Part shown: piece by piece, positions 1-64,000 of the stretch | How positions within the stretch are numbered: position 1 is the stretch's first letter | Layout: each line of letters begins with the position of its first letter | DNA from: an uncultured delta proteobacterium | GTDB taxonomy: Bacteria; Desulfobacterota; Binatia; Binatales; Binataceae | DNA length: 64,000 bases | Direction of reading: 5' to 3' | Assembly: GCA_963724765.1 (NCBI GenBank) | Contig: CAVRVY010000003.1 | Location: 640,001 to 704,000, forward strand | The notes under the pieces: model-generated | Told to the model about the DNA's origin: nothing | The model's database searches: none | Seen by the model: only the letters and a program-made list of their open reading frames with translations | Program-made: the position numbers and the translations under genes

Positions 1-229
1 CTACGATCCGCGCTACGATTGGTTGCTCCTGATCTCTCTATAACATCCGTCAGCTTTCGCCGAAGCAAGCAGGTTCAGTCCGGGGCCGACGCCAGCCCGA
101 CAATGTCCGCACTCCTGCTGGTCGGTGACGATCGTCGAGGCCAGGACAGGCGGTGTAAGCCGCCAAGCGTTTAGCACGCGGGCTGCCAGGCGAATCAGAC
201 CGCACCGGGCGCGGGTTTGCAGGTCAGAG

Positions 230-1345
230 TTACGCGCTCTTATTGGGCGTGAACAACTTGGAGAAGGCCTCGATCGAGGCCGGCGGATGCTGCAAGGTCT
301 GCAAGATCTCGCTCACATGCGCCTGCGATTTCGTCCCGACCAGCGCCACGTTGATCCCGGGCGCCGATCGCACGAATTGCAACGCGCGCTGCGCGTCCGT
401 GGTCAGCCCCTCGAAGGCCTGCGCCATGATCGGCGGCAATCCGCGCGCGAGCCGCCCCTGCAACAGCGAAGCGCTGGCGCATACTGCGATGCCGAAGCCG
501 ACCGCGGCGCGCAGCGCCGTGCCGCGGTGGTCGGGAAGCTGCTGGTTGGCGAGCGTCAGCGCCTCGGGCATCGCCAGGTTAAACGGGAGCTGGATCGCGC
601 GGAAGTGATGCTGACGGCCGGCGATCTCGAACGCGATCTTCACCAGCTCTTCCATCTGGAGGTACTGTGGCTCCTCGGGGCCCAGACGAAAACCGCTCCA
701 GGTCGCGGTGCCATAGAAGCCGATCTTGCCGTCGGCGACCTGCTGCTCCAGGAACTCGAACGCGCGACGCATCCGCTCGAGAAACTCGGGACGTTCGATG
801 CTGGCGAGCTGGGTTTCGGGGTTGTGAATGTAATAGATGTCGATGGTGTCGAGGCCCAGGTTGGTGCGGCTCATCTCGAGCATCGCGCCGAGGTAGCGCG
901 GCGTCATGCAATGCGAGCCTTCGACCAGCTCGCCCGGTCCGACCAGTCCGCTGCTGACGAACTTCTCCTCGAACCACGCCCGCGGATTGGGCGGCATCGT
1001 GCCGTCGAACGTGACGTAACCGCCCTTGGTCGCCACCAGCACTTCTTCGCGGCGCAGTTCGCCGCCGGCGACCAGTTCGCCCAGCACCTTGCCGATCGTG
1101 CGTTCGCCGCGCTGGAAGCGGTAGTTCACGGCGGTGTCGATCAGGTTGATTCCGCCGAGCAGCGCGCTCCGGATGGATTGCGCGTAGGCCTGGTCGGTCT
1201 CCTCGTCCGGCTCGCCCAGGTAAGTGCCGATCCCGACCGAGGAAACGCTCAGCCCGCCAAGCATCGAGCGGAAATTTCCCGGCAGCTCTGCGTGGCGGCG
1301 GGCGTAGGCAAGCGTGCCCTCGGCCGTGGCGCGGTTCTTCAGCAT
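230..1345 (-). CDS. Aldo/keto reductase
   Basis: SSVGIGTY, GINLIDTAVNY, ATKGG and DIYYIHNP AKR motifs. Confidence 0.9.
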   Translation of the reverse strand: MLKNRATAEGTLAYARRHAELPGNFRSMLGGLSVSSVGIGTYLGEPDEETDQAYAQSIRSALLGGINLIDTAVNYRFQRGERTIGKVLGELVAGGELRREEVLVATKGGYVTFDGTMPPNPRAWFEEKFVSSGLVGPGELVEGSHCMTPRYLGAMLEMSRTNLGLDTIDIYYIHNPETQLASIERPEFLERMRRAFEFLEQQVADGKIGFYGTATWSGFRLGPEEPQYLQMEELVKIAFEIAGRQHHFRAIQLPFNLAMPEALTLANQQLPDHRGTALRAAVGFGIAVCASASLLQGRLARGLPPIMAQAFEGLTTDAQRALQFVRSAPGINVALVGTKSQAHVSEILQTLQHPPASIEAFSKLFTPNKSA

Positions 1346-1372
1346 GGCGGATCTCCTTGGCGCGCCGCGGGC

Positions 1373-1777
1373 TCAGGCCTTGGGCGAACTGATTTCGAGC
1401 GGGCTGATATTCGGTTCAAACAGCAGCTGGATAACGTTCCCGTCCGGGTCGCGAATGTAAAATGACGCCGAACCGTCGCGATGGTGGCGCAACGGATGAA
1501 CTATATCCAATCGCTCGGTCTCGGCCCATCGCCATCCCGCTTCCAGTTCGGCGACGCTCGCCACGATGAAGCCGAGATGGTCGAGCGCACCGGCGCTGGA
1601 ATCCCCCGGCGCGCCGCGATGGAGCGCCAGATTGTCGCATCCCGAACTCAGGTAGGCGTTGTCCGGATCGGGTTGCCATACCAGGCGCATCCCGAACACC
1701 CGCGCATAAAACTCGGCCGCGCGAGCGACGTCGTTCACCCGCAGCGCGAGATGGCGCATGCCGCGATTGGTAATCAC
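1373..1777 (-). CDS. VOC (glyoxalase/bleomycin-resistance) family protein
   Basis: HLALRV...FY, DHLGF and FYIRDPDGNVIQL motifs; GTG start overlaps the upstream stop (GTGA). Confidence 0.88.
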   Translation of the reverse strand: MITNRGMRHLALRVNDVARAAEFYARVFGMRLVWQPDPDNAYLSSGCDNLALHRGAPGDSSAGALDHLGFIVASVAELEAGWRWAETERLDIVHPLRHHRDGSASFYIRDPDGNVIQLLFEPNISPLEISSPKA

Positions 1778-2400
1778 TTCAGTTCCTTGCGATAGCCGAG
1801 CACGGCCCACAGCGGATCGGTCTCGCCGGAGCTGCGATCGATCGTCTCTATCTTCTCGAAGGCCGCGCTGCGGGTAAAGTAGTAGCCCACCAGGTCCACC
1901 CGCTGCTGCTCGCTCGCGTTCGCCCAGATCGCCACCGCCTTGGTCGGAAACATCCGGTTGGAAAACGTCACGATGAACGGTGCGCCGGGTTTCAGCACGC
2001 GCCCGACCTCGGCGAAGACCTCCAGCGGATGGATGAGATACTGGACCGAAACGGTCAGCACTGCGCCGTCGAATGATGCGTCGTCAAACGGCAGTTGCGC
2101 GATGCGATTGAGGTTGTGCGTCACGATTTCCGTGAGCGCGGGATTGTCCTCCATTTCGGGCCGGTTCAGGCCGAGCCCGACCATGCGCGCCGGCTTCAAC
2201 TCGAGCGGCAGATGCGATCGCCAGCTACTCATGAGGTCGAGGATCGCGCCGCCGCGCGGGAGACGGCTTAAGTAAATCTCGCCGGCGCTCCTGACGGCGG
2301 CGTCATCGATATGCACGACGAAGCGCGGCGTGAGATAGAACAACTCGTCGTCGGAGTCATCGAGACGGCGGAAAAACTCAGGCTGAAGACGGGTCGGCAT
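1774..2400 (-). CDS. Class I SAM-dependent methyltransferase
   Basis: ILDLMSSW, LPFDDASFD and VLKPGA motifs. Confidence 0.88.
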   Translation of the reverse strand: MPTRLQPEFFRRLDDSDDELFYLTPRFVVHIDDAAVRSAGEIYLSRLPRGGAILDLMSSWRSHLPLELKPARMVGLGLNRPEMEDNPALTEIVTHNLNRIAQLPFDDASFDGAVLTVSVQYLIHPLEVFAEVGRVLKPGAPFIVTFSNRMFPTKAVAIWANASEQQRVDLVGYYFTRSAAFEKIETIDRSSGETDPLWAVLGYRKELK

Positions 2401-2500
2401 CGCAAAATTATCCCGTATCGGCCGAATTTAGCGCAATGGTACGATTTATCAGCGAAAACAACAACTTATGATCAATTGGTGGCAAGAAAGAACAATCGCG

Positions 2501-2540
2501 TTGACAGAAACGGACCCTGGCGCCTAGAGTAAAACGTTTT
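2501..2540 (+). promoter_or_regulatory. Putative sigma70 promoter of IclR with downstream palindrome
   Basis: TTGACA-18nt-TAGAGT followed by the palindrome AAAACGTTTT. Confidence 0.5.
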
Positions 2541-2595
2541 TCCAAATCGGCTCGATCCGTTGCTCTATCACGGCGGCGTTCGAGGAGAGTTCGCC

Positions 2596-3378
2596 ATGGT
2601 CAGGCGCAACAAAACCAACTACGTCATCCAGTCAGTTGCCCACGCTCTGGACGTGCTCGAACAGTTCTTTGGCGAGGTCGATGAACTCGGCGTCACTGAA
2701 CTTTCCAAGCGCCTGAAGCTGCACAAGAACAACGTCTTCCGTCTGCTCGCCACCCTGGAGGCGCGCGCCTATATCGAGCAGAACCGGGCGACCGAGAACT
2801 ACCGCCTGGGAATCAAGTGTCTGCACCTGGGACGCCGCTATATCGACCACATGGGACTGGTGCGGCAAGCGCGCCCGATTCTCTCCGACGTCGCGCATCG
2901 CTGCCGCGAGAGCACTTTCGTCGCGATCATGCGCCGCGAGGGCGTGGTGCCGCTGGAATCGGCCGAGCCGGGCGACCGCATGGTGCGGATTACGTCGCCG
3001 CTCGGCCAGGCGCTGCCGCTGCATTGCACGGCGGTCGGCAAGGTCCATCTCGCCTTCGACCTCGAGCAGCAGTTGCGCGCCGATCTGCCCGAGCAGCTCC
3101 CGCGTTTCACCGACCGCACAATCGTGGACCGCGCGATGCTTTTCGAGCAGCTCGATTCGGTGGCGCGCGACGGCTTCGGAATGGAAACGTGCGAGTTCTT
3201 CGAGGACGTGTCGTCGGTTGCGGTGCCGATTCGCGACTATACGCGCAGCGTCGTCGGATCACTCGCGGTTGCCGGGCCGGCCTACCGCATCGGAATCGAG
3301 CGCATCAACACGGAGATTGCGCCGCTAATCATGGAAGCCGGCCGCGAACTTTCGCATCGCCTCGGCTACAACGAGTAA
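2596..3378 (+). CDS. IclR-family transcriptional regulator
   Basis: N-terminal HTH (QSVAHALDVLE...VFRLLATL), PLHCTAVGK and VAVPI; RBS GAGGAG before the ATG. Confidence 0.93.
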   Translation: MVRRNKTNYVIQSVAHALDVLEQFFGEVDELGVTELSKRLKLHKNNVFRLLATLEARAYIEQNRATENYRLGIKCLHLGRRYIDHMGLVRQARPILSDVAHRCRESTFVAIMRREGVVPLESAEPGDRMVRITSPLGQALPLHCTAVGKVHLAFDLEQQLRADLPEQLPRFTDRTIVDRAMLFEQLDSVARDGFGMETCEFFEDVSSVAVPIRDYTRSVVGSLAVAGPAYRIGIERINTEIAPLIMEAGRELSHRLGYNE

Positions 3379-3519
3379 CGCTACCTCGACCCTGTTTGAC
3401 CTGCCCCGTGGGCCATTGTTAGTTTCGTTGCCGCCCCAGCGATTCCGTGCGAGCGCTGGCGGCGCCTGTCAGCCACCATCTTGGAATGTTCGGCTGAATA
3501 CACTCGGAGTGAAACTGCC

Positions 3520-4269
3520 GTGAAAATTCTGGCTTCCGTAAAACGCGTCCCGGACCCCGCCACGACCATCCGTATCCTTGCTGACGGCTCCGGAATCGCC
3601 ACCGACAACGTGAAATGGGTGATTAACCCCTTCGACGAAATCGCTATCGAGGAAGCACTGCGGATCAAGGAAAAGCAGGGAGGCGGCGATGTCGCGCTGA
3701 TATCGATCGGCCAGCAGAGCTGGCAGGAGCAGTTGCGCACCGGCCTTGCAATGGGCGCCGACCGGGCGATCCTGGTGCGCACCGACCAGCCGCTCGACAG
3801 CCTCGCGATCGCCCGCGTGATGGCGAAAATCGTTAGCGACGAAAAGCCCGACCTTGTGATCATCGGCAAGCAGGCGATCGACGACGACGCCAATCAGGTC
3901 GGCCAGATGCTGGCCGAGATGCTCGGATGGCCGCAGGCGACCTTTGCCTCCAAGGTCGAAATCGCCGGGACCAAATGCACCGTGGTGCGCGAGGTCGATG
4001 GCGGCCTGGAAACTGTCGCCTTCGACCTGCCGGCCGTTATCACTACCGACCTGCGACTCAATGAACCGCGCTACGCCTCGCTGCCGGGGATCATGAAGGC
4101 GCGCAAAAAAGAACTGAAGGAAATCCCGGTCGACAGCCTCGGGATCGACCTCGCCCCCAAGCTCAAGATAAAGACGCTCGCCGCGCCGCCCAAGCGGCAG
4201 GCCGGGCGCAAGGTCGGCTCGGTCGAAGAGCTGGTCGGTGTACTGCACAGCGAGGCCAAGGTGATTTGA
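3520..4269 (+). CDS. etfB: Electron transfer flavoprotein beta subunit
   Basis: VKRVPD, INPFDEIAIEEA, GKQAID and NEPRYASLPGIMKA. Confidence 0.96.
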   Translation: MKILASVKRVPDPATTIRILADGSGIATDNVKWVINPFDEIAIEEALRIKEKQGGGDVALISIGQQSWQEQLRTGLAMGADRAILVRTDQPLDSLAIARVMAKIVSDEKPDLVIIGKQAIDDDANQVGQMLAEMLGWPQATFASKVEIAGTKCTVVREVDGGLETVAFDLPAVITTDLRLNEPRYASLPGIMKARKKELKEIPVDSLGIDLAPKLKIKTLAAPPKRQAGRKVGSVEELVGVLHSEAKVI

Positions 4270-4350
4270 CGCGCGCGACGAGCGCGGCGCATACAGGCTG
4301 CATCATATCCGCGTCCGCCGGATTGACGGGCGCGCCGGAGTGAATTCGAG

Positions 4351-5328
4351 ATGGCTGACGTACTGGTCTTTGCCGAACACATGGCGGGACATTTCCCCAA
4401 GACGACGCTGGTCGCGGTCAACGCCGGAATCGAGCTGGCGAAAAAACGCGGCGGCGGCAAATGCATCGCGGTAATCGCCGGTGAGAACCTCGACGCCCCG
4501 GCCGCCGAGCTGGCGAAATATGGGATGAGCAAGGTCGTCGTGCTCGACGACCCCAAGCTCGCGCACTACCTGGCCGACCTTTACGCGCAGGCGCTGACCG
4601 CGCTCGCCAAAAGTCTCGGCGCCGAATACGTGCTCGCGACCGCCACCGCCATGGGCAAGGACCTGATGCCGCGGGTGGCGGCGCGGCTCAACGCCCCGAT
4701 GGCTTCCGAGATCGTCTCGATCGGCGACGACGGCACGCTGGTGCGCCCGCTCTACGCCGGCAATGCGCTGGCGACGGTCGAGATGGACGGTCCAATGAAG
4801 GTCGTCAGCGTCCGCGCGACCGCGTTCGATTCGGCCAAGTCTGGCGATTCCGCCGCTCCGGTCGAAAAGGCCAAGCCCGAGCTCGATCCAGCGGGGCTCA
4901 AGATGCAGTTCGTCAGCTTCAACGAGACCAAGAGCGACCGGCCGCAGCTCACCGAGGCGCGAATCGTGGTCTCGGGCGGGCGTGGCCTCAAATCGGGCGA
5001 GAACTTCAAGACCGTGCTCGAGCCGCTGGTCGACGAGATGGGGGCCGCGATGGGCGCGAGCCGCGCGGCGGTCGACGCCGGTTTCGTGCCCAACGATCTG
5101 CAGGTCGGGCAGACCGGCAAGGTGGTCGCGCCCGAGCTATACGTCGCGGTCGGAATCTCCGGCGCGATTCAGCATCTGGCCGGGATGAAGGACTCCAAGA
5201 CTATCGTCGCGATCAACAAAGACGAGGAGGCGCCGATCTTCAACGTCGCCGACTACGGTTTGGTGGCGGACCTGTTCAAGGCGGTGCCGGAGATGGTCGA
5301 GGCGCTGAAGAAGGTCAAGCACTCGTAG
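4351..5328 (+). CDS. etfA: Electron transfer flavoprotein alpha subunit
   Basis: VSGGRG, GASRAAVD, QVGQTGKVVAP and GISGAIQH. Confidence 0.97.
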   Translation: MADVLVFAEHMAGHFPKTTLVAVNAGIELAKKRGGGKCIAVIAGENLDAPAAELAKYGMSKVVVLDDPKLAHYLADLYAQALTALAKSLGAEYVLATATAMGKDLMPRVAARLNAPMASEIVSIGDDGTLVRPLYAGNALATVEMDGPMKVVSVRATAFDSAKSGDSAAPVEKAKPELDPAGLKMQFVSFNETKSDRPQLTEARIVVSGGRGLKSGENFKTVLEPLVDEMGAAMGASRAAVDAGFVPNDLQVGQTGKVVAPELYVAVGISGAIQHLAGMKDSKTIVAINKDEEAPIFNVADYGLVADLFKAVPEMVEALKKVKHS

Positions 5329-5329
5329 C
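5300..5329 (+). repeat. 30-bp direct repeat, copy 1 (etfA 3' end including stop)
   Basis: aggcgctgaagaaggtcaagcactcgtagc is identical to 7322-7351. Confidence 0.95.
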
Positions 5330-5553
5330 CCGTCGCGCGGGCGCCACGAAGCCGTGGGATCGCCTCCCGCCATTTAAAAATGGCCTCTTAAGCCTCGTAT
5401 GAAGCCCCAAGCCAACGCGACCACTAGCCATGCAAGTAGCAAGGCGCGTACGATCGTCCATCATTTGCGAGGGCGGCTCATTGTCCTCCTTTTTCCTCCG
5501 GCCAAAGGCGCAGCCAGCTATTCGCAAATCCAGGGGAGTGATACCTTCAGACA

Positions 5554-5748
5554 GTGGCTGACTTACCTATCATTCTGACGCTGGGAGAAAGCGGCTATAT
5601 CGTAGCCGAATGCCCCATGATTCTGGGTTGCCTCAGTAAGGATCGGACTCGCGACAAAGCGCTGGAGAATATCCGCGAGGCCATCGAACTCTGCCTGGAG
5701 AATCGCGCCGACGAGGAATTGGAGCTGCCCGCCGAGCCTTCACTCTAG
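5554..5748 (+). CDS. Orphan HicB-like antitoxin
   Basis: GYIVAECP..GC....T...ALENIREAIEL HicB pattern; no hicA seen. Confidence 0.75.
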   Translation: MADLPIILTLGESGYIVAECPMILGCLSKDRTRDKALENIREAIELCLENRADEELELPAEPSL

Positions 5749-5750
5749 CT

Positions 5751-5832
5751 CTACAGCTCAAACTCAGCCAGCAGGGGTCGCCATTTGTCGCACCACGGCG
5801 ATGCCGCCTCGAACGCCGCCGATGCGCTCAGG
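5751..5832 (-). pseudogene. Diverged copy of the amidase 3' end
   Basis: Translates LSASAAFEAASPWCDKWRPLLAEFEL*; the amidase ends LRASAAFEAASPWRDKWPPLLAEMGL*. Confidence 0.9.
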
Positions 5833-5850
5833 CAACCGACGAACTGCGTC

Positions 5851-6808
5851 TCAACCTTCCGCTTTCTTGAATTGTTCAAACCACTTCCATAGATCAGGAA
5901 AATCTAGGTCTTTCGGTATCGGATTATTTTCGATGAATTTTGCCTCCATATATTGGTTCCAATATGCCTCCCCCGATCGACGAGGATGATTCGCTATCCA
6001 GGAATCGTAAAAGTCCTTCTGTATCTCGTAGTGATGGGTATGTATGAATTTGTCCCAGTTCTCCCGCGCCTCATCTTCGTCTTGGGTCGGCGCCATGATG
6101 ACAGCGGTCTGCTCCATTTCCCTCTTGTTCTTGTCGCCCCATGCTTCCTGCATGGCTTCAATCGCCTCTTGATCTGTCTTCGGCCCGCTGTATCCGAAAA
6201 TAGTTATCATAAAGGCGTTGGCTAATCCCCATTTCAATTGCTTCCATTCGTTGGCGATCAATAGATCGGTGCTATAGTTCTTTTTCTTGATCGGGTATAG
6301 GAGAGGGACCTTTGTAAACTGGTCACCACAGTGTCTGCATCCAGCGTCTAACGATCCTACCACCCTATCTTTCGGACAATAGCCAACTCGTGTATTGCCA
6401 TGGAGGAAGGCTAATCTTGGCATATTCAATCCAGCGCGACCGTTTCGCAAGTAAGCTTGCAGAAGCAATGGATCCCAGTTGAAGGTCGCGATCAGGTCTT
6501 GCTGCCGCAGAGACAGGACGAGATGATCATAGATCGTCGGGCGGTCGGGAAGCTCGAGTTTATCCAGGTATTCCTCAATTGCATTTTGGATTCGCGCAAC
6601 CTTATCGATTTCATTGTTCTCCCAAAGGTCGCTGAAAATGTCTTCAAAATTGGCTTCCGCGCTTATCCTCAGGTCCTGAAGTAGCGGCCTCAGTTCGACG
6701 ACATCTACGAAATCCTTCATCAATGGAAGAATTCGCCCCGCCTTATCTCCATTTGGTACTTACCTGACTTGCTTCTTCCTCAACGGAGATTTCGAAATCT
6801 GAACTCAT
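5851..6808 (-). pseudogene. SIR2-like protein, low GC, N-terminus disrupted
   Basis: TFNWD, LHG, CxxC and IFGYSG motifs. The upstream MSSDFEISVEEEASQVS is out of frame with PNGDKAGRILPLM and no GAGxS loop is present. Confidence 0.65.
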
Positions 6809-7321
6809 GGCGTTGATCAGTTCCCAGAATGAATCCCCAATGAGGGGGGCACTACACCAGCAAGCCCGGCGCGTCGTCATGGACCGGCCCGCTGACGCTG
6901 CGTAACACGCAACAGTTATTGCGGGTCCAACACGCTCCCGCCGCTCGGCTCACTTAGCCGCCTGCTCGGGTGATGCCGGCTCACGGCGCGATCAGCCGTA
7001 AAGAGCACTCCCTACAGGTCCCAGCTCGGAAGCTCTCGGCTGATTGTTAGCTTCGTCTTGCTCATCGCGGCTACCGAGCCGCGAGACGGCGCTCCAGCAG
7101 GGCGCGAGCCCCGGAGGTTCCTCCAGCAGGCGGTCTATCAGGTCGTCCTTCTCGTCAAGGAGAAAAGCTGAAAAGACGGCTTGCCGGTAACGTTATCACC
7201 GCTGACTCATCACGGCATAACCCGGCCGTATAGCTCAGCTTGGCGTTGGCCTCAGTTAGTGGGCGACTTTCATAACTGGGAACCTCGACCAAAGATATCA
7301 CTGTTTGGTCGCTGACGCGGT

Positions 7322-7351
7322 AGGCGCTGAAGAAGGTCAAGCACTCGTAGC
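7322..7351 (+). repeat. 30-bp direct repeat, copy 2 (orphan etfA tail)
   Basis: Identical to 5300-5329; preceded by degenerate etfA-like gtttggtcgctgac. Confidence 0.95.
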
Positions 7352-7360
7352 TTTAGGCCC

Positions 7361-8809
7361 TCACAATCCCATCTCAGCCAGCAGCGGGGGCCATTTATCG
7401 CGCCATGGCGATGCGGCCTCGAACGCCGCCGAGGCCCGCAACACCATCGGGTCGTCCAGATGGCGTCCGACGATTTGCAGACCCACTGGCAAGCCGTCCG
7501 CCGTCCATCCCGCCGGCACCGTTGCCGCCGGCTGCCCGGTCAGATTCATCGGATAAGTGAACGCGAGGAACTCCGCCGGACGCACGTAGCGCCCGGCGAT
7601 TTTCTCCGGCCCCTGCATGTGAATCGCAAACGGCGGGACCGCGAGCGTCGGCGTCAGCAGGATTTCGTAGTGCGACATGAACTGCGCCATCTTGCGCACC
7701 ATCGACTTACGCATCATGTTGGCGTTGGTGAAGTCTTCCGCCGTCCACGGCATCATCAGCGCGTCCACCAGATGACCCGACATCGGGAAGTTGCGCGCCA
7801 TCTCGCGCATCCCCTTGAGGTCGCTTTCGGCCATCATGAGCGCGAAGAACGCGGCGGATGGATCTTGCCAGTCCGGATTCGCCTCCTCGACAATACATCC
7901 AAGGTCGCGCTCGAAAACATTTATCGCCTGGCCGACGATTCGCCGCACCTCGGGATCGACCGCCGCGTAACCCCAATCGGCGCTGTAGGCGACGCGTAGT
8001 CCGCGCAGATCGCCGCGCAGACATTCCGTCCAGTCGAAATCCGCTTTCGGCAGGCTGTGACGATCGCGCATGTCGGGGCCCGCCGCGACCGACATCAGCA
8101 TCGCCGCGTCGGCGACGGTGCGCGTTAGCGGCCCGATATGCTCGAGCGATTCCCATCCCGAAACGCCGGGGTAGCGTTCGTCTCGCGCTCCCGGGTAGAG
8201 CGGAATCCGGCCCATCGACGCCTTCAGTCCATACAGTCCGCAAAACGATGCCGGAATCCGCACCGAGCCGCCGCCGTCGCTGCCGGTCGCGATCGGACCG
8301 ACGCCCGTCGCCACCGCGGCACCCGCACCGGCACTCGAGCCGCCCGGCGTTAGAGCGGTGTTCCACGGATTACGCGTGGTTTCGAAGACCGGGTTATGGC
8401 CGGTCGGGCTGTAGCCAAACTCCGGAACGTTGGTCTTGCCGATCATGACTGAGCCCGCCGCGCGGATTCGCTCGACCACGACGTCGTCCTCGTCGGGAAT
8501 AAAGTCTTTGTAGGCGAGCGAGCCGGACGTGGTGCGCACGCCCTTGGTCAGAATCAGGTCCTTGTGGCTGACCGGCACACCGGCGAGTGGGCCTACTGGC
8601 CGTCCGGCCATGATATCGGCCTCGATACGTTTGGCTTCGGCGCGCGCAAGTTCGGGAGTCGGCGTGCAAAAGGCATGCAGGCGCGGCTCCAGCCGTTCCA
8701 TGCGGGCGAGCACCGCCTCTATCACCTCGACCGGCGACAGGCGCCTGGCCCTGATATGCGCCGCCAGCGTGACGGCATCCATGCGACAGATTTCGTTGTG
8801 CGTGGACAT
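7361..8809 (-). CDS. Amidase signature family protein
   Basis: GGSSAG, GSDGGGSVRIPAS and KTNVPEF motifs. Confidence 0.94.
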   Translation of the reverse strand: MSTHNEICRMDAVTLAAHIRARRLSPVEVIEAVLARMERLEPRLHAFCTPTPELARAEAKRIEADIMAGRPVGPLAGVPVSHKDLILTKGVRTTSGSLAYKDFIPDEDDVVVERIRAAGSVMIGKTNVPEFGYSPTGHNPVFETTRNPWNTALTPGGSSAGAGAAVATGVGPIATGSDGGGSVRIPASFCGLYGLKASMGRIPLYPGARDERYPGVSGWESLEHIGPLTRTVADAAMLMSVAAGPDMRDRHSLPKADFDWTECLRGDLRGLRVAYSADWGYAAVDPEVRRIVGQAINVFERDLGCIVEEANPDWQDPSAAFFALMMAESDLKGMREMARNFPMSGHLVDALMMPWTAEDFTNANMMRKSMVRKMAQFMSHYEILLTPTLAVPPFAIHMQGPEKIAGRYVRPAEFLAFTYPMNLTGQPAATVPAGWTADGLPVGLQIVGRHLDDPMVLRASAAFEAASPWRDKWPPLLAEMGL

Positions 8810-8967
8810 AGCGGGCGCGATCCTAGGCGTTGCGCTCGCAAATGGTCAAACTGTGCGTGATGGCGCGGCGGATTGAATTCGGCGCGCCGGGGATGATTTA
8901 AAGTTCTAACGGATGCGCCGGCGCGCCGATCAGTTGCGATGTCCGGCGCCCGTAACCGGAGCCTCAC

Positions 8968-9324
8968 ATGAACCTGCAAGTCACCCGCGAAATTCTCTGG
9001 AACATCCCCGTCGCGTTCAGAATCTTTCTTTATGGGATGCTTCTCCCGTTGGCCGCCGCCTTCGTTTACGAAGGGATGCGATGGTACCGGATCGTCAGCC
9101 TCGGCCAACCGGTGGACCGCCTCGATCAACCAGGCCGACTCTTCTGGCTCTTGGTGCACACCGCCGGGCAGGACAAAATGATCCGCGAGACCTGGGGCTG
9201 GATGCATTACGCCTTCTACGTCGGCTTCCTAGGCCTGTTCATCGGCACGACGATCATTTTCTTCAACGACGGGATCGCCGAGGCGGGCCGGATTTTTCGG
9301 TTTTCCCTATTACCTGGGGCATGA
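8968..9324 (+). pseudogene. N-terminal membrane fragment of a CCG/4Fe-4S oxidoreductase
   Basis: TREILWNI start and GWMHYAFYVGF parallel to GWMHFFIFWGF of the next gene; ends abruptly. Confidence 0.65.
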
Positions 9325-9334
9325 TGGAGGTTCT

Positions 9335-11413
9335 ATGATGACGGGGATTCTCTTCAGTCTTTGCATTTTGGCTGCCGTGGGCGTTTTTTTCTACCAGCTC
9401 TGGCGCCGCTTTCAGCTACTGCGGAGCGCTGTCGCCGTGTCCCGCTTCGATCGCATTCCCGAACGCGTTCGCGCCGTGCTTGTCTACGCCTTTGGCCAGA
9501 GGAAATTCGTGCGCAGGAATCCGGGAGCCGAGCGGTCCGCCGGGTGGATGCACTTTTTCATCTTTTGGGGGTTTCTCATCCTCGGGATCCAGATCCTCAC
9601 GATGTTCGGTCGTGCCTACTCCGACTCGTTCGTCGTTCCTGGCTTTAGCCTGCATCTCCTGGGCGGCCCCTATTTGTTGCTCCGCGACTTCATGGAGGTG
9701 GCCGTCCTGATTGCGGTTGGGGTGGCGTTGGTGCGATGGGGGATCACGCACGCGCCTCGGCTTTACGGCTATCTTCCGCCCGAGAGTCGCCTGCGCGATG
9801 AATCCCACTGGGAGGCCTATTTGATCCTGCTTTTCATCGCGATGATCATGCTGACAGGCCTGGTGTACGATGGTGGGCGAATCGTTTCTCACCCGAACAA
9901 CATGCGGATCGTTCGGGCGGCGGGATGGGAGCCTATCTCAACCTTGGTGGGTGTCAGCCTGGCGAAAGTTCTGGGCACGAGCTTCGCCTTCCACGCGAGT
10001 AACGTAGCCTGGTGGGTGCACAACCTCGTCATTCTCGTCTTTTTGAACTTACTGCCGCCCTCGAAACACTTCCACATTATCACTGCAATCCCGAACATCT
10101 TTTTCTCGAAACTCGAGCCCAAGGGGCAGCTCTCGAAGCAGGACCTCGAAAATGATTCCCGCTTCGGCACCTCGCACATCGATCATTTCACGTGGAAGCA
10201 GGTGCTCGACATGTTCAGTTGCACAGAATGTGGCCGCTGCTCCTCGAATTGCCCCGCCACGTTAACCAAGAAGCCCTTGGCCCCACGTCAATTGCTACTC
10301 GATCTGCGGGACTACCTCTACCGGCATCAGGACGAGATCATTGAAAAGAGGAGCCGCCCAGGCAAAGGAGATGGCACGGAACCCTTAGAGGTCGGAGAAA
10401 ACATTGTCGGTCCCGTCATCCACGACGACACACTGTGGGCTTGTACCACCTGCCGAGCCTGTGAGGAGGCCTGTCCCCCGATGATCGAGTACGTCGACAA
10501 GATCGTCGACATGCGCCGTCATCTGGTGCAAGAGGAGACCCGTTTCCCCAAGGAGCTTACCCGCACCTTCAAGAACATGGAGACGCAATCCAATCCGTGG
10601 GGGCTCGATTCCGAGCTGCGGTTCGAGTGGGCCGAACGGATGAACGTCCCGACCCTCGCTGACAAGCCCGATGCCGAGTTCCTCTACTACGTCGGCTGCG
10701 CCGGCTCCTACGACGATCGCAACAAGAAGACGACGCAGGCCTTCGTCCGCGTTTTGCAGAAAGCAGGCGTAGACTTTGCCTGCCTCGCGCGCGAGGAACT
10801 TTGCAACGGCGAAACGGCCCGTCGGCTCGGAAACGAGTACCTCTACCAGTCGATGGCCCAAATGCTGATCGAATCCCTCAACAAATACAAAGTTCGTAAG
10901 ATCATCGTGAACTGTCCCCACTGTTTCAACACGATCAAGAACGAGTTTCCCCAATTCGGTGGTTCGTACGAGGTCATTCATGCCTCCGACCTCGTGCAGC
11001 AATTGATCGCTTCGGGGCGTCTCAAGATCTCTGCGGAATTCCCGAAGCGGACCGTATACCACGACTCTTGTTACTACGGGCGTTACAACGACGTATTTGA
11101 CGAGCCACGGATGGTGCTCAGCCGCGCGGGGGCCCAAGTTCACGAGATGGAACGCCACCATAAATTCGGCATGTGCTGCGGTGCTGGCGGAGGGCGGATG
11201 TGGTTAGAGGAAGAGCCGGATAAACGGGTGAATCTGCTCCGCACCGAGCAGGCGCTTCAGACTGACCCTGAGGTCATCGCGGTCTCCTGCCCTTACTGTA
11301 TGACGATGCTCGGCGATGGCATCAAGGCCAAACAGCTAGAAGAGAAGGTCCAGACTCTCGACGTGATGGAAATCGTCGACGAGGTCACCCGGAGCCGTGA
11401 TGCAGAGTCCTGA
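9335..11413 (+). CDS. Membrane-bound Fe-S oxidoreductase (FadF/HdrD-like, two CCG domains)
   Basis: N-terminal TM segments with His; CTECGRC..CP and CTTCRAC..CP; CNG and CCGAGGG; CPYC. Confidence 0.92.
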   Translation: MMTGILFSLCILAAVGVFFYQLWRRFQLLRSAVAVSRFDRIPERVRAVLVYAFGQRKFVRRNPGAERSAGWMHFFIFWGFLILGIQILTMFGRAYSDSFVVPGFSLHLLGGPYLLLRDFMEVAVLIAVGVALVRWGITHAPRLYGYLPPESRLRDESHWEAYLILLFIAMIMLTGLVYDGGRIVSHPNNMRIVRAAGWEPISTLVGVSLAKVLGTSFAFHASNVAWWVHNLVILVFLNLLPPSKHFHIITAIPNIFFSKLEPKGQLSKQDLENDSRFGTSHIDHFTWKQVLDMFSCTECGRCSSNCPATLTKKPLAPRQLLLDLRDYLYRHQDEIIEKRSRPGKGDGTEPLEVGENIVGPVIHDDTLWACTTCRACEEACPPMIEYVDKIVDMRRHLVQEETRFPKELTRTFKNMETQSNPWGLDSELRFEWAERMNVPTLADKPDAEFLYYVGCAGSYDDRNKKTTQAFVRVLQKAGVDFACLAREELCNGETARRLGNEYLYQSMAQMLIESLNKYKVRKIIVNCPHCFNTIKNEFPQFGGSYEVIHASDLVQQLIASGRLKISAEFPKRTVYHDSCYYGRYNDVFDEPRMVLSRAGAQVHEMERHHKFGMCCGAGGGRMWLEEEPDKRVNLLRTEQALQTDPEVIAVSCPYCMTMLGDGIKAKQLEEKVQTLDVMEIVDEVTRSRDAES

Positions 11414-11427
11414 AGAGACCTTCTTCG

Positions 11428-11688
11428 TGCAAGAACCGCAACGTTCTGTGCTGCGGTGCGGGCGGCGGATGCTTCTGGAAGGAAGAGCGCGAGGGCTCGC
11501 GCATCAACCACATGCGCTTCGATCAACTGAACGAGGCCAATCCCGAGACGCTGGCAGTAGGATGCCCGTTCTGCATGACGCGGATGGAAGATGCGATAAA
11601 GGCGCGCTCGATGGAGGAAAAGATGCGCGTGCGCGACATCTCCGAGCTGATCGCGGACTCAACCGGCGCGGTCGAGAGCAAAGGGTAA
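11428..11688 (+). pseudogene. C-terminal CCG fragment of a paralogous Fe-S oxidoreductase
   Basis: Frame not in the ORF track: LCCGAGGGCFWKEEREGSRIN...AVGCPFCM...ESKG*. Confidence 0.85.
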
Positions 11689-11704
11689 TTGTTAGGTCGT
11701 TAAG

Positions 11705-12868
11705 GTGAGCAGAGGAGAAACGCTCGAGGTCCGAGGCGACCTCCTACGATGGGCTCGTGAAACAGCCGGTTTCACGATCCCTGGAGCCGCAAAGAAGGCT
11801 CGTCTCAGCGCTGACAGGCTCGCCGAATGGGAGTCTGAGTATGGTCTGCCAACGCCTGGACAACTGGAGCATCTGGCCGATCTATACAAGCGCCCGACCG
11901 CTACGTTCTTCCTAGAGAGCCCGCCTACTGAACCGTCACTGCCTCCTGATTTTCGCACCCTTCCATCGGACGAGGGCATGGAATTCACCCCAGTCACGTT
12001 GTTCGCCATCCGACGTGCTAGGCGTCTCCAGACTGTATTCCTACAGGTCTCCGAGCTTGTGGTCGGACCGCGCCAAGAGACGCTAGAGATAGCACTCTCC
12101 GAAGGGGCCGGTCCGTCCGCGCAAAAAGCGCGCGACCGCCTGGCTATTCCCGTAGATCAACAGTTCTCGTGGAAAGATCCGCGCGTCGCGCTGAAGACTT
12201 GGAGAGCCGCGGTAGAAAGTACGGGTGTGCTCGTTTTTCAGTTCAGCTTTCCGCTCAGCGAGGCCCGCGGATTCTCACTGCCCGGCCGCGTATCCACGAT
12301 TGTCCTAAACTCCAAAGGCGCACCAGCAGCGCGTAGCTTCACGTTGTTTCACGAGTGGGCTCATTTGCTTTTGCGAGAGCCCGGAATCTGCATTCCAGAC
12401 GAGCGCCACGCCGCTACCCCTGGGGCAAATAAAGTGGAGTCTTTTTGCAATGCGTTTGCCGGCAATCTTCTGGTTCCACAAGCGATCCTCGAGGAGCGTT
12501 TCGCTTCTGGGCGCCAACTAGAGACAGCAGAATTTGTCAGCCAGCTTGCCGAGGAATTTGCAGTAAGTAAATTTGTCATTCTTCGAAGACTTCTTGATGT
12601 TAGGTTTCTCACGAACAGCGACTACCAACAGTTTTCTGGACAACTCAGTAAAGGCACCAGGTCCGACAATACAAAGAAGCGAAGCGGCGGGCCAAGCCCA
12701 GCAGTCAGGGTCGTCTCGGAACTTGGGCCGACGTTCACTTCGAGAGTGCTTGATGCGTACAACGCAGGAATGATTGACCCATCGCAAGTCTGTGATTACC
12801 TGTCCGTTAGGATTAAGCATGTGTCGAAGATCAACACTCTGCTTCCCCACGAGCAGCAACTGGGCTGA
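11705..12868 (+). CDS. XRE-HTH fused to ImmA/IrrE metallopeptidase
   Basis: N-terminal HTH; FTLFHEWAH (HExxH); ESFCNAFAGNLLVP. Confidence 0.9.
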   Translation: MSRGETLEVRGDLLRWARETAGFTIPGAAKKARLSADRLAEWESEYGLPTPGQLEHLADLYKRPTATFFLESPPTEPSLPPDFRTLPSDEGMEFTPVTLFAIRRARRLQTVFLQVSELVVGPRQETLEIALSEGAGPSAQKARDRLAIPVDQQFSWKDPRVALKTWRAAVESTGVLVFQFSFPLSEARGFSLPGRVSTIVLNSKGAPAARSFTLFHEWAHLLLREPGICIPDERHAATPGANKVESFCNAFAGNLLVPQAILEERFASGRQLETAEFVSQLAEEFAVSKFVILRRLLDVRFLTNSDYQQFSGQLSKGTRSDNTKKRSGGPSPAVRVVSELGPTFTSRVLDAYNAGMIDPSQVCDYLSVRIKHVSKINTLLPHEQQLG

Positions 12869-12874
12869 AGCAGC

Positions 12875-13342
12875 GTGTATGTCATCGACACAAGCTCTTT
12901 GATTGACCTCGGCCTGCACTATCCGCGCGATACCTTTCCGTCAGTATGGAATGAAACAGAAGTTTTGATAAAGCGAGGAACCCTCCTATCTCCTCGCGAG
13001 GTCTTGCGAGAGTTGGAAAGGGGCGACGATCAATTGGTTCGCTGGGCTAAGCGTCAGAAGGGATTCTTTGTGCCGGTAAATCGGCCGCAAACAGTCAGGA
13101 TAAGAGAGATTCAGCAGAGATTCCCGCAAATCACCGACAACATGGCACTCGGACCATGCGCGGATCCATGGCTCGTGGCACTGGCTACCGTTCTGTCCGG
13201 GCCTCACTCCGCTTGGTTCGTAGTCACTCAGGAGCGCATGGCCGGCCCCGGCTCACACAAGGTTCCGAACGTTTGCGCGGCTTTTGGAATAACGAGCTTA
13301 AATCTTCTCGATTTTTTCAGAGCCGAAGGGTTTAAGTTTTAA
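12875..13342 (+). CDS. PIN-like DUF4411-type protein
   Basis: YVIDTSSLI, ADPWLVALA, VVTQE and KVPNVC motifs; directly downstream of the ImmA gene. Confidence 0.8.
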   Translation: MYVIDTSSLIDLGLHYPRDTFPSVWNETEVLIKRGTLLSPREVLRELERGDDQLVRWAKRQKGFFVPVNRPQTVRIREIQQRFPQITDNMALGPCADPWLVALATVLSGPHSAWFVVTQERMAGPGSHKVPNVCAAFGITSLNLLDFFRAEGFKF

Positions 13343-13356
13343 GCGCGTTATGGTCC

Positions 13357-14799
13357 CTAGCCGCCCCAGCCGTACCATCGCACCTGCCAGGTGAAGAACA
13401 CGACGAATATGACCGACACCACGATCAGAATCTTGGTCAACTGATCAAGCTTGCGCGGCGCGCCGAGCGCGATCAGCGTTAGCAGAAAGGGATAAACCTC
13501 CACGTAGTAGCGCGTGCCGAGTTGCGCGAAGCCGTTGGCGTACCACAGCATGCTGGGCCCCGCGCATAGCGCCGCCGCCAGCGCCACCAGTATTGTCGTG
13601 GGCCGCAGGAAACTCGGACGCAGCGCCAGTATGAAGGCCGGGCTCGTGAGTATCAGCGCCTGGCCCAGGAACTCCGGATGGACGTACGGAAACTTTTCGC
13701 TGTAGCCGGGCGCCATGAAAAGCAGCGTGTAGAGATTGAACGGAAAATGGCTCAGCGCCAGTGGGCCGCCGGGACGCGCGAACCGGTATTTGTCCTGGCT
13801 ATACCAGAGCCACATACCGATATCGTACGGCTCGCCGAAGCGTGCCTCGTTGAACGCCACGAACACCATCAGCGCCGCGCCCATCCACGGCAGCATCGAC
13901 AGCAACTCGCGCGCGCTTCTCCCGCGCACCCATAGCAGCGCCGCGTAAAACGGCCACGCGAAAACCATGTCGTAGCGCGCCAGCGCGGCCATCGCGGCCA
14001 GCAGGCCCACCATCCACGGACGCGCCTCACCGAAGACCTCGGCGAGCGCGCCCAGCGTGAACGGTATCGAGGCCAGCACGACGAAGTCCCACGAGCTGCC
14101 GAGCGTCGTCTCGTACCAGAACGTCGTGCCGACGCCGAAGAATAACGTCAGCCATACGCGCGCCGCGACGCCGAGGCCAATCTTGCCCAGTAGCCGCCAC
14201 AGCAAACCGAGTGAAATCGCCCCGACGACCACCGACACCGCGGTCTGGTTCGCCGCCAGTCCCCAGATAGCCACTGCGGGAAGGGTGAGTAGCGCCGCAA
14301 GCGGCGGATGCAGCAGGTAGCTCTTGCCGTGCCACACTACGTGCTCCATGTAGCTTGGAGCATCGACCCAGGTGTGCCCATGCAGGAACGCATACGCCTG
14401 CCGGACGGGCTCCGTATATGGCGTGGGCGGCGAGATAGTCGCGGCGTAAAAGGCAAGGAACAGAACTCCGACGGCGACGGCGCACCATCCGTCGGAAGCG
14501 AGATCACGCTCGAGCCAGGGCCATCGCGCCGACGGGGCGTGCCTCGGAACAATAAGTAGGTCGGCGGCTATTCCGCCGAGCGCAAGCGCGAGCGCCGCAA
14601 CAATCAGCGCGTTGGGCAAGTCGTGCTTGAACCATCGGACGATCAGGATGTCGGCCAGCGCGATCAGCGCAGCCGCGATGAAAAACCATCGCGCTGCATC
14701 CCGCGTGCCCGCACTTTCTGCGGCGGCCGTGGTTTGCGATTCTTCGACAGCGCTGAGCGAGAGAGCGTCCATGCGATGCGCGTCAGTCCGGCTGGCCAA
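13357..14799 (-). CDS. Polytopic membrane protein, GT-C glycosyltransferase-like
   Basis: About 12 hydrophobic segments; HPPL and GxRY motifs. Confidence 0.65.
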   Translation of the reverse strand: MASRTDAHRMDALSLSAVEESQTTAAAESAGTRDAARWFFIAAALIALADILIVRWFKHDLPNALIVAALALALGGIAADLLIVPRHAPSARWPWLERDLASDGWCAVAVGVLFLAFYAATISPPTPYTEPVRQAYAFLHGHTWVDAPSYMEHVVWHGKSYLLHPPLAALLTLPAVAIWGLAANQTAVSVVVGAISLGLLWRLLGKIGLGVAARVWLTLFFGVGTTFWYETTLGSSWDFVVLASIPFTLGALAEVFGEARPWMVGLLAAMAALARYDMVFAWPFYAALLWVRGRSARELLSMLPWMGAALMVFVAFNEARFGEPYDIGMWLWYSQDKYRFARPGGPLALSHFPFNLYTLLFMAPGYSEKFPYVHPEFLGQALILTSPAFILALRPSFLRPTTILVALAAALCAGPSMLWYANGFAQLGTRYYVEVYPFLLTLIALGAPRKLDQLTKILIVVSVIFVVFFTWQVRWYGWGG

Positions 14800-14850
14800 T
14801 CAGGCGTGCCAGCGACAGCGCCGTTCTCGCGGAGCCGCGTGCGCCTTGGT

Positions 14851-15822
14851 TCATTTCCGCAGATCGGCGAGGAATTCCAGAATCGCGCGATTGACCTCTT
14901 CGGGCTTCTCCTGCTGCGTCCAATGGCCCGAGCCCTCTATCAAAACGGTCTTGCGCAGGTTCGGCACCCACATCTGCATCCCGTTCGCCATCTCCGGGCG
15001 CAGCACGATATCCAGTTCCGCCGTGATCATCAGCGCGGGCTGGCTCACCTGCATGGGCAAGCCGGCGCTTTCTTCCCAGTTGCGATCGATGTTGCGGTAC
15101 CAGTTGAGCGGCTTGCGAAACCCGCTCTTCTCGAAGGCCTGCACGAAAACCTCGAAGTCCTCATCGCTGAGAAAGCCGCCATGCGGGAGATCTGGCAGAT
15201 GGTCGAGCAGGCCACCGCCGGCCGGTCCCAGCACGCCCGAGGGCATTTTACGCAATTCGGCGAAATCGGCGCCCTTGAACAATTCGCCGCCCTGGTAAAG
15301 TGAGCGCAGGCTGCGGCCCACGTCGCGGCCGAGCTCCTCCTCGGCCACGCCCGGCTCCTGGAAATAGACGACGTAGTTGAAATTGCCAGCCGCGATCGCG
15401 CGAATGAAATCCATCGGTTTCATCGGCGTGCGCGGAAAGAACGGGGTGTTGAGCGCGATCACGCGCTCGATTCGTGCGGGCGCCATCAGCGCTGCGTTCC
15501 ACGCCACGAAGCCGCCCCAGTCATGGCCGACGACCGCGCATTTTTCGATCCCCATCGCGTCGAGCATCCCGATCAGGTCGGCGACGATCTCGCGCTGGGT
15601 GTAAGCCTCGATCGGTTCGGGACCGCCGGTGTCGCCGTAGCCACGCTGGTCGGGAGCGATCGCCCGCAAGCCGGCGCTCTTAAGCGCGCGCATCTGATGG
15701 CGCCACGAGTACCACAGTTCCGGAAAACCGTGGCACATCACGACCGGGTAACCCTCGCCGGCCTCGGCGACGTGCATCCTGATTCCGTTGGTGTTGACGA
15801 AGCGATGGCTGAACTCGCTCAT
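14851..15822 (-). CDS. Alpha/beta hydrolase, epoxide hydrolase type
   Basis: HGFPELWYSW, GHDWGG and GHWTQQE motifs. Confidence 0.93.
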   Translation of the reverse strand: MSEFSHRFVNTNGIRMHVAEAGEGYPVVMCHGFPELWYSWRHQMRALKSAGLRAIAPDQRGYGDTGGPEPIEAYTQREIVADLIGMLDAMGIEKCAVVGHDWGGFVAWNAALMAPARIERVIALNTPFFPRTPMKPMDFIRAIAAGNFNYVVYFQEPGVAEEELGRDVGRSLRSLYQGGELFKGADFAELRKMPSGVLGPAGGGLLDHLPDLPHGGFLSDEDFEVFVQAFEKSGFRKPLNWYRNIDRNWEESAGLPMQVSQPALMITAELDIVLRPEMANGMQMWVPNLRKTVLIEGSGHWTQQEKPEEVNRAILEFLADLRK

Positions 15823-15977
15823 TGGCTCGCTCCTCGGAATTACCTCGGCGGTTTCCAACGTTAGCATGCGGACCGCGCACTGGCATCGCCAGCCTTTGAC
15901 TTAACCGCGCGGTGTGATGGACGATAGTTCGCCTCACCCGCAGCGCGAGGTAATCCAGGACCAGCGAGGAAAAGCCG

Positions 15978-16970
15978 ATGGCCTTTACGGTGCAGCCTGA
16001 CAGCTTCCGCTTCGAGAGCGAGTTTCGTAGCGGCGTCGCGGACAAACGCGTCCTGATAACCGGTGCGGGCAAGGACGGCGGTCTCGGCCAGGCCTTCGCT
16101 ATGGCGGCGGGCCTCAACGGAGCCGCCAGCGTGGGCGTGCATTTCCATAGCAGCTACTCCGACGGCTTCGACCTGGTCAGTGCGCTGCGTGACCTGGGCG
16201 TAAACGCGTTTCCAGTGCAGGCCGACGTCACCAACCTTGGTGACCTGTGGGCGACGCGCAGCTACGTGATCGAACAGATGGGCGGCAAGCCGCCGAACCT
16301 GCTGATTTGCAATTCGGGATTGACCGAGAAGGGATACGCATTCGGCCGCGCACTGAAGGAAATCCCCGACGAACCGCTCGCGATGCGCCGGGCGCGGGTG
16401 CGCCAGCACTTCATTGATAGCCTCCATGAATCGCGCCTGGTGCTGAATACGAAGATCGACGGCTTCCTCGCGATGACTCACCTGTGGGCGGGCGAGGCGG
16501 TCTATCATAAGGAATTTCTGCAGCTCATCTACGTATCCTCGCGGCAGGCTATCGATCCCGGAGCGACAGTGCCGGGCTACGTGATCAGCAACTGGGGCGT
16601 GCTTCAACTGCCCAAGGTGCTCGCGGTCAACCTCGGCCAGAACGCGAAGTTCGTCGGCTCGGCGTGTATCCTGCTGCCATTCATCCGCACCAGCATGACT
16701 GACCAGTACGCGGAGAACCCCAAGGTATTCGGGCGATGGCAGCCGCGGATGCTGGAACCCAACGAGGCGGCCAAGGCGTTCTTGCATTTGCTGGCGCGCC
16801 CGCAGGCTGAGCTTGATAAGGGCCTGTTCGAACTGATGGTCGATGGCACCCCGGATGCGATCGACGTGACCTGGAAGCGGGTCGAACTCGAGGTGCGCGA
16901 AGAGCCGATGGAATGGAGCAGGAGCGGCTCGTTGCAATTCCATGGTCATCGCCAGTCGGCGAAGAAGTAG
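15978..16970 (+). CDS. Atypical SDR-family oxidoreductase
   Basis: TGAGKDGGLG, QADVT and CNSG; YxxxN where YxxxK is expected. Confidence 0.75.
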   Translation: MAFTVQPDSFRFESEFRSGVADKRVLITGAGKDGGLGQAFAMAAGLNGAASVGVHFHSSYSDGFDLVSALRDLGVNAFPVQADVTNLGDLWATRSYVIEQMGGKPPNLLICNSGLTEKGYAFGRALKEIPDEPLAMRRARVRQHFIDSLHESRLVLNTKIDGFLAMTHLWAGEAVYHKEFLQLIYVSSRQAIDPGATVPGYVISNWGVLQLPKVLAVNLGQNAKFVGSACILLPFIRTSMTDQYAENPKVFGRWQPRMLEPNEAAKAFLHLLARPQAELDKGLFELMVDGTPDAIDVTWKRVELEVREEPMEWSRSGSLQFHGHRQSAKK

Positions 16971-17202
16971 ATCCTGTTCTCCGCTCCTTGTCCCAGCAAA
17001 GGTCGCCGCGAAGCATCGCGGGCGGCGGGAGAGGTTACTCTGCGTGCGCGGCACCGAGCGTCGCCGCGCACGCCGCCGCGGCTGGCCAGCGCGCTTCGCC
17101 GGCTGCAGCGACGATGCCACAGCGCGCGAAACAAGCCCAAGCGGCAGGGCGGGCGGCCAGATGGCCGCCCGGCCCCCTGCCCGCTTAAGCAGATAAGGCA
17201 TA

Positions 17203-17297
17203 CGCGGGAGGCGGCGCCCGCCGGGGCGCCGCCTCCCGCGCGCATCGAAAGCGCACACGGCGGCACGCGCACCTTGGGGTGCGCGTGCCGCCGTGTG
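17203..17297. repeat. Two tandem perfect GC hairpins (17-bp and 20-bp stems)
   Basis: 17203-17240 with loop gccg; 17254-17297 with loop ttgg; located between convergent genes. Confidence 0.85.
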
Positions 17298-17316
17298 GCG
17301 AACAACTTCGGCGCGG

Positions 17317-18120
17317 CTACTCGGGAGTTTTCGCGCCCGGCGGCGGCGCACCGGCGCTCGCGCCTGCTCCGGCGGGAGGCGGCGCGCCCGGGCCGCCGCC
17401 TACGCTGCGGCGCTCGTAACCGGCGGGAGCAGTGAACGTGTCGGCAGGCAAATCGCGCGTGGCAATTTTCGTTACCACGGTTTTGGTGGTTTGCGGCCCC
17501 TGCTTGGCGATCATTTCCTTCAGTTTGGCGGCCTGGTCGGGTGTCAGCCCAGGCATCGAAAACCCGGAGTTCACGGTGCGCGTGGAATCCATCGTCAGCG
17601 GAATCCCGCTGGGCATCTTGCCCGCCATCGCTCGCGCGCTCTTAAGCTTCATACCCATTGCCTGGGTGAATCCAGTGAACTCCGCGGCGCCCGGCGCGCT
17701 GGTCGAGAAGCATCCGGTGGTCGAGACCGCGGCCATCGCGGTCTTGCCCGCGCCGCTATACTCCTCGCAGCCGTAGTCCAGCACCTTGGCGGACTTGCCG
17801 GTCTTCTGGAAATTGAGGTCGAGCTGTTGGGCAGGACTGCTCGACATCCCATGCGGCGGAAAGGGCATCTCGGCATACGCCTTCTGGTTCGGATCGATCA
17901 GCATCATGGTGCCCTTGTCGAGATCGATCACGAACACGTTGCGGTCGCTGACCATCTTTTCCTTATGCCCTTGCACCATCAGTTCACGAGTATGAGTCGC
18001 AGCGGGCGTCGCGCCTTGGGTGGTGGTCACCTGCTCGTCGATCACGACCCCGGCGCGCGCGATACCGCTTAAACCCGCCGCCGTCAGCAGGCAGGCAAAC
18101 ATTGCAACTATCTGTTTCAT
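17317..18120 (-). CDS. Secreted DUF4412-like protein
   Basis: Signal peptide ending ARA; IDLDKGTM and TGKSAKVLDYGCEEY; F..PAGY; ATGA coupling to the upstream gene. Confidence 0.7.
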   Translation of the reverse strand: MKQIVAMFACLLTAAGLSGIARAGVVIDEQVTTTQGATPAATHTRELMVQGHKEKMVSDRNVFVIDLDKGTMMLIDPNQKAYAEMPFPPHGMSSSPAQQLDLNFQKTGKSAKVLDYGCEEYSGAGKTAMAAVSTTGCFSTSAPGAAEFTGFTQAMGMKLKSARAMAGKMPSGIPLTMDSTRTVNSGFSMPGLTPDQAAKLKEMIAKQGPQTTKTVVTKIATRDLPADTFTAPAGYERRSVGGGPGAPPPAGAGASAGAPPPGAKTPE

Positions 18121-19157
18121 AGCGACTGTTCCTCTGGCGCGCTGCTGATTTCCAAAACGCGGCGCGACCCGCCCGTCTCGCGGTCGGCGCGCTCGACGAC
18201 CAGCCGATGAAGGGTCAGGCTCGAAAGGCCGAAAAATACCCACACCATCTCTTTGAATCTGCGCAACAATCCGACCGCAAAGCCAACGTCCGCCGGATAG
18301 CCGAGCATCGCCATCACCAGCGCCTTACCACCCTCCTGGCTGACCAGCTTGGCCGGAATCATGAAGGTGGCGCGTTCGATCAGCTGGCCGAACACCTCGA
18401 CCAGCACTGCGATCTGCCAGGTGACGGGCTCGTGCAGGAGCAGCAGCAGGATATAGATCTCAAGCGGGCCAAGGCTCCACGCGACCAGGTAGCACAGGCA
18501 CGAGGCGACGAGACGCCAGCGATGGCGCGCGTAGAAATCCAGCAGCAGCGTGTCGGCCTCGGCAGCGGCGTCGCGCATCTCGTCGTTGGCGATACGGGAG
18601 AGATCGAGATGCGCCGCCGCGCGCCACAGATGCGAGAACGGCCGCTTGATCTGGACGTAGAAGAAGCCCGCGGCCAACGCGATCGCCAGCCCGAGTCCGC
18701 CGAGCGCCGGCCACAGCAAATGGTGAAACCTGGCCTCGAACGGCAGCACGGTCAGCATCCCGCCGGTGATGAATCCCACCTGGCCCAGCATCTCCGCCAG
18801 CGCCGCGACCACCACCGTCACCAATCCGGCTGCCATGGGCAGCTTGTACCGCACCATCATCGCCATCACGAACTGGCCGCCGAGCTGCGCCGACGGGGTC
18901 ACGTAGTCGACCGCTTCGCCGGCGATCCGCGCCGCGAACAATTCGGCGAAACCGAGCCGGCGCGGGCAGTTTTCGATCGTCACTCGCCATCCCAGCGTAT
19001 TGGCCAGGCGCGCTACCGCCTCCAGCGAGACCGTTAGCACCAGGCCCCATCCTGCCACGCGCACGTAGTGCAGGACGTCGGTCCATCCGAAGCGATGCAG
19101 GAACCAGGCGTAAAAGCCTAGCGCGAGCAGTACGATTAAAGTTTCAATGCGTCGCAT
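18117..19157 (-). CDS. LPG-synthase TM/flippase-like membrane protein
   Basis: Multiple TM segments; YVTPSAQLGG and IPAKLVSQEGG. Confidence 0.75.
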   Translation of the reverse strand: MRRIETLIVLLALGFYAWFLHRFGWTDVLHYVRVAGWGLVLTVSLEAVARLANTLGWRVTIENCPRRLGFAELFAARIAGEAVDYVTPSAQLGGQFVMAMMVRYKLPMAAGLVTVVVAALAEMLGQVGFITGGMLTVLPFEARFHHLLWPALGGLGLAIALAAGFFYVQIKRPFSHLWRAAAHLDLSRIANDEMRDAAAEADTLLLDFYARHRWRLVASCLCYLVAWSLGPLEIYILLLLLHEPVTWQIAVLVEVFGQLIERATFMIPAKLVSQEGGKALVMAMLGYPADVGFAVGLLRRFKEMVWVFFGLSSLTLHRLVVERADRETGGSRRVLEISSAPEEQSL

Positions 19158-19291
19158 CAATGCAGGACTTGCCCGTGATCCAGACAGAACTCTACCGCTG
19201 ACCGGCCGGGGCCACGCGGCGCCGATGCATTCTTTCAACGCCACCCGCCAGAGGCAAGCCACCTCGCAAGCCGCGAAGGCCGTCCCGGCGC

Positions 19292-20341
19292 TCAGACCTT
19301 GAACCTCACGTGGATGATATCGCCGTCGCGAATCACGTATTCCCTGCCCTCGAGCCGGAGCTTGCCCGCTTCGCGCACCTTGGCGTCCGAGCGCAGCGCG
19401 GCGAAATCTTCATAGCTCACGATCTCGGCGCGGATGAAGCCGCGGGCGATGTCGCTGTGGATACGGGCCGCCGCTTCGAGCGCGGAGGCGCCACGCGCGA
19501 GCGGCCAGGCGTGCGCCTCGGGCTCGCCCGCGGTGTAGAAAGTGATAAGGCCAAGCGCGCCATAGAGCGCAGTGACGAGACGATCGCGGGCCGGCGCGCT
19601 GAGCCCCGACGCGCTCAGCAGTTCGCGTTGGCCCTCGGCGTCGAGCTCCCACAATTCGGCCTCGAACGCCGCGGCGAGCCCGAACAATTCCATTCCATGC
19701 GCCGCGGCGGCCTCGACCGAGCTTCGGGCGGGCGCGGCGCCCGCGCGCTCGACGTCACAGTTGACCACCACTAGCGCGGGCTTGCGCGAGAGCAGCCCGA
19801 AGCTCGCAAACACGGTGAGCTCCTGCGCGGTCATTTCGAGCGAGCGCAACGGCTTGCCCTCCTCCAGCCACTCGACGCAGCGCTTTAGCGTGGCGCGCTC
19901 GAACTCGGAGGCCGGGTTGCGCTCCTTGGTCAGGCGCTCCAGGCGCCGCTCGCCCTGGTCGAGGTCGGCAAACACCAACTCGGCCTCGATCGCGGCGAGC
20001 GCGGCGGGCAACGTGGCCTGATTGCCGGGAAATTCTGGTATCACGATCAGCAGCGCGTCGAGGTCGCGGATGAGCGGGAGCAGGCTCGGGTCGAGCGCGG
20101 CGCCCTCTTTCTGCTCCTTGGGGTTGGGCGCGAAATCGAGCACGGTGAGCTCGACCTCGACCCGCTTTTTGGAGCCGTAGGTGCGCTCGAGAAAATCCAG
20201 CCGCTCGTCGGCGACCTTGATCTGGCCGGGGCGCGCGCGGTTACGTCCCTCGCTCTGCCCGGCGAGCGGGGCCAGCCCGGTGAGCGCGTGGAAAACGGTC
20301 GATTTGCCCACGCCGCGTGCGCCAATAATTCCAGTCTTCAA
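19292..20341 (-). CDS. YchF-like P-loop NTPase (DUF933/TGS C-terminus)
   Basis: GARGVGKST; IHSDIARGFIRAE; LRLEGREYVIRDGD. Confidence 0.85.
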   Translation of the reverse strand: MKTGIIGARGVGKSTVFHALTGLAPLAGQSEGRNRARPGQIKVADERLDFLERTYGSKKRVEVELTVLDFAPNPKEQKEGAALDPSLLPLIRDLDALLIVIPEFPGNQATLPAALAAIEAELVFADLDQGERRLERLTKERNPASEFERATLKRCVEWLEEGKPLRSLEMTAQELTVFASFGLLSRKPALVVVNCDVERAGAAPARSSVEAAAAHGMELFGLAAAFEAELWELDAEGQRELLSASGLSAPARDRLVTALYGALGLITFYTAGEPEAHAWPLARGASALEAAARIHSDIARGFIRAEIVSYEDFAALRSDAKVREAGKLRLEGREYVIRDGDIIHVRFKV

Positions 20342-20525
20342 AAAAGAGCACTCCTGATCCTCCAAAGACTTACATATACGCACGCGCGGCGAAAGCGAGT
20401 TTTACCCGCCATCCGGGCGGACAATCCGCGGCAGGGAGCGGTCGCGCCCGTTGACAAAACTCCGAAATGATTTTGGAAGACTGCGAAAGAACAACGATTT
20501 CAGGGAAGTCGAGCGCCAGCACGGA

Positions 20526-20749
20526 GCAAGCCGGAAGAATTTCGCGAACCCACCACTACTTGAACGACCTGCGCGGTCGCGCGAATTCGGGCCGCCGCTT
20601 CGTCACGCGGTCTGGGCGCAAGCGGGGCACGTCCACCACCTGAGAATCGCGGCCGAGGCCGAGACAAAGTGCGACTCGACGAGTGAACCCTGGGAAGTCT
20701 TTAACCAGGGCGGGCGGTGGGTTAGTCTCGTAGCCGTCTTTCCGGCTGC
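20526..20749 (+). ncRNA. Candidate 6S-like rod-shaped RNA (strand uncertain)
   Basis: Nested pairings agccggaa/ttccggct, aacccacc/ggtgggtt, gtcgcgc/gtgcgac and ccgctt/aagcgg; central bubble with a ccctgg/ccaggg hairpin; TTGACA at 20451. Confidence 0.45.
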
Positions 20750-20754
20750 ATGGC

Positions 20755-20830
20755 GCCACCCTAGCTCAGTTGGTAGAGCAGCTGATTCGTAATCAGCAGG
20801 TCGTCGGTTCGAATCCGACGGGTGGCTCCA
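20755..20830 (+). tRNA. tRNA-Thr(CGT)
   Basis: 76-nt cloverleaf: GCCACCC/GGGTGGC acceptor stem, anticodon loop TTCGTAA, GGTTCGAATCC, encoded CCA. Confidence 0.97.
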
Positions 20831-21215
20831 AAAAATCCAGCAAACATAAGGCTTTGAAGATTCATTTTAGTGGCCATTCCGTCGATCTGTTGCGGATTGT
20901 CCGAAAAATGTCCGAGTTTGTCAAGTTCCATTCGAAGAGGTTGCGTCGCGCGCTTGCGTTTAACGCGTGCTCTATTGGATCGTTTGCATGGACGTGCGAT
21001 CGTTGCAGGTCGATAACGATATGGAGTTCCCGGGCGTCACCTGCGCGCTGGCTGTTGCGGCATTCGGGCGCCAGCATTCAGGCGCTAAATTTCTTGGCAA
21101 ACTGTCGCCCTTTTCATTCTATAACTCCGAGACTGTCATCAACGAATTACGTCATCCGATTAATGATCTTCCTACCGTGAGTAGAGCCTGTGTAACCCGC
21201 CCGAACTAATCGCGT

Positions 21216-21371
21216 TCAACGGAAATCCAGTGTGAGCGTTTCGTTGACTCTGACGGGCGCGAAATGGCCCTTGGCGCTCTCGTATTTGAGCCCGAATATG
21301 TGCGCGAAAAACTTTGCCGACGCCTCCTTGTCGTGCGCCGGTACGACCGTGTGGTTCAACGCAATGGTGAT
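21216..21371 (-). pseudogene. Truncated VOC-family gene
   Basis: ITIALNHTVVPAHDKEASAKFFAHIFGL...LDFR*. Confidence 0.7.
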
Positions 21372-21919
21372 GACTCACCTCCATCGACGAGTTGAAAGTC
21401 ATTCCTCTGCTTCAGCAGGTGATCGTCACTAAGCCGCAAGTTCCCGTCGTGGGTGTGGCTACGGAACATAAGATCGGTTGATCTTCGTCAGACACAAGCT
21501 ATCCGTCTCCGATTTGGCGGCGGCATGATCTCCGCCGATCGCGGGGCGCGGGATAGACCCGCGTCGGACCCACCTTCATCTCGACGTCGGGCGGCATCTT
21601 CCAGAGTACCTGCCTTCGAACAGCGCGATCAAACCGCAGGACATGAGTTGGAGCGGAGCCGGGAATGCCTGGCGATCTAGGTGGACGCATCACTGACCGA
21701 CGCGTCGGTAACCAGAGTCTGGACGGCGATGCTTGCGTTTCGCCGCGTCGCCAACACCGAACGTTGCGTTCGCCAACAACAGGAATCGGCACCGAATTCC
21801 TCGCGCACAGAGAGAAAATCGAAGTGACGCGGCATAGTTCGACATGTGGAGGTCAACCCAGCCGTCTCGCGCGGATAGAACGGGCGGGCGATCTTGGCGC
21901 GCGGATACGTTGACAACGC

Positions 21920-22462
21920 CTATCCACGCTCGACACTGGCTAATGATGGACCATTGTAGTGATAGTCTTGGCGACACGCCTGCATCAGCGCGCGCATATC
22001 TTGCCGGAGTTCCTCGAGCGTCGGCCGCCCAACAAACCACCAACCCTCATAGATCGCGTGGATCGTCAGGTCAGGAGCCAGGGAAAAGGTATAGGGAAGG
22101 GCGACCAGGCCGTATCTGAAATCCGGTGGGGTCACTTCCACGATATCGAGTTGCCGGATGGCCCGACGCTCGTGGTCACTGAGAAACGTATACGTCGCAG
22201 CCAGTCCGGCGCGGAAGGCCGCGCTCACTTCTGGCGGGTCGGTGCTGACGACGGCCAGCTTACAGTAGTTGACCTGCAAGTCCTCTTGTAATTCGACGAA
22301 GCGCCGCAACTGCAGCGCGCATTTCGGTCACCAATAGCCACGGTAGAAGCTCAGGATCAGCGGAAAGCCACTCGCCAGTTCAGACAGCGTGATCAGTTGC
22401 TGCCGATGATCGGGTACCGTCAAGTCCGGGAATCGTTTGCCCACAGCGAGATCGGAATGCAT
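21920..22462 (-). CDS. Putative selenoprotein AhpC/TSA-like redoxin (UxxC)
   Basis: RBS AAAGGAG; MHSDLAVGKRFPDLTVPD...FYRGYW-TGA-PKC continues in frame into ORF 21920..22309; TGA (22328-22330) sits at the first Cys of the CxxC. Confidence 0.85.
22297..22326 (-). promoter_or_regulatory. Bacterial SECIS-like hairpin
   Basis: CGAA-ATGC-GCGCTGC-AGTT-GCGGCGC-TTCG; the G-containing apical loop starts 16 nt after the UGA. Confidence 0.65.
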
Positions 22463-22514
22463 AGGCATCTCCTTTCATGTCATAGCAACCGTCAATGGCG
22501 GCTGAGCGGTTTTC

Positions 22515-23510
22515 CTAATGTGACCGAAACAACGCCACCAGAAAATAGCGCCGAGCGTCAAACCAGGTACGACGCAGAACGAGATTGGCCCGGTATCCTA
22601 AGTCACGGACTTCGTTCGGAGAATACTTATACGAACTTTCCGTATGAATCGTTTCATCTTTGCGAAACGATATGGCTTGCTCGATCTTGGCGATGGGCAC
22701 GTGCTGAGGCAGCCGGCTGCGGAGGTGCATCTCAATACGGCCCCTCTCAGCGTTGTAGAGGGCCACGTGCTCAAAGGTTTGCGGGTCAAACCGCCCGCCA
22801 AGTTCATAATTAATACGGTGGAGTACATTCTTGTTGAACGCAGCCGTGACGCCTTGGGCGTCGTCATAGGCCGGGACGAGGATCGCGGGCGATTTTTTCA
22901 GGTCGATACCCAGCAGAAAGACGTCCTCAGGTCCCAGAATGGCCGCCATACGCCGGAGGAACTCGACACTTTCTTCAGGCGTGAAGTTCCCCAGACTGGA
23001 CCCGAAAAAGGCCACGGCTTTCTTCTCCAGTTGAAACGCCTGAATGACCTCCGATTCTCCCGCGAAATCGGTATGCATGGCACGAATCTCAATATGGGTA
23101 AATTCCTGCAGGAGTCGGTTGGCCGTGTCCAAGAGGATTTCTCGAGAAATGTCTACCGGACAATAGCGAAACGGTTGCTCCGCCCGTTCATACGCCGTGA
23201 GGAGGTAACGGGTCTTTCTGGCATACCCGGAGCCGAACTCCACCAGCGCCAGGTGACCAATCTCGGCATGTATCTCGGCGGCATAGGTGCTGAGAATCTC
23301 CAATTCTGCCCGGTAGAGATAGTACTCGGGTAAGGCGCAAATCTGCTCGTAGAGTTGAGAGCCGCGCTCGTCATAAAAATACTTCGGCGGCAGCCATTTT
23401 TGTGGGGCGGTTAGGCCAAACGCCACGTCCCGCGCAAAGGCGTGCCGGTGCACCGCTACATCCATGTCATGAAACTGAAATCGCTTGTTGGGAATGGCCT
23501 CGGTCTCCAT
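22515..23510 (-). CDS. egtD: L-histidine N-alpha-methyltransferase
   Basis: LPPKYFYDERGSQL, LPEYY, VEFGSG, AYDDAQGVTAAFNKN and IHTESSYKY. Confidence 0.95.
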   Translation of the reverse strand: METEAIPNKRFQFHDMDVAVHRHAFARDVAFGLTAPQKWLPPKYFYDERGSQLYEQICALPEYYLYRAELEILSTYAAEIHAEIGHLALVEFGSGYARKTRYLLTAYERAEQPFRYCPVDISREILLDTANRLLQEFTHIEIRAMHTDFAGESEVIQAFQLEKKAVAFFGSSLGNFTPEESVEFLRRMAAILGPEDVFLLGIDLKKSPAILVPAYDDAQGVTAAFNKNVLHRINYELGGRFDPQTFEHVALYNAERGRIEMHLRSRLPQHVPIAKIEQAISFRKDETIHTESSYKYSPNEVRDLGYRANLVLRRTWFDARRYFLVALFRSH

Positions 23511-23601
23511 GGCTATCCCTTACCACGATCTCAAACCCATCGTCGTGGTTGACTCGCTTGGACAAATCGTAGGCGCGCTGGCCCACTTTGGGGCGTAGAG
23601 C

Positions 23602-24942
23602 TTACTCTCGGATCGTTCTGGCGAGCCGGATCCCCATGAACTGCCATCGGACATCGGCAGGGAAAAAGTTCCGATAAGTGGGCCGGATATGCGAAATCGA
23701 GGTCGCACACGACCCGCCGCGCAACACAAACTGGTTGGCCATAAATTTGCCGTTATACTCCCCCAACGCGCCTGGGGATGCGGTGTACCCGGGATAGGGG
23801 GAATAGTGACTTTGGGTCCACTCCCAAACGTCTCCAAAAATTTGGACCAGCGGGACAGCGCTGTCGATCTGACTGATGGGGACGGGATGGAAAGCTTGCT
23901 GCTCAACGAAATTACCCCTAATCAGCAGAGGCATCGCCGCAACTTCCCATTCGGCCTCGGTGGGCAAGCGCGCATCGGCCCAACGTGCGTAGGCGTCCGC
24001 TTCGTAATAACTGACATGACACACGGGTTCGGCTTCCCGCACGGATCGCATCCCGGCAAGGGTCATCATCCACCAGGTGCCATCGCGTTGTTCCCAATAC
24101 AGCGGAGCCTGCCACCCTTCGCGCCGGACCGTATCCCAACCCATGGACAGCCATAGCTCCGGCCGTTCATACCCCCCATCGGCCATGAAGGCCAAGTACT
24201 CCCCGTTGGTGACCAGCCGCGACGCCAACTCGAACCGCTCGACAAAGCTCCGATGTCGAGGGAACTCATTATCGAAGGCGAAACTCTGACCCTCGTGGCC
24301 AATCCAGTAGACGCCTTCGAGAAAGCTCACCCATCGGAGTGGGCCCACCGTCGGTACACTTGTGGGGATGTCGGCGGTTACATACGTAGGTCGCAGTGGG
24401 TTGCAGGCGAAGTTGTATTTCACGTCGGTCAAGAGAAGTTCTTGATGCTGTTGTTCATGGTGCAAGCCGAGCTCGACGACCGGAGACCAGCGCTCGAGCG
24501 TCTCGCCATGTAAACCTTCCAAAAAGGCGGTCATATGCTGGTCGACATGGGCTCGATAGCGATAGACCTCCTCAACGGCTGGACGTGAGAGTAGCCCCCG
24601 TTTGGGGCGGCAATGCCGCTCACCAGCCGCCACGTAATAGGAATTGAAGAGATACGCATAGGAGGGATGCGGCGATCTATAGCCCGGAGAAGCCAGGGCC
24701 AGAATAAAGGTTTCGAAAAACCAACTCGTGTGTGCCAGATGCCACTTAGGGGGGCTCACATCCGGCATGCCCTGAATGACGTAATCTTCCGTCATCAAAG
24801 GCTGGCAGAGTCGGTCGGTAAACTGTCGCACCTGATGGTAACGCCTGACAAGGGCCTCGTGGTGGGCAGTCTCAGCGAGACCATAGAGGACAGTTGCGCG
24901 ATGAATATTGTGATTGATGGGCACATTGCTCTCCTCTTCCAC
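23602..24942 (-). CDS. egtB: Ergothioneine sulfoxide synthase (DinB + FGE domains)
   Basis: SPPKWHLAHTSWFFE, FNSYY, HEQQHQE and GEYNGKFM..VLRGGS. Confidence 0.95.
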   Translation of the reverse strand: MEEESNVPINHNIHRATVLYGLAETAHHEALVRRYHQVRQFTDRLCQPLMTEDYVIQGMPDVSPPKWHLAHTSWFFETFILALASPGYRSPHPSYAYLFNSYYVAAGERHCRPKRGLLSRPAVEEVYRYRAHVDQHMTAFLEGLHGETLERWSPVVELGLHHEQQHQELLLTDVKYNFACNPLRPTYVTADIPTSVPTVGPLRWVSFLEGVYWIGHEGQSFAFDNEFPRHRSFVERFELASRLVTNGEYLAFMADGGYERPELWLSMGWDTVRREGWQAPLYWEQRDGTWWMMTLAGMRSVREAEPVCHVSYYEADAYARWADARLPTEAEWEVAAMPLLIRGNFVEQQAFHPVPISQIDSAVPLVQIFGDVWEWTQSHYSPYPGYTASPGALGEYNGKFMANQFVLRGGSCATSISHIRPTYRNFFPADVRWQFMGIRLARTIRE

Positions 24943-24976
24943 TTGTCTTCACCTCGACACCCAGATAGCCGCCTCC

Positions 24977-25633
24977 TCAGCCTCGCGATTCTCGCACGAG
25001 ATCCACCAACTCGCCAAAGCTTTCGATGACGTGGTCCGGTGCGCACTGCAACAGCGCTTCCCGCGTGCCAAAGCCGTAGGTGACGGCACAGGTCTTGGTG
25101 CCGGCTGCCTTCCCTGCCAGGACATCGGCAGGGGTATCGCCGACCATCAGCGCGTGTGGCGGCGCACAGTGCAACACGGCGAGGGCCGCAAGTATGGTGT
25201 CGGGGGCGGGCTTGAGGCGCAGACCAGGGCTACCACCTTGAATGTGCTGGAAGAAGGGAATCAGGGCCAGCCGCCGCAAGACGATCTCCGCTTGCCCTGA
25301 CTCTTTGGTGGTGACGACGCCGAGCGTAAAGGTGGACAAGGCCTGTAAGGTGAGGATAACCCCAGGGTAGGGTCGGGTCAGGCAGGCGTCCTGCCGGGTA
25401 TATGTGCGGCGGTATGCGGTCAGGAAGGCGCTGAGCAGCGGGGGTGACAACATACCCCCGAGCTCGCTGAGCATCTTGGCGAGTGGCTTGCCGATGTGCT
25501 GGGCAATCGCGGTGGCGCTGGGCGGAATCCCACCAACCACAGTCCGCCAGGCGTTCTGAAACGCCACAGCGATGTCGCGCCGGGAATCGACCAGCGTGCC
25601 ATCGAGGTCACACAAGATGGTGGTGATTGTCAT
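24977..25633 (-). CDS. HAD-family phosphatase
   Basis: DLDGTLVDS, KPAPD and MVGDT..D motifs. Confidence 0.9.
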   Translation of the reverse strand: MTITTILCDLDGTLVDSRRDIAVAFQNAWRTVVGGIPPSATAIAQHIGKPLAKMLSELGGMLSPPLLSAFLTAYRRTYTRQDACLTRPYPGVILTLQALSTFTLGVVTTKESGQAEIVLRRLALIPFFQHIQGGSPGLRLKPAPDTILAALAVLHCAPPHALMVGDTPADVLAGKAAGTKTCAVTYGFGTREALLQCAPDHVIESFGELVDLVRESRG

Positions 25634-25956
25634 GATCTTTCCTCGCGCCCAAGCCTCCTCTTTCATGCCCCTATCAAGCCATTACCTCAGGCCATCGCAT
25701 CTCCCGCTGCAGGCTGCGGTAACACCCAAGGCACGACATACGTAGGTAGCTACAAACTCAGCAGAGTCGAGCAATACCAACAATGGCTGCGCACGTCGGT
25801 GGAACATATCTATTCGTTACCATCGCGGCTGATTGGCGAACGGGTTACCGTACGCGATCGGGCGTATAATCCGCTCGCTGGTGCGCAGCCGGCAAGAATA
25901 ATTGTCGCTGATCGGCAAAAAACAATTCATCGCTGTACATTCTAAAATCGGTGCCC

Positions 25957-27273
25957 ATGCGCAACGCCATATTCTATCTCACGTACAATGGGCTCTATAA
26001 CTTCACCAATGGCATCGGCACGCAAACCCAGCTCCTGATCAGCGGCCTCGAAGTACTGCGGGAGATGCTGGTCAGACGGTATGGCCCCATCGACGTGCAT
26101 GTGGTCTGCCCCTCGCCCGATGTGCATACCTGGGGCTATGATCACGCCTTCTTTCTGCGGCAGCAAGAACGTCTGGCGCCACTCGGTGGGCAGGTGCACC
26201 TCATTCCGTACAAGCGGGAACCCACCCAAGATCTCTGGGAAATCCCTTCCTGGAGGGCCCTCTGTCAGAACGTCGCACCGCTGTTGCATACCCAAGCGGC
26301 GGCCTATGAGCGGTCGTTGATCATTTGTGTGGACCAGCCTTGGTTGCAGACGCCTTATGCGCTTGGAATGGCCCAAAGCCTTCCGCGTCAGGTCGATACG
26401 CTCTTGGTGCTCTATAGCACCGCGTTTATCCGGGACTGGGAGACGCCTGATGCGGCAGAGGTTGCCTGGGAACAAGAAGGGCTTGAGGCGTCACAGCCCG
26501 GTTCGCGGGTAGCGCTTGCCGACATTTGCCCGTCGTTTACCTCGCACCTCAAGACGCACTTCCGGCTGTCGGCGGGAAAGTTCGCGCCTTACACTTCGAG
26601 CATCCTCGTGGACGACCCCGACTTTGTCTTGCAGGACGAGACGGTCGTGCGCACAACGCTGCAGGCCTATGGCATCCCCCTCGATGCGGACCTGGTGTTG
26701 GCATTTGGCAGGGCTGCACCCATCAAAGGATTTGAGCGGCTCATTCCCGCCCTTGCGCCGCTGCGTGACCGGGTGCATTTCGTTCTCATCTCGGTACCCT
26801 ACATCAATGACGACTCGCAACAACGGGTGTATGACCAACTGCTGCAACAACACGCCATACGGGCAACCCACATCAAGGTGTTTACGCGTGATTTACCCCG
26901 TTCCCTATGCCAATGGGCTCGGACGAAAATAGTGATGGTCCCGTCCAGACACGAGACCTTCTCCAATATCCCGCTCGAAGTCGCGTTGTGGGCGCGCGAA
27001 AAGGGGCCCGTCATTGTGGCCTCGACAGCCGGTGGGTTCGCTGATCAAATCCAGCCAGGTATCACGGGATTTCTTGTCGATATCTTGTCTTGTCAGCACG
27101 TCACCCAGACGCTGCACCAAGTGCTCGATCTCTCCCCACAGGCCCAGGCCATCATTCGGCATCGGGCGCATCAACGGATTGTCCAGACATATGACTTCAT
27201 ACACAATTTTCCGGCGACCCTCCGTTGGTTTTGGCAGAGGGGGCCTCGGAGACCGGGCCAGCACGTGCGCTGA
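25957..27273 (+). CDS. GT4 (GT-B) glycosyltransferase
   Basis: FGRAAPIKG, PSRHETFSNIPLE and GGFADQI..G.TGFL. Confidence 0.85.
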   Translation: MRNAIFYLTYNGLYNFTNGIGTQTQLLISGLEVLREMLVRRYGPIDVHVVCPSPDVHTWGYDHAFFLRQQERLAPLGGQVHLIPYKREPTQDLWEIPSWRALCQNVAPLLHTQAAAYERSLIICVDQPWLQTPYALGMAQSLPRQVDTLLVLYSTAFIRDWETPDAAEVAWEQEGLEASQPGSRVALADICPSFTSHLKTHFRLSAGKFAPYTSSILVDDPDFVLQDETVVRTTLQAYGIPLDADLVLAFGRAAPIKGFERLIPALAPLRDRVHFVLISVPYINDDSQQRVYDQLLQQHAIRATHIKVFTRDLPRSLCQWARTKIVMVPSRHETFSNIPLEVALWAREKGPVIVASTAGGFADQIQPGITGFLVDILSCQHVTQTLHQVLDLSPQAQAIIRHRAHQRIVQTYDFIHNFPATLRWFWQRGPRRPGQHVR

Positions 27274-27353
27274 AGCTGACAGGGAGCACGAGTCAATACG
27301 GTGGAGGATGTTGCGAGGGTTTCGCCATAAGCGTGCCGACTGCCGTGAGCTTC

Positions 27354-28151
27354 TCAGGGGAACTGAGCCGGCCGGCCGTCAGGCTCCAGGATGGCGTTCA
27401 GGCGCTGGCAGGAGGCGATGACTTCATCGGCATAACCGGGAAACCAGGCATGCATCCACATGGGACGCTCGAAAAACGCTTGGGGCGGCTGCTCCGGGTG
27501 TCGAATGCCAACGCGCATCACCAACCCGCTGGCGTTGATGAAACTCACATCGTCCAGCAAGCGGCCGGGCGCCATAAATCCGATCGCAATGGAGCATAAC
27601 CCCGCGATACCCACCAGCGATGCCGCGACACCTCGCAGGCAAAAGGCCTGAGTGTGGGCCCGTACCTCTGCAGGCAGCGCCAGTAAAACCGTGCGCATCG
27701 TCAAGCCGGAAAAGACCGTATCATCAACCACCGCCAGGGAGGATACCGTTTCAAGAGGCGGTAGCTGTTGCGCTAAGGGGATCCCGGTAGTCGTGACGAC
27801 GTTATAGCTACCGTGGCCATCTTCTTCACGGGTGATGTCCACGCGTGAGATCTTGGGGAACCAGCCTGTGTGCGCGTGTAGTTGTTGCGCGACACGTTCA
27901 CCGGCTCGACCGATGCCGATCGCCAGCGCAAAGGGGGCATACTTGTCGTCCGCCAGTAATGGCGCCATTTGAGACTCAAGAGTGAGCAGTACAACCCGCC
28001 TTGGGTCCCGGCACACAAGCGCGAAGAAGTCCCGCGTGAGATGCCAGGCCGGCGTTTCCTGCCCGTGGTGCCGAGAGACATAATCGCTGAGATCGTCGTG
28101 AATATATAATACCTTCGGGGTCGGCGCGGCGTAGGGCTCTGCACCCTTCAT
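27354..28151 (-). CDS. Type I phosphoribosyltransferase-fold protein
   Basis: PRPP-binding-like LAVVDDTVFSGLTM; GIGRAG loop. Confidence 0.65.
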   Translation of the reverse strand: MKGAEPYAAPTPKVLYIHDDLSDYVSRHHGQETPAWHLTRDFFALVCRDPRRVVLLTLESQMAPLLADDKYAPFALAIGIGRAGERVAQQLHAHTGWFPKISRVDITREEDGHGSYNVVTTTGIPLAQQLPPLETVSSLAVVDDTVFSGLTMRTVLLALPAEVRAHTQAFCLRGVAASLVGIAGLCSIAIGFMAPGRLLDDVSFINASGLVMRVGIRHPEQPPQAFFERPMWMHAWFPGYADEVIASCQRLNAILEPDGRPAQFP

Positions 28152-28403
28152 GGTCCTCATCTTCCTTCGCGACGGCAGATGGCGCCGCCCCATGGCTACT
28201 CGGAATACACCCGAGAGGTGTTACTATAGTGCATGCCATCGCATGGCGGAGTGGTTCGCCTGTGCCCGAAGATGGATCAATCTCCAGCGGCATCGCAATC
28301 CGCAGTTGCAGCACCCCACTAGAGTGTATCGTTTAAAAAGTACAGGGCCTATCATGCCAAGCAGCGACACGCCCCTTTCCCGAACTGTAAAGGGGTACAA
28401 TTC

Positions 28404-28480
28404 ATGAAAAAGATCACCGTAATAATACCAAGCTATAACAATCGCCAATGGTATGAGCGTAACCTCTCTTCTGTCGCTCA
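28404..28480 (+). pseudogene. N-terminal stub of a GT2 glycosyltransferase
   Basis: MKKITVIIPSYNNRQWYERNLSSV, after which similarity ends. Confidence 0.6.
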
Positions 28481-28620
28481 CTCTCGACGGTGTTCGCGCC
28501 GGACGTCATGGTCGATCGGCCGCGTGGGTGCTTAGTTCGATCATCTCTGGCCGAATTGCAAATGGAGAAGGACTCGTTGGGGGATGCGGCAGTCCGATGC
28601 GAACCGCTCTCTCCGGGTTC

Positions 28621-28683
28621 GTCAACCGGTTGACACTATGGGGCGGTTGACACGCGGTGGTTGACAGCTACACGAAGTTGACA
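28621..28683. repeat. Four GTTGACA direct repeats plus a GTCAAC inverted copy
   Basis: Copies at 28629, 28646, 28660 and 28677; palindrome gtcaaccggttgac. Confidence 0.8.
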
Positions 28684-29030
28684 ATGCAGGGAACGTACAT
28701 CATATCAAACGTTGTTTTATACAAGACTGCGGGCCCAAGGACAAGCGTCCACTCGGAGGTTCTGCCGGGATCACGATTGGGTCGAGGTTGGGAAAGCGTA
28801 CGGCTCGCGGCCTCGAGCGGTTGTAACCCATCGCGAAGCTGTCGTGTGGCAACATCCTGTCGCCTCATATGCGACCGACGATCAATCGATACTGAAGGAG
28901 CCTTTCTCTATTGCGCGGCAATCGGGACTGGTTGCGTTTATAGTTCTCGCGTGGCCACCTCGACTTCTAATCCATAGCCTTAAAGTTGCAAGAGTGATAA
29001 ACCGCGAATGGTTCCGCAGAGAGGTGCGCC

Positions 29031-30602
29031 GTGCATTGCTTCAGCTGTGGCTCTGGGAATGCAGAGACTGCGAAATTCTGCGATGAGTGCTCAGCACTGC
29101 TCTCTCTGCTGTGTCCTGCCTGCGGTAGAGCGAATCGGACGAACGCGAAATTCTGCAGCGGGTGCGCCACTTCGCTCGGAGCCGCCGCGCCGCGTCCAGC
29201 GGAGAGGTCGCACCCTCCATCTTTATCAATCACGACCGCCGCGGATCCCAATTCTTGCAGCGCCGAGGGTGAGCGGCGTCACTTATCCGTGCTGTTCTGT
29301 GACTTGGTAGGTTCGACCGGAATAGCAGCCAACCTTGATCCTGAAGACTGGCGCGAAACCCTAACCAGCTATTACCGCACCGCAACAGAAGCAATCGTGC
29401 GGTTCGGCGGATATGTCGCCCAATTTCTCGGAGACGGCCTATTGGTCTTCTTTGGTTACCCCGAGGCGCATGAGGACGATCCGCAGAGAGCGGTGCTTGC
29501 AGGGCTTGCGATCCTTAATGGGATGCGTGCGCTGAACAGCCGCATTGCGAACGACCGGTTACCTAAGCTCGCGGCGCGGATCGGGATACACAGCGGATCT
29601 GTGGTCGCAGGCGAGAGCAACGGCAAGGGAGCTAATGTGTTCGGCGACGTTCCCAACCTCGCTTCTCGGGTGCAGACCGCGGCAGCCCCCGACACGGTCC
29701 TGATAACCGCGGCTGTACATCACCTCGTGTCCGGACTTTTTGTGGTCGAAGATCGAGGTGAGCAACAGCTCAAGGGCGTCGAGCAACCGATTCGGTTGTT
29801 CCGCGTTATCCAGCCTAGCAGAGCGCGGGGCCGACTCGCTGCCGCGGCTGTTCAAAGACTAACATCTTTTGTCGGCCGCGAGGACGAATTGCGTTTCCTC
29901 CTGAACCGCTGGGATCAGGTGCGAGAGGGAGAGGGTCAGGTAGTGCTGGTACTAGGCGAAGCGGGAATTGGAAAGTCCCGCCTCGTCGAGCGTTTTCGTG
30001 AACAGATCGCGGATGATCCACATACCTGGGTTGAATCCGCGGCCGCCTTGTTACACCAGAACACACCCTTCTACACAGTGGAGGACATGCTGCAGCAGGG
30101 ATTGCGCTGGCGCGGTGAGCAGAGCGCGGACGAGCGCATTGCCGGACTCGAAGCATCCCTCAAGCTGGCGGGCGTCAAGCTCAGCGAAGCGGTTCCGCTA
30201 ATAGCGCCACTTATGAAACTGACGATTCCTGAAAGATACCTGCCGTCGCAAATGCCACCGGATCAACAGCGTAAGCGGCTTTTGGCGATAATCGGCGCGT
30301 GGGCATTCGGAACAGCACGAATCCAGCCACTCGTAATCGTGATTGAGGACCTGCATTGGGCCGATCCGTCAACCCTAGACAGAGCTGATGAACCATGGAG
30401 CCAAAGTTCAAAGCCGCTGCCAGACTGTACGGGTGGGACAGTTAAGCAAGGCAAACCTGAAAACATCAGGGCGACGCTCCCCCACATCTATGGCTGGTTT
30501 AGGGAGGGCTTTGACACTGCTGATTTAAGAGAAGCCAAAGCGCTGCTCGAGGAAAATCTGCCAGCGGCGGAGGAACTGAAGATTTCGCGACCAGAGACTT
30601 GA
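29031..30602 (+). pseudogene. Zinc-ribbon + class III adenylate cyclase + AAA ATPase, internally deleted
   Basis: Four CxxC; VLFCDLVGST, GDG and GEAGIGKS; after EDLHWAD the sequence jumps almost directly to the C-terminal WFREGFDTADL. Confidence 0.75.
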
Positions 30603-30761
30603 ATACAGGTGCTGTCGAGCCACACATTCGTGCCCCCCCCCGAACATCACCGGAACTGAAGGGCCGATCGCGAGATTCTCTTCTTACGGAGCCGAACGGT
30701 CGTAGAATGAAACGACTAAACAATCATGGTTCATAAGGTGCACACGTAGGGAGGACAATCA

Positions 30762-31214
30762 TTGAAGGACACGGCAAGAAGAGAGAAAGAAAAAAACTCG
30801 CAGGCAGATGAGGAAACCCGCACAAGAGGAGGCAATCTGAGTACCTTCCCGGATACAAAGGCTGGCTTGGAAGGTTTTTTCCTCGCAGCCTGTGACGTAT
30901 TTAACAAAAATTCGGATGATACAATCGATGGTGCTTTAGATGAAAATGTGACCGTCTTCTCCATCTCGCAGCATACAGATTATAATGGCATAAGCGCTGT
31001 TGAGCGCTACTTTAAGGATCAATTTTTGGACAGCCCACAATTTAACCCGCTCGCATATAATGTCGACATCAGTAGCGACAACCTTTCCGGCAGTATCGTT
31101 GGCACGGCGAAGTGGCTAGATGAAAACGGGAAAGATTCGCTTCACTTTGTTTTTAAATGTATCTGGAATTCAAACAAAAACCGATGGCTGTTTCTGAACT
31201 TATATGCTTGGTGA
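30762..31214 (+). CDS. Hypothetical NTF2/SnoaL-like protein, AT-rich
   Basis: RBS GGAGG; D.NV......G...V..YF pattern. Confidence 0.5.
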   Translation: MKDTARREKEKNSQADEETRTRGGNLSTFPDTKAGLEGFFLAACDVFNKNSDDTIDGALDENVTVFSISQHTDYNGISAVERYFKDQFLDSPQFNPLAYNVDISSDNLSGSIVGTAKWLDENGKDSLHFVFKCIWNSNKNRWLFLNLYAW

Positions 31215-31396
31215 GACGAGCCCCCTCTCAATCTGGTGCAGAATGCAGAACCCTGATGATGTGCAATCTAACGAGCGAGTTGACGGCTTTTTGCCCGAGA
31301 TTGCTTTAAGTATTTTGCATAACCTGAGGCCGCCTCGGCTGTGCGTCGCGTCGAGCGTGCGACAGAGCCTGAGCGCGGCCAGTACTATACGTAATC

Positions 31397-32281
31397 GTGT
31401 TAGATGTTCCGATGGGGAGAGAGGATAACTTCGTAAAGATCAACAGTGAGCCATATCAGTCCAATTTCCTAACTCGTATGAGTCAGGAGTCTCTTCTCGA
31501 TCCTGAATTGGTCAACTATTACGAAAATAAAACCGCCTCGATAATTCAGCGATACGGTCCGGGGCCGCGCGTGCACTATCATACCGGCTTGGTGGATGAG
31601 CTACCGTCGGCCGGCCTATCGACTCCGGATCTGAGGCAATGGCTGGTGAATGCACAGGAACGGCTACTCTACCACGCTGCTAACGTCTGGGACGCGGGGT
31701 CTACTCTTTGTGGAGATATACTTGATGTGGGCTGTGGCCTTGGCGGTGGTGCCATTTTCTGGGCGCAGGAGTTTGGTGCGCTGGTCACGGCTGTCACCTG
31801 CATTCCTTCGCATGTGGATCTGGTAAAACGGTTTGCCGCGCAGGCCGGAGTCCAGTCTCAGGTACAGCCGCTCCTTTGTGAGGCTCTCGCAGTTCCGGGA
31901 AAAAGCCGTTTTGACGCCGCCGTGGCAGTCGACAGTTCCTGCCACCTCGCACGCAGGGAATGGTTCAGGCGTCTCGCTTCGGTGTTGCGCCCCGGAGGGC
32001 GCGTCTTTATCCTCGATTGTTTTCTTGGCCGGCCTGAATTTGAAGAGCCATTCAATACTTACTGGCATACTCGAATAGGTACCACTGCGGAGTATCTCGG
32101 TTCAGCGCGCAACGAAGGTTTTCGACTATTTTCGGTACATGACCTCTCCCGGCGCGTTAAGCACTTCTGGACCGCGACACTGGCACTGATGGAGGCAGAG
32201 ACCCGGGAGAAGAATCGCGGTCCGGCCGAAACAGCGCGCTGTGACTCATCCATGCAGGCGCATAGGCTAGTCGCGATGTGA
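31397..32281 (+). CDS. SAM-dependent methyltransferase (tocopherol/sterol/prenyl MT-like), possibly 3'-truncated
   Basis: ILDVGCGLGG, LRPGG and N-terminal RYGPGPRVHYHTG; start uncertain. Confidence 0.75.
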   Translation: MLDVPMGREDNFVKINSEPYQSNFLTRMSQESLLDPELVNYYENKTASIIQRYGPGPRVHYHTGLVDELPSAGLSTPDLRQWLVNAQERLLYHAANVWDAGSTLCGDILDVGCGLGGGAIFWAQEFGALVTAVTCIPSHVDLVKRFAAQAGVQSQVQPLLCEALAVPGKSRFDAAVAVDSSCHLARREWFRRLASVLRPGGRVFILDCFLGRPEFEEPFNTYWHTRIGTTAEYLGSARNEGFRLFSVHDLSRRVKHFWTATLALMEAETREKNRGPAETARCDSSMQAHRLVAM

Positions 32282-32324
32282 TGAGACCTTGGCCACGTCA
32301 AGTGTATTGAAACGGCTTTGTGCG

Positions 32325-32543
32325 GCATCTACTCAGGAGCCCGCGACGAAGACTTCCAGCAGGCGATCAAGGCAGGTATGATCATCGTCCACGTTAATAC
32401 CGAAATGTGTCTTCATGGGGCCGCCGCCTTGAGAATGCGCTGCAAACGCATCCGAAAGATCCCGCCCTATGAAATATTGCCGGCGGCGTCCAGCCAATGA
32501 GTGAGGTAGTGGAAAGGCGATTGCGTCTGTTCAACTTCTTCTA
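32325..32543 (+). pseudogene. Class II fructose-bisphosphate aldolase C-terminal fragment
   Basis: SG..DEDFQQAIKAG...VHVNTE, frameshifted. Confidence 0.55.
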
Positions 32544-32548
32544 GCGAC

Positions 32549-33280
32549 ATGGATCCAAAAGGCAAAGTGGCGCTAGTCACCGGTGGGGCCCGCATCGGAC
32601 AGGTTGTCGCTCACAGCCTCGCGGCGCGCGGGTGTGATCTGGCGCTGATCTACCGCGGCTCGCGCGAGGCGGCGGAAGCTTCGGCCAAAGCCGCGATCAA
32701 CGCAGGGGTGCGGGCGATCACCATCCGGGCCGACGCGACCGATGAGGATCAGATCGCAGCGGCGGTCAAGGAAACACATCGCGCGCTAGGACGCATCGAT
32801 ATCCTGCTTAACATGGCATCGATCTATCTGAGCACGCCGGACCCCAAGGAGGCGGATTGGTCGAATACGATCGATGCCAACGCCCGCAGCGTCTTTCTTT
32901 TCTCGACCGCTGCAGCGCCGATTATGAAGCAAAGCGGTGGAGCGCGAATTATTAACTTCGCGGACTGGCTGCCCGTAAGCGGCCGCCCCCGCTACAGAGG
33001 CCTTGTGCCTTACTATTCGTCCAAAGCCGCCGTTGTCGGCCTGACCGAAAGTCTCGCGCTGGAACTGGCTCCAGAAATTCTGGTCAATGCGATCGCGCCC
33101 GGGCCGATTCTTGAGCCTCCGGGTCTGACTCCCGAGGAGAACATGGAGGTGATCGAAGCCACACCGCTTCGGCGATGGGGCGGTGCTGCGGAAATCGCCA
33201 AAACGATACTCTTCCTAGTCGACAGCGATTTCATCACCGGTGAATGTATCCGCGTCGATGGCGGCCGGCATCTCTTTTGA
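32549..33280 (+). CDS. SDR oxidoreductase (pteridine reductase-like)
   Basis: TGGARIG, YYSSK, VNAIAPG and ITGECIRVDGG. Confidence 0.9.
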   Translation: MDPKGKVALVTGGARIGQVVAHSLAARGCDLALIYRGSREAAEASAKAAINAGVRAITIRADATDEDQIAAAVKETHRALGRIDILLNMASIYLSTPDPKEADWSNTIDANARSVFLFSTAAAPIMKQSGGARIINFADWLPVSGRPRYRGLVPYYSSKAAVVGLTESLALELAPEILVNAIAPGPILEPPGLTPEENMEVIEATPLRRWGGAAEIAKTILFLVDSDFITGECIRVDGGRHLF

Positions 33281-33717
33281 CTGTACATCTGCTCGAGCGT
33301 GTTAGCCCGCAATGTAGCTCTGCGGTCACGCACAGGAATATATGTTAAGGCCGATGACGCCGTGATAAGGACGTTGCACATGTCCAAACGAGAATCCTGG
33401 CTCAAGGTCAAGTACTCGAAGTAGGGAAGGAGGCCCACAATGTCAGGATCTGCCACACCTGTTATTGCTCAAATCGTCGAGACCATGCGGGTTAAGATCA
33501 TTACTTCCGAGACCAACGTAGGCGAGCTGCGCCGCGAGAAGCTCGGGTTCAGACTTCCGAAGGAATGAAATCAGGGCTGCGATGGCCAAGGTGTAAAACA
33601 CTTCTGCTGAGGGATAGGAGTGCATAATGTGGGTGAAGGTCGCACCGCGCTCAAGAGCAGGGCGACTTCGAGAACCCCAAGTTTACGCCGCCCGAAGGTG
33701 CGCGGCCTACCCAGGGA

Positions 33718-34557
33718 ATGGTGGGCGGTCCGATGGGGTACGGCGGGCGGAACATCCATTTCGGCATTCGCGAGCACGCCATGGCCGGAATCGCCACAGG
33801 TCTGGCCCTGCACGGCGGCGTCCTGCCCTTTGCCGCGACCTTCTTTGCGTTTTCCGACTACATGCGGCCGAGCATCCGGCTGGCGGCTTTGAGTAAGGCC
33901 CACGTGATCTATGTGTGGACCCACGACAGCATCGCATTGGGCGAGGACGGACCCACCTATCAGCCGGTGGAACAACTGGCAAGCCTGCGCGCGATTCCCG
34001 ATCTGATGCTGCTGCGCCCGGCCGAGGCCAACGAGACTGTGGAAGCGTGGAAGATTGCGGTGGCGCATACTGAGGGGCCGGTGGGGCTGGTGCTTACGCG
34101 CCAGAAGTTGCCCATTTTGGACCGCAGCACGCCGGCCCCCGCTGCGGGAACGGCAAAAGGAGCTTACGTCCTTGCCGACTGCGCCGCAGGTCCGCCCAAG
34201 CTTATCCTCATCGCTACCGGTTCCGAAGTGTCGGTCGCGCTCGAGGCGCACAACCAACTGACTCGTGAGGGAGTTGCAAGCCGGGTAGTCTCGATGCCGT
34301 GCTGGGATTTGTTTCAGGCGCAGCCGCAATCCTACAAAGACACGGTTCTTCCGCCCGGCGTCAAAGCGCGAGTCAGTGTTGAGGCAGGCTCCACGCTAGG
34401 ATGGGAGCGCTACGTGGGCCTCGAAGGCGCAATCATCGGGCTGAACCGCTTCGGTGCTTCAGCGCCGGGTGAAATCGTGATGCGTGAGCTGGGCTTTACT
34501 TCAGAGCACATTGTCAAAGTTGCCAAGTCTATCCTGGCCGGCTACCGCCCTGGGTAA
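33718..34557 (+). pseudogene. tkt: Transketolase, C-terminal half only
   Basis: [26 protein letters not shown] and ATGSEV; the N-terminal TPP domain is absent. Confidence 0.85.
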
Positions 34558-34719
34558 GGCATCGGTAAAGCTCGTTAACCCCCCACTCAAACACGAAAAT
34601 GTCTTTTATCAGGCTAGAAACGGCGTCTTAATGGACGAACTTAGCAGGGATGACGGCAACCAGGCGTGCAGGCGCTTCGGCCAAAGGGTCACGATGAAAG
34701 TACGCCGCAGGTCCAAATA

Positions 34720-35150
34720 TTAAGATGTGGCTTTGGCTCGATATTCTGGTTGCCCCGGAAAAAGTTGGACGGATCGTATTTCGCCTTGACCGCAGCGAGT
34801 CGATCATAGTTCCGCCCATAGGCTTCTCGTACCCGCGATAATTCACCTCGATCGAGTGAGTTGACGTAAACCTCGCCCGAAGAAAGGGCCATGTCGCCGC
34901 AAAGAAATCGGTAACCCAAGTGCGGTTCGCTTCAGTCGTCGCCGGATCCTCCCAGAAGCCGATGATTTCAAAGTGGAACGGGCTCTGGCGCAGCCCGAAA
35001 GCCGTTGCGTCGGGTGGAACGCGCGCAATCGCTCCGTGACAATGCTCAATGATTGCCACAGAAAGAGGCGATGGCGCGCGGGCGAACTGTTCCACAATCG
35101 CAGAGAGCGCGCCGTCTGAGAGTTCGGGCAGGAAATGCGAATTAACATAA
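34720..35150 (-). pseudogene. FAD-linked oxidase (BBE domain) C-terminal fragment, frameshifted
   Basis: HGAIARV..DATAF in one frame; YVN...AYG.NY.RL..VK.KYDP.N.F in another. Confidence 0.75.
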
Positions 35151-35379
35151 ATGTAGGTCTGTTTGGCCAGCCGAAATACCCTTTACAGAGTGTGACGATG
35201 ACCTTCGGGGACGATATTGTATCCTATCCCTTGACGGGTATATCCTTACACGGTCCGGACTTTACGGATTGAATCACACCTATACCATGCCGGTGTGTTT
35301 ACGGTCGAGTGTGTAGTTGATGATGGAGCAGGCGTTCACGCAACGACAGCGATCCAGAATTGAATATATTGAAGCTCGA

Positions 35380-37692
35380 TCACCCCTCGATGCGTGAGGC
35401 GCGTCGTGAGGGGCTGGGAACATCCGCCAGATACCGATTCAGCTCGGAGAATAGAAACTCAAGTCGTCGCATCGACTGGAGTTCCGCGATCATCGTGCGG
35501 CGCGGCTCGAGCGGCCACGATTCCAATCGGGCGAACCCTCCCTCCTCCAAGTGTGAACTGAACTCGTTGAGCGGTTCCGCCAACTCACCGGCTGAGTGTT
35601 TCTGCGCGATCGCACGAGCAGCGGAAGCGCTGAACCATTCAGCGCCGCTAAAGAAATCCAGCCACGAGATAAGCTGCCCACGAATCGCGTTGAAGACCCG
35701 CTCACGCGCAAACTCCGTCACAGGGTCGAGTTCCGGCATTTGAGTAAGAACCCGCGCTGTCGCGATCGAGGACAGCCGGTTCGCAATCCGGCGAAGAGTC
35801 CCGGCCGCTTCGACGATCCCGTTATGGTAGACGGCGCAGGTGCGTCCTTCCATCCGCGCGTCATCGGCGATCTCGAGGAACTCGGTTAGCACGCGCATCG
35901 TTTCCGAGTGCGTCTTCAGGATTTGATCCTCGCTGCTCGAAGCTGAGCCGCTCGGCGCTAGCGCGAGCATATTGGCAATGACTCTTCGCAGTCTGGGCAC
36001 CAGGGAATCACCGGCGTATTCCGGCCACAGGGTAAAGAAGACCGTCGCCACGACAAAATCACCAAGCAGAACGCCCCAAATGCGCCAAAGAGGCTCGTAG
36101 ATATTGACAGATGGGCTCAACCCAACGAACACCAAGGAAAAAATGATTCCCATTTGCTTGCCCGCGTACGACATCCGCGTATTGCCGAGCGAAGAGTATG
36201 CAAACGGATAGAAGACCGCGAAGGCCGCAAGCATATAGGTTGGGAGCGTTTCGAAGTTAGGCGAAACTATGATGATAGCGAGAAGGGAAACCGCTCCTCC
36301 AATTATAGCTCCGGTGATCCGGAGGTACATCTTGTGCAGGGTTGCGCCATAGGTGGGAGTGGCGGTTGTTATTACGGTCACCAGGATAATGAATAAGTCC
36401 GGACGCTGGCTAATGAGGCCGATTATGTAGCCGACCACGGTGCACAAGCCGACTTTCAAGCAATAGCGCACAAGCGCGGGATCTGCAGGATCGCTCAATC
36501 GAGGGACACCACTGTTCCGAGGGACAGCACGGTTCGACGGATCCGTGGTCGGTGGCCCCGGAGGTTCATCCAGCGGGCGCTCGATGTGCCTGGTCAGCAC
36601 AGCCAGCGAATCGATGAATTCCGCGAAATTTTCGATTTCCGCCGAACTGGTTTTGCCGATGTATGCTGGTCTGATCTGAATGACGCGCGCGGCCAGATTG
36701 TCCATCGCCAAGCGCACATGCGTCCGCGTAGCGGGAGCCTGCTCGTCCGCGCCTACAACAATGCGCGCCGGTAGTTTGTGAGAGATCTCGTCAAGCGCGG
36801 CAGCGATCGCATTTACCGCTCTTTGAATTTCGCCCAGGACCATCGTGCGAATATCTCGAGGTAGGTTCTCGCGCGCCGTAGTGATTAGGCGATCCACTTC
36901 GAGACTGATGCGAGCCGCGCGCGTGATCGCAGCAAGCAGGATCTCCCGGCGATGCTCGGACGCGCCCTCGGCCAACGCTTGATTAAGAAGCGCCATATGT
37001 GCGGGCAGGTCGGAAGTCGGTGCTGGCAATGGCGGTCGAGGTACGCTTTCGCCAGCGAGAAAAAAGTTCGAAGCCCCGAGAAGCTGCGAACGGGCACGCG
37101 CGACGCTCGCTCCGAGAGACTCCATCAAGATCGGTTCGCCCGGGTCCGGCCATAACCAGTTGTCGAACAGAACGATCACGCCGAAGGCAATCGCGCTACC
37201 GTCGAACGAGGCCGCTGCGTTCCAATCGATTTCCTGAGGTCCAAACACGACGCCGTAGAATGTAATGAGGCATATTATCTGTATAACGAGCAGGCCCGCG
37301 CCGAGCTTGCGCGTCGTTCCCACGTAGGTTGAAAGTGAAATCCATACGAAGACAAACGGCAGCATCAACCACGGCGTCTCCGCGAATGCGCGCGCCATCA
37401 CCACCGACGTGATTAGAGCGAGCATCACCGCGATTTGCCATGCCAGCGCCTTGCGAATGGACATCATCGGTCCTGCGCCCGCTAGGAGCCACACAATTAC
37501 CGCGCCCAGCTGAGTGTTGACGTGACAGCTCGCGTCTAGTCCAATTGCGATTGTCACAATCGTGGAGATGCGCAAGGCGGTGCGGATCTTCCGGACGCTA
37601 GGAGCAAGTTCGCGTGCGACTAGCGCTCCGAGTCGATCCAACCAGGCAAGTGGCGGTTGGATGCCGAACTGTTGCTCTATGAATCCTGCCAC
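35380..37692 (-). CDS. FUSC/AaeB-like inner-membrane transporter
   Basis: Two TM blocks ending in WLWP and TLWP; R..G..IGG motif. Confidence 0.8.
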   Translation of the reverse strand: MAGFIEQQFGIQPPLAWLDRLGALVARELAPSVRKIRTALRISTIVTIAIGLDASCHVNTQLGAVIVWLLAGAGPMMSIRKALAWQIAVMLALITSVVMARAFAETPWLMLPFVFVWISLSTYVGTTRKLGAGLLVIQIICLITFYGVVFGPQEIDWNAAASFDGSAIAFGVIVLFDNWLWPDPGEPILMESLGASVARARSQLLGASNFFLAGESVPRPPLPAPTSDLPAHMALLNQALAEGASEHRREILLAAITRAARISLEVDRLITTARENLPRDIRTMVLGEIQRAVNAIAAALDEISHKLPARIVVGADEQAPATRTHVRLAMDNLAARVIQIRPAYIGKTSSAEIENFAEFIDSLAVLTRHIERPLDEPPGPPTTDPSNRAVPRNSGVPRLSDPADPALVRYCLKVGLCTVVGYIIGLISQRPDLFIILVTVITTATPTYGATLHKMYLRITGAIIGGAVSLLAIIIVSPNFETLPTYMLAAFAVFYPFAYSSLGNTRMSYAGKQMGIIFSLVFVGLSPSVNIYEPLWRIWGVLLGDFVVATVFFTLWPEYAGDSLVPRLRRVIANMLALAPSGSASSSEDQILKTHSETMRVLTEFLEIADDARMEGRTCAVYHNGIVEAAGTLRRIANRLSSIATARVLTQMPELDPVTEFARERVFNAIRGQLISWLDFFSGAEWFSASAARAIAQKHSAGELAEPLNEFSSHLEEGGFARLESWPLEPRRTMIAELQSMRRLEFLFSELNRYLADVPSPSRRASRIEG

Positions 37693-37866
37693 GCGCTTCG
37701 CTTAGCAATCGCCTCGATTTTTACAACCGCGGTCGCACGCAGCCGAGACAGAAAGAAACGCGTAGTTGATTACATATTCCGTGACCCAGAGATTTCCTCA
37801 GCAACTGATGCGGCGGACGATGAATCCACCGGGACCGCCTAGGTGATGTCCTCTCAGGCTCTTTAG

Positions 37867-39141
37867 CAGGGTGCGGAAAAATGCCGAGTAGTCATGAGTT
37901 GCTCTGTTTCTACGACTCGATATCTTCTGGGTCGAGAGGCGCGTGAGGGCCGAGTGCGTCCGCGGCTCGCAGCTTCGCGACTCCTGTTCAGGTAGTGACC
38001 ACGGTCAGGGTGCGCATCCGCACCAGGTTGTAGGCTGCGGCGGCGAAGGTGAACATCCAACCGACCCGAGCAACTCCGCGATGACGAGTCTTGCGCAACA
38101 AAGCAACGGTCTTGAGCCAACCGAAGGCTTCTTCGACCCGCTTGCGCCGCCACTGGCTCAGCGCGTAGCCGGGGTGGCGGCTGGTACGCCGGTCGATCGC
38201 GGTCGCCGGCTTTTGCGCCACGTGCGGCGTGACTCGGTGGTCGCGCAGCTCGCGCACAAGCTCTTTGGCGTCGTAACCCTTGTCGGCACCGAGCGTCACC
38301 CGTCCAAAGCCCGGGAGCTTTTCCACCATCGCCAGCGCGGCCTCGCGTTCGGCGCGGCCAGTCGCCTGGGTCAGCCGCGTGTTCACCACCAGACCGTTGC
38401 GATTCTCCATCAGCACATGCCCCAGATAGCAGAGCCTGGCCTCGCGGCCGCTGGCCTTCCTATACAGTCGCGCCTGCGGGTCGGTAGTCGATTGGTGGGT
38501 TGCGTTGGAGCGCCGCTCACCGTGGAAGTCGACGCTCGGATTGCCGGGATCATCCGGCGGAGTCTGCTTGTGGTCCTTGGGCTTGAAGCTCTTGTGTCCG
38601 GCCCAGGCCTCGATCAGGGTTCCATCGACCGTGAAGTGCTCAGCCGAGAGCAGATCCTGAGCTTGCGCCTGCGCCACCACTTGTTGAAAAAAGCCTTGCG
38701 CCACTTCGCCCGCGAGCAGCCGCTCCCGGTTCTTGGTGAACACCGTGACATCCCACACCGCATCGTCCATGCTGAGTCCCACGAACCAGCGGAACAGCAG
38801 GTTATAATCAAGCTGCTCCATCAGCATGCGCTCGCTGCGCACCGTGTAGAGCACTTGCAGCAAAAGCGCGCGCAACAGCTTCTCCGGCGGGATCGACGGC
38901 CGCCCGCTCTTGGCGTAGAGCGCATCGAAACGCGGCCCCAACTCCTTAAGCGCCGCATCGACCATCACTCGAATCGCGCGCAGCGGATGATCCGTGGGCA
39001 CACGGCGTTCTGCCGAAATGTAGCTGAACATCCCGCTCTGCTCGTGGTCCGTCCCGCGCATCACCACATCCTCCTCCGACGACGGTTACCCATTCCTCTA
39101 CATGCCATCAAAAAGAAATGCGATCCTTTTTCCGCATCCTG
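37867..39141 (-). mobile_element. IS5-family insertion sequence
   Basis: Terminal IRs CAGGGTGCGGAAAAA / CAGGATGCGGAAAAA; TTAG target duplication at 37863-37866 and 39142-39145. Confidence 0.92.
37988..39061 (-). CDS. IS5-family DDE transposase
   Basis: GRPSIPPE, FRWFVGL, VDGT, ADKGYD and R..VEEAFG. Confidence 0.93.
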   Translation of the reverse strand: MRGTDHEQSGMFSYISAERRVPTDHPLRAIRVMVDAALKELGPRFDALYAKSGRPSIPPEKLLRALLLQVLYTVRSERMLMEQLDYNLLFRWFVGLSMDDAVWDVTVFTKNRERLLAGEVAQGFFQQVVAQAQAQDLLSAEHFTVDGTLIEAWAGHKSFKPKDHKQTPPDDPGNPSVDFHGERRSNATHQSTTDPQARLYRKASGREARLCYLGHVLMENRNGLVVNTRLTQATGRAEREAALAMVEKLPGFGRVTLGADKGYDAKELVRELRDHRVTPHVAQKPATAIDRRTSRHPGYALSQWRRKRVEEAFGWLKTVALLRKTRHRGVARVGWMFTFAAAAYNLVRMRTLTVVTT

Positions 39142-39391
39142 TTAGATTTTCCTTGCCTTGTATTCGTTCACCCGATTGCGGATATTCGCAGACCGCGTTC
39201 TCTTGATGGATGTCACGTTCCGCGTCCAGATCACCGGCCGCAGAAGCCGACCCATGCTGCTCCAGAGCTGTTCGGATCTGTTGCTCTCTCATAGCCATTG
39301 GGATCCACTTCGACTCTTCCTAGAAGGAAGCAAGAATTGTGCGACCGGTGAACAAGGAAAAGTGATCGCGAGTCGGGCGGCGCGCTCGTGT

Positions 39392-39892
39392 TCAAACTTT
39401 GACTTCCCGTAATCTGCCCGTGTCCACGTCGAAAATGAAGCCGCGCACGGGGATGTCTTTGGCAATCCAGGGATGCGACCTGACTTTCTTGATCTGCTCC
39501 CGAGTATTTTGCTCGGGGTCCTTATAGGAGAAGAAGCGCATTGGAGCCGGCGAAGCATCTCCGGTCGAAGCGCTCAGCTTAGCGTTCAGCTCGTCATCTG
39601 TGAATGTCGTGAACCCGCAGCCGGTGTGGTTGAGAAGCAGTATCTCTGTGGTTCCGAGTACACGGTTGGAAACAACAAGTTCCCCAAGAACATCTTCTGT
39701 TACCGCGGGTCCGCCGGTTCGGATAACGTCTATATCGGCCTGCGGCAGACCCAAGATTCCAGGGAGGTCTGAGAGCCGTGGATCCATGCAGGTTACAACC
39801 GCGATTTTGGGGGCCGGACGCTTCCCCAGCGTTGGATCATAACTTTTTGCATAGTTGCGGTTTGCTTCTAGCGCCTTATCGATAATGCTCAT
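39392..39892 (-). CDS. Beta-class carbonic anhydrase
   Basis: CMDPR and HTGCG zinc ligands. Confidence 0.9.
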   Translation of the reverse strand: MSIIDKALEANRNYAKSYDPTLGKRPAPKIAVVTCMDPRLSDLPGILGLPQADIDVIRTGGPAVTEDVLGELVVSNRVLGTTEILLLNHTGCGFTTFTDDELNAKLSASTGDASPAPMRFFSYKDPEQNTREQIKKVRSHPWIAKDIPVRGFIFDVDTGRLREVKV

Positions 39893-40263
39893 CGTCTTCC
39901 TCCTGACGAGCGAACGGTGCGGCCAAGCCCATTTTTTATTAGTGTCGCTCTTCCGCTCGCGACGGTCAAATGCTGCTAATCGGGATCGGTTACGGCGGAC
40001 GTCACTGTAACCTTCGGCATCGCCCGTCATCAGAAGAGGCGCAAATTCTCCTGACCACTCGGCTCGGTATGTAAGGGACGCCGCAGAACCAAAGGGTCAC
40101 GGATCCCGCGCGCGAAGACTTTCCCGTGTCGATCATCAGGCTCCCGGCCTGAACCAACGATTGTGGAGCGTGCTGAGCTCGTTGGCTGGCAACGATTCGT
40201 CATTCCTCGGAGAGCTTTGTTACAATCGACTCAGAATGCGATTCCCAAGGAGGTAATGGTTTT

Positions 40264-41205
40264 ATGAGTGACACCGACGGCCTTCGCTATATAAAGATAC
40301 CGCTCAACAATGGCTCCGATGAGATTCCGGCACTCGGCTTTGGCACGCTGATTCCTGATCCGATCGCAACAAAAGAGGCAGTTAGGATCTCTCTGGAGGT
40401 GGGCTTTCGTCAATTCGATTGCGCTGAGCGGTACCGAAATGAAGAACAGGTGGGCGAAGCAATGCGGGCGGTGTTCAAGGAGGGCGAGGTCAAACGGAAG
40501 GACGTTTTTGTAGGTACGAAGCTCTGGAACAACAATCATCGTCCTGAACGCGTTAGACCCGCCTTCGAGGCAAGTCTGAGAAGACTGCAACTGGACTATG
40601 TCGATCTATATAGCATCCATACTCCATTTGCTTTCAAAGCCGGGGATGAGCAAGACCCGAGAGACAAGAACGGTAATGTGATTTATGACGATGCGGCGAC
40701 TCTGACGAATACCTGGAAGGCTTTGGAGAGCCTGGTGGACGAAGGTCGGTGCAAGGTGATCGGATTGTCGAACATCAGTTTGGGACAGCTGAAGAAGGTG
40801 TTCGATATCGCTCGCGTAAAGCCAGCTGTTGTTCAGGTCGAATCCCATCCATATCTCCCTGAATGGGATTTGCTCGACTATTGCAAGAGGAATGGCATCG
40901 TGATGCAGGCCTTCGCTGCTTTGGGTCATGGTGTTGAACCCAAGTTGATCGACGATCCTGTGATCACCGTCATTGCGAAGCGCGTCAACAAAACCCCTGC
41001 TCAAGTCCTACTGGCCTGGGCGCTGCACCGCGGCACGGCTCCTCTCACCACAGCTACAAGCATCCGCCACATCGAGGAAAATTTTGATATCTCGGCTATT
41101 CCCGATGACGCCATCGAGGAGATCACTCAAGGGATCAATACGCGAGTCAGACTCAATTCGGTTGTTGACACGGGCATCCCGGGGTTCATTCCCAGGGGAA
41201 GATGA
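40264..41205 (+). CDS. Aldo/keto reductase
   Basis: GFGT, DCAERY, TKLWN, LDYVDLY and QVESHPY. Confidence 0.92.
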   Translation: MSDTDGLRYIKIPLNNGSDEIPALGFGTLIPDPIATKEAVRISLEVGFRQFDCAERYRNEEQVGEAMRAVFKEGEVKRKDVFVGTKLWNNNHRPERVRPAFEASLRRLQLDYVDLYSIHTPFAFKAGDEQDPRDKNGNVIYDDAATLTNTWKALESLVDEGRCKVIGLSNISLGQLKKVFDIARVKPAVVQVESHPYLPEWDLLDYCKRNGIVMQAFAALGHGVEPKLIDDPVITVIAKRVNKTPAQVLLAWALHRGTAPLTTATSIRHIEENFDISAIPDDAIEEITQGINTRVRLNSVVDTGIPGFIPRGR

Positions 41206-41238
41206 ACGTCCCAGCCGGAATTTCCCGCTGAGCTGAGC

Positions 41239-41350
41239 ATGCCGCGATTTGGCGTTACAACATTCCCGACCGACTATGGTCTTTCGGTCGTAGACTTAGC
41301 CACAGCTGTCGAAGAGCGCGGTCTCGACTCGATATTTTTCAATGAACACA
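41239..41350 (+). pseudogene. LLM-class F420-dependent oxidoreductase N-terminal stub
   Basis: MPRFGVTTFPTDY...AVEERGLDSIFFNEH. Confidence 0.65.
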
Positions 41351-41478
41351 GAAGGGTTTGTGAAAATCACGGAATGAAGGGGTTTACCGCGACTTCCGTC
41401 TGATCCCCGGCGAGTGCATCCAGGCGGCATACGTGTTCGGGTTGATGTGCGGACACCTTCCGCGCCTCTACACATACT

Positions 41479-42881
41479 CTAGCTGTTGGATTTCAACCCG
41501 AAGAGGTTCTTTGTCTTGATCGCCTCGGCCACAACGGCAGGGACCATCGCTTCCCAGGTTGGGTCTCGTCGCTGGATCCGTTCTAGAACTTCCGGCGTGT
41601 GAATCGACAGCAGAAATTCGTCGTAAACGTGAATGGGCACGAGGCGCCCGATCTCCAGCAGCAAGTCACGCAAGTGATTCCACGGTGGTGGAATCGGTGC
41701 TTGCAGCACCGTATGGATCTCGTTAGTAGCGGGATCGCGAGTCGGATAGACGTACATCTTCACCGAACGTTTGAATAGGCGTCCCGCGGATTCAAGCACG
41801 CCACCTGGCAGGTCCGTGAAATACCGCTCGTCCGCCACTTGTCGAAGCGCAGGCAACCCAACCGCGAACCCGATGAGGCCGTCAGTGTAGCCGGCCAGGT
41901 ACTCGGCCAATTGGTAGTAGGGCTCGAACCGCGAGATGAGAACGTCGAAACCAAGGGCGCCGAGGATTTCCGCCCAGGCGAGAAAATCCTCGCGACCGAG
42001 GCCTTGGCTCGCGCTCAGGCTCCGCAGCGTCATCTCGGCCAGCACTACGGGCTTTTGTCCTTCAACGCCTGGCTCCTGCAAAAACTGATCGAGCGCCCTG
42101 GCGAGGAGGTCGAGCGTGAGCTTCGTCGCGGGCCTGAAGCTGCCTCGCTCGACGAGGATTGGTTTCTTGTAAAGGACCTCCGACGGCTGCACGACCCCAC
42201 CGTCCGCTGTGAACATTGCGGCGTCGGTCAGTCCGCGCTCCACCAGTCGGCTAAGCAAGCGATTGTTCACACTCGCGAAGGTTGGTCCGGTGAGCTTGAT
42301 CATGTCGATGTCGATCCGTTCGCTAGACAGTTCGTCCACCAGTGAATCGAGCAAGTCCGCAATACTCGCGCGTCGCAAGAACGCGCCATGAATCAGGTTG
42401 ACGCCGAGCACACCGAGCGCGTCCTGTTGGTATTCGGTGGTTGAGTCCAAGCGGTGGGCATGAATGATGATGCTGGACGGTTCCTCGCGAGGACGGGACT
42501 GAAATCGGACTCCGAGCCAGCCGCGTCCTTTGCCGGATTCCCCGTAGCGGCTGGTGGCCACAGTGTTGGCGAAGGCGAAGAACCTCTTCGTATCGCCACG
42601 GGAAGGACCGAGGCGTTCGAGCAATGGGCGAACTCCAGTCTCAGCATTGCCTCCAGGCGTTCCCGGCTCACATAATGCTTTGCTGGACCATAAAGGTAAT
42701 CACTGACCGACATGTCATAAGCCGAGAGCGTCTTCGCCACGGTTCCGGCGGCGCCGCCGGCCAGGAAGAACCATCGTGCGACCTCCTGGCCGCCGCCAAT
42801 CTCGGCGAATGTTCCATACGTCGTGGCGTCGAGATTTACCGCCAACGCCTTTTGACGCGTGGTCTAGTCGCTCTTATCCAT
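41479..42881 (-). pseudogene. Conserved nucleotidyltransferase-like family gene (YGTFAEIG.GQEVARWFF), disrupted
   Basis: In-frame TAG at codon 6; frameshift near 42625 joins ORFs 42393..42845 and 41479..42624. Confidence 0.65.
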
Positions 42882-42943
42882 GATCGGGCGCCTCCGCGCG
42901 GGCATGTCGCGCTACTTTACCGGCTGAGTTGAACGAGAACTGG

Positions 42944-44551
42944 CTACTCCCCACCAATGTGTGCCCCCTTCTCCGCTACCGAACGACGCATGAGCAGGAT
43001 AAAAAATACCAACATCAAACCGACCGCAGCCGAAAAGGAGAAGACGTCAAAATAGGCCAGTGACGAGGCCTGCTGAGCTCGCGACTCGTCGAGAACGCCC
43101 AACGCCATTTGATGTGACAATACGGCATCGCCGTTGTGCTGCAGAAAATATGCCTGGCCCCGTGCCAAGAGAGAATTGACCGGAGGGTTCAGGGGATCGA
43201 GGCTTTCATTCAGCCGCAGGGTATGAAACTGCTCGCGCCGTTGTTGAATGATTTGGGCGACAGAGGTCCCCACACTGCCACCCTCGTTGCGCAGCAAAGC
43301 TAGCAATCCGACGGCAGCGCCGCGGATTTCCTTCGGGAGATAGATAAACGCGGCCACGTTAAGTGGGGCGAATAGCATCGAGAGTCCCGCGATCACCACC
43401 ACTCTCGGCCAGACCACCTGCCAAGGACTGATCTCCAGGTTGAGGAGAGCCATCCAGTAGCTTCCCAGCGCCATTGTGAGTAATCCGCCCGCCATCAGGT
43501 ATCGGGCATCGACTCCGCGCGATAGCAGGGCGCCGACGACAACGAGCATGATGATCGCGAAGATTCCTGATGGCGATAGAACCAACCCCGAGGTTGTGGC
43601 GTCGTAGCCAAAAAGGGACTGCAGCAAGGCGGGAAGCGAAATGGTGTTGGCGTAGAGCACCGCATAGGCGCAGAAGATAATGACGCAGCAGGTGCCAAAG
43701 TTTCGGTCGGCCGTCGACCGGAGCGCGACTAGTGGATTGCGCAGCTGCAATTCGCGATAGATCAAGCCGCCCAAGCCGAGCAAGAACAGGATCAACAGCC
43801 CCTGCACGCGATAGAACGGATCGCCGAGCCAGTCCCACTCCTGCCCCTTGCTGAGCATGACCTCCCAGCAAACCATGGTCACAGTTAGCAGACAGAGGCC
43901 GAGCACATCGAAGGGTTCGCGTCGATTTTGATTCTTGGCCCGTTCAACTTTTAAATATTCCGGATCTTCGACCACAGCGCGGCACATCAAATAGGCCAAC
44001 AGGCCGACGGGCACGTTCAGATAGAAGATCCAGCGCCAGCCGTAGTTGTCGGTGATATAGCCGCCGAGCGTTGGCCCGACAACCGGCGCGAGGAGTGCCG
44101 CCATCCCAAAGATTGTCATCGCCTGGCCTTGTTTCTCTTGCGGGAACGCATCCAGGAGCACGGCTTGGCTCGAGGGTTGGAGACCACCCCCGGCCACACC
44201 CTGAAGCGCTCGAGATGCGATTATAAAACCAAGGCTTCCGGCCATTCCGCACAAAGCGGACGCCAAGGTAAAGATGGCTATCGAGAGCAGGAAATAGTTT
44301 CGCCTGCCGAGCCGCAGCGCGAGCCATCCGGAGATCGGCAAAACGATCGCATTGGATGCGAGGTAAGTGGTGATGACCCACTCGCTGTCAACATTGGCAG
44401 CCGACAAACCGCCCGCAATGTAACGCAAGGAAACATTCGCGATCGTGGTATCCAGAACCTCCATGAAGGTCGGGATTACCACAGCAAACGCTATCAGCCA
44501 GGGATTGACCGATCGCCTCGCGAGCGGAACTTGGAGCGCTGCAGCACTCAT
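42944..44551 (-). CDS. DHA2 MFS efflux permease (EmrB/QacA-like)
   Basis: MEVLDTTIANV, WVITTY, GPTLGG and WRWIFYLNVP. Confidence 0.93.
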   Translation of the reverse strand: MSAAALQVPLARRSVNPWLIAFAVVIPTFMEVLDTTIANVSLRYIAGGLSAANVDSEWVITTYLASNAIVLPISGWLALRLGRRNYFLLSIAIFTLASALCGMAGSLGFIIASRALQGVAGGGLQPSSQAVLLDAFPQEKQGQAMTIFGMAALLAPVVGPTLGGYITDNYGWRWIFYLNVPVGLLAYLMCRAVVEDPEYLKVERAKNQNRREPFDVLGLCLLTVTMVCWEVMLSKGQEWDWLGDPFYRVQGLLILFLLGLGGLIYRELQLRNPLVALRSTADRNFGTCCVIIFCAYAVLYANTISLPALLQSLFGYDATTSGLVLSPSGIFAIIMLVVVGALLSRGVDARYLMAGGLLTMALGSYWMALLNLEISPWQVVWPRVVVIAGLSMLFAPLNVAAFIYLPKEIRGAAVGLLALLRNEGGSVGTSVAQIIQQRREQFHTLRLNESLDPLNPPVNSLLARGQAYFLQHNGDAVLSHQMALGVLDESRAQQASSLAYFDVFSFSAAVGLMLVFFILLMRRSVAEKGAHIGGE

Positions 44552-46053
44552 TGAGGGCCGGGCGCAGAAACGGGACCAGTCGCGGATACTGAGGCTTGAA
44601 GCATCTTGCCAGCGTTCGGACCGGTAGGCGTCTCGTGGATGTACACGTACGGAGTGACCGATAGCCCTATGAACAGTGGAGCTACGTCAGGATCGTAGTT
44701 GGTCAACTCGATTCGCACCGGCAGCCGCTGCACAACCTTGACGAAGTTTCCGGTCGCATTCTCGGCCGGCAAAAGCGCCAGCGTAGATCCGGTACCCATC
44801 GTGAATCCGGAAACGCGACCCTGAAAATGCCGGTGACTGCCGTACATGTCGACGTCGAGCTCCACCGGTTGACCGATGCGCAGATTCGCCAGTTGCGTCT
44901 CCTTGAAGTTAGCGTCGACCCAAATATCGGTGAGAGATCGCAACGCCATCAGCCCCTGCCCGGCGATAACCTGATCGCCTGGGTTGACGCTGCGACGCGT
45001 CACGACACCGTCAATGTCGGCCACGACATCGCAATAGGAAAGGTTCAGCTCGGCTTGATGGAGATTGGCTTGAGCCTCATTCAACTTGGCCTCAGCCTGT
45101 TTGACGTCGGGTGCATTCTTGGAAATCTCAGCGAAGATCGCATCGATATTGCCGAACGAGTCGCGCCTGTAGAACTCTGCGAGCATCTCGTCGGGAGACT
45201 CCTTGAATGAATGAAAAGACCCGAGCTCGGCCGCGGTCTGCATGAGTCGCGTCTGGGCAGCCTTGACCGCCGAATAAGTTTGGTCGAGATTCGCGGGGAT
45301 GCCGCTCAGCTCATCGCCGTTCTTAGGTGTGGGTCGCAGCCCAAGTTCAGCACGAACCTGGGCGACATCATATTGAGCCTTCTGCTGCTGTGCCTGTGCT
45401 ACCGAAAAGGCTTCCTGGAAGGCATCGAACTCAGCTTTTGATATAACCTGCTGCTGGTACAGCTGCTGTTCCCGCCCGTAGTCGGCCCGGGCCTTGATGA
45501 GCGTAGCATTCGCGGCTTGAAAAGCGTCTGCTTTGGAGTGCAGGTCGGCGACCTGGTTGTTGAGGTTGTGCATCGCATTTGCCAGCTCGAACCGTTGGCT
45601 GCGGGCGAGACTCTCAAGGCCCCGAACTTTCGTTTGTGCTGTGACAATGCCGGCCTTCGCAACCGACAGCGCAGCTTGCGCGATTTCGACTTTGACCTGG
45701 TACGGTTCCTTGTCAAGCTGCACAAGCAGGGTGCCCTTGCGCACCCGATTGTTGTCGTCCACCAGGACACGCACGACCTGACCAGGCACCCGCGGCGCCA
45801 CAAACGTCACGTGTCCGTTAACGTAGGCGTCGTCTGTTGATTCTGTTCTGAACGCAGTGATGCCCCAGGGAATGGCCTCGTATAGCGCCAAAAGGACCAG
45901 CGCTCCGCCGACGATCCACATCCACCAGGGCTTCTTTTCGGCCGGCTTCACCGTCGATGGATTGGCGATTGGCGGTTCGACCTCCAGCGTCTGCCCAGAA
46001 GGCGTTATCTGGTGTGGTTCATCCGCCCGCTCCGCTGACTTTGGATCAGCCAT
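44548..46053 (-). CDS. HlyD/EmrA-family membrane fusion protein
   Basis: STDDAYV, ANFKETQL and PAENATGNFVKVVQRLPV. Confidence 0.93.
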   Translation of the reverse strand: MADPKSAERADEPHQITPSGQTLEVEPPIANPSTVKPAEKKPWWMWIVGGALVLLALYEAIPWGITAFRTESTDDAYVNGHVTFVAPRVPGQVVRVLVDDNNRVRKGTLLVQLDKEPYQVKVEIAQAALSVAKAGIVTAQTKVRGLESLARSQRFELANAMHNLNNQVADLHSKADAFQAANATLIKARADYGREQQLYQQQVISKAEFDAFQEAFSVAQAQQQKAQYDVAQVRAELGLRPTPKNGDELSGIPANLDQTYSAVKAAQTRLMQTAAELGSFHSFKESPDEMLAEFYRRDSFGNIDAIFAEISKNAPDVKQAEAKLNEAQANLHQAELNLSYCDVVADIDGVVTRRSVNPGDQVIAGQGLMALRSLTDIWVDANFKETQLANLRIGQPVELDVDMYGSHRHFQGRVSGFTMGTGSTLALLPAENATGNFVKVVQRLPVRIELTNYDPDVAPLFIGLSVTPYVYIHETPTGPNAGKMLQASVSATGPVSAPGPQ

Positions 46054-46734
46054 TGGCACGGCACTCCTTAAGTCACAACCACAATCCGCATGCAGGATGT
46101 TGTCCTTCGCATGCCGCGATCACTGCAACAGCCGTTCGCAGATTGTGGCATGCGCATACGGGGCGAATCGCATGAAGAATGCGCGGCTGCACGACCCGGC
46201 GCGCTCGAGAAGCAAGTCGAGATGAGCGTGATCGCTGGGCCAGAAATCTCCAAATAGGACCTTGCGAGATCGCATGGCTTTTATCCATCACTTCGATCCG
46301 CAGCGTCGAACCGGAATCCAAAGCAAATGGGGCTAATAAGGACTAAGATTATGGCTGGTCTAGTTTGTGAAGGAACACCACGTTTTCCCCGATAGGCTCG
46401 CGGCCGCCATAGCCAGTTGGGCTCGGGCGATTTCGAGATACCCGCTAGTCGTTAGCCGCGGCGATCGTCGCGAAGTCTACCGCCACCACATGACTTGCGG
46501 CAAGTCAATGCATACGCCCGCAGTTTCTCTATCGGCAGCGCCTGCTGCTGCCGAAGACAACTCGCGCAGCGTCAACCCGCTACGCTGCCAGTGCGCCAAC
46601 ATCCAACCGCATCTGGCCTGTCCACACTGATGTCGTCCCCCATGGATTCGTACCTCTGAACCCATTCTGTGCTATCAGCTGCTCGCCGGAGGATGGAGTT
46701 GGTCACGGTTATCATTTATGTGGCCGGAAAATTT

Positions 46735-46823
46735 GCCGATGTGTAGCTCAAAGGTTCCAAGGCATGAGAGCCTGCTGATTTTTAATCAGTAGGTTGTCAG
46801 TTCGATTCTGACCATCGGCTTCA
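46735..46823 (+). tRNA. Atypical or pseudo tRNA (Thr-like body, TTT anticodon); likely integration site
   Basis: GCCGATG/CATCGGC acceptor, GCTC/GAGC D-stem with an 18-nt loop, GCTGA-TTTTTAA-TCAGT, GTCAG-TTCGATT-CTGAC; 2 extra nt after the acceptor; no CCA. Confidence 0.65.
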
Positions 46824-48028
46824 GAAAAATCGTGTAAATTAGCGGCTTTTTCAGAGGCGTCGCGGGACGGATCGACGTCCAATTCGGGATTGGTGCCAAA
46901 TTGGTGCCAAGTCGATCCGGTTGGCACTTCGGAGGCGTCGAGGCGATCCACGAATCCCGCGTCGGCTTGCGGGAGCCAGCGCGCATACCACTGAAGCGTC
47001 GTCGAGGGCTTCGCGTGGCCAAGCTGGGCCGCGACGTAGGTGATGGGCGCGCCCTTCGCCAAAAGGAGCGTCGCGAAGGTATGGCGTAGATCATAGAGGC
47101 GGTGTCCACTGACGCCGGCCTGCTTCATCGCGCGGGCGAACTGCTTGCGGACGCGCGAGTCGTCCAGGGGCTTGGCGTCGCGGTTGATGAACACCCACTC
47201 GGGCACGTCGCCCCATCCGCGGCGCAGGGTTTCGGCCTCGCGTAGCTTGTAGAGCGCCGTCAGGCTGTGGGCGAGATCGCGGGACATATCGACTGTGCGA
47301 ATGGAGTCGGTTTTCGTCGTACCCAATTGGCCGGCGGAGATAGCGCGCTCGACGAGGATCTTGCGCTGGGTGAAGTCGAGGTCGCTCCACTTGAGCGCGA
47401 GGGCTTCGCCGGGCCGCATGCCGGTACGGGCGAGGAGCAGGAAGATCGCGTCTGAGGAGCCGCTGAGGATCCGCGTCAGTTCCGCCTCGCTGAAGGGACG
47501 CACGGCTTTCGCGCGCTCGCTGGCGGACATCGCGCCGTTGCCCTTGTGGCCGCGCCGCCGTGAGGGTAGCGCGGCAGGGCTCGTCTTGAGGAGGCCGTCA
47601 TCGACCGCATCGGCGAGCATGACGGACAACGTGGCGCGGATGAGGCGGACGGTGCTTTTCGACAGCCCGGATTCGTGCTTTGCGGCGAGCAGGCCCTTGA
47701 CGTGGACGCGATGGAGATCGCGCAGCTTCGAGGACCGGAGCGCCGGGGCGATGTGCGTCGAGTAGAGATAGCGGTAGCTTTCGATGGTCCTGGGCTTGAT
47801 GCTGCCGGCGGCTTCGAGATGGGCGAACCAGCGCTCGGCGTAGACGGCGAGGGTGAGGTCGGGATCGACAACGGCGGGAGAGTTGTCGCGGGAGTCCACA
47901 TTGCGGTCGGCGAGGAGGTCGTCGGCCGCCTCGCGGGTCTTCGCGTGCAGGCGATGGCGCACACCCGCAGCGTCGCGGTAGTCGGCAGTCCACCCCTTGC
48001 GCAGCTTCCGCTTCCAAACTTTTGCCAC
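46748..48028 (-). CDS. Tyrosine integrase
   Basis: TGMRPGE, K, YDLRHT, QLGH and Y catalytic set; the C-terminus reads antisense through the tRNA-like sequence. Confidence 0.95.
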   Translation of the reverse strand: MAKVWKRKLRKGWTADYRDAAGVRHRLHAKTREAADDLLADRNVDSRDNSPAVVDPDLTLAVYAERWFAHLEAAGSIKPRTIESYRYLYSTHIAPALRSSKLRDLHRVHVKGLLAAKHESGLSKSTVRLIRATLSVMLADAVDDGLLKTSPAALPSRRRGHKGNGAMSASERAKAVRPFSEAELTRILSGSSDAIFLLLARTGMRPGEALALKWSDLDFTQRKILVERAISAGQLGTTKTDSIRTVDMSRDLAHSLTALYKLREAETLRRGWGDVPEWVFINRDAKPLDDSRVRKQFARAMKQAGVSGHRLYDLRHTFATLLLAKGAPITYVAAQLGHAKPSTTLQWYARWLPQADAGFVDRLDASEVPTGSTWHQFGTNPELDVDPSRDASEKAANLHDFSEADGQNRTDNLLIKNQQALMPWNL

Positions 48029-48090
48029 GGCTGAATCCTCCCTCCCTCGCTCACTGTTCCACCGCAGCGCTAGCTCGGTAGCGCTGGGAC

Positions 48091-48300
48091 CTACAGCAGA
48101 TCGCGCACCGCAACGCCGAGCGCTTCGGCAAGCCGCCTCAACACGTCGAGCGAAGGATTCAGCCTTACGCCCGATTCAAGCTGCGCGAGATAGGGTTGCG
48201 TGATGCGTGCCTTGGCCGCCAGCTCGACTTGCGTCAAACCTTTACGCTCCCTCAATCGCTTGATCTTCCCGTCCATCTCCGGTTGTGCGGCGTTGATCAC
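48091..48300 (-). CDS. XRE-family HTH repressor (possibly leaderless GTG start)
   Basis: IKRLRERKGLTQVELA...YLAQLESG..NPSL. Confidence 0.88.
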   Translation of the reverse strand: MINAAQPEMDGKIKRLRERKGLTQVELAAKARITQPYLAQLESGVRLNPSLDVLRRLAEALGVAVRDLL

Positions 48301-48306
48301 ATTTGG

Positions 48307-48349
48307 AATATAGCGCAAGGCTATACGATTGTCAATAGCCTTGCGCTAT
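48307..48349 (-). promoter_or_regulatory. Sigma70 promoter overlapped by twin operators
   Basis: TTGACA-17-TATATT on the minus strand; perfect 15-bp inverted repeat at 48310-48324 and 48335-48349, each ATAGC-N5-GCTAT. Confidence 0.85.
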
Positions 48350-48367
48350 TTTAAATTGTGGCTCGAC

Positions 48368-48781
48368 TCACCGCGAGGCGGTTTCGTGCTGGGCGATCCA
48401 CTCGGCGAGGGCCGATTCCGTGACGCGGCGGTACTTGCCTACCTTGACGGCGCGCAACGAGCCCGAGCGGATCAGCTCATAGACGTAGGACAAGGCGAAT
48501 CCGGTGCGCTGGGCGATATCGTGCGCTGCGAGGAGGCGCGGCGGTGAGGTCGGCGCGGGCGCGGCGGGAGTAGTAGCGGCTCGCCCGGTGATCGCGATTT
48601 GGATCGCGGACTGGATAACGGCACAGCGCCCGGCCAGCACCGCGAGCGCATCGGGCGACAACTGCGACAACGCCTCGGTGGGCGACGCCGCGGCTGCGAT
48701 CGCGTCGAGCGATAGCGTCGGCGAGTCGCGGGTGAGCGGCGCGTCGAGCGGAGCGCCGTTGTGATGTGGCGAGACTTGCAC
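48368..48781 (-). CDS. Excisionase-like HTH protein
   Basis: LL...IA......YVYELIRSG.L.AVKVGKYRRV. Confidence 0.78.
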   Translation of the reverse strand: MQVSPHHNGAPLDAPLTRDSPTLSLDAIAAAASPTEALSQLSPDALAVLAGRCAVIQSAIQIAITGRAATTPAAPAPTSPPRLLAAHDIAQRTGFALSYVYELIRSGSLRAVKVGKYRRVTESALAEWIAQHETASR

Positions 48782-48944
48782 CTAGAAGAACTGTATCGCG
48801 ACTTGTTGGCTGACAAACGGGGTGCAAAAAACGTGTCGCGATCCGGGAATCACGACAGCATCCGGCGCAAGTCGCTTCAGCGCCGGTGAAATTTTAGCGG
48901 GATCAGGGCGCCGAATTTTTCATGCGTCGGCGAGCCCAGCGGGT

Positions 48945-49436
48945 TTATTCGGCAGTTTCCGTAGTTTCGGGTATCTCGACGGGCGATTCGGGCGTCTCGA
49001 CGGGCTCGGCGTCGATCACTTCCTCGTCGTCTGTCGCGATCCCGTCGATATTGATCGCCGTCGCGTCGCCCTCGGTGCTCGCCGTGCCGTCCGCCTCGCC
49101 GTTCGTCTCGCCCCTCGCCGTGGATGGCCCGAATGCGGCTGAGAACCGCACGATCTCACCGCGCACCTCGCTGAGCGTGCCGTTGAGCGCCAGCGCGCGA
49201 TCCGGTGAGGGTGAGCCGAAAAGCCAGTCGCGCAACTCGCACGCCGCTTTGAGGCGCACCGATTCCTGCTTGCCGTTGCGCATGAGGGCGATGAGGCGCT
49301 CGGCGATCTCCTTGCCGTCCGAAGTTTCGGTCATCGCGTGCGCCAGGGCGGCTTTCGACGAGGGACGGCCGCCGGGATTGGGCGATGGGCCGCCCGGCTT
49401 CCAGCGGTGGGCCAGGATGTTTTCGACGTTGGGCAC
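48945..49436 (-). CDS. DUF5681/small-terminase-like protein
   Basis: WKPGGPSPNPGGRP motif; VRLKAA..L.D..FG; acidic tail. Confidence 0.55.
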   Translation of the reverse strand: MPNVENILAHRWKPGGPSPNPGGRPSSKAALAHAMTETSDGKEIAERLIALMRNGKQESVRLKAACELRDWLFGSPSPDRALALNGTLSEVRGEIVRFSAAFGPSTARGETNGEADGTASTEGDATAINIDGIATDDEEVIDAEPVETPESPVEIPETTETAE

Positions 49437-49577
49437 TGCGCAGCTTGCCTCGCTGTTTACTCGGTGATCTCAACGGCGATCATAACATTGTTTTGCGGGC
49501 GCAAAAACCCATATAATCAACGCATGATGCGGATCGCGCAATTCGTCAAAGACACGATCACCGGTAGGCGGTTCCGC

Positions 49578-50393
49578 ATGACTACTACCCGCAACGGAGT
49601 ACCAAAGGACATGCACAATTCAGCCTTCAACGAGGCCGCCCGCGAACTCGAAGATCTCGTCAAGTCGCGCCGCTCCCAGGTCGGCACGATGGCCGACGCG
49701 AAAGACTACATGGAGTCGGACATCGACGATTTTGGTCGCACGCCGCAAGGCGTGCGAAGGCGCGACATGCGCGAGTCCAGCCGCGACTGGCGCGGAATTC
49801 AAGCGCTCGATGACGACGAACTATTCGCTTTGGGCGACGAGCTTGCCGAGGAGTCGCGCGCGATGTTGGTCAGTGGTAGACCCGCCAAGATTCGCTTTCC
49901 CGGCGCGAAGGGCGACAGCACGATTGAGCCATTCGATCGCGAGCGCTACGTTGCCGATGCGGATGACGATCTCGATAGCGACTTTCCCGAGGGCCGCAGT
50001 GCGGTGCGTCAGCGCTATCAACGGCTGCGCGGCACGCTGGGCGGTGATTCGATGAGCTGGAGGTCGCAGGCGTCGCGGCGTGGCGTCGGCGAAGATTCGT
50101 ATGCGAATAGTAAGTCCCTGGGTGGCCGCACCATCGGCCCGCTCGCATTGCTCAAGAGTTTCGGCGCGATCAAGTCGAAGCTCTCGCGTGCGATGATGGA
50201 CGAGTGCCTTGATCCCAACATCTTACTGAACTATGACGCGGCGGGCACGGAACCGCGCCTCGGCGTAGATCTGAGCGCTGCGATGAGAGCGTTGGCACAA
50301 GTGCCGCCCGCCGTGCGACAGGCTTATAACATCCCGACCATCGCCGAGAACCGCTTTGAGGAGATGGGCGCCATCAGACGCGGCCTCGCGTAA
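49578..50393 (+). CDS. Acidic hypothetical protein with repeated KS motifs
   Basis: Clean ORF followed by a terminator; LVKS, NSKS, LLKS and IKS. Confidence 0.6.
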   Translation: MTTTRNGVPKDMHNSAFNEAARELEDLVKSRRSQVGTMADAKDYMESDIDDFGRTPQGVRRRDMRESSRDWRGIQALDDDELFALGDELAEESRAMLVSGRPAKIRFPGAKGDSTIEPFDRERYVADADDDLDSDFPEGRSAVRQRYQRLRGTLGGDSMSWRSQASRRGVGEDSYANSKSLGGRTIGPLALLKSFGAIKSKLSRAMMDECLDPNILLNYDAAGTEPRLGVDLSAAMRALAQVPPAVRQAYNIPTIAENRFEEMGAIRRGLA

Positions 50394-50447
50394 ATCGTTC
50401 ATAGTGGAGGCGGCGCGATCGTTTTGCGTCACGATCGCAAGCTTCCC

Positions 50448-50506
50448 GGCCGGAGCCAGACGGAGATTTGTAGTGATTTCACCGTTTGAGCTTCGGCCTT
50501 TTTTTT
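50448..50506 (+). terminator. Intrinsic terminator
   Basis: ggccggagc/gcttcggcc stem (inner cagacgg/ccgtttg) followed by T8. Confidence 0.6.
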
Positions 50507-50566
50507 GTGCTGCGTTAATAGCCAGTAGCGTCGAGTCGCTAGTAGCTAGTAGCCGAGAAACGCCGA

Positions 50567-50728
50567 ATGAACATCATCCGTAAAATGGACGAGATGCGGC
50601 GCCGCGAGAAGGCCGAAGCTAAGCGCAAAGTGCGTGAGATGCGGCGCAAGCTGAGGGCCGATGCGACACAGGCCGAAGCCGCGGCTACAGGGCTTTCGGA
50701 GCTAGCCGCCCTTCTCACTCCACGCTGA
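50567..50728 (+). CDS. Small basic helical protein (53 aa)
   Basis: MNIIRKMDEMRRREKAEAKRK...; below the ORF-track cutoff. Confidence 0.4.
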   Translation: MNIIRKMDEMRRREKAEAKRKVREMRRKLRADATQAEAAATGLSELAALLTPR

Positions 50729-51056
50729 CGCGCATCCTGCCTTGTGCGGGGGCGCCCCTGACCGTCCTGTGGCTTTTCTCGTGTACCCGGATATCCACGT
50801 CACAACCCAGCAGGGTCAGAAGGCCCGTGAGCCGGTCCAGTGAGAATTTCTCCAGGTGGCCGCGCACAATCGCCGATACTTTGGGCTGGTCGATCCCGAG
50901 GATCTTCGCGGCCTGAGTTTGGGTCAGCCCGCGCCTGCCGATGATCTGTGCAAGCTCGATCGCGAGGTTCGCTTTTACGTCTAGTTCATCCGCGCCGGCG
51001 AGGCCGAGATCGCGGAAGACGTTGCCGCTGCCCACTTCATAATCAACAGATCTCAT
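50715..51056 (-). CDS. HigA-like XRE antitoxin
   Basis: GSGNVFRDLGL, LTQTQAAKILGIDQPKVS and FSLDRL. Confidence 0.88.
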   Translation of the reverse strand: MRSVDYEVGSGNVFRDLGLAGADELDVKANLAIELAQIIGRRGLTQTQAAKILGIDQPKVSAIVRGHLEKFSLDRLTGLLTLLGCDVDIRVHEKSHRTVRGAPAQGRMRVSVE

Positions 51057-51073
51057 AATACCTGACCCCTGCC

Positions 51074-51436
51074 CTAGACTCTTTGATTGTGGATTTCCCG
51101 CGCGCGCTTTAACCGCTCCTCGATCAGCGTGAGGTCGTGGCGCGGCGTGGCGTTCCCGTGCCTCGACTTCTTCTGGAAAGCGTGAAGTACGTAAACCGCC
51201 TCGGCAAATTTCACCGTATAGACCGCCCGATAGGTGTCGCCGTCGAAGTCCTCGACGATCTCTATGACGCTCGCTCCATGAAAGCCTTTCAGCGGCTTTG
51301 CGTCCTCGTGCTTTCCGCCGAACTGGGCGACCTTCAGCGCGAAGCCGATGTGCCTCTGGGCGGTTTCGGGGAAGCGCATGAGATCGTCCTTGCTGCTGCG
51401 AACCCATGTGATCGGCTTCGGCGGTTTGCCCTGCAT
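51074..51436 (-). CDS. RelE/HigB-like toxin
   Basis: KPLKGF...V.EI..D..GDTYRAVY...VYVLHAFQKKS. Confidence 0.9.
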   Translation of the reverse strand: MQGKPPKPITWVRSSKDDLMRFPETAQRHIGFALKVAQFGGKHEDAKPLKGFHGASVIEIVEDFDGDTYRAVYTVKFAEAVYVLHAFQKKSRHGNATPRHDLTLIEERLKRAREIHNQRV

Positions 51437-51487
51437 CAGCCCCTCACCTCTCTCACCCTTTCGCCGTCACCGCCCTGCACGAAAGAG

Positions 51488-51516
51488 AATTTATGCCCCT
51501 TTTGGCATTATGTCAA
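51488..51516 (-). promoter_or_regulatory. TA promoter with operator palindrome
   Basis: TTGACA-17-TAAATT; ATGCC-N6-GGCAT within the spacer. Confidence 0.7.
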
Positions 51517-51562
51517 TAGAGGTATATAGGAGGCGCATCGAGCGCGGTGCTTTGGCAATGGG

Positions 51563-51832
51563 CTACGCTTCAGGCACAAAAGTGCCTTCCGCTTCGCCCA
51601 TTGCACTAGGGGTGACCCTAGGCGTTAGCGGGCAGTCGGCTATGCGGCATGGATCATCGGGTCGCATCGCGAGCACGATCGAGCACTTCGCGCAGCGCGG
51701 CGCATCGCGCATCGCGGCGGCGAGTTGTTGCAGTTCGCGGGCATGGGCGAGGCGCGCGTCGCGGTATCGCGCCCAGGGCGTCGCCGTGGGTGATGCGTTG
51801 TTGTTGCTCATGCGGCGATGAACCTCTCGCAT
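51563..51832 (-). CDS. Small Cys-containing hypothetical protein
   Basis: CAKC...C...C; follows the long ORF co-directionally. Confidence 0.4.
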   Translation of the reverse strand: MREVHRRMSNNNASPTATPWARYRDARLAHARELQQLAAAMRDAPRCAKCSIVLAMRPDDPCRIADCPLTPRVTPSAMGEAEGTFVPEA

Positions 51833-51853
51833 CGTTAAGCGCAGGCTGCGATT

Positions 51854-54090
51854 TTATTTAGGCGAATAGTGCTTTTTGTCCGGGCGCGACGGCGACGGCA
51901 GCGCGGGTGTGGGCGACGGCAGGCTCGCGGGCGGCAAGCTATAGCCGGTACTGCCCGCGATCAACGCGGCGAGGGTGTTGATCGCCGTCACGATCTCGAT
52001 GCCCACGCTCTGCAAAGTGCTGTCGCGTGCCTCATCGCCGCCCGCCGCAGTCGCGGTCGCGGGTGCGCCGCCCATTTCCGCACGCAACATCGGCGGGAGA
52101 TTGAAGCCCGAGAGATCGGCGTTGGCGACTCGCGCGGCATCACCTGCGGGAATAGCGGCCATCTCGGATGTGGGTCCGGTGACGGAGGAGGGCGAGATCT
52201 CGCCCGCGAACCGGTTGAGCAGGTTCGCTACGTTGCGGTCGGTGCTGGGAGCGATCGCGAGACGGCGGACCATCGCGGCTTCGGTTCGCTCGATGCCGCT
52301 GAAAGTAGAGAGCGCGGATGCACCAGTAGCACTGCGGGCCATCGCGTGCTCGGCGAGGGCCTTGGTGGCGTCCGGGATGTTCCCAGGGCCGTTCGCTTCG
52401 AGCTGCGACTTGAGCTTGAGATAAGCGGAAACGTCACCGCTCTCGGCGGCGGTGAGCAGCGAGCCCGTAAGCAGCTTGTCCGATGCGTCGCCGACCGGCC
52501 AGCCATACTGCTTTTCCAGGCTCTCTAACCCGTATAGTCCTTGCGACTGTGCTTGCTGGATCTCCGGGGCGACGGTGCTCTGTAAATACATTTTCGCGTT
52601 AGGGCCGGTGAGGCCCTGGGTCAAAATGCGGTCGGCCATTGCGGCCTTGTCGAGCCCGCTCATGCGCTTGAAGCGTCGATCGGTGTTGATCGATTGGAGC
52701 AATCGCGCCGCGCCAAGTGTCGTGTAGGCCGAGCCGACGCTTTGGACACCGAGTAAATCGGCGGGCTGGTTGGCGGCGGTGATTCCGGCGACGCCGGTGG
52801 CGATCGCGCCCGCGCCTTTGAACGCAGCGATGCCGCTGGCGCCGAGCAGCGCGGCCATGCTGGTGACGGTTTCGGCCGCTTTGCGTTCGTCCGCGGTGCC
52901 TAACTGCGATTGTGTTCTTAAGTAGTCGAGCGTGGCGCGCCCGACTTCGCCTTGCAGACCTTTTTGGCCGCCGCGCTCGACGCCTTTCGCGACGATATCG
53001 ATCATGCGCTCGGGATCGATGCCCAGCTTCCCAGCGGCACCACCGATGGCAGAGATGTCCTGATTCGATAGGCCGATGTCTGTGCCCAGCCGGGTGGCGC
53101 GGTACGCCTGCGCTTCGCTTACGTTCGACGCGCCGGCTACCTCGCGCATGCCGCCGGTGACATCGAGCGCGGATTCGCGTCCATCCCAAGCGCGCTGAAT
53201 CGCGAGCCGCGGGTGAAGCTGGAAAGTGGCCCACCACTTTCACCAAATTCGCGGGCGTATCGGTAGGCGCCGGTTTCGCGACCAGCTTCTTCTTGGGAGT
53301 AGCGGCGCGCGTCGAAGATTGCCAACGGCGAGGAAATGAGTCCTTCGGCGATGTCCGGGTGTTTAGCGATCTGATATGCGCCGTAAGCGCCGGCGGCGAG
53401 TGCACCGGCGGCGAGTACCGGGCTGAGCATCGATCCGCTCGCAGCTTCAGCACCTGCACCTGCGGCACCTCCGGCGAGGTCAGTTGCGGCACCTCCGCGG
53501 CACCTGCACCTTCTGCGGCGCCTCCACTGGCGAAGCGTCCGGCGCTGAAGGCGTTGACACCGCCCACGGCGCTGCGGAACGCGCCCGCGGGATTTCCGGC
53601 GAACGTCTGCGACGCGATACCGATGAGTGAGCGCCCGGCTATGGCGAGACGCTGCGCGATATCGATACCGCGTGCGGAGCTGCCGGCATCGCGGCGGCAG
53701 CTTCACTCTTGGCGCCAGTCTCTAGGCGGCCCACCGCGGAGGTTGCGGCGAACGCGCCGGTTAGGTTGCGCGCCTGTTGCTGGAGGAGTTGATCGACGCG
53801 GCCCTTTAGGGCGCTGCGCTCGGACGTGCCGGGCAGCGTGGCTTTGAGCGCGGTGCGGAGTTGCTTGATCTCTTGAGTGAGCGCGCGCTGCGATGAGACT
53901 AATTCGCGTTGAGCGTTCATTTCGGAGCGTGCGCCGGTCCCGGTGCCGCGAACGCGGCGGGCGCGGCGGTGCGCGTGCCGCCGAGCTTGTCGCTGACGAA
54001 ACTCGACGAGGGCGAGGAAGCGGTGAGGCGCTCGCGCTGCGCGCCGCCAGCGCTCGGGCTGATTTTGACTCGGATCGATTCGTCGGCCAT
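51854..54090 (-). pseudogene. Tape-measure-like Ala/Gly-rich protein, several frameshifts
   Basis: RBS AAGGAG + MADESIRVKI start, coiled-coil segment, hydrophobic LAAGALAAGAYGAY; pieces fall in ORFs 53639..53920, 53137..53706 and 51854..53149. Confidence 0.5.
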
Positions 54091-54569
54091 CGGGTTTACT
54101 CCTTGTCGATTATCTCACAAGCCGCTGGTGGCGACCGTAAATCATCCTCGTCTAACACGAGAATGAAATCAGTCAAACCTTCCGCGTCGATTCAGATCGT
54201 CGCCCAGCAAGGCGCTGTCGTCGATGTGGTCCTGGCGATGGCGACGGTGATTGCGCGCGAGCTGGTGCGCGCGGTGATCGAGGCCGCACGAGGGGCAGCG
54301 CGATGAGATGAGGGGCGCATGTCCGCAGCGCCGACAGCGGTGCAGCGGGTTATTGGTTTTAAGCACCAACGTTTTGGCTGTCGGGCCACTGTGGAACTGC
54401 GCCGAGTCAGTCCACTGCGTCCATATTTATCCGTGCCCGGCGACCGCGGCGAACGCGGCGGCGAGGACGATGACGATGATCCCGAACTAGAACTAGATCG
54501 ATTACTCATTGCGATGATGATCCTCAGATATAAGTATACTTAGATTTACGGGTGTATTCGCAGGTTTAT

Positions 54570-54956
54570 TCAGTGATGCTTCGCATCACTGTAATAGAGG
54601 CCGCTCGGAGTTTTGCGCGTTTTCGGGGCTCGCTCGGAGTTTCGCGAGTTTTGAGGGGCGCATGGAGTTTTGCGGGCGCGTGCTTCGGCGTGCGCCCGGC
54701 GCCAGCACCCGACCGCCCAGGTTTGCGCCAAGTCGATCAGCGTGGCCAACGGGGTGGCGGCGCGCTGGCCACCACGAATCTCCAGGGAGAAAATTTCCCA
54801 TTCGTGCACACCGGCTTCGGCGGCGCGCCATGCGGCGCGGGCGTCGCGGAGGCCGATCAGCAAGTCGGCGATGTCGCGGTAATGGTCATCGTCAAAAATG
54901 AATTCAAATTTGGCCATAACGTTTAACCTCCGCCGCTCTGAGTAGGCGGTGCTCAC
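54570..54956 (-). CDS. Hypothetical protein
   Basis: Overlaps the stop of the upstream gene. Confidence 0.45.
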   Translation of the reverse strand: MSTAYSERRRLNVMAKFEFIFDDDHYRDIADLLIGLRDARAAWRAAEAGVHEWEIFSLEIRGGQRAATPLATLIDLAQTWAVGCWRRAHAEARARKTPCAPQNSRNSERAPKTRKTPSGLYYSDAKHH

Positions 54957-55315
54957 TGCGCTTCACCGGTCTTGGAGTCGATATTCACGATCTCACCTTC
55001 GGGCGTGATCATGTCGCCCGCGATCGCGACGTTGCGCTCGACGCCGCGCCGCCTCAAAGATGCGAAGTAGGCACTAGCCACGCGCGTCGCGTTTTCGCCT
55101 ACGAGTAAGGCGGCTAGGTGGCGGCAATCATCATCGTCGATTACGAACGCCAGCGTCACGTCGTTCTGCTTGGCGACGATGCGCGTGTAACCGGTCATGC
55201 CGCTGCGCTCGACGCGGATCGAGTGGATGTTGGTGGGGAACTTTACGATGCCATCCTCGATGTGCTTTGCCTTGACTGCATGGGGGTAAGGTTCGATGGC
55301 GTCTTTCAGTGGCAT
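54953..55315 (-). CDS. Hypothetical protein
   Basis: RBS GAGGAG; protein-like composition. Confidence 0.55.
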   Translation of the reverse strand: MPLKDAIEPYPHAVKAKHIEDGIVKFPTNIHSIRVERSGMTGYTRIVAKQNDVTLAFVIDDDDCRHLAALLVGENATRVASAYFASLRRRGVERNVAIAGDMITPEGEIVNIDSKTGEAQ

Positions 55316-55606
55316 AAAAAATCTCCTCGGCGTGTGGAACCACGCACGCGATACGTGGAAACAATTGGCGCAGTTGCAATCGACCGTTCAGCGCGTCGCC
55401 GAACTCGAAGGGCGAGTGACCGAGCTGGAGACCCGTCTGAGGCGTTGCCCCGGCGTAGGCTGCCCAGCCTGCGGCGCGCTTGAGTGGCGCGCAGTGCGCG
55501 AAGAGTAGGGCGGGTTCTTGTACCTGGAATGACGAACGTCGGCGAGAGAGTCCGTCACATGAAATGCCGCGAATGCACCTACGAGGGTGAACTGCCCGTG
55601 CGCTAG
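55296..55606 (+). pseudogene. Coiled-coil + zinc-ribbon protein, frameshifted
   Basis: CPACG in ORF 55296..55508; a second CREC pair lies in another frame ending at 55606. Confidence 0.45.
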
Positions 55607-55710
55607 AAACAACCGTGCGCCCCGCGCACGCGCTCCTTATTAGTCGGGGTTGATCGTCCGCCAGCATTTGACCCACTCCAACCCTCTCTCTCCCAACTAC
55701 TTCATACACA

Positions 55711-56028
55711 CGATTCTGGCGGTCCTTCTCTCCCAATAGCCGCCAGAATTGATCGCGACTATCTCCTTGTGTGCGTATGGGCGCCGGAATCGCGATTCTG
55801 GCGGTCCTTGTAGCGCAACAAACGTCAAAATCGAGTGATTGATGGCGTCGAATAGGCCGCCAGAATCGCCCTCTCGCCAAGTCCTTCTCGTACAGGCGTT
55901 GTTGATGCGTCGTTTCCTGCGGCTTAACGGCCCCAATAGCCGCCAGAATCGGCATTGTCAGGCGCCTTCTCCGCGTTGGGTTTTCCGCATGTGAAATGCT
56001 GGCGGAGGATTCTGAGATATATATAGAA
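55711..56028. repeat. Iteron cluster; putative replication origin
   Basis: ATTCTGGCGG at 55713 and 55795 (+) and at 55740, 55857 and 55940 (-), two degenerate copies, then an (AT)n tract at 56014-56028; directly downstream of the replicase. Confidence 0.75.
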
Positions 56029-56059
56029 GCGGCGGTTTCGCGCGTCATTTCGCAGCCCA

Positions 56060-57181
56060 TCAGGGTGCGACACCGGCCCCGTCGCCGCTGGCGTCGGGCA
56101 GCGGCAACAGGACGATAGGATCGCCCTTTCGGCCGCTTCCCGCTTGCAGCCAATGAACCCCCAGGTTCTTGTCGAGGAGGTCGCGCGCCATGTCGCGCGG
56201 GATACCGGCGTTGACCAGAGCCAACTCGGCCTCTTCGCGCTTGCGGGCGGGCGACGATGCTGGCGTCATTGGCGATGATTCGCTTAAGTTCGCAGATCGC
56301 GACGGCGATAGCTTCCTGATTCGCCTCGACCGCCTCACCGCGGATGCGCGTCAGATCGGCTTCGATCTCGCCGGTTACGTCGCGACAGGACCACGGCGCT
56401 TCATCAGGGAGCTTTATCTCGACGCACCACGGATCGGGCTCAGGGCCTGCGTTCTTCGCCACTTTGATGGGATGAAGGCTAGGCGGTAGGTAGTACGCTT
56501 GCCGCGGCGCTTGGCGTTGCTCGCCCACTCTCGATCGTTCGCATCGGGCAGCGCGTCCCACCAGGATTCATACTTTGAATCGAGCCGCAAGTCGGTGGCG
56601 TCTCGCATTTCATAGACCCCGTCGAGGCGATCGACGATGACCCCGGAGCCCCGGATCGCCTCGCCGTCGCGACGGGTATTGAACAGCACGAGAATCCCGG
56701 GCCCCTTGCGTCCGAGATCCAACAGCGAGGCCAGGGCGGGCGCCATGTCCTCGGCCTGCCTCTCGTCGCTGCTCTCCGTCGAACTTCCGAAGGCGTCGAG
56801 GAAGACCGCCGCGTAGTTCTTGAATGGGAAATCCGCCCAGGCGCGTTGATCGGTGAGCGGCGGTGCTTTGTCGCGAGTCAGGATGTTGAGCCAGGGTGCG
56901 TCTGCCCCGGCCCATTGGCGCAACCGGCGCCGCGTCTCGGTGGGCGGGTTGTCGCGGTCCACTAGCATCACATGCTGCTGCGTCACCACTTCACCACGAA
57001 AAATTGCGCCCGTGGCGAGTTGAACAGCCAGGTGATGAATAAGGTGGCTTTTCCCCAGGCCGCGGGGCGACGCGATGCCGATGACGGCGTGGGGCGCGAG
57101 CAGGTTGCGCGCCATCCACTCGGGCTCGTTGTCGATCTGCTGTAGGAATAGCGGCGCTGAGATGACTTCGGCCCAACTCAT
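56060..57181 (-). CDS. AAA_25/RepA-like helicase-type replication protein (frameshift near 56420)
   Basis: Walker A SPRGLGKS, Walker B VFLD, IRGSG; C-terminal wHTH-like part in ORF 56060..56338. Confidence 0.7.
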
Positions 57182-57420
57182 TCGGTCACCTCGCGCTTAG
57201 GCGCGCCGGCCAGCGAATCGGCTACGGCGGGACTTTCGAGGATCATCGCCGCGAATTTTCTGAGGCGTCTCGCAAGATCGGCAGGATCGCGCGTCTCGAA
57301 CTCGAAGCTCGCACCGATGAGGCTAGGGTCCGGGTGAAAGTGGATCGCGAAAAAGTGCTCGCCGGGCTTGGGCCTCAAGCATGCGACTAGGAAACGGTGC
57401 TTCGTCGGCCGGTCGCTCAT
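57178..57420 (-). CDS. Hypothetical protein
   Basis: ATGA coupling on both sides. Confidence 0.6.
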   Translation of the reverse strand: MSDRPTKHRFLVACLRPKPGEHFFAIHFHPDPSLIGASFEFETRDPADLARRLRKFAAMILESPAVADSLAGAPKREVTE

Positions 57421-57662
57421 CGCTCTGCTCCGGCGCGCACTTCCATCACCCAGTCCGAGGTCAAACGCGTAAATTCCTCGACGCTATAAATCGCGTTCGT
57501 GCGTGTATCGACGATGCACTCCGGGTGCCTCACGTAGACGAAGCATGTATTCATTCGATGCAAGAGGGATTCGAGAGTGGGTAAGCCAGGTAGGGCATCT
57601 CTGTATAGATCGCTAAAGTCAGGACGCGCGATTTCTCGGGGCGCTAGTGATAGTCGTGACAT
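57417..57662 (-). CDS. Hypothetical protein
   Basis: Translationally coupled within the replication operon. Confidence 0.55.
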   Translation of the reverse strand: MSRLSLAPREIARPDFSDLYRDALPGLPTLESLLHRMNTCFVYVRHPECIVDTRTNAIYSVEEFTRLTSDWVMEVRAGAER

Positions 57663-58192
57663 CAGAACGCCCTGATGCGCGCCGGGCGCTGCTGACGCAC
57701 GCAAGTGTCGCATTCACACTCGCGCCACATGCCCCGGCGTGCATGCTCGGCGTCCGCCGCGAATTGAGGATTGCGATGGCAGTAGTCGAGGACCGCTTTC
57801 GCGACTTCCAGCGATGGCCGCAACTCGTAGGACTGAAACGGCTTGTGATAGGGGTGGCCGCAGTGCGCGATCCGCGGGCCGAAGAGGCTACCGCCGTGAT
57901 GGTGAATTTTTCGGCAGTAGGGACAGCGCAGGATCAACTCGTGATCAGACCACGCGATGACCGGCGTCCGAAAGGGTTTAGGCCACGCGATCACGATCGG
58001 AAGTCGTTCATCGTCCGCGTCGCTGGAATCGAGATTGGCAGCGTCGGGCCGGCCGTTCGGTGCGGTCGCCTCAGCCTCAGCGGGGGGTATTTGTCCGTTT
58101 CGTGCTTGTGTTAGAGTCTGCATTACATCTCCGTGGTGGTGATGGCGATTGCCTCGATTTCGTTGGAGCGGGTCGAGGCTTTCGCGTTTCAA
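57662..58192 (-). CDS. Zn-binding hypothetical protein
   Basis: CPYCRKIHHHG..R.AHC and CECDTC. Confidence 0.55.
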   Translation of the reverse strand: MKRESLDPLQRNRGNRHHHHGDVMQTLTQARNGQIPPAEAEATAPNGRPDAANLDSSDADDERLPIVIAWPKPFRTPVIAWSDHELILRCPYCRKIHHHGGSLFGPRIAHCGHPYHKPFQSYELRPSLEVAKAVLDYCHRNPQFAADAEHARRGMWRECECDTCVRQQRPARIRAF

Positions 58193-58194
58193 AG

Positions 58195-58395
58195 CTAGGC
58201 CGCGTGCTGCGGCTCTTGTTGGGGATCGATCGTGTGCGCGAGCTGGAACCTCTCCAGCGCAGCGCGACGGTAGACAACCCGCTTCCCAAGCTTCACGTAA
58301 CTCGGACCGCGGCCTTCCATACGCCAGACCGCCAACGTGCCGGGGCGCAGACCCAGGAAAACCGCAGCTTGTTTCGTATCTAGGATCTCTCCCAT
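58195..58395 (-). CDS. AlpA/excisionase-like HTH regulator
   Basis: LDTKQAA.FLG....TL..WR..G.GP.YVKLGKRVVY. Confidence 0.88.
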   Translation of the reverse strand: MGEILDTKQAAVFLGLRPGTLAVWRMEGRGPSYVKLGKRVVYRRAALERFQLAHTIDPQQEPQHAA

Positions 58396-58477
58396 CTGAT
58401 GCTCCTTCTCGATGTTGCTGATCGCGCGTGTACTGCCCATTTCACTACCTCTCATGCTACATTGTAGTTGGTAGACA

Positions 58478-59431
58478 ATGATGACTAACCATCCCGAATC
58501 GACCCGGACTACCAGCTTGAAGGAATTAAAAAACGACGAAGCTGGTAGTTCTCCGAGCCGGCAGCCGGGCCGAAGGACGCCACGCCCCGCGATAGTTTCA
58601 TGGCCGACAGTCTGCTGCGCGCTGGAACGCTACGATCCGGATGCGTTTGAACGGCTGGCTTCGGCGACGGGCGCATCTTTGTCGCCGCTCAATCGGATCG
58701 TCTACGTTACCCTTCACTGGCCCGACGGGTTCGGCGGCCCCTTTAGCCAGTCGCTTATCCGCAAGCTCGCCCGCGAGAGAAACGAACGCCTAACCGGCGA
58801 CGCGCTTACTACGCTTACGGGAGCACAGCGCCGCAACCGGCTGGCAGCGCTCAAGGCTTTCATCGAAGCCGCAAACTGGATCGGGCGCGATGGGCTACCG
58901 TCGTTTGAGGGCGATTATCTTAAAGTCAAAAGTGAACTGAGCGAGCGGCGAATCCGCTGGCCCGCTTCCGGTGCCGAGGAGTCTGAACGCATGCACTTTT
59001 ACGAGAGCTTCGCGCGAAGCGCCGGATTCGCGGATATGCTCAAAGCTTCCAAGGCGCGGGCGGAAAAGCCCGACGCCGAACCGCTGCGTCCGGCCCTGGC
59101 GCATTTCATCGAAAGCGACAGGCCCGACGCCTGGCGGCTCTATAGCTTACTGCGCAGGATTGGCCTGACTATCCACACAGCCGCTCACGAACATCGCGTC
59201 GCACAAGACGAGGACGACGAAGCGCCGTGCGGGTGGCCGGGAGACACGTGGATCGAGCGAGCTTATGCGACACTGCGAATGATCCTTGAGGACTTGGACG
59301 ATGGTGGCCTCCAGCGCATGCGAGTGTGCCGGAATCCACGTTGCCGTCGCTACTTTTATGCGCTAAAGAAGCACCAGCTGTCATGCTCTACTAAATGCAC
59401 CAACCGCCGTAATCACAAGAGATCGTCATAG
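58478..59431 (+). CDS. CGNR-type zinc-finger regulator
   Basis: C-terminal RVCRNPRCRRYF....CSTKC.NR; divergent from AlpA. Confidence 0.7.
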   Translation: MMTNHPESTRTTSLKELKNDEAGSSPSRQPGRRTPRPAIVSWPTVCCALERYDPDAFERLASATGASLSPLNRIVYVTLHWPDGFGGPFSQSLIRKLARERNERLTGDALTTLTGAQRRNRLAALKAFIEAANWIGRDGLPSFEGDYLKVKSELSERRIRWPASGAEESERMHFYESFARSAGFADMLKASKARAEKPDAEPLRPALAHFIESDRPDAWRLYSLLRRIGLTIHTAAHEHRVAQDEDDEAPCGWPGDTWIERAYATLRMILEDLDDGGLQRMRVCRNPRCRRYFYALKKHQLSCSTKCTNRRNHKRSS

Positions 59432-59501
59432 CGAGCGGCGCGCTGCGCGATGGGAAAAACCCCAGAACGCCAGGCCGGTGACAGCGGCCGAGGGGATAAG
59501 A

Positions 59502-61321
59502 ATGGTGCTGCGCAGGAGATGGAATGCACTTGTTGCGGCGGTTCTCCTCTTCGAGATAATAGCGACTGCCGTCAGTGCTGAGGCCGCGTGTTGGGCTTCA
59601 AATCCGACAGGTGAGAGAACCTGCCGTAACTTCTACAGTGAGCACGGCCCCACCGCTGTTAGGTTATGCGAGGACCAGCCGGACGACTGCCTAAAGCTCG
59701 GCTACACCTTAGCTGCGCGGCCGACACGCCACACAACGGCACACGCGCACCATAGGCGCGTTCTTGACAGCGACAAGCCTGCAAAGGTGGCACCTGAGCC
59801 CGGCGTGGAAGCCAGTTCTCGGGCCACCGCAGAACCACAAGAGACGCCTTCAGGTTTCGGGTTCTTTCTCTTCCTCGGGGTCGCCACCATCGTCGCGCTT
59901 CCGATCAGTGTCTTCGTTTGGTGGGGGAATAGGTCAAGGGAGATCGCAGTTAACCTGATCAGCCATAACGCTGCCAAGCTGGCAGTGGCGCGCAACGAGG
60001 AACTGTATGGCCTCTGGTCCGACACGATCCCTGACGAGGACGAACTTGAGAAGCGGCGTGACGCTTATCCCGGGCAAGAGCCGAGCCTGAGCCGTTCGTT
60101 CCAGATCGACTTTACTGAGCTGGCTGAACTCCCAGAGAGCATCAAGCTCAACATGGATTACTCCAGGCCGGCGGTTGACGGACCAACTGGGCAGGAGAGC
60201 TGGAGCGAGCGGAAGATGGGCTTCCTGCTCTACGAATTGTCGCCGTCGTTACCCGGTCCAAAATGGCTCTCTCTCAAAATTGATGGTTTGTCAGGAGTGA
60301 TCGACCGCGAGGCCGACGCCTACCTCGCCCGCAAACATTCCGAATTCCATCCAGTCGTGTTTCTGAATGCGATCCATGCCGCGACGAGCTTTCAACTGGC
60401 CTGCGAGATGAGCAGGTGGTTCATCCGACGGCACGCGCGCAACCTCGCCATCCGCCGTTCACAGCTCATCAGTAAAGACATTTATGGTGTCGTCGATAGT
60501 ACAAAGTGGCAACGCGAAAAAGCGTACTTCTTCTCCAAAGTCAATGCTGCCCGACTTAGGCTTCGTGGATAAGCCAAACGATGAGCCGAGCTGGGAATCC
60601 AAGGTTGCGCTGGAGGAAGCCTGGGCGGACGACAACATGCCGATCGATTCGTGGGTTGACCTTGAGTACAAGGATTCCGATCGGTTGTCGAATCTGCTTA
60701 ATGAAGTTTTGCGACAGACGAGCGATAAGCAAGTGCATTACGGTTGGAGCGATTTATTCCCGTTTCAGTGTCGCCGCCTACTGATTACGGAGATGGTGTT
60801 GCCTCGGTTAAGCGATCTCGTATCGGATTGGATTGAAGCGGCAGTTGCTGCTTTGGCCCTACCTGTTGACGGCGAAGAACCCTCGATTGAAGGGGCTTCC
60901 GGGTCTGAGTATGAAGAGCACTGCGCCGAGATCCTACGCACTGCCGGATGGGAAACGAGAAGTACGCCCAAGTCCGGCGATCAGGGAGTGGACATAATCG
61001 CTGAACGCGACGGCATCCGCATCGCGATCCAATGCAAGAACTACAAGCAGCCCGTGGGCAACAAGGCCGTGCAGGAGGTCTTGGCGGGCAAAGTCCTACG
61101 AGCACACGGATCTGGCCGTTGTAGTCAGCCCTGCGCCTTACACTCCGGCAGCGAGAGAGCTGGCATCAGCAACCGGCGTGCTGCTGCTGCACCACCAGGA
61201 ATTATCCGGTCTCGCCACACGCATCCAGAACGACCCGCCAGCAACAACGGAAAGTAGGGATTCGGACGTGCGGCGCGGCAGGATAGTGCGGATCAGTCAG
61301 TTCAAAAAGAATCGATCCTAA
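59502..61321 (+). pseudogene. Membrane-anchored Mrr-like (Mrr_cat) endonuclease, two frameshifts
   Basis: Signal peptide and TM; EYEE, GDQGVDI, IQCK and AVQEV; the tail AVVVSPAPYTPAARELA..GVLL is in a shifted frame. Confidence 0.65.
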
Positions 61322-61355
61322 CTGATCAGTAAAGCGCCGGAAGGAGAAAGTGTCG

Positions 61356-61514
61356 ATGGATTCAGCCGTAATCGTACTCGTTATCGCGATTGTCGTCTTT
61401 CTCATATTCCGCGAAGTGTGGTGCTGGTATTGGAAAATGAACGAAGCGATCAAATTGCTCCAAAGCATCGATGAGTCTTTGAAGCAACTTCCGGCCGTCG
61501 CACGAAACAGGTGA
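61356..61514 (+). CDS. Small membrane protein (52 aa)
   Basis: RBS AAGGAG; TM helix followed by FREVWCWYWKMN. Confidence 0.65.
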   Translation: MDSAVIVLVIAIVVFLIFREVWCWYWKMNEAIKLLQSIDESLKQLPAVARNR

Positions 61515-61586
61515 AGCGCGGCTTGAGGGATGTTCTGCAAAATCTGGCGCTGAATACCGTGTCACTGGCTCGACATGAACGAGTGA

Positions 61587-62385
61587 GTGATGGCCAAGAG
61601 AGGCAAAACCAAAATGACGGCCCGGTTGATTGCGACCATTCAGACGAAGGGGATCCCAGCGTTCGCGGTTCTTTTTGCGTTGGCTCTACTGTCTGGGTGC
61701 GAGAGCCGTCACGCTCAGCCGGCGCCGGCTTCCCTGCCATCGACCGAAGCTCCACACGCGAAGGTTTCGCACGAACCCGTTGCGGCGGTGGCGCCCAAAC
61801 CGGAAACGCCGATGCCCGGAGTCTGAAGTGCAGTTCTGCCAGGCGGTTGCCGCCGCAAGTAGGGCTTTCGCGGCAGCGTCATCCGAATCCAACGGCTTCA
61901 AGGCGGAGGCCATGAGAGAGGCGGCCATGCGCGAGTTCGTAGGAGATACAACGCCGCTAAGAAGCAGGGCTTACAACTGGATCGGCAAGGTCGACGTTTT
62001 GAATTTTGCTAAGTCGGAGTTTTTTGGAGACGACGCGGCGCAGCTTACGGTGCGCATTCCTTGTCCAACCGAAGCCGCTGTTGAAGTGGGTTCGCCGCCA
62101 CCCGTCGAAGAAGGCGAAGGCAGCCTCGCGTCCGTGATCAGATCGGTCCAACCTCGCCTGTATGCCAAGCTCGCCGACTTCGACCCCGGCGATCTCGTGT
62201 ACTTTGCTGGGACGTTTAACGGGATCACCGAAATAGCAGACTATTCAAACATGGACCTAGAGAGTCTGCCGCGCATGATCGACACCGGCGTGTTCTGGCT
62301 CGACTTCACAGACATGTCCAAGTCTCCGCTTCCCACGAAGCGGCGCATCGGGCGTAAAGAAACGCGGACGCGGCGCACCGAATAG
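61587..62385 (+). pseudogene. Lipoprotein with OB-fold-like region, frameshifted
   Basis: Lipobox LLSGC in 61587..61826; the body lies in ORF 61630..62385. Confidence 0.5.
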
Positions 62386-62426
62386 AGGAAATGTAAACTA
62401 ACGGGACCGCCGTCGGGACAATTCGG

Positions 62427-62558
62427 ATGTTCTGCAAAAAATGTGGGGTTGAGAATCGACAGGCAGCGAAGTTCTGCGATCACTGCGGCGCGCCGATGGG
62501 CTCCGCGCACATCTTGCAATACGCCGCGTGGGCGACGTTCGCTATTCCGCATCGTTGA
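62427..62558 (+). pseudogene. Zinc-ribbon stub
   Basis: MFCKKCG.EN...AKFCDHCGAP. Confidence 0.55.
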
Positions 62559-62625
62559 CAGTACATGGTAATCGACCTCCTTCATTGTTGGTATAGAGTT
62601 CGGGCGCGCGTCGTAATCGTGCGGC

Positions 62626-63006
62626 TCAGTTTCCCGCCTCATCCGCGATTCGTATGAGCACCGCGCAAGCCTCGCCCTCGGGCATCGAGTTAGGATCTTG
62701 CGTCGCCCTTAGTTGCAAGCCCAAGTCCTCGCCGTCAACGCGAAACTCGAAGGTAAGCGGCCCGCGCTGATGAGCGCGTGAGGGATTGACGAGATCGGCC
62801 TCGATAAAGATTGGCGCAGCGGGATCGATTTCCTCTCCGACGGTGGTCGCTAGCAGCACATCGGAGCGGGAGCGGCGTATGGATGCGGCACCGGCATCGA
62901 CGTAGCCCAGCACCTCGGGCGAGATGATGAACGTCAGCCTTGTGCCCGCGGGAACGCCGATGAAGCCATGCCAGTCTACGGCGACCAGCTTGTCATCTCT
63001 GTTCAT
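62626..63006 (-). CDS. Hypothetical protein
   Basis: ATGA-coupled to the upstream ORF. Confidence 0.5.
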   Translation of the reverse strand: MNRDDKLVAVDWHGFIGVPAGTRLTFIISPEVLGYVDAGAASIRRSRSDVLLATTVGEEIDPAAPIFIEADLVNPSRAHQRGPLTFEFRVDGEDLGLQLRATQDPNSMPEGEACAVLIRIADEAGN

Positions 63007-63257
63007 CGCGTCGAGCCGTCGTCGCGCCAGTGGGCCTCGACGAAACCCTTGAGCCTTGCGAGCGTCGCCGGCTTGAGGGATTGCGTCCGCTCGATGACCT
63101 CCAGGGCGTCAAGCAACCACTCCTCTGAGACGCTCGCGCGCAGCGACTTCTTGTCGTAGCAGCTAGAGCACAAGCAGCGCGGCGCCGCGCGGAACGCCAT
63201 TGCCTTAGTGGCGAGCTTGCCGCATTCACACTTAGTAGCATCCATAAAAACTCCCAT
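63003..63257 (-). CDS. Small Zn-finger hypothetical protein
   Basis: CECG...LCSSC. Confidence 0.45.
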   Translation of the reverse strand: MGVFMDATKCECGKLATKAMAFRAAPRCLCSSCYDKKSLRASVSEEWLLDALEVIERTQSLKPATLARLKGFVEAHWRDDGSTR

Positions 63258-63347
63258 CGTGTACCGAGCGCGCCGGGCGCGCGTTATCGTTTCGTTGCAG
63301 TCGGTTCCGTCGCGAGCATACCCGCCGCGCGCTCTATTAAGTTCTGT

Positions 63348-64000
63348 ATAATATAGTGACAAATGCTCTGGTCGGTGCTAATATGTGGCGCATGGGTAAT
63401 CCAGCGGGTGTGCGGCGGGATTTCGCTGCGTTGGAAGAGCGGCGGATGGAGGCGGCGCGATTACTGCGACAAGGGCTTAGCCAGTCCGAGGTCGCGCGAG
63501 AGTTGGGCGTACACCGCCAGTCGGTTAGCCGCTGGGCGCGGGAACTTGGAGCATCGGGAGTGCGCGGCCTGCGCAAGGCCGGACGCACCGGGCGTCCAGC
63601 GAAGCTCATCCCGGCCCAGTTGCGCGACCTCGAGCGCGCACTCAAGCGCGGACCCGAGGCGTTCGGATTTGCCAGCGGACTGTGGACCGCGAGTCGGGTG
63701 CGCGATCTCATCGAGTACCGGACCGGGGTGCGATACCACGAGGACCACGTCTGGCGCATCCTGCGCAAGCTTAACTGGACCTGCCAGCGTCCCACTGGAA
63801 AAGCGCTCGAGCGCGACGAGCAGGCAATCCGGCAGTGGAAGAAGTACCGCTGGCCGCAGATTAAAAAAAAGCGCTCTGCGAGCGGCGCACCATCGTGTTC
63901 ATCGACGAAAGCGGACTGAGCGAACGGCCGCATCGGGTGCGGACCTGGGCGCCGCGCGGGCAGACTCCGGTGCTGCAGTATCACTTCAACTGGAAGGTGC
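63348..64000 (+). mobile_element. IS630-family element with -1 frameshift transposase (runs off the window)
   Basis: HTH ORF with LWT..V and ERDE; A8G slippery run at 63863-63871; the -1 frame gives IVFIDESG; left end approximate. Confidence 0.88.

Follow-up and report, generated by a model that had tools for sequence, protein, structure and literature searches.

Here we describe prxU, a 180-codon gene for a peroxiredoxin-fold protein that lies directly behind the ergothioneine gene egtD in the window, by which we mean the whole 64,000-nt stretch of DNA that was analysed. Comparison with its relatives confirms prxU as a real, mis-called gene whose product is predicted to be a selenoprotein, and across lineages and gene arrangements it recurs beside egtD within one clade, that of sequences at least 70% identical to PrxU. 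From the gene, its Sec-decoding signals, its fold, its UxxC centre and this recurrent linkage we argue, with moderate confidence, that PrxU may be the dedicated redox partner of hercynine-derived 2-thio- and 2-seleno-imidazole betaines, namely ergothioneine and, in some hosts, selenoneine.

The gene occupies positions 21920..22462 on the minus strand and ends with a stop codon at 21920-21922. Read from 22462 to 21920 with TGA taken as U, it yields 180 residues starting with MHSDL (MHSDLAVGKRFPDL...FYRGYW-U-PKC...), and its single in-frame TGA, codon 45 (22330-22328, minus strand), would place selenocysteine in the motif W-U-P-K-C. A ribosome-binding site, AAAGGAG (22475-22469, minus strand), can be read in the sequence 6 nt ahead of the ATG at 22462, and a gap of 52 nt separates this ATG from the egtD stop codon (22515-22517) on the same strand. 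Under translation table 11 the frame stops at codon 45, so that the ORF at the locus shrinks to 21920..22309, only 129 aa. The databases repeat this shortened form: a search of 5.8 billion proteins gave 1771 matches to PrxU, the best 120 of which are all 109-136 aa long, as against 180, and span 56-72% of PrxU, which is the portion past the TGA. Since gene callers shorten the family in this way, its operon context is invisible in current annotation. A first-pass annotation, made from the letters alone, had pointed out the TGA at codon 45 in FYRGYW-U-PKC, the good ribosome-binding site, a start about 50 bp after the egtD stop on the same strand and the truncation to 129 aa by gene callers, and every one of these observations holds at the coordinates given here, on the minus strand, which the annotation had left unnamed.

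A HAD-egtB-egtD-prxU operon, all of it on the minus strand, ends with prxU. The run begins with a gene for a HAD-family phosphatase (24977..25666; PF13419, 3.4e-31) and continues with egtB, encoding the sulfoxide synthase (23602..24942; TIGR03440, 577.8 bits against a cut-off of 360), and egtD, encoding the L-histidine N-alpha-methyltransferase (22515..23510; TIGR03438, 362.2 bits against a cut-off of 290.9; PF10017, 1e-109). The SenA model gives this EgtB 336.9 bits, under its cut-off of 420. Divergent from the operon, on the plus strand, lies a GT4-type glycosyltransferase gene (25951..27273; PF00534, 3.4e-09). When the EgtE equivalog model was searched against the window's own genome, the best match reached 55.9 bits, with a cut-off of 400. 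Downstream of prxU, the 1.1 kb from 20831 to 21919 are conserved solely in a near-identical contig, L094, and no additional operon gene was detected there; a promoter and terminator scan of 21300-26100 gave nothing that exceeded the expectation from shuffled sequence. Contigs from four soil RNA libraries, belonging to four studies, match the prxU locus at 90-99% likeness, and in three of the four they span the 3′ end of egtD, the gap and prxU past the TGA (22165-22574, 22189-22539 and 22115-22579). We take these contigs as a hint that egtD and prxU are expressed; they prove neither transcription, nor a single RNA, nor the insertion of Sec.

That UGA45 probably encodes selenocysteine is argued by its persistence. 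Among loci from species-representative genomes, 18 of 19 carry TGA at aligned codon 45, the exception being a Solirubrobacterales MAG (L033, 49% identity) with TGC, and all 80 metagenome loci carry it as well, L129 among them, which brings the pooled count to 98 of 99. In 151 genomes of the window's class, each of the 20 matches (54-99% identity, the window's gene included) has exactly one TGA. The Cys homologues have TGC or TGT at this site, and distant full-length homologues (37-55% identity) from a library of 1.84 billion proteins have Cys45 in 21 of the 23 that could be aligned. The codons ahead of the TGA are under purifying selection like the downstream part: in six of seven pairwise comparisons dN/dS is 0.05-0.22 over codons 1-44, as against 0.07-0.14 over codons 46-105, the seventh being left out of these ranges for saturated dS. 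The source genome (5.4 Mb in 4 contigs) encodes a tRNA-Sec with anticodon TCA (70.2 bits), SelA (517 bits), SelB (wing domain, 73 bits) and SelD (388 bits), the last with a single in-frame TGA of its own and thus Sec-containing. A search for PrxU at E<=1e-20 found it in none of 200 other genomes of the same phylum, a sampling effect, as the search of the 151 class genomes found many.

RNA folds place a SECIS-like structure at 22294..22330 on the minus strand, made up of a lower stem that contains the UGA, a GC-rich upper stem of 7 bp and an AGUU loop. The upper stem, GCGCUGC-AGUU-GCGGCGC (22318-22301), pairs 22318-22312 with 22307-22301; the loop (22311-22308) starts 16 nt past the UGA, as had been claimed from the sequence at first sight, and in the fold of the window sequence the region of the UGA is paired within the lower stem. 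For the genome's own selD the hairpin layout is similar. Across an alignment of 95 distinct sequences, a hairpin whose loop starts 16 nt past the UGA is present in every clade, the stem register varying between clades; no one register suits all of them, and 70% and 81% of cells pair in the two that were tested, each with a covariation score above those of 500 of 500 column shuffles. Compensatory changes run from C-G to G-C in 17 sequences and from C-G to U-A in 32, counts that are inflated by relatedness. Codon 49 encodes six different amino acids, yet its third position is invariably G (95 of 95 sequences), as is that of codon 51 (95 of 95), while Gln59, by contrast, is CAA in 21; these invariant third positions point to selection on the RNA. 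Stability relative to synonymous recodings is modest (mean z -1.07; 20% of sequences at p<=0.05), and this test is conservative because the codon table was taken from the same segments. A scan of 20300-22600 against Rfam at E<=10 returned no SECIS family, only one tRNA and two sub-threshold chance matches. A stem found by RNAalifold in 17 sequences, which pairs the UGA itself, was dropped as a consensus and fails by eye in sequences like that of L034. We rate the SECIS of prxU as probably present, short of rigorous proof.

The first-pass annotation had called this a hidden selenoprotein redoxin, and the call was borne out: close homologues keep both the TGA and the hairpin, distant ones have Cys at the site, and all four of selA, selB, selC and selD, which it had suggested looking for, are in the genome. 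The pattern it had associated with a simple nonsense mutation, Cys in all close homologues and no conserved hairpin, did not occur. That prxU is a nonsense-mutated pseudogene, or makes the 129-aa protein of the gene callers, is excluded for practical purposes: the stop at codon 45 under table 11 and the exclusively short forms among the best 120 of 1771 database matches speak for it, and against it stand the recurrence of the TGA in 98 of 99 loci, the purifying selection on codons 1-44, the ribosome-binding site ahead of the upstream ATG, the Pfam AhpC-TSA match that crosses the TGA and the Sec machinery of the genome.

That match (PF00578) covers residues 7-135 with 75.8 bits, the gathering score being 26, and an E-value of 3.7e-21. 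An AlphaFold2 model built on a 24-row alignment (mean pLDDT 89.8) predicts a peroxiredoxin, that is thioredoxin-like, fold in which residue 45 stands immediately ahead of helix 46-64. The best folds in the PDB are BCP/PrxQ, Prx6, AhpC and ResA, with Bcp4 (3hjp) at the top (TMq 0.79, rmsd 2.4 over 157 columns). PrxU has the Prx fold, yet it is no canonical peroxiredoxin. When it is aligned by HMMER to the BCP structures 2ywn and 2cx3, Cys48 falls on the peroxidatic Cys and is the only part of the BCP/PrxQ signature that is kept; the PxxxTxxC motif and the conserved Arg are absent, the catalytic Pro, Thr and Arg being replaced by R41, U45 and P123. Given these replacements, a thioredoxin-like selenol/thiol centre is likelier than a canonical peroxidatic Cys. 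The motif U-[PGA]-K-C recurs at all 117 TGA sites found, and two class genomes (L054 and L055) have stops at both 45 and 48, which would be read as UxxU. In the Cys relatives the motif is C-P-[KR]-[DE], with D or E at position 48 in 23 of 23 aligned, and so the conserved nucleophile of the family would be position 45, of the thioredoxin type. The comparison made at the outset with the redoxin motif FYRGxWCPxC therefore stands in part: Cys at position 45 is what 21 of 23 homologues have, but their motif does not continue as CPxC.

What sets this protein apart is its neighbour. We tabulated EgtD, EgtB, the GT and the HAD protein in all loci by tblastn (E<=1e-8), leaving L052 out of the linkage table because it and L027 are one contig. 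Within the clade of redoxins that share at least 70% identity with PrxU, 16 of 17 genome loci have an EgtD no more than 500 nt away, the single miss being a 2.6-kb contig (L032), and so do 65 of 80 metagenome loci. Among the 15 metagenome loci that miss it, 10 have less than 1200 nt on one side; the other five (L096, L127, L137, L138 and L139) are true misses, with adequate flanks and without egtD.

Three arrangements account for these loci. In arrangement a, found in 47 loci including the window, prxU follows egtD codirectionally after a gap of 36-138 nt, and the EgtD proteins are 69-96% identical to the window's. A HAD homologue (74-93% identity) stands beside egtB in 32 of the 46 other loci of this type, and the remaining 14 have less than 2900 nt of sequence on the egtB side. 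In arrangement b, with 23 loci, prxU and egtD are convergent, EgtD is 55-67% identical to the window's, and none of the 23 loci has an EgtB match; in 10 of the 23 a homologue of the window's GT4 (59-69% identity) comes after egtD. The GT4 is a recurrent neighbour, with tblastn matches in loci of both arrangement a and arrangement b, and the window's copy shares 61% identity with the glycosyltransferase that neighbours egtD in an arrangement-b locus, L110. In arrangement c, with 12 loci, prxU again follows egtD codirectionally, and here EgtD is merely 32-41% identical to the window's, although the redoxin remains 72-77% identical. These distant proteins score above the TIGR03438 cut-off in 3 of 3 loci scored (overall, 6 of 6). 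An EgtB-like gene (26-30% identical) lies divergently upstream in 5 of the 12, and the one of these that was scored fell under every curated cut-off. One further context is that of L030, from Candidatus Entotheonella sp. TSY1, where senB (376 bits, cut-off 300) and senA (518 bits, cut-off 420) are divergent from GT2-egtD-prxU, and which by these scores is a predicted selenoneine cluster. The linkage is therefore with egtD and not with the egtB-egtD pair. A recurring link to egtBD had been anticipated from the window, and its egtD half recurs widely, in all three arrangements, while its egtB half does not, with no EgtB in the 23 convergent loci and senA and senB in its place at L030.

How many independent events stand behind these counts can be gauged from a maximum-likelihood tree, made by a quick search and with SH-aLRT support only. 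Arrangements a and b each fall within one well-supported subclade. The linked clade, with 88 rows and a support of 94, has as its sister group a Sec clade of 19 rows in which the linkage is absent. Since each arrangement is fixed within one subclade, the independent events are few, about three in addition to the sen context, and not about 80. They are nevertheless informative, as the redoxin is kept while its EgtD partner diverges and the adjacency survives inversion.

Beyond the clade the linkage ends. At 54-62% identity there are 19 Sec orthologues, of which 18 belong to the window's class and one to a Chloroflexota MAG; EgtD is linked in 0 of the 19, the flanks being 5-6 kb on each side except in L037 and L047, which have 1.6-2.0 kb upstream. 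The genes around these orthologues are varied: one encodes an NMT1-type binding protein, another an enolase-superfamily enzyme, and a glutaredoxin gene lies downstream (scored in L031, with the ORFs of L034 and L042 clustering with that of L031). The Cys forms have egtD linkage in 0 of 7 and the UxxU forms in 0 of 2, most of the unlinked loci having 5-6 kb on both sides. EgtD is in any case common in the window's class, where 112 of 151 genomes have it. Of 17 other genomes from the window's family, 2 have EgtD, and a high-identity redoxin is found solely in a genome of the same genus, again beside egtD, which fits transfer as a unit. In the phylum that hosts a Cys form, 17 of 251 genomes sampled have the redoxin family and 70 have EgtD (these 70 include the unpublished genomes G497 and G431). 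EgtD is present in 10 of the 17 family-bearing genomes (odds ratio 4.1, Fisher p 0.009, among non-independent kin and genomes of unknown completeness).

The chemistry of the pathway offers a place for such a protein. EgtE releases ergothioneine sulfenic acid, which gives only ergothioneine with DTT and disproportionates to the sulfinic acid without it, the authors suggesting unspecified cellular thiols as the in vivo reductant (PMC4493562). In SenA chemistry a selenoxide is followed by a selenenic acid, which has to be reduced or to disproportionate (bioRxiv 10.1101/2022.04.13.486033). Mammalian thioredoxin reductase depends on selenium when it reduces ergothioneine disulfide, and the authors of that study raised the sulfenic acid as a possibly better substrate (PMC8868364). 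Because both the sulfenic and the selenenic acid need reduction, a reductase is plausible here, and we propose a cycle of Sec45 and Cys48. In the cycle that we infer, its substrate, every catalytic step and its regenerating system included, the Sec45-Pro-Lys-Cys48 centre, placed at the N-terminus of the first long helix, would act in three steps. The selenolate of Sec45 would attack an oxidised form of ergothioneine or selenoneine, which may be the sulfenic or selenenic acid from the last biosynthetic step or a disulfide that arises from oxidative use. Cys48 would then resolve the Se-S(e) adduct and free the reduced thione or selone, and a cellular thiol system of the Trx or Grx/GSH type would re-reduce the intramolecular selenenylsulfide.

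Several observations weigh against PrxU as a dedicated partner: the linkage is confined to one clade, five members of that clade with adequate flanks are without egtD, the independent events are few, only 10 of the 17 family-bearing genomes in the other phylum have EgtD as well, and the hairpin is no more than modestly stable; in addition, the co-location could reflect the co-regulation of two antioxidant functions in place of a common substrate. In the main rival reading, which was the second option of the first-pass annotation, PrxU would be a Sec-dependent peroxidase and would share with egtD no more than an oxidative-stress regulon, Sec45 being oxidised to a selenenic acid by H2O2 or organic hydroperoxides, Cys48 resolving it, and ergothioneine or a Trx/Grx system recycling the enzyme. 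Selenoenzymes of the GPx type are peroxidases, and the peroxiredoxin fold with its best matches among BCP/PrxQ, Prx6 and AhpC, the AhpC-TSA domain and the alignment of Cys48 with the peroxidatic Cys of BCP would all suit a peroxidase; we nevertheless hold this to be somewhat unlikely, since the catalytic Pro, Thr and Arg have all been replaced (R41, U45, P123), the Cys relatives have D or E at the residue aligned with the peroxidatic Cys (23 of 23), and a peroxidase leaves the specific adjacency to egtD, in three arrangements and a sen cluster, unexplained.

It is unlikely that PrxU serves as a general thiol-disulfide oxidoreductase unconnected with ergothioneine in particular, whose place beside egtD would be an inherited order in a few mobile clusters. 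The variable and unrelated neighbours of the distant Sec orthologues and Cys forms agree with such a protein, as do the absence of EgtD from 7 of the 17 family-bearing genomes in the other phylum and the way in which arrangement types track subclades. An inherited order sits less well with an adjacency that persists through the inversion from codirectional to convergent genes and through the exchange of the neighbouring EgtD for one of a lineage that shares only 32-41% identity, with the position of prxU beside senA and senB as well, or with the co-occurrence of redoxin and egtD within one genus that fits transfer as a unit. Far less probable is a role one step earlier, as a sulfoxide reductase that turns hercynyl-cysteine sulfoxide into a thioether which a C-S lyase could cleave without a reductant. 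EgtE does also take the thioether, and then needs no reductant (PMC4493562), and Sec-containing methionine sulfoxide reductases exist (PMC13188914); against this, PrxU has no sequence or fold relation to the Msr families, its best folds being Prx and ResA, and in the sen pathway reduction of the selenoxide leads to an off-pathway selenoether (bioRxiv 10.1101/2022.04.13.486033), yet prxU sits in a sen cluster.

The dedicated-partner reading, which we prefer, also has a bolder form. prxU may encode the missing dedicated reductase that completes ergothioneine and selenoneine synthesis by reducing the imidazole-2-sulfenic acid to the thione and the imidazole-2-selenenic acid to the selone, and the recurrent GT4 and HAD genes may belong with it to a module of five genes for a further hercynine-derived, possibly sugar-linked thiol; this we put forward tentatively, and regard as doubtful. 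To our knowledge, biosynthetic enzymes and a transporter are known for bacterial ergothioneine, and a dedicated redox enzyme is not. Both syntheses, that of ergothioneine and that of selenoneine, end in the release of a reactive sulfenic or selenenic acid, and unspecified thiols are given as its reductant in cells (PMC4493562; bioRxiv 10.1101/2022.04.13.486033). A selenoprotein that neighbours egtD at about 80 loci, in several phyla, is a candidate for that reduction or for the recycling of the antioxidant. The candidacy of PrxU makes the question of the reductase directly testable, and such an enzyme could raise yields in engineered ergothioneine producers; the linked clade of prxU and egtD comprises many soil bacteria.

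The kind of protein is already known, and its conserved tie to egtD and the sen cluster appears to be unreported. Our literature search, which covered few subscription journals, found no paper that ties a selenoprotein or a redoxin to egtD; the selenoproteome surveys or BSepDB may already list this subfamily. The word ergothioneine occurs 0 times in a 2026 review of selenoproteomes (PMC13188914), and the accessible portions of this review and of PMC2398784 make no mention of an egtD link for Prx-like selenoproteins. Those same portions list a Prx-like thiol:disulfide oxidoreductase (PF00578; UxxC or UxxU) as a predicted prokaryotic selenoprotein family. To judge by its domain and motif, and not by homology to a type sequence, PrxU matches this Prx-like UxxC kind, known from ocean metagenome surveys as 'Prx-like 1': it shares PF00578 and UxxC, and it has Cys homologues and UxxU relatives besides, whereas its Cys relatives are of the single-Cys form C-P-[KR]-[DE] and not CxxC. 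With BCP/PrxQ (3hjp, 2cx3, 2ywn) it has the fold in common (TMq 0.68-0.79, Foldseek E down to 1e-12), but sequence similarity is weak (E 1e-07, 16-21% identity), and PrxU has Sec at the Thr position and Cys48 at that of the peroxidatic Cys. The best NCBIfam match is to the SelL-related redox proteins (NF040769), with which PrxU shares a Prx-like fold and a selenium redox motif; at 34.8 bits, below the cut-off of 120, membership in that family is ruled out. The mammalian selenoprotein thioredoxin reductase is a functional precedent only, being an unrelated flavoenzyme with a C-terminal Cys-Sec pair that is not bacterial and is without a genetic link to biosynthesis. We know of no dedicated redoxin partner for ergothioneine. 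The nearest parallel is perhaps one of concept, for mycoredoxin and bacilliredoxin are small redoxins of the thioredoxin fold that each serve one low-molecular-weight thiol; PrxU would share with them the principle of one redoxin for one thiol, whereas they are Cys proteins and belong to other subfamilies.

In-frame TGA codons also occur in other genes. The selD of the source genome (C3:1462704-1463630, minus strand, locus L011) adjoins selB and carries an in-frame TGA, reading KAAG-U-AGKLG, with a hairpin 3′ of that codon. Our search of the class genomes also returned a second, more distant AhpC/TSA-like gene, with 28-35% identity to the Sec redoxin gene prxU over about 100-145 residues and with one in-frame TGA in many of these genomes (for example G247:C11:112563-112871), and this gene is probably another Prx-like selenoprotein of the class.

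Two class genomes each have a prxU paralogue, at L054:6004-6522 (plus strand) and L055:6010-6498 (minus strand), with stops at both positions 45 and 48, reading FYRGPW*PK*QVQL, where asterisks mark the stops. Their matched stretches contain two TGA and one TAA in one case and three TGA in the other; the paralogues would be a UxxU (diselenide-type) variant. Among the Cys homologues, P0124, P0128 and P0143 (alignment A2) are 280-300 aa long and share a C-terminal extension that, judged by eye, may be a cold-shock-like domain.

The surroundings of the redoxin also vary among loci. In the unlinked Sec clade, whose members gave no EgtD hit in the flanks covered, the redoxin of L031, L034 and L042 is followed by a glutaredoxin gene, 0.8-1.0 kb from the start of the redoxin gene; the family was scored in L031 (5759-6163, plus strand), and the L034 and L042 calls are ORFs that group with it by BLAST. 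This glutaredoxin is a possible regenerating partner of the Sec redoxin. Downstream of arrangement-c clusters (codirectional, with an EgtD only 32-41% identical to that of the window), a betaine-type ABC transporter gene in L114 (5345-6838, minus strand) joins an OpuAC substrate-binding part to a permease part, the families being scored in this locus only, and L135 has an ORF (5454-6947, minus strand) assigned by its equal length and location. In the window, a tRNA-Thr (CGT) gene (20755-20830, plus strand) lies between ychF and prxU, and the ~1.1 kb after it (20831-21919) contains no convincing ORF; conservation of this stretch is limited to L094, a near-identical contig.

Across loci, the egt genes are repeatedly accompanied by genes for a GT4-type glycosyltransferase (window 25951-27273, plus strand, 440 aa) and a HAD phosphatase (window 24977-25666, minus strand). 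By tblastn, homologues of the window glycosyltransferase occur in many loci with codirectional egtD and prxU (arrangement a) and in 10 convergent ones (arrangement b), including L110, whose egtD-adjoining glycosyltransferase is 61% identical to it. The N-terminal 230 residues of the window glycosyltransferase gave no family match, and BLAST detected no similarity between this protein and SenB. On a scaffold of Candidatus Entotheonella sp. TSY1 (L030:695-5423), a GT2 gene, egtD and the Sec redoxin gene have senB (TIGR04348, 376 bits) and senA (NF041186, 518 bits) as divergently oriented neighbours, and the redoxin is therefore also located in a selenoneine cluster.

Follow-up and report, generated by a model that had tools for sequence, protein, structure and literature searches.

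What joins an ergothioneine gene pair to the glycosyltransferase, PRTase-like protein and selenocysteine (Sec) redoxin encoded beside it in a soil bacterium? The genes concerned (HAD, EgtB, EgtD, redoxin, GT4, a PRTase-like gene and a GT2 stub) lie at positions 21899-28476 of the window, the 64,000-nucleotide stretch of DNA that was analysed (Table 1). We give roughly even odds to the reading that they combine an ergothioneine cluster with a conserved, hitherto undescribed module for tailoring and redox work, which would probably S-glycosylate, and perhaps ribosylate, ergothioneine. If this is true, the block makes an undescribed modified form of the antioxidant ergothioneine. The literature searched contained no description of an association of GT4, PRTase and Sec-redoxin genes with ergothioneine genes.

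Table 1. Features of the block, in window coordinates.
Feature	Position	Strand	Evidence and remarks
Redoxin (Sec, AhpC/TSA-fold)	21920-22462	-	Pfam AhpC-TSA; 180 codons; in-frame TGA at 22328-22330
Candidate SECIS hairpin	22301-22318	-	7-bp stem, loop AGUU; folding
egtD	22515-23510	-	PF10017, 1e-109; TIGR03438 equivalog, 362 bits (cutoff 291)
egtB, type II	23602-24942	-	TIGR03440, 578 bits (cutoff 360)
HAD phosphatase (predicted)	24977-25666	-	HAD_2, 3e-31
GT4 glycosyltransferase (GT-B)	25951-27273	+	Pfam Glycos_transf_1; probable start ATG 25957
PRTase-like gene	27354-28151/28193	-	Pfam Pribosyltran, 4e-4 (below Pfam cutoff); ORF reaches 28193, homologues begin at Met 28151
GT2 stub	28404-28475	+	tblastn with the 245-aa GT2 of locus L001

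The layout described in the original prediction agrees with the positions and strands found. HAD, egtB, egtD and the redoxin are co-directional on the minus strand, with gaps of 34, 91 and 52 bp (all below 100 bp); about 285 bp separate HAD from the divergent GT4, and the PRTase-like gene converges on GT4 with a gap of 80 bp. Domains of the egtA, egtC and egtE types, reported as absent, were indeed not found in the seven cluster ORFs or in 45 flanking ORFs that were 150 aa or longer. DNA similarity of 88-96% to the closest genome loci covers exactly 21899-28476 and ends at both edges, which marks the block as more than a chance assembly. The truncated GT2 that had been taken to mark one edge is a real stub bounding the conserved block on its right, its strand now corrected to plus. 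All that is left of a 245-aa GT2 is its initial 24 codons, with 22 of 24 residues identical to the L001 protein, and tblastn with that protein found nothing more beyond codon 24. Nine close relatives (L001, L002, L004, L007, L008, L010, L011, L014 and L018) have the gene at full length, and homologues at 27-33% identity occur in Candidatus Entotheonella loci. The flanks (about 20830-21900 and 28476-29030) are poor in ORFs, and their 19 small ORFs had no match in Pfam. These flanks and the truncated GT2 are what was seen of the "otherwise decayed island" in which the genes had been placed, and such an island is not established.

Family models support EgtD as a histidine N-alpha-trimethyltransferase, the maker of hercynine, and EgtB as a type II sulfoxide synthase of the cysteine-using type, coupling cysteine and hercynine as the sulfoxide. 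The best solved relative of EgtB is the Chloracidobacterium thermophilum enzyme (6qki/6o6l/8qf6; E 1e-161, as against 7e-28 for SenA). The two-gene type II egtB-egtD clusters known from C. thermophilum share the adjacent, co-directional EgtD and cysteine-using EgtB and the lack of egtA, egtC and egtE, whereas in the window the pair belongs to a larger conserved block that also encodes HAD, the Sec redoxin, the PRTase-like protein and the LmbT-like GT4.

Linkage was counted in 21 genome loci whose GT4 shares 58% identity or more with that of the window. The PRTase gene and egtD each occurred in 18 of them, a sulfoxide or selenoxide synthase in 17 (14 EgtB-II, three SenA), the TGA-containing redoxin in 17, HAD in 15 and GT2 in 12; GT4, PRTase, egtD and Sec redoxin stand together in 17-18 of the 21, across two candidate phyla. 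The claim that GT4 and PRTase are linked to egtBD elsewhere thus withstood the test set for it beforehand. The companion claim for HAD held in its 15 loci, but this gene is lineage-specific, being missing from all three Entotheonella cluster loci. Few independent observations lie behind the linkage, since 15 of the 21 loci are closely related Binataceae-type MAGs and the block may have moved horizontally, as the high identities across phyla suggest (GT4 67-71%, PRTase 71-73%, redoxin 82-84%).

To our knowledge, LmbT, known from lincosamide biosynthesis, is the sole enzyme that glycosylates ergothioneine on sulfur, and it is also the best solved match of GT4, by profile and by fold, over its full length. 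The AF2 model of GT4 (pLDDT 92.9) returned LmbT as all of its top six Foldseek matches in the PDB (TM 0.82-0.90, E 2e-31 to 2e-28; next about 1e-19), and the GT4 family profile matched LmbT full length at E 3e-40. LmbT thereby leads all other solved glycosyltransferases by about 10 orders of magnitude in Foldseek E-value and 20 in profile E-value; sucrose-phosphate synthase and MshA are the next structural neighbours, and BshA also ranks lower. Arg260, through which LmbT binds both the diphosphate and the carboxylate of ergothioneine, has the near-invariant Arg254 of GT4 as its aligned counterpart, and LmbT Trp101 falls one residue off the conserved Trp96 in both alignments. GT4 differs from LmbT/CcbT in that identity is just 20-21% and the guanine-pocket residues are not conserved: T289, R290 and Q313 are replaced by P, Y and K (in one alignment), so that the sugar donor is not predictable. 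Lincosamide genes are also absent from the window block, and an MST/DinB protein, a member of the class by which ergothioneine is displaced during lincomycin synthesis, adjoins in L020 only. Ergothioneine is a transient carrier in that antibiotic pathway, whereas GT4 lies inside the ergothioneine/selenoneine cluster itself. The likeness to LmbT, shared ergothioneine context included, gives independent support to the glycosylation reading. One report has LmbT acting reversibly on the sulfur, interconverting ergothioneine- and GDP-conjugated forms (PMC12945683).

The genomic context of GT4 also bears on a possible but somewhat doubtful alternative, in which GT4, PRTase and HAD would be an independent sugar- or nucleotide-metabolite module (e.g., for a two-step phosphorylated glycoside, like sucrose-phosphate or a mycothiol precursor) sharing an island or stress regulon with a plain egtBD-redoxin set and leaving ergothioneine itself untouched. 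Such a module can exist without ergothioneine genes, as L028 indicates (GT4 33% identical), with PRTase-HAD-GT4-GT1 in one direction and neither egt nor sen genes within 10 kb. PRTase is missing in three close loci (L015, L016 and L019), and L016, a second Entotheonella copy, has GT4 without any partner. More distant relatives of GT4, at 31-37% identity, lack all the block partners and occur in nucleotide-type contexts: three adjoin genes for reverse transcriptase and 5'-3' exonuclease, three NUDIX genes and two NDK genes. The structural neighbours ranked after LmbT, the transcription of the window GT4 away from the egt operon, and the cassette-like character of the whole block, with its non-syntenic flanks, would also fit. 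Against this, the linkage outlasts two kinds of rearrangement as well as the replacement of EgtB by SenA and SenB. The egtD-redoxin pair is relocated next to PRTase, which follows it on the same strand, in four loci (L006, L009, L011 and L014), and egtD is still the divergent neighbour of GT4 in L015 and L019, two loci without PRTase, HAD or EgtB. The lead of LmbT over other solved glycosyltransferases likewise speaks for the ergothioneine reading.

The replacement of EgtB is seen in three Entotheonella loci (L017, L020 and L029), where SenA (520 bits, cutoff 420) and SenB (421 bits, cutoff 300) take its place beside GT4 and PRTase, with egtD and the redoxin also present in L020 and L029. That GT4 and PRTase keep their linkage through this swap suggests that the common partner is the hercynine-derived thio- or seleno-imidazole and not the S/Se donor. 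Very improbable is a non-canonical selenoneine route in which the EgtB homologue would act as SenA and GT4, with HAD or PRTase, would make the seleno-sugar donor instead of SenB. A selenoprotein in the operon does indicate that the organism handles selenium, and SenA and SenB are present in related clusters. Yet the window EgtB passes its own cutoff and fails that of SenA (337 bits against 420), with the cysteine-using C. thermophilum enzyme as nearest relative, and a genuine SenB coexists with GT4 in Entotheonella, so GT4 is not its substitute. The SenB model TIGR04348 did not match GT4 at E <= 0.001, no entry described as SenB was among the listed Foldseek matches (down to rank 50) or the 48 profile matches, and the scanned window ORFs contained no SelD-type domain. 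The alternative sugar-S/Se donor offered in the original prediction is accordingly disfavoured. Compared with senA-senB-senC of Variovorax paradoxus, the window shares a synthase beside a GT-B glycosyltransferase and egtD, but has EgtB for SenA and neither SenB nor SenC, and GT4 and SenB belong to different glycosyltransferase families.

Bacterial thioredoxin-fold, peroxiredoxin-like selenoproteins with a UxxC motif exist, and the redoxin resembles them in its AhpC/TSA fold, in Sec replacing the first Cys of a CxxC-type motif (GYW-U-PKC) and in a hairpin just 3' of the codon. It differs in being a family fixed beside egtD, with no full-length Cys form among its best 120 database homologues. 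The closest NCBIfam model, "SelL-related redox protein", scores 35 bits, well short of its cutoff of 120. The TGA is retained in the window and in 17 of 17 related loci having both redoxin halves, across two candidate phyla. The 44 codons upstream of it, preceded by a ribosome-binding site and ATG, retain 77-98% protein identity and vary mainly at third positions (23, 13 and 40 variable columns at codon positions 1, 2 and 3). Judged by this pattern the redoxin is a genuine selenoprotein, as had been proposed. That the TGA, although it occupies the first position of UxxC, is instead a disabling stop, leaving either a pseudogene or a gene for a short protein of 129 aa that starts after it, is barely credible given this conservation. 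What speaks for such a stop is that in all of the best 120 homologues (109-136 aa) gene callers annotate the post-TGA part alone, and that the candidate SECIS hairpin, which begins 10 nt past the UGA and recurs in all eight variants folded, is no more stable than shuffles (z -0.2 to -1.95) and shows one compensatory change (C-G to U-A).

The steps beyond EgtB we infer as follows under the glycosylation reading. From the sulfoxide to which EgtD and type II EgtB lead, a C-S lyase encoded elsewhere would free ergothioneine via a sulfenic-acid stage. The Sec redoxin, always next to egtD, would reduce this sulfenic acid, replaced by a selenenic acid where selenoneine is made, or else ergothioneine that has become oxidised. 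SenA chemistry lends weight to such a role, since its selenoxide yields a selenenic acid that needs reduction; the same source gives the side product as a reduced Se-glycoside, a hercynyl-SeGlcNAc selenoether (10.1101/2022.04.13.486033). GT4 would then use an NDP-sugar to glycosylate, perhaps reversibly, ergothioneine at its thione sulfur or, in Entotheonella, selenoneine. PRTase and HAD might transfer a phosphoribosyl group supplied by PRPP and then remove its phosphate, or make the sugar part ready in some other way; the pathway would end in a thiohistidine betaine that is glycosylated and possibly ribosylated.

The selenoether by-product and the reported interconversion by LmbT could also be read in the opposite direction, GT4 stripping the sugar from reduced hercynyl-S/Se-glycosides (SenA-type dead ends after reduction by the Sec redoxin) to release NDP-sugar and free selenoneine or ergothioneine. 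Entotheonella, with GT4 and redoxin beside SenA and SenB, would suit this salvage. We consider it unlikely: the window and its 14 EgtB-type relatives have a cysteine-type EgtB, no SenB and no expected S-glycoside intermediate, yet their GT4 is still 75-96% identical, and PRTase and HAD are left unexplained.

The 265-aa PRTase-like protein, whose gene adjoins GT4 in its 18 close loci and in the distant L028, has two invariant segments, GIGRAGE and VVDDTVFSGLTM. Its AF2 model (moderate confidence, pLDDT 71) matched type I PRTases and PyrR in Foldseek (prob 1.0, TM 0.3-0.5). HAD is predicted to be a HAD-IA phosphatase of the PpaX/phosphoglycolate-phosphatase kind, having DLDGT and GDTPAD motifs, with PpaX and PGP as the closest NCBIfam models, both under cutoff. 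A GT4 and a phosphatase serving a sugar-bearing low-molecular-weight thiol recall MshA with its phosphatase in mycothiol synthesis, and BshA in that of bacillithiol. The window differs in lacking their inositol-phosphate or malate logic and their deacetylase and ligase genes; its thiol would be a thiohistidine from EgtB and EgtD.

The genes of the block at positions 21899-28476 lie where the original prediction had placed them, as the ORF coordinates bear out, with intergenic gaps of 34, 91 and 52 bp among the four minus-strand genes. DNA similarity to the closest relatives is 88-96% over this 6.6 kb and ends at both sides, and the flanks are not syntenic with those of the relatives; on this comparison, the block appears to behave as a cassette in differing surroundings. 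GC content over the cluster is 0.57-0.60, against 0.53-0.66 window-wide (2-kb windows), and a promoter and terminator scan of 21700-28700 found no more sites than in shuffles and no informative placement. The GT2 stub predicted at the block edge is there, but on the plus strand. The sequence encodes the start of GT2 (22 of 24 residues identical to the related locus L001), a gene intact at 245 aa in nine close relatives, so we regard the stub as real and as marking the edge. An 85-aa minus-strand ORF (28224-28481), which has no Pfam or NCBIfam match, was ruled out as the stub.

Features of the window and of related loci (L numbers) discussed in the text
Feature	Location	Strand	Remarks
HTH + IrrE/M78 peptidase gene, then DUF4411 gene	11705-13342	+	
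tRNA-Thr	20755-20830		
Redoxin	21920-22462	-	AhpC/TSA
egtD	22515-23510	-	PF10017, 1e-109; TIGR03438, 362 bits (cutoff 291)
egtB	23602-24942	-	FGE-sulfatase + DinB_2; TIGR03440, 578 bits (cutoff 360)
HAD phosphatase	24977-25666	-	HAD_2, 3e-31
GT4	25951-27273	+	Glycos_transf_1; divergent from HAD
PRTase-like	27354-28151	-	Pribosyltran, 4e-4, under cutoff; convergent with GT4
GT2 stub	28404-28475	+	First 24 residues of GT2
Zinc-ribbon/cyclase/AAA_16 ORF	29031-30602	+	523 aa
Transketolase-type ORF	33718-34557	+	279 aa
tRNA-like Rfam match	46737-46818	+	82 nt; 35 bits
Phage-type integrase ORF	46748-48028	-	
Entotheonella sen/GT4/PRTase/GT2 region	L017:4646-11347		
Entotheonella sen/GT4/PRTase/GT2 region	L029:2376-9309		
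Entotheonella sen/GT4/PRTase/GT2 region	L020:2624-10324		
Group II intron reverse transcriptase/maturase	L017:11894-13300	-	
C-terminal redoxin remnant	L015:8580-8877		
GT4 and PRTase in pieces	L018:10001-12207		
RVT_1, exonuclease, GT4 relative	L022:1921-4393		
RVT_1, exonuclease, GT4 relative	L023:595-3497		
RVT_1, exonuclease, GT4 relative	L025:8325-11278		

The ergothioneine core is recognizable from family models. EgtD passes its curated equivalog cutoff and EgtB that of TIGR03440. The closest solved relative of EgtB is the cysteine-using enzyme of Chloracidobacterium thermophilum (6qki/6o6l/8qf6, E 1e-161), with weaker matches to the mycobacterial M. thermoresistibile EgtB (E 3e-35) and to SenA (E 7e-28). 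Among the cluster ORFs and 45 further window ORFs of at least 150 aa, we found no EgtA-, EgtC- or EgtE-type domain, in agreement with the predicted absence of these genes, and no PLP-lyase domain (EgtE or equivalent); the C-S lyase that releases ergothioneine may be located elsewhere in the genome. The HAD protein scores 109 bits against the HAD_2 cutoff of 24, and its translation contains the catalytic motifs DxDGT and GDxxxD as DLDGT and GDTPAD. A selenoneine identity fits the window genes poorly: EgtB fails the SenA model NF041186 (337 bits, cutoff 420), the SenB model TIGR04348 has zero matches at E <= 0.001 among the cluster proteins, and no SelD-type (SenC) domain occurs in the window ORFs scanned.

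Given this core, the association of the remaining genes with it was assessed across genomes. Using a 6-sequence GT4 alignment to scan species-representative genomes, we obtained 29 loci, which were searched with the window proteins and with those of the Entotheonella loci. In 21 of them (L001-L020 and L029, the close set) GT4 is at least 58% identical, and in eight (L021-L028, the distant set) 31-37%. Linkage of GT4, PRTase and HAD to egtBD, which the original prediction had named as its check, was found in the close set and not in the distant set. The close loci contain PRTase in 18 of 21 cases (absent from L015, L016 and L019), egtD in 18 (absent from L007, where the contig stops at HAD, L016 and L017), a sulfoxide/selenoxide synthase in 17 (14 EgtB-II, 3 SenA), the TGA-containing redoxin in 17, HAD in 15 and GT2 in 12. 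In the distant set, PRTase and HAD were found once (L028), and egtD, synthase and redoxin were absent from all eight loci, five of which are on short contigs (3.5-11 kb).

Closely related Binataceae-type MAGs account for fifteen of the loci, and the gene order of the window is kept in ten. In four others (L006, L009, L011, L014) egtD and the redoxin gene follow PRTase on the same strand, with egtB-HAD still divergent from GT4, and in two (L015, L019), without PRTase, HAD and EgtB, the divergent neighbour of GT4 is egtD. The three Candidatus Entotheonella loci (L017, L020, L029) carry GT4 and PRTase with GT2, SenA (513-520 bits, cutoff 420) and SenB (379-421 bits, cutoff 300), and L020 and L029 also have egtD and the TGA-redoxin. 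Entotheonella belongs to candidate phylum Tectimicrobiota and Binataceae to Binatota, and identities between the two are 67-71% for GT4, 71-73% for PRTase, 69% for egtD and 82-84% for the redoxin. Such high values across phyla suggest that the block likely moved by horizontal transfer, and the loci would thus represent few independent events.

The constant members are egtD, the selenocysteine (Sec) redoxin, GT4 and PRTase, while the enzymes that insert sulfur or selenium are exchangeable. This pattern speaks for the hercynine-derived thio/seleno-imidazole, and not its S or Se donor, as the target of GT4 and PRTase. The block is very probably one functional unit. Several loci count against a role for GT4 and PRTase on the thio/seleno-imidazole: L016 holds a lone GT4 paralogue, and none of the partners accompanies the distant relatives of GT4 from Patescibacteria, Chloroflexi and a Woesearchaeota MAG. 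The gammaproteobacterial MAG locus L028 has a PRTase-HAD-GT4-GT1 row with no egt or sen gene within 10 kb, so the PRTase-HAD-GT4 module can occur without them. The six Patescibacteria, Woesearchaeota and Chloroflexi loci scanned for neighbours (all but L021) have other contexts than egt: in L022, L023 and L025 the GT4 relative comes directly after genes for a reverse transcriptase (RVT_1) and a 5'-3' exonuclease, and its neighbours include NUDIX genes in L022, L024 and L027 and NDK genes in L024 and L027.

The identity of GT4 bears on the proposed substrate. In a single-sequence PDB search, LmbT was the best and only full-length match (E 2e-10), and with a profile of 24 GT4 family members it came first at E 3e-40 (positions 5-421 of 429), ahead of a runner-up at 9.5e-21. 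The GT4 AlphaFold model (pLDDT 92.9) has LmbT at Foldseek ranks 1-6 (TM 0.82-0.90, E 2e-31 to 2e-28), followed by sucrose-phosphate synthase and MshA at about 1e-19. By fold and profile, then, the GT-B fold and full-length homology of GT4 are closest to LmbT. PMC12945683 describes LmbT as a reversible S-glycosyltransferase that couples ergothioneine to a GDP-octose in lincomycin synthesis; its Arg260 contacts both the diphosphate and the carboxylate of ergothioneine, and its Trp101 stacks on the trimethylammonium group. In our sequence alignment, Arg260 corresponds to GT4 Arg254, conserved in at least 90% of the 24 family members, and Trp101 to position 95 (Leu; Phe in the family), one before the conserved Trp96. 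The GDP pocket differs: LmbT Trp258, Thr289, Arg290 and Gln313 align with Phe, Pro, Tyr and Lys. No lincosamide genes were present among the window ORFs scanned. We judge the chances about even that GT4 acts on the thio/seleno-imidazole.

Two other identities were considered for GT4. SenB, the group-1 glycosyltransferase of selenoneine clusters, was ruled out; GT4 has no TIGR04348 match, and no SenB-described entries appeared among its listed Foldseek matches or its profile matches. An anti-phage or defence role was also rejected: GT4 reaches 25.4 bits against PF20706 ('GT4 in conflict systems'), 0.6 short of the cutoff of 26, and PADLOC lends no support, its models matching none of HAD, GT4, PRTase or the redoxin. 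The best 120 protein homologues of GT4 are 76-94% identical; when the family is clustered at 50% identity, one representative reaches 74% and no other full-length one exceeds 38%.

The PRTase-like protein falls in no curated family (Pfam Pribosyltran 20.1 bits, cutoff 26.3; no NCBIfam match), a PDB sequence search gave nothing under E 0.2, and a language-model atlas places it in unnamed clusters only. An alignment of 23 sequences contains the invariant segments GIGRAGE and VVDDTVFSGLTM, the latter with D143, D144, T145, F147, S148, T151 and M152 invariant in 23/23. The PRPP-binding motif consists of an acidic pair followed by a small-residue loop, and VVDDTVFSGLTM has the form of such a loop. 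For the predicted structure (pLDDT 71), Foldseek lists, at E <= 1e-3, purine PRTases, PyrR and a single hypothetical protein with bound ppGpp (prob 1.0), the only exception being one kinase (prob 0.35). The model thus shows the type I PRTase core fold, at TM values of just 0.3-0.5 to purine PRTases and PyrR. The best 120 of 1456 homologues are 76-97% identical and nearly all unannotated. PRTase adjoins GT4 in three orientations: it converges on GT4 in Binataceae, comes immediately after it on the same strand in L020, and lies upstream in L028. Ribosylation of the thio/seleno-imidazole by this protein seems unlikely.

The redoxin is longer than its homologues suggest. When TGA is read as U, its frame extends upstream to an ATG at 22462, preceded by AAGGAG, giving 180 codons and the motif GYW-U-PKC. 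Exactly one codon, TGA, splits the two halves in 17/17 related loci having both, as well as in the window. The 44 codons upstream of TGA encode protein that is 77-98% identical among related loci, and across 18 sequences the variable columns number 23/13/40 of 44 at codon positions 1/2/3, which marks this stretch as having a coding pattern. The best 120 of 1771 homologues (E <= 0.001) all measure 109-136 aa and match only the post-TGA part, with no full-length Cys form among them; the gene calls are truncated, and many bear the label 'peroxiredoxin'. Conservation of the frame thus points to a real selenoprotein with an in-frame UGA at the redox-motif position, a prediction that corrects the annotation of a family mis-called in these 120 sequences.

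This call rests on codon conservation and not on a hairpin, because the folds are no more stable than shuffles and covariation is weak. In the window, a hairpin begins 10 nt past the UGA. Each of the 8 variants folded has one at +10 to +30, with z only -0.2 to -1.95 against shuffles. The RNAalifold consensus has 10 pairs and little covariation. In two registers set by hand, the share of paired cells was 81.5% and 78.8%, not above slid controls, with one compensatory change, and no single register fits all 17 sequences. The ORFs scanned in the 64-kb window include no selA, selB, selC or selD, and no tRNA-Sec was called there. In L015, a C-terminal redoxin remnant lies in two frames on the opposite strand, beside egtD and GT4; it is probably a degraded copy.

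These features can be arranged in a candidate pathway. As supported by the family models, EgtD would make hercynine and EgtB-II hercynyl-cysteine sulfoxide, from which an unlinked lyase may yield ergothioneine through a sulfenic acid. The Sec redoxin could reduce this sulfenic acid or oxidised ergothioneine; with selenium, its substrate would be the selenenic acid from the SenA route, a product described in a preprint (10.1101/2022.04.13.486033). GT4 may S-glycosylate ergothioneine, and PRTase and HAD could add, then trim, a phosphoribosyl group, or ready the sugar part. A far-reaching version would have Binatota and Tectimicrobiota make a new class of low-molecular-weight thiol/selenol, in which PRTase joins the imidazole-2-thione (or selone) ring of ergothioneine or selenoneine, as a nucleobase analogue, to PRPP, HAD dephosphorylates the product, GT4 adds a sugar and the Sec redoxin keeps it reduced. 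We consider this version quite unlikely; if true, the product would be a nucleoside-like glyco-ergothioneine, a thiohistidine counterpart of mycothiol and bacillithiol with interchangeable S and Se versions.

We regard the conserved accessory module, which comes with a mis-annotated selenoprotein family, as undescribed, and the ergothioneine/selenoneine core as already known. Such clusters, in widespread soil and sponge bacteria, have an LmbT-like transferase, a PRTase-like protein and a selenoprotein as fixed members. To our knowledge, no enzyme has been assigned to the conversion of the sulfenic acid to the thiol or of the selenenic acid to the selenol; if the enzymes act on a thiohistidine, the cluster would hold a dedicated reductase for it, lead to a new ergothioneine or selenoneine derivative and be a ready six-gene expression target. 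A 2026 JACS paper (PMC13674229) calls tailoring enzymes for thio/seleno-imidazoles 'exceedingly rare', reports ATP-grasp dipeptides and names LmbT as the sole other example; its co-occurrence table counts every group-1 glycosyltransferase beside these synthases as SenB. In the literature searched, egt or sen genes were nowhere associated with an LmbT-like glycosyltransferase, a PRTase or a selenoprotein, and nothing connected Entotheonella or Binatia with selenoneine or ergothioneine; the supplement of PMC13674229 could list this gene set.

The related loci also offered several minor observations. PRTase and GT4 are separated in L017 and L029 by a GFO/MocA oxidoreductase and an F420-type LLM oxidoreductase, and in L020 the redoxin is followed by a DinB protein of the mycothiol-S-transferase type. 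Just downstream of GT4, L017 has a group II intron reverse transcriptase/maturase, then an integrase and an IS91-type transposase. In L018, the matches to GT4 and to PRTase are both broken into two adjoining pieces that lie in different frames, apparent frameshifts that reflect real decay or assembly errors. Among GT4 relatives 31-35% identical (Patescibacteria, Woesearchaeota and Anaerolineales MAGs), a nucleotide-centred context recurs, unlike the egt context.

The original prediction described the surroundings of the block as decayed. Such decay is not demonstrable, because the 19 small ORFs in the ORF-poor flanks have zero Pfam matches. Two larger ORFs, one with only the pyrimidine-binding and C-terminal domains of transketolase and the other of the AAA_16 type, may be partial genes, which would fit the impression of decay. 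A tRNA-Thr lies about 1.1 kb left of the block across an ORF-poor stretch. A second tRNA-like match, without an ARAGORN call, runs into a phage-type integrase ORF at its 3' end and is a possible integration site of a mobile element. To the left of the block, the HTH + IrrE/M78 peptidase gene and the DUF4411 gene after it resemble a regulator/toxin-type module.
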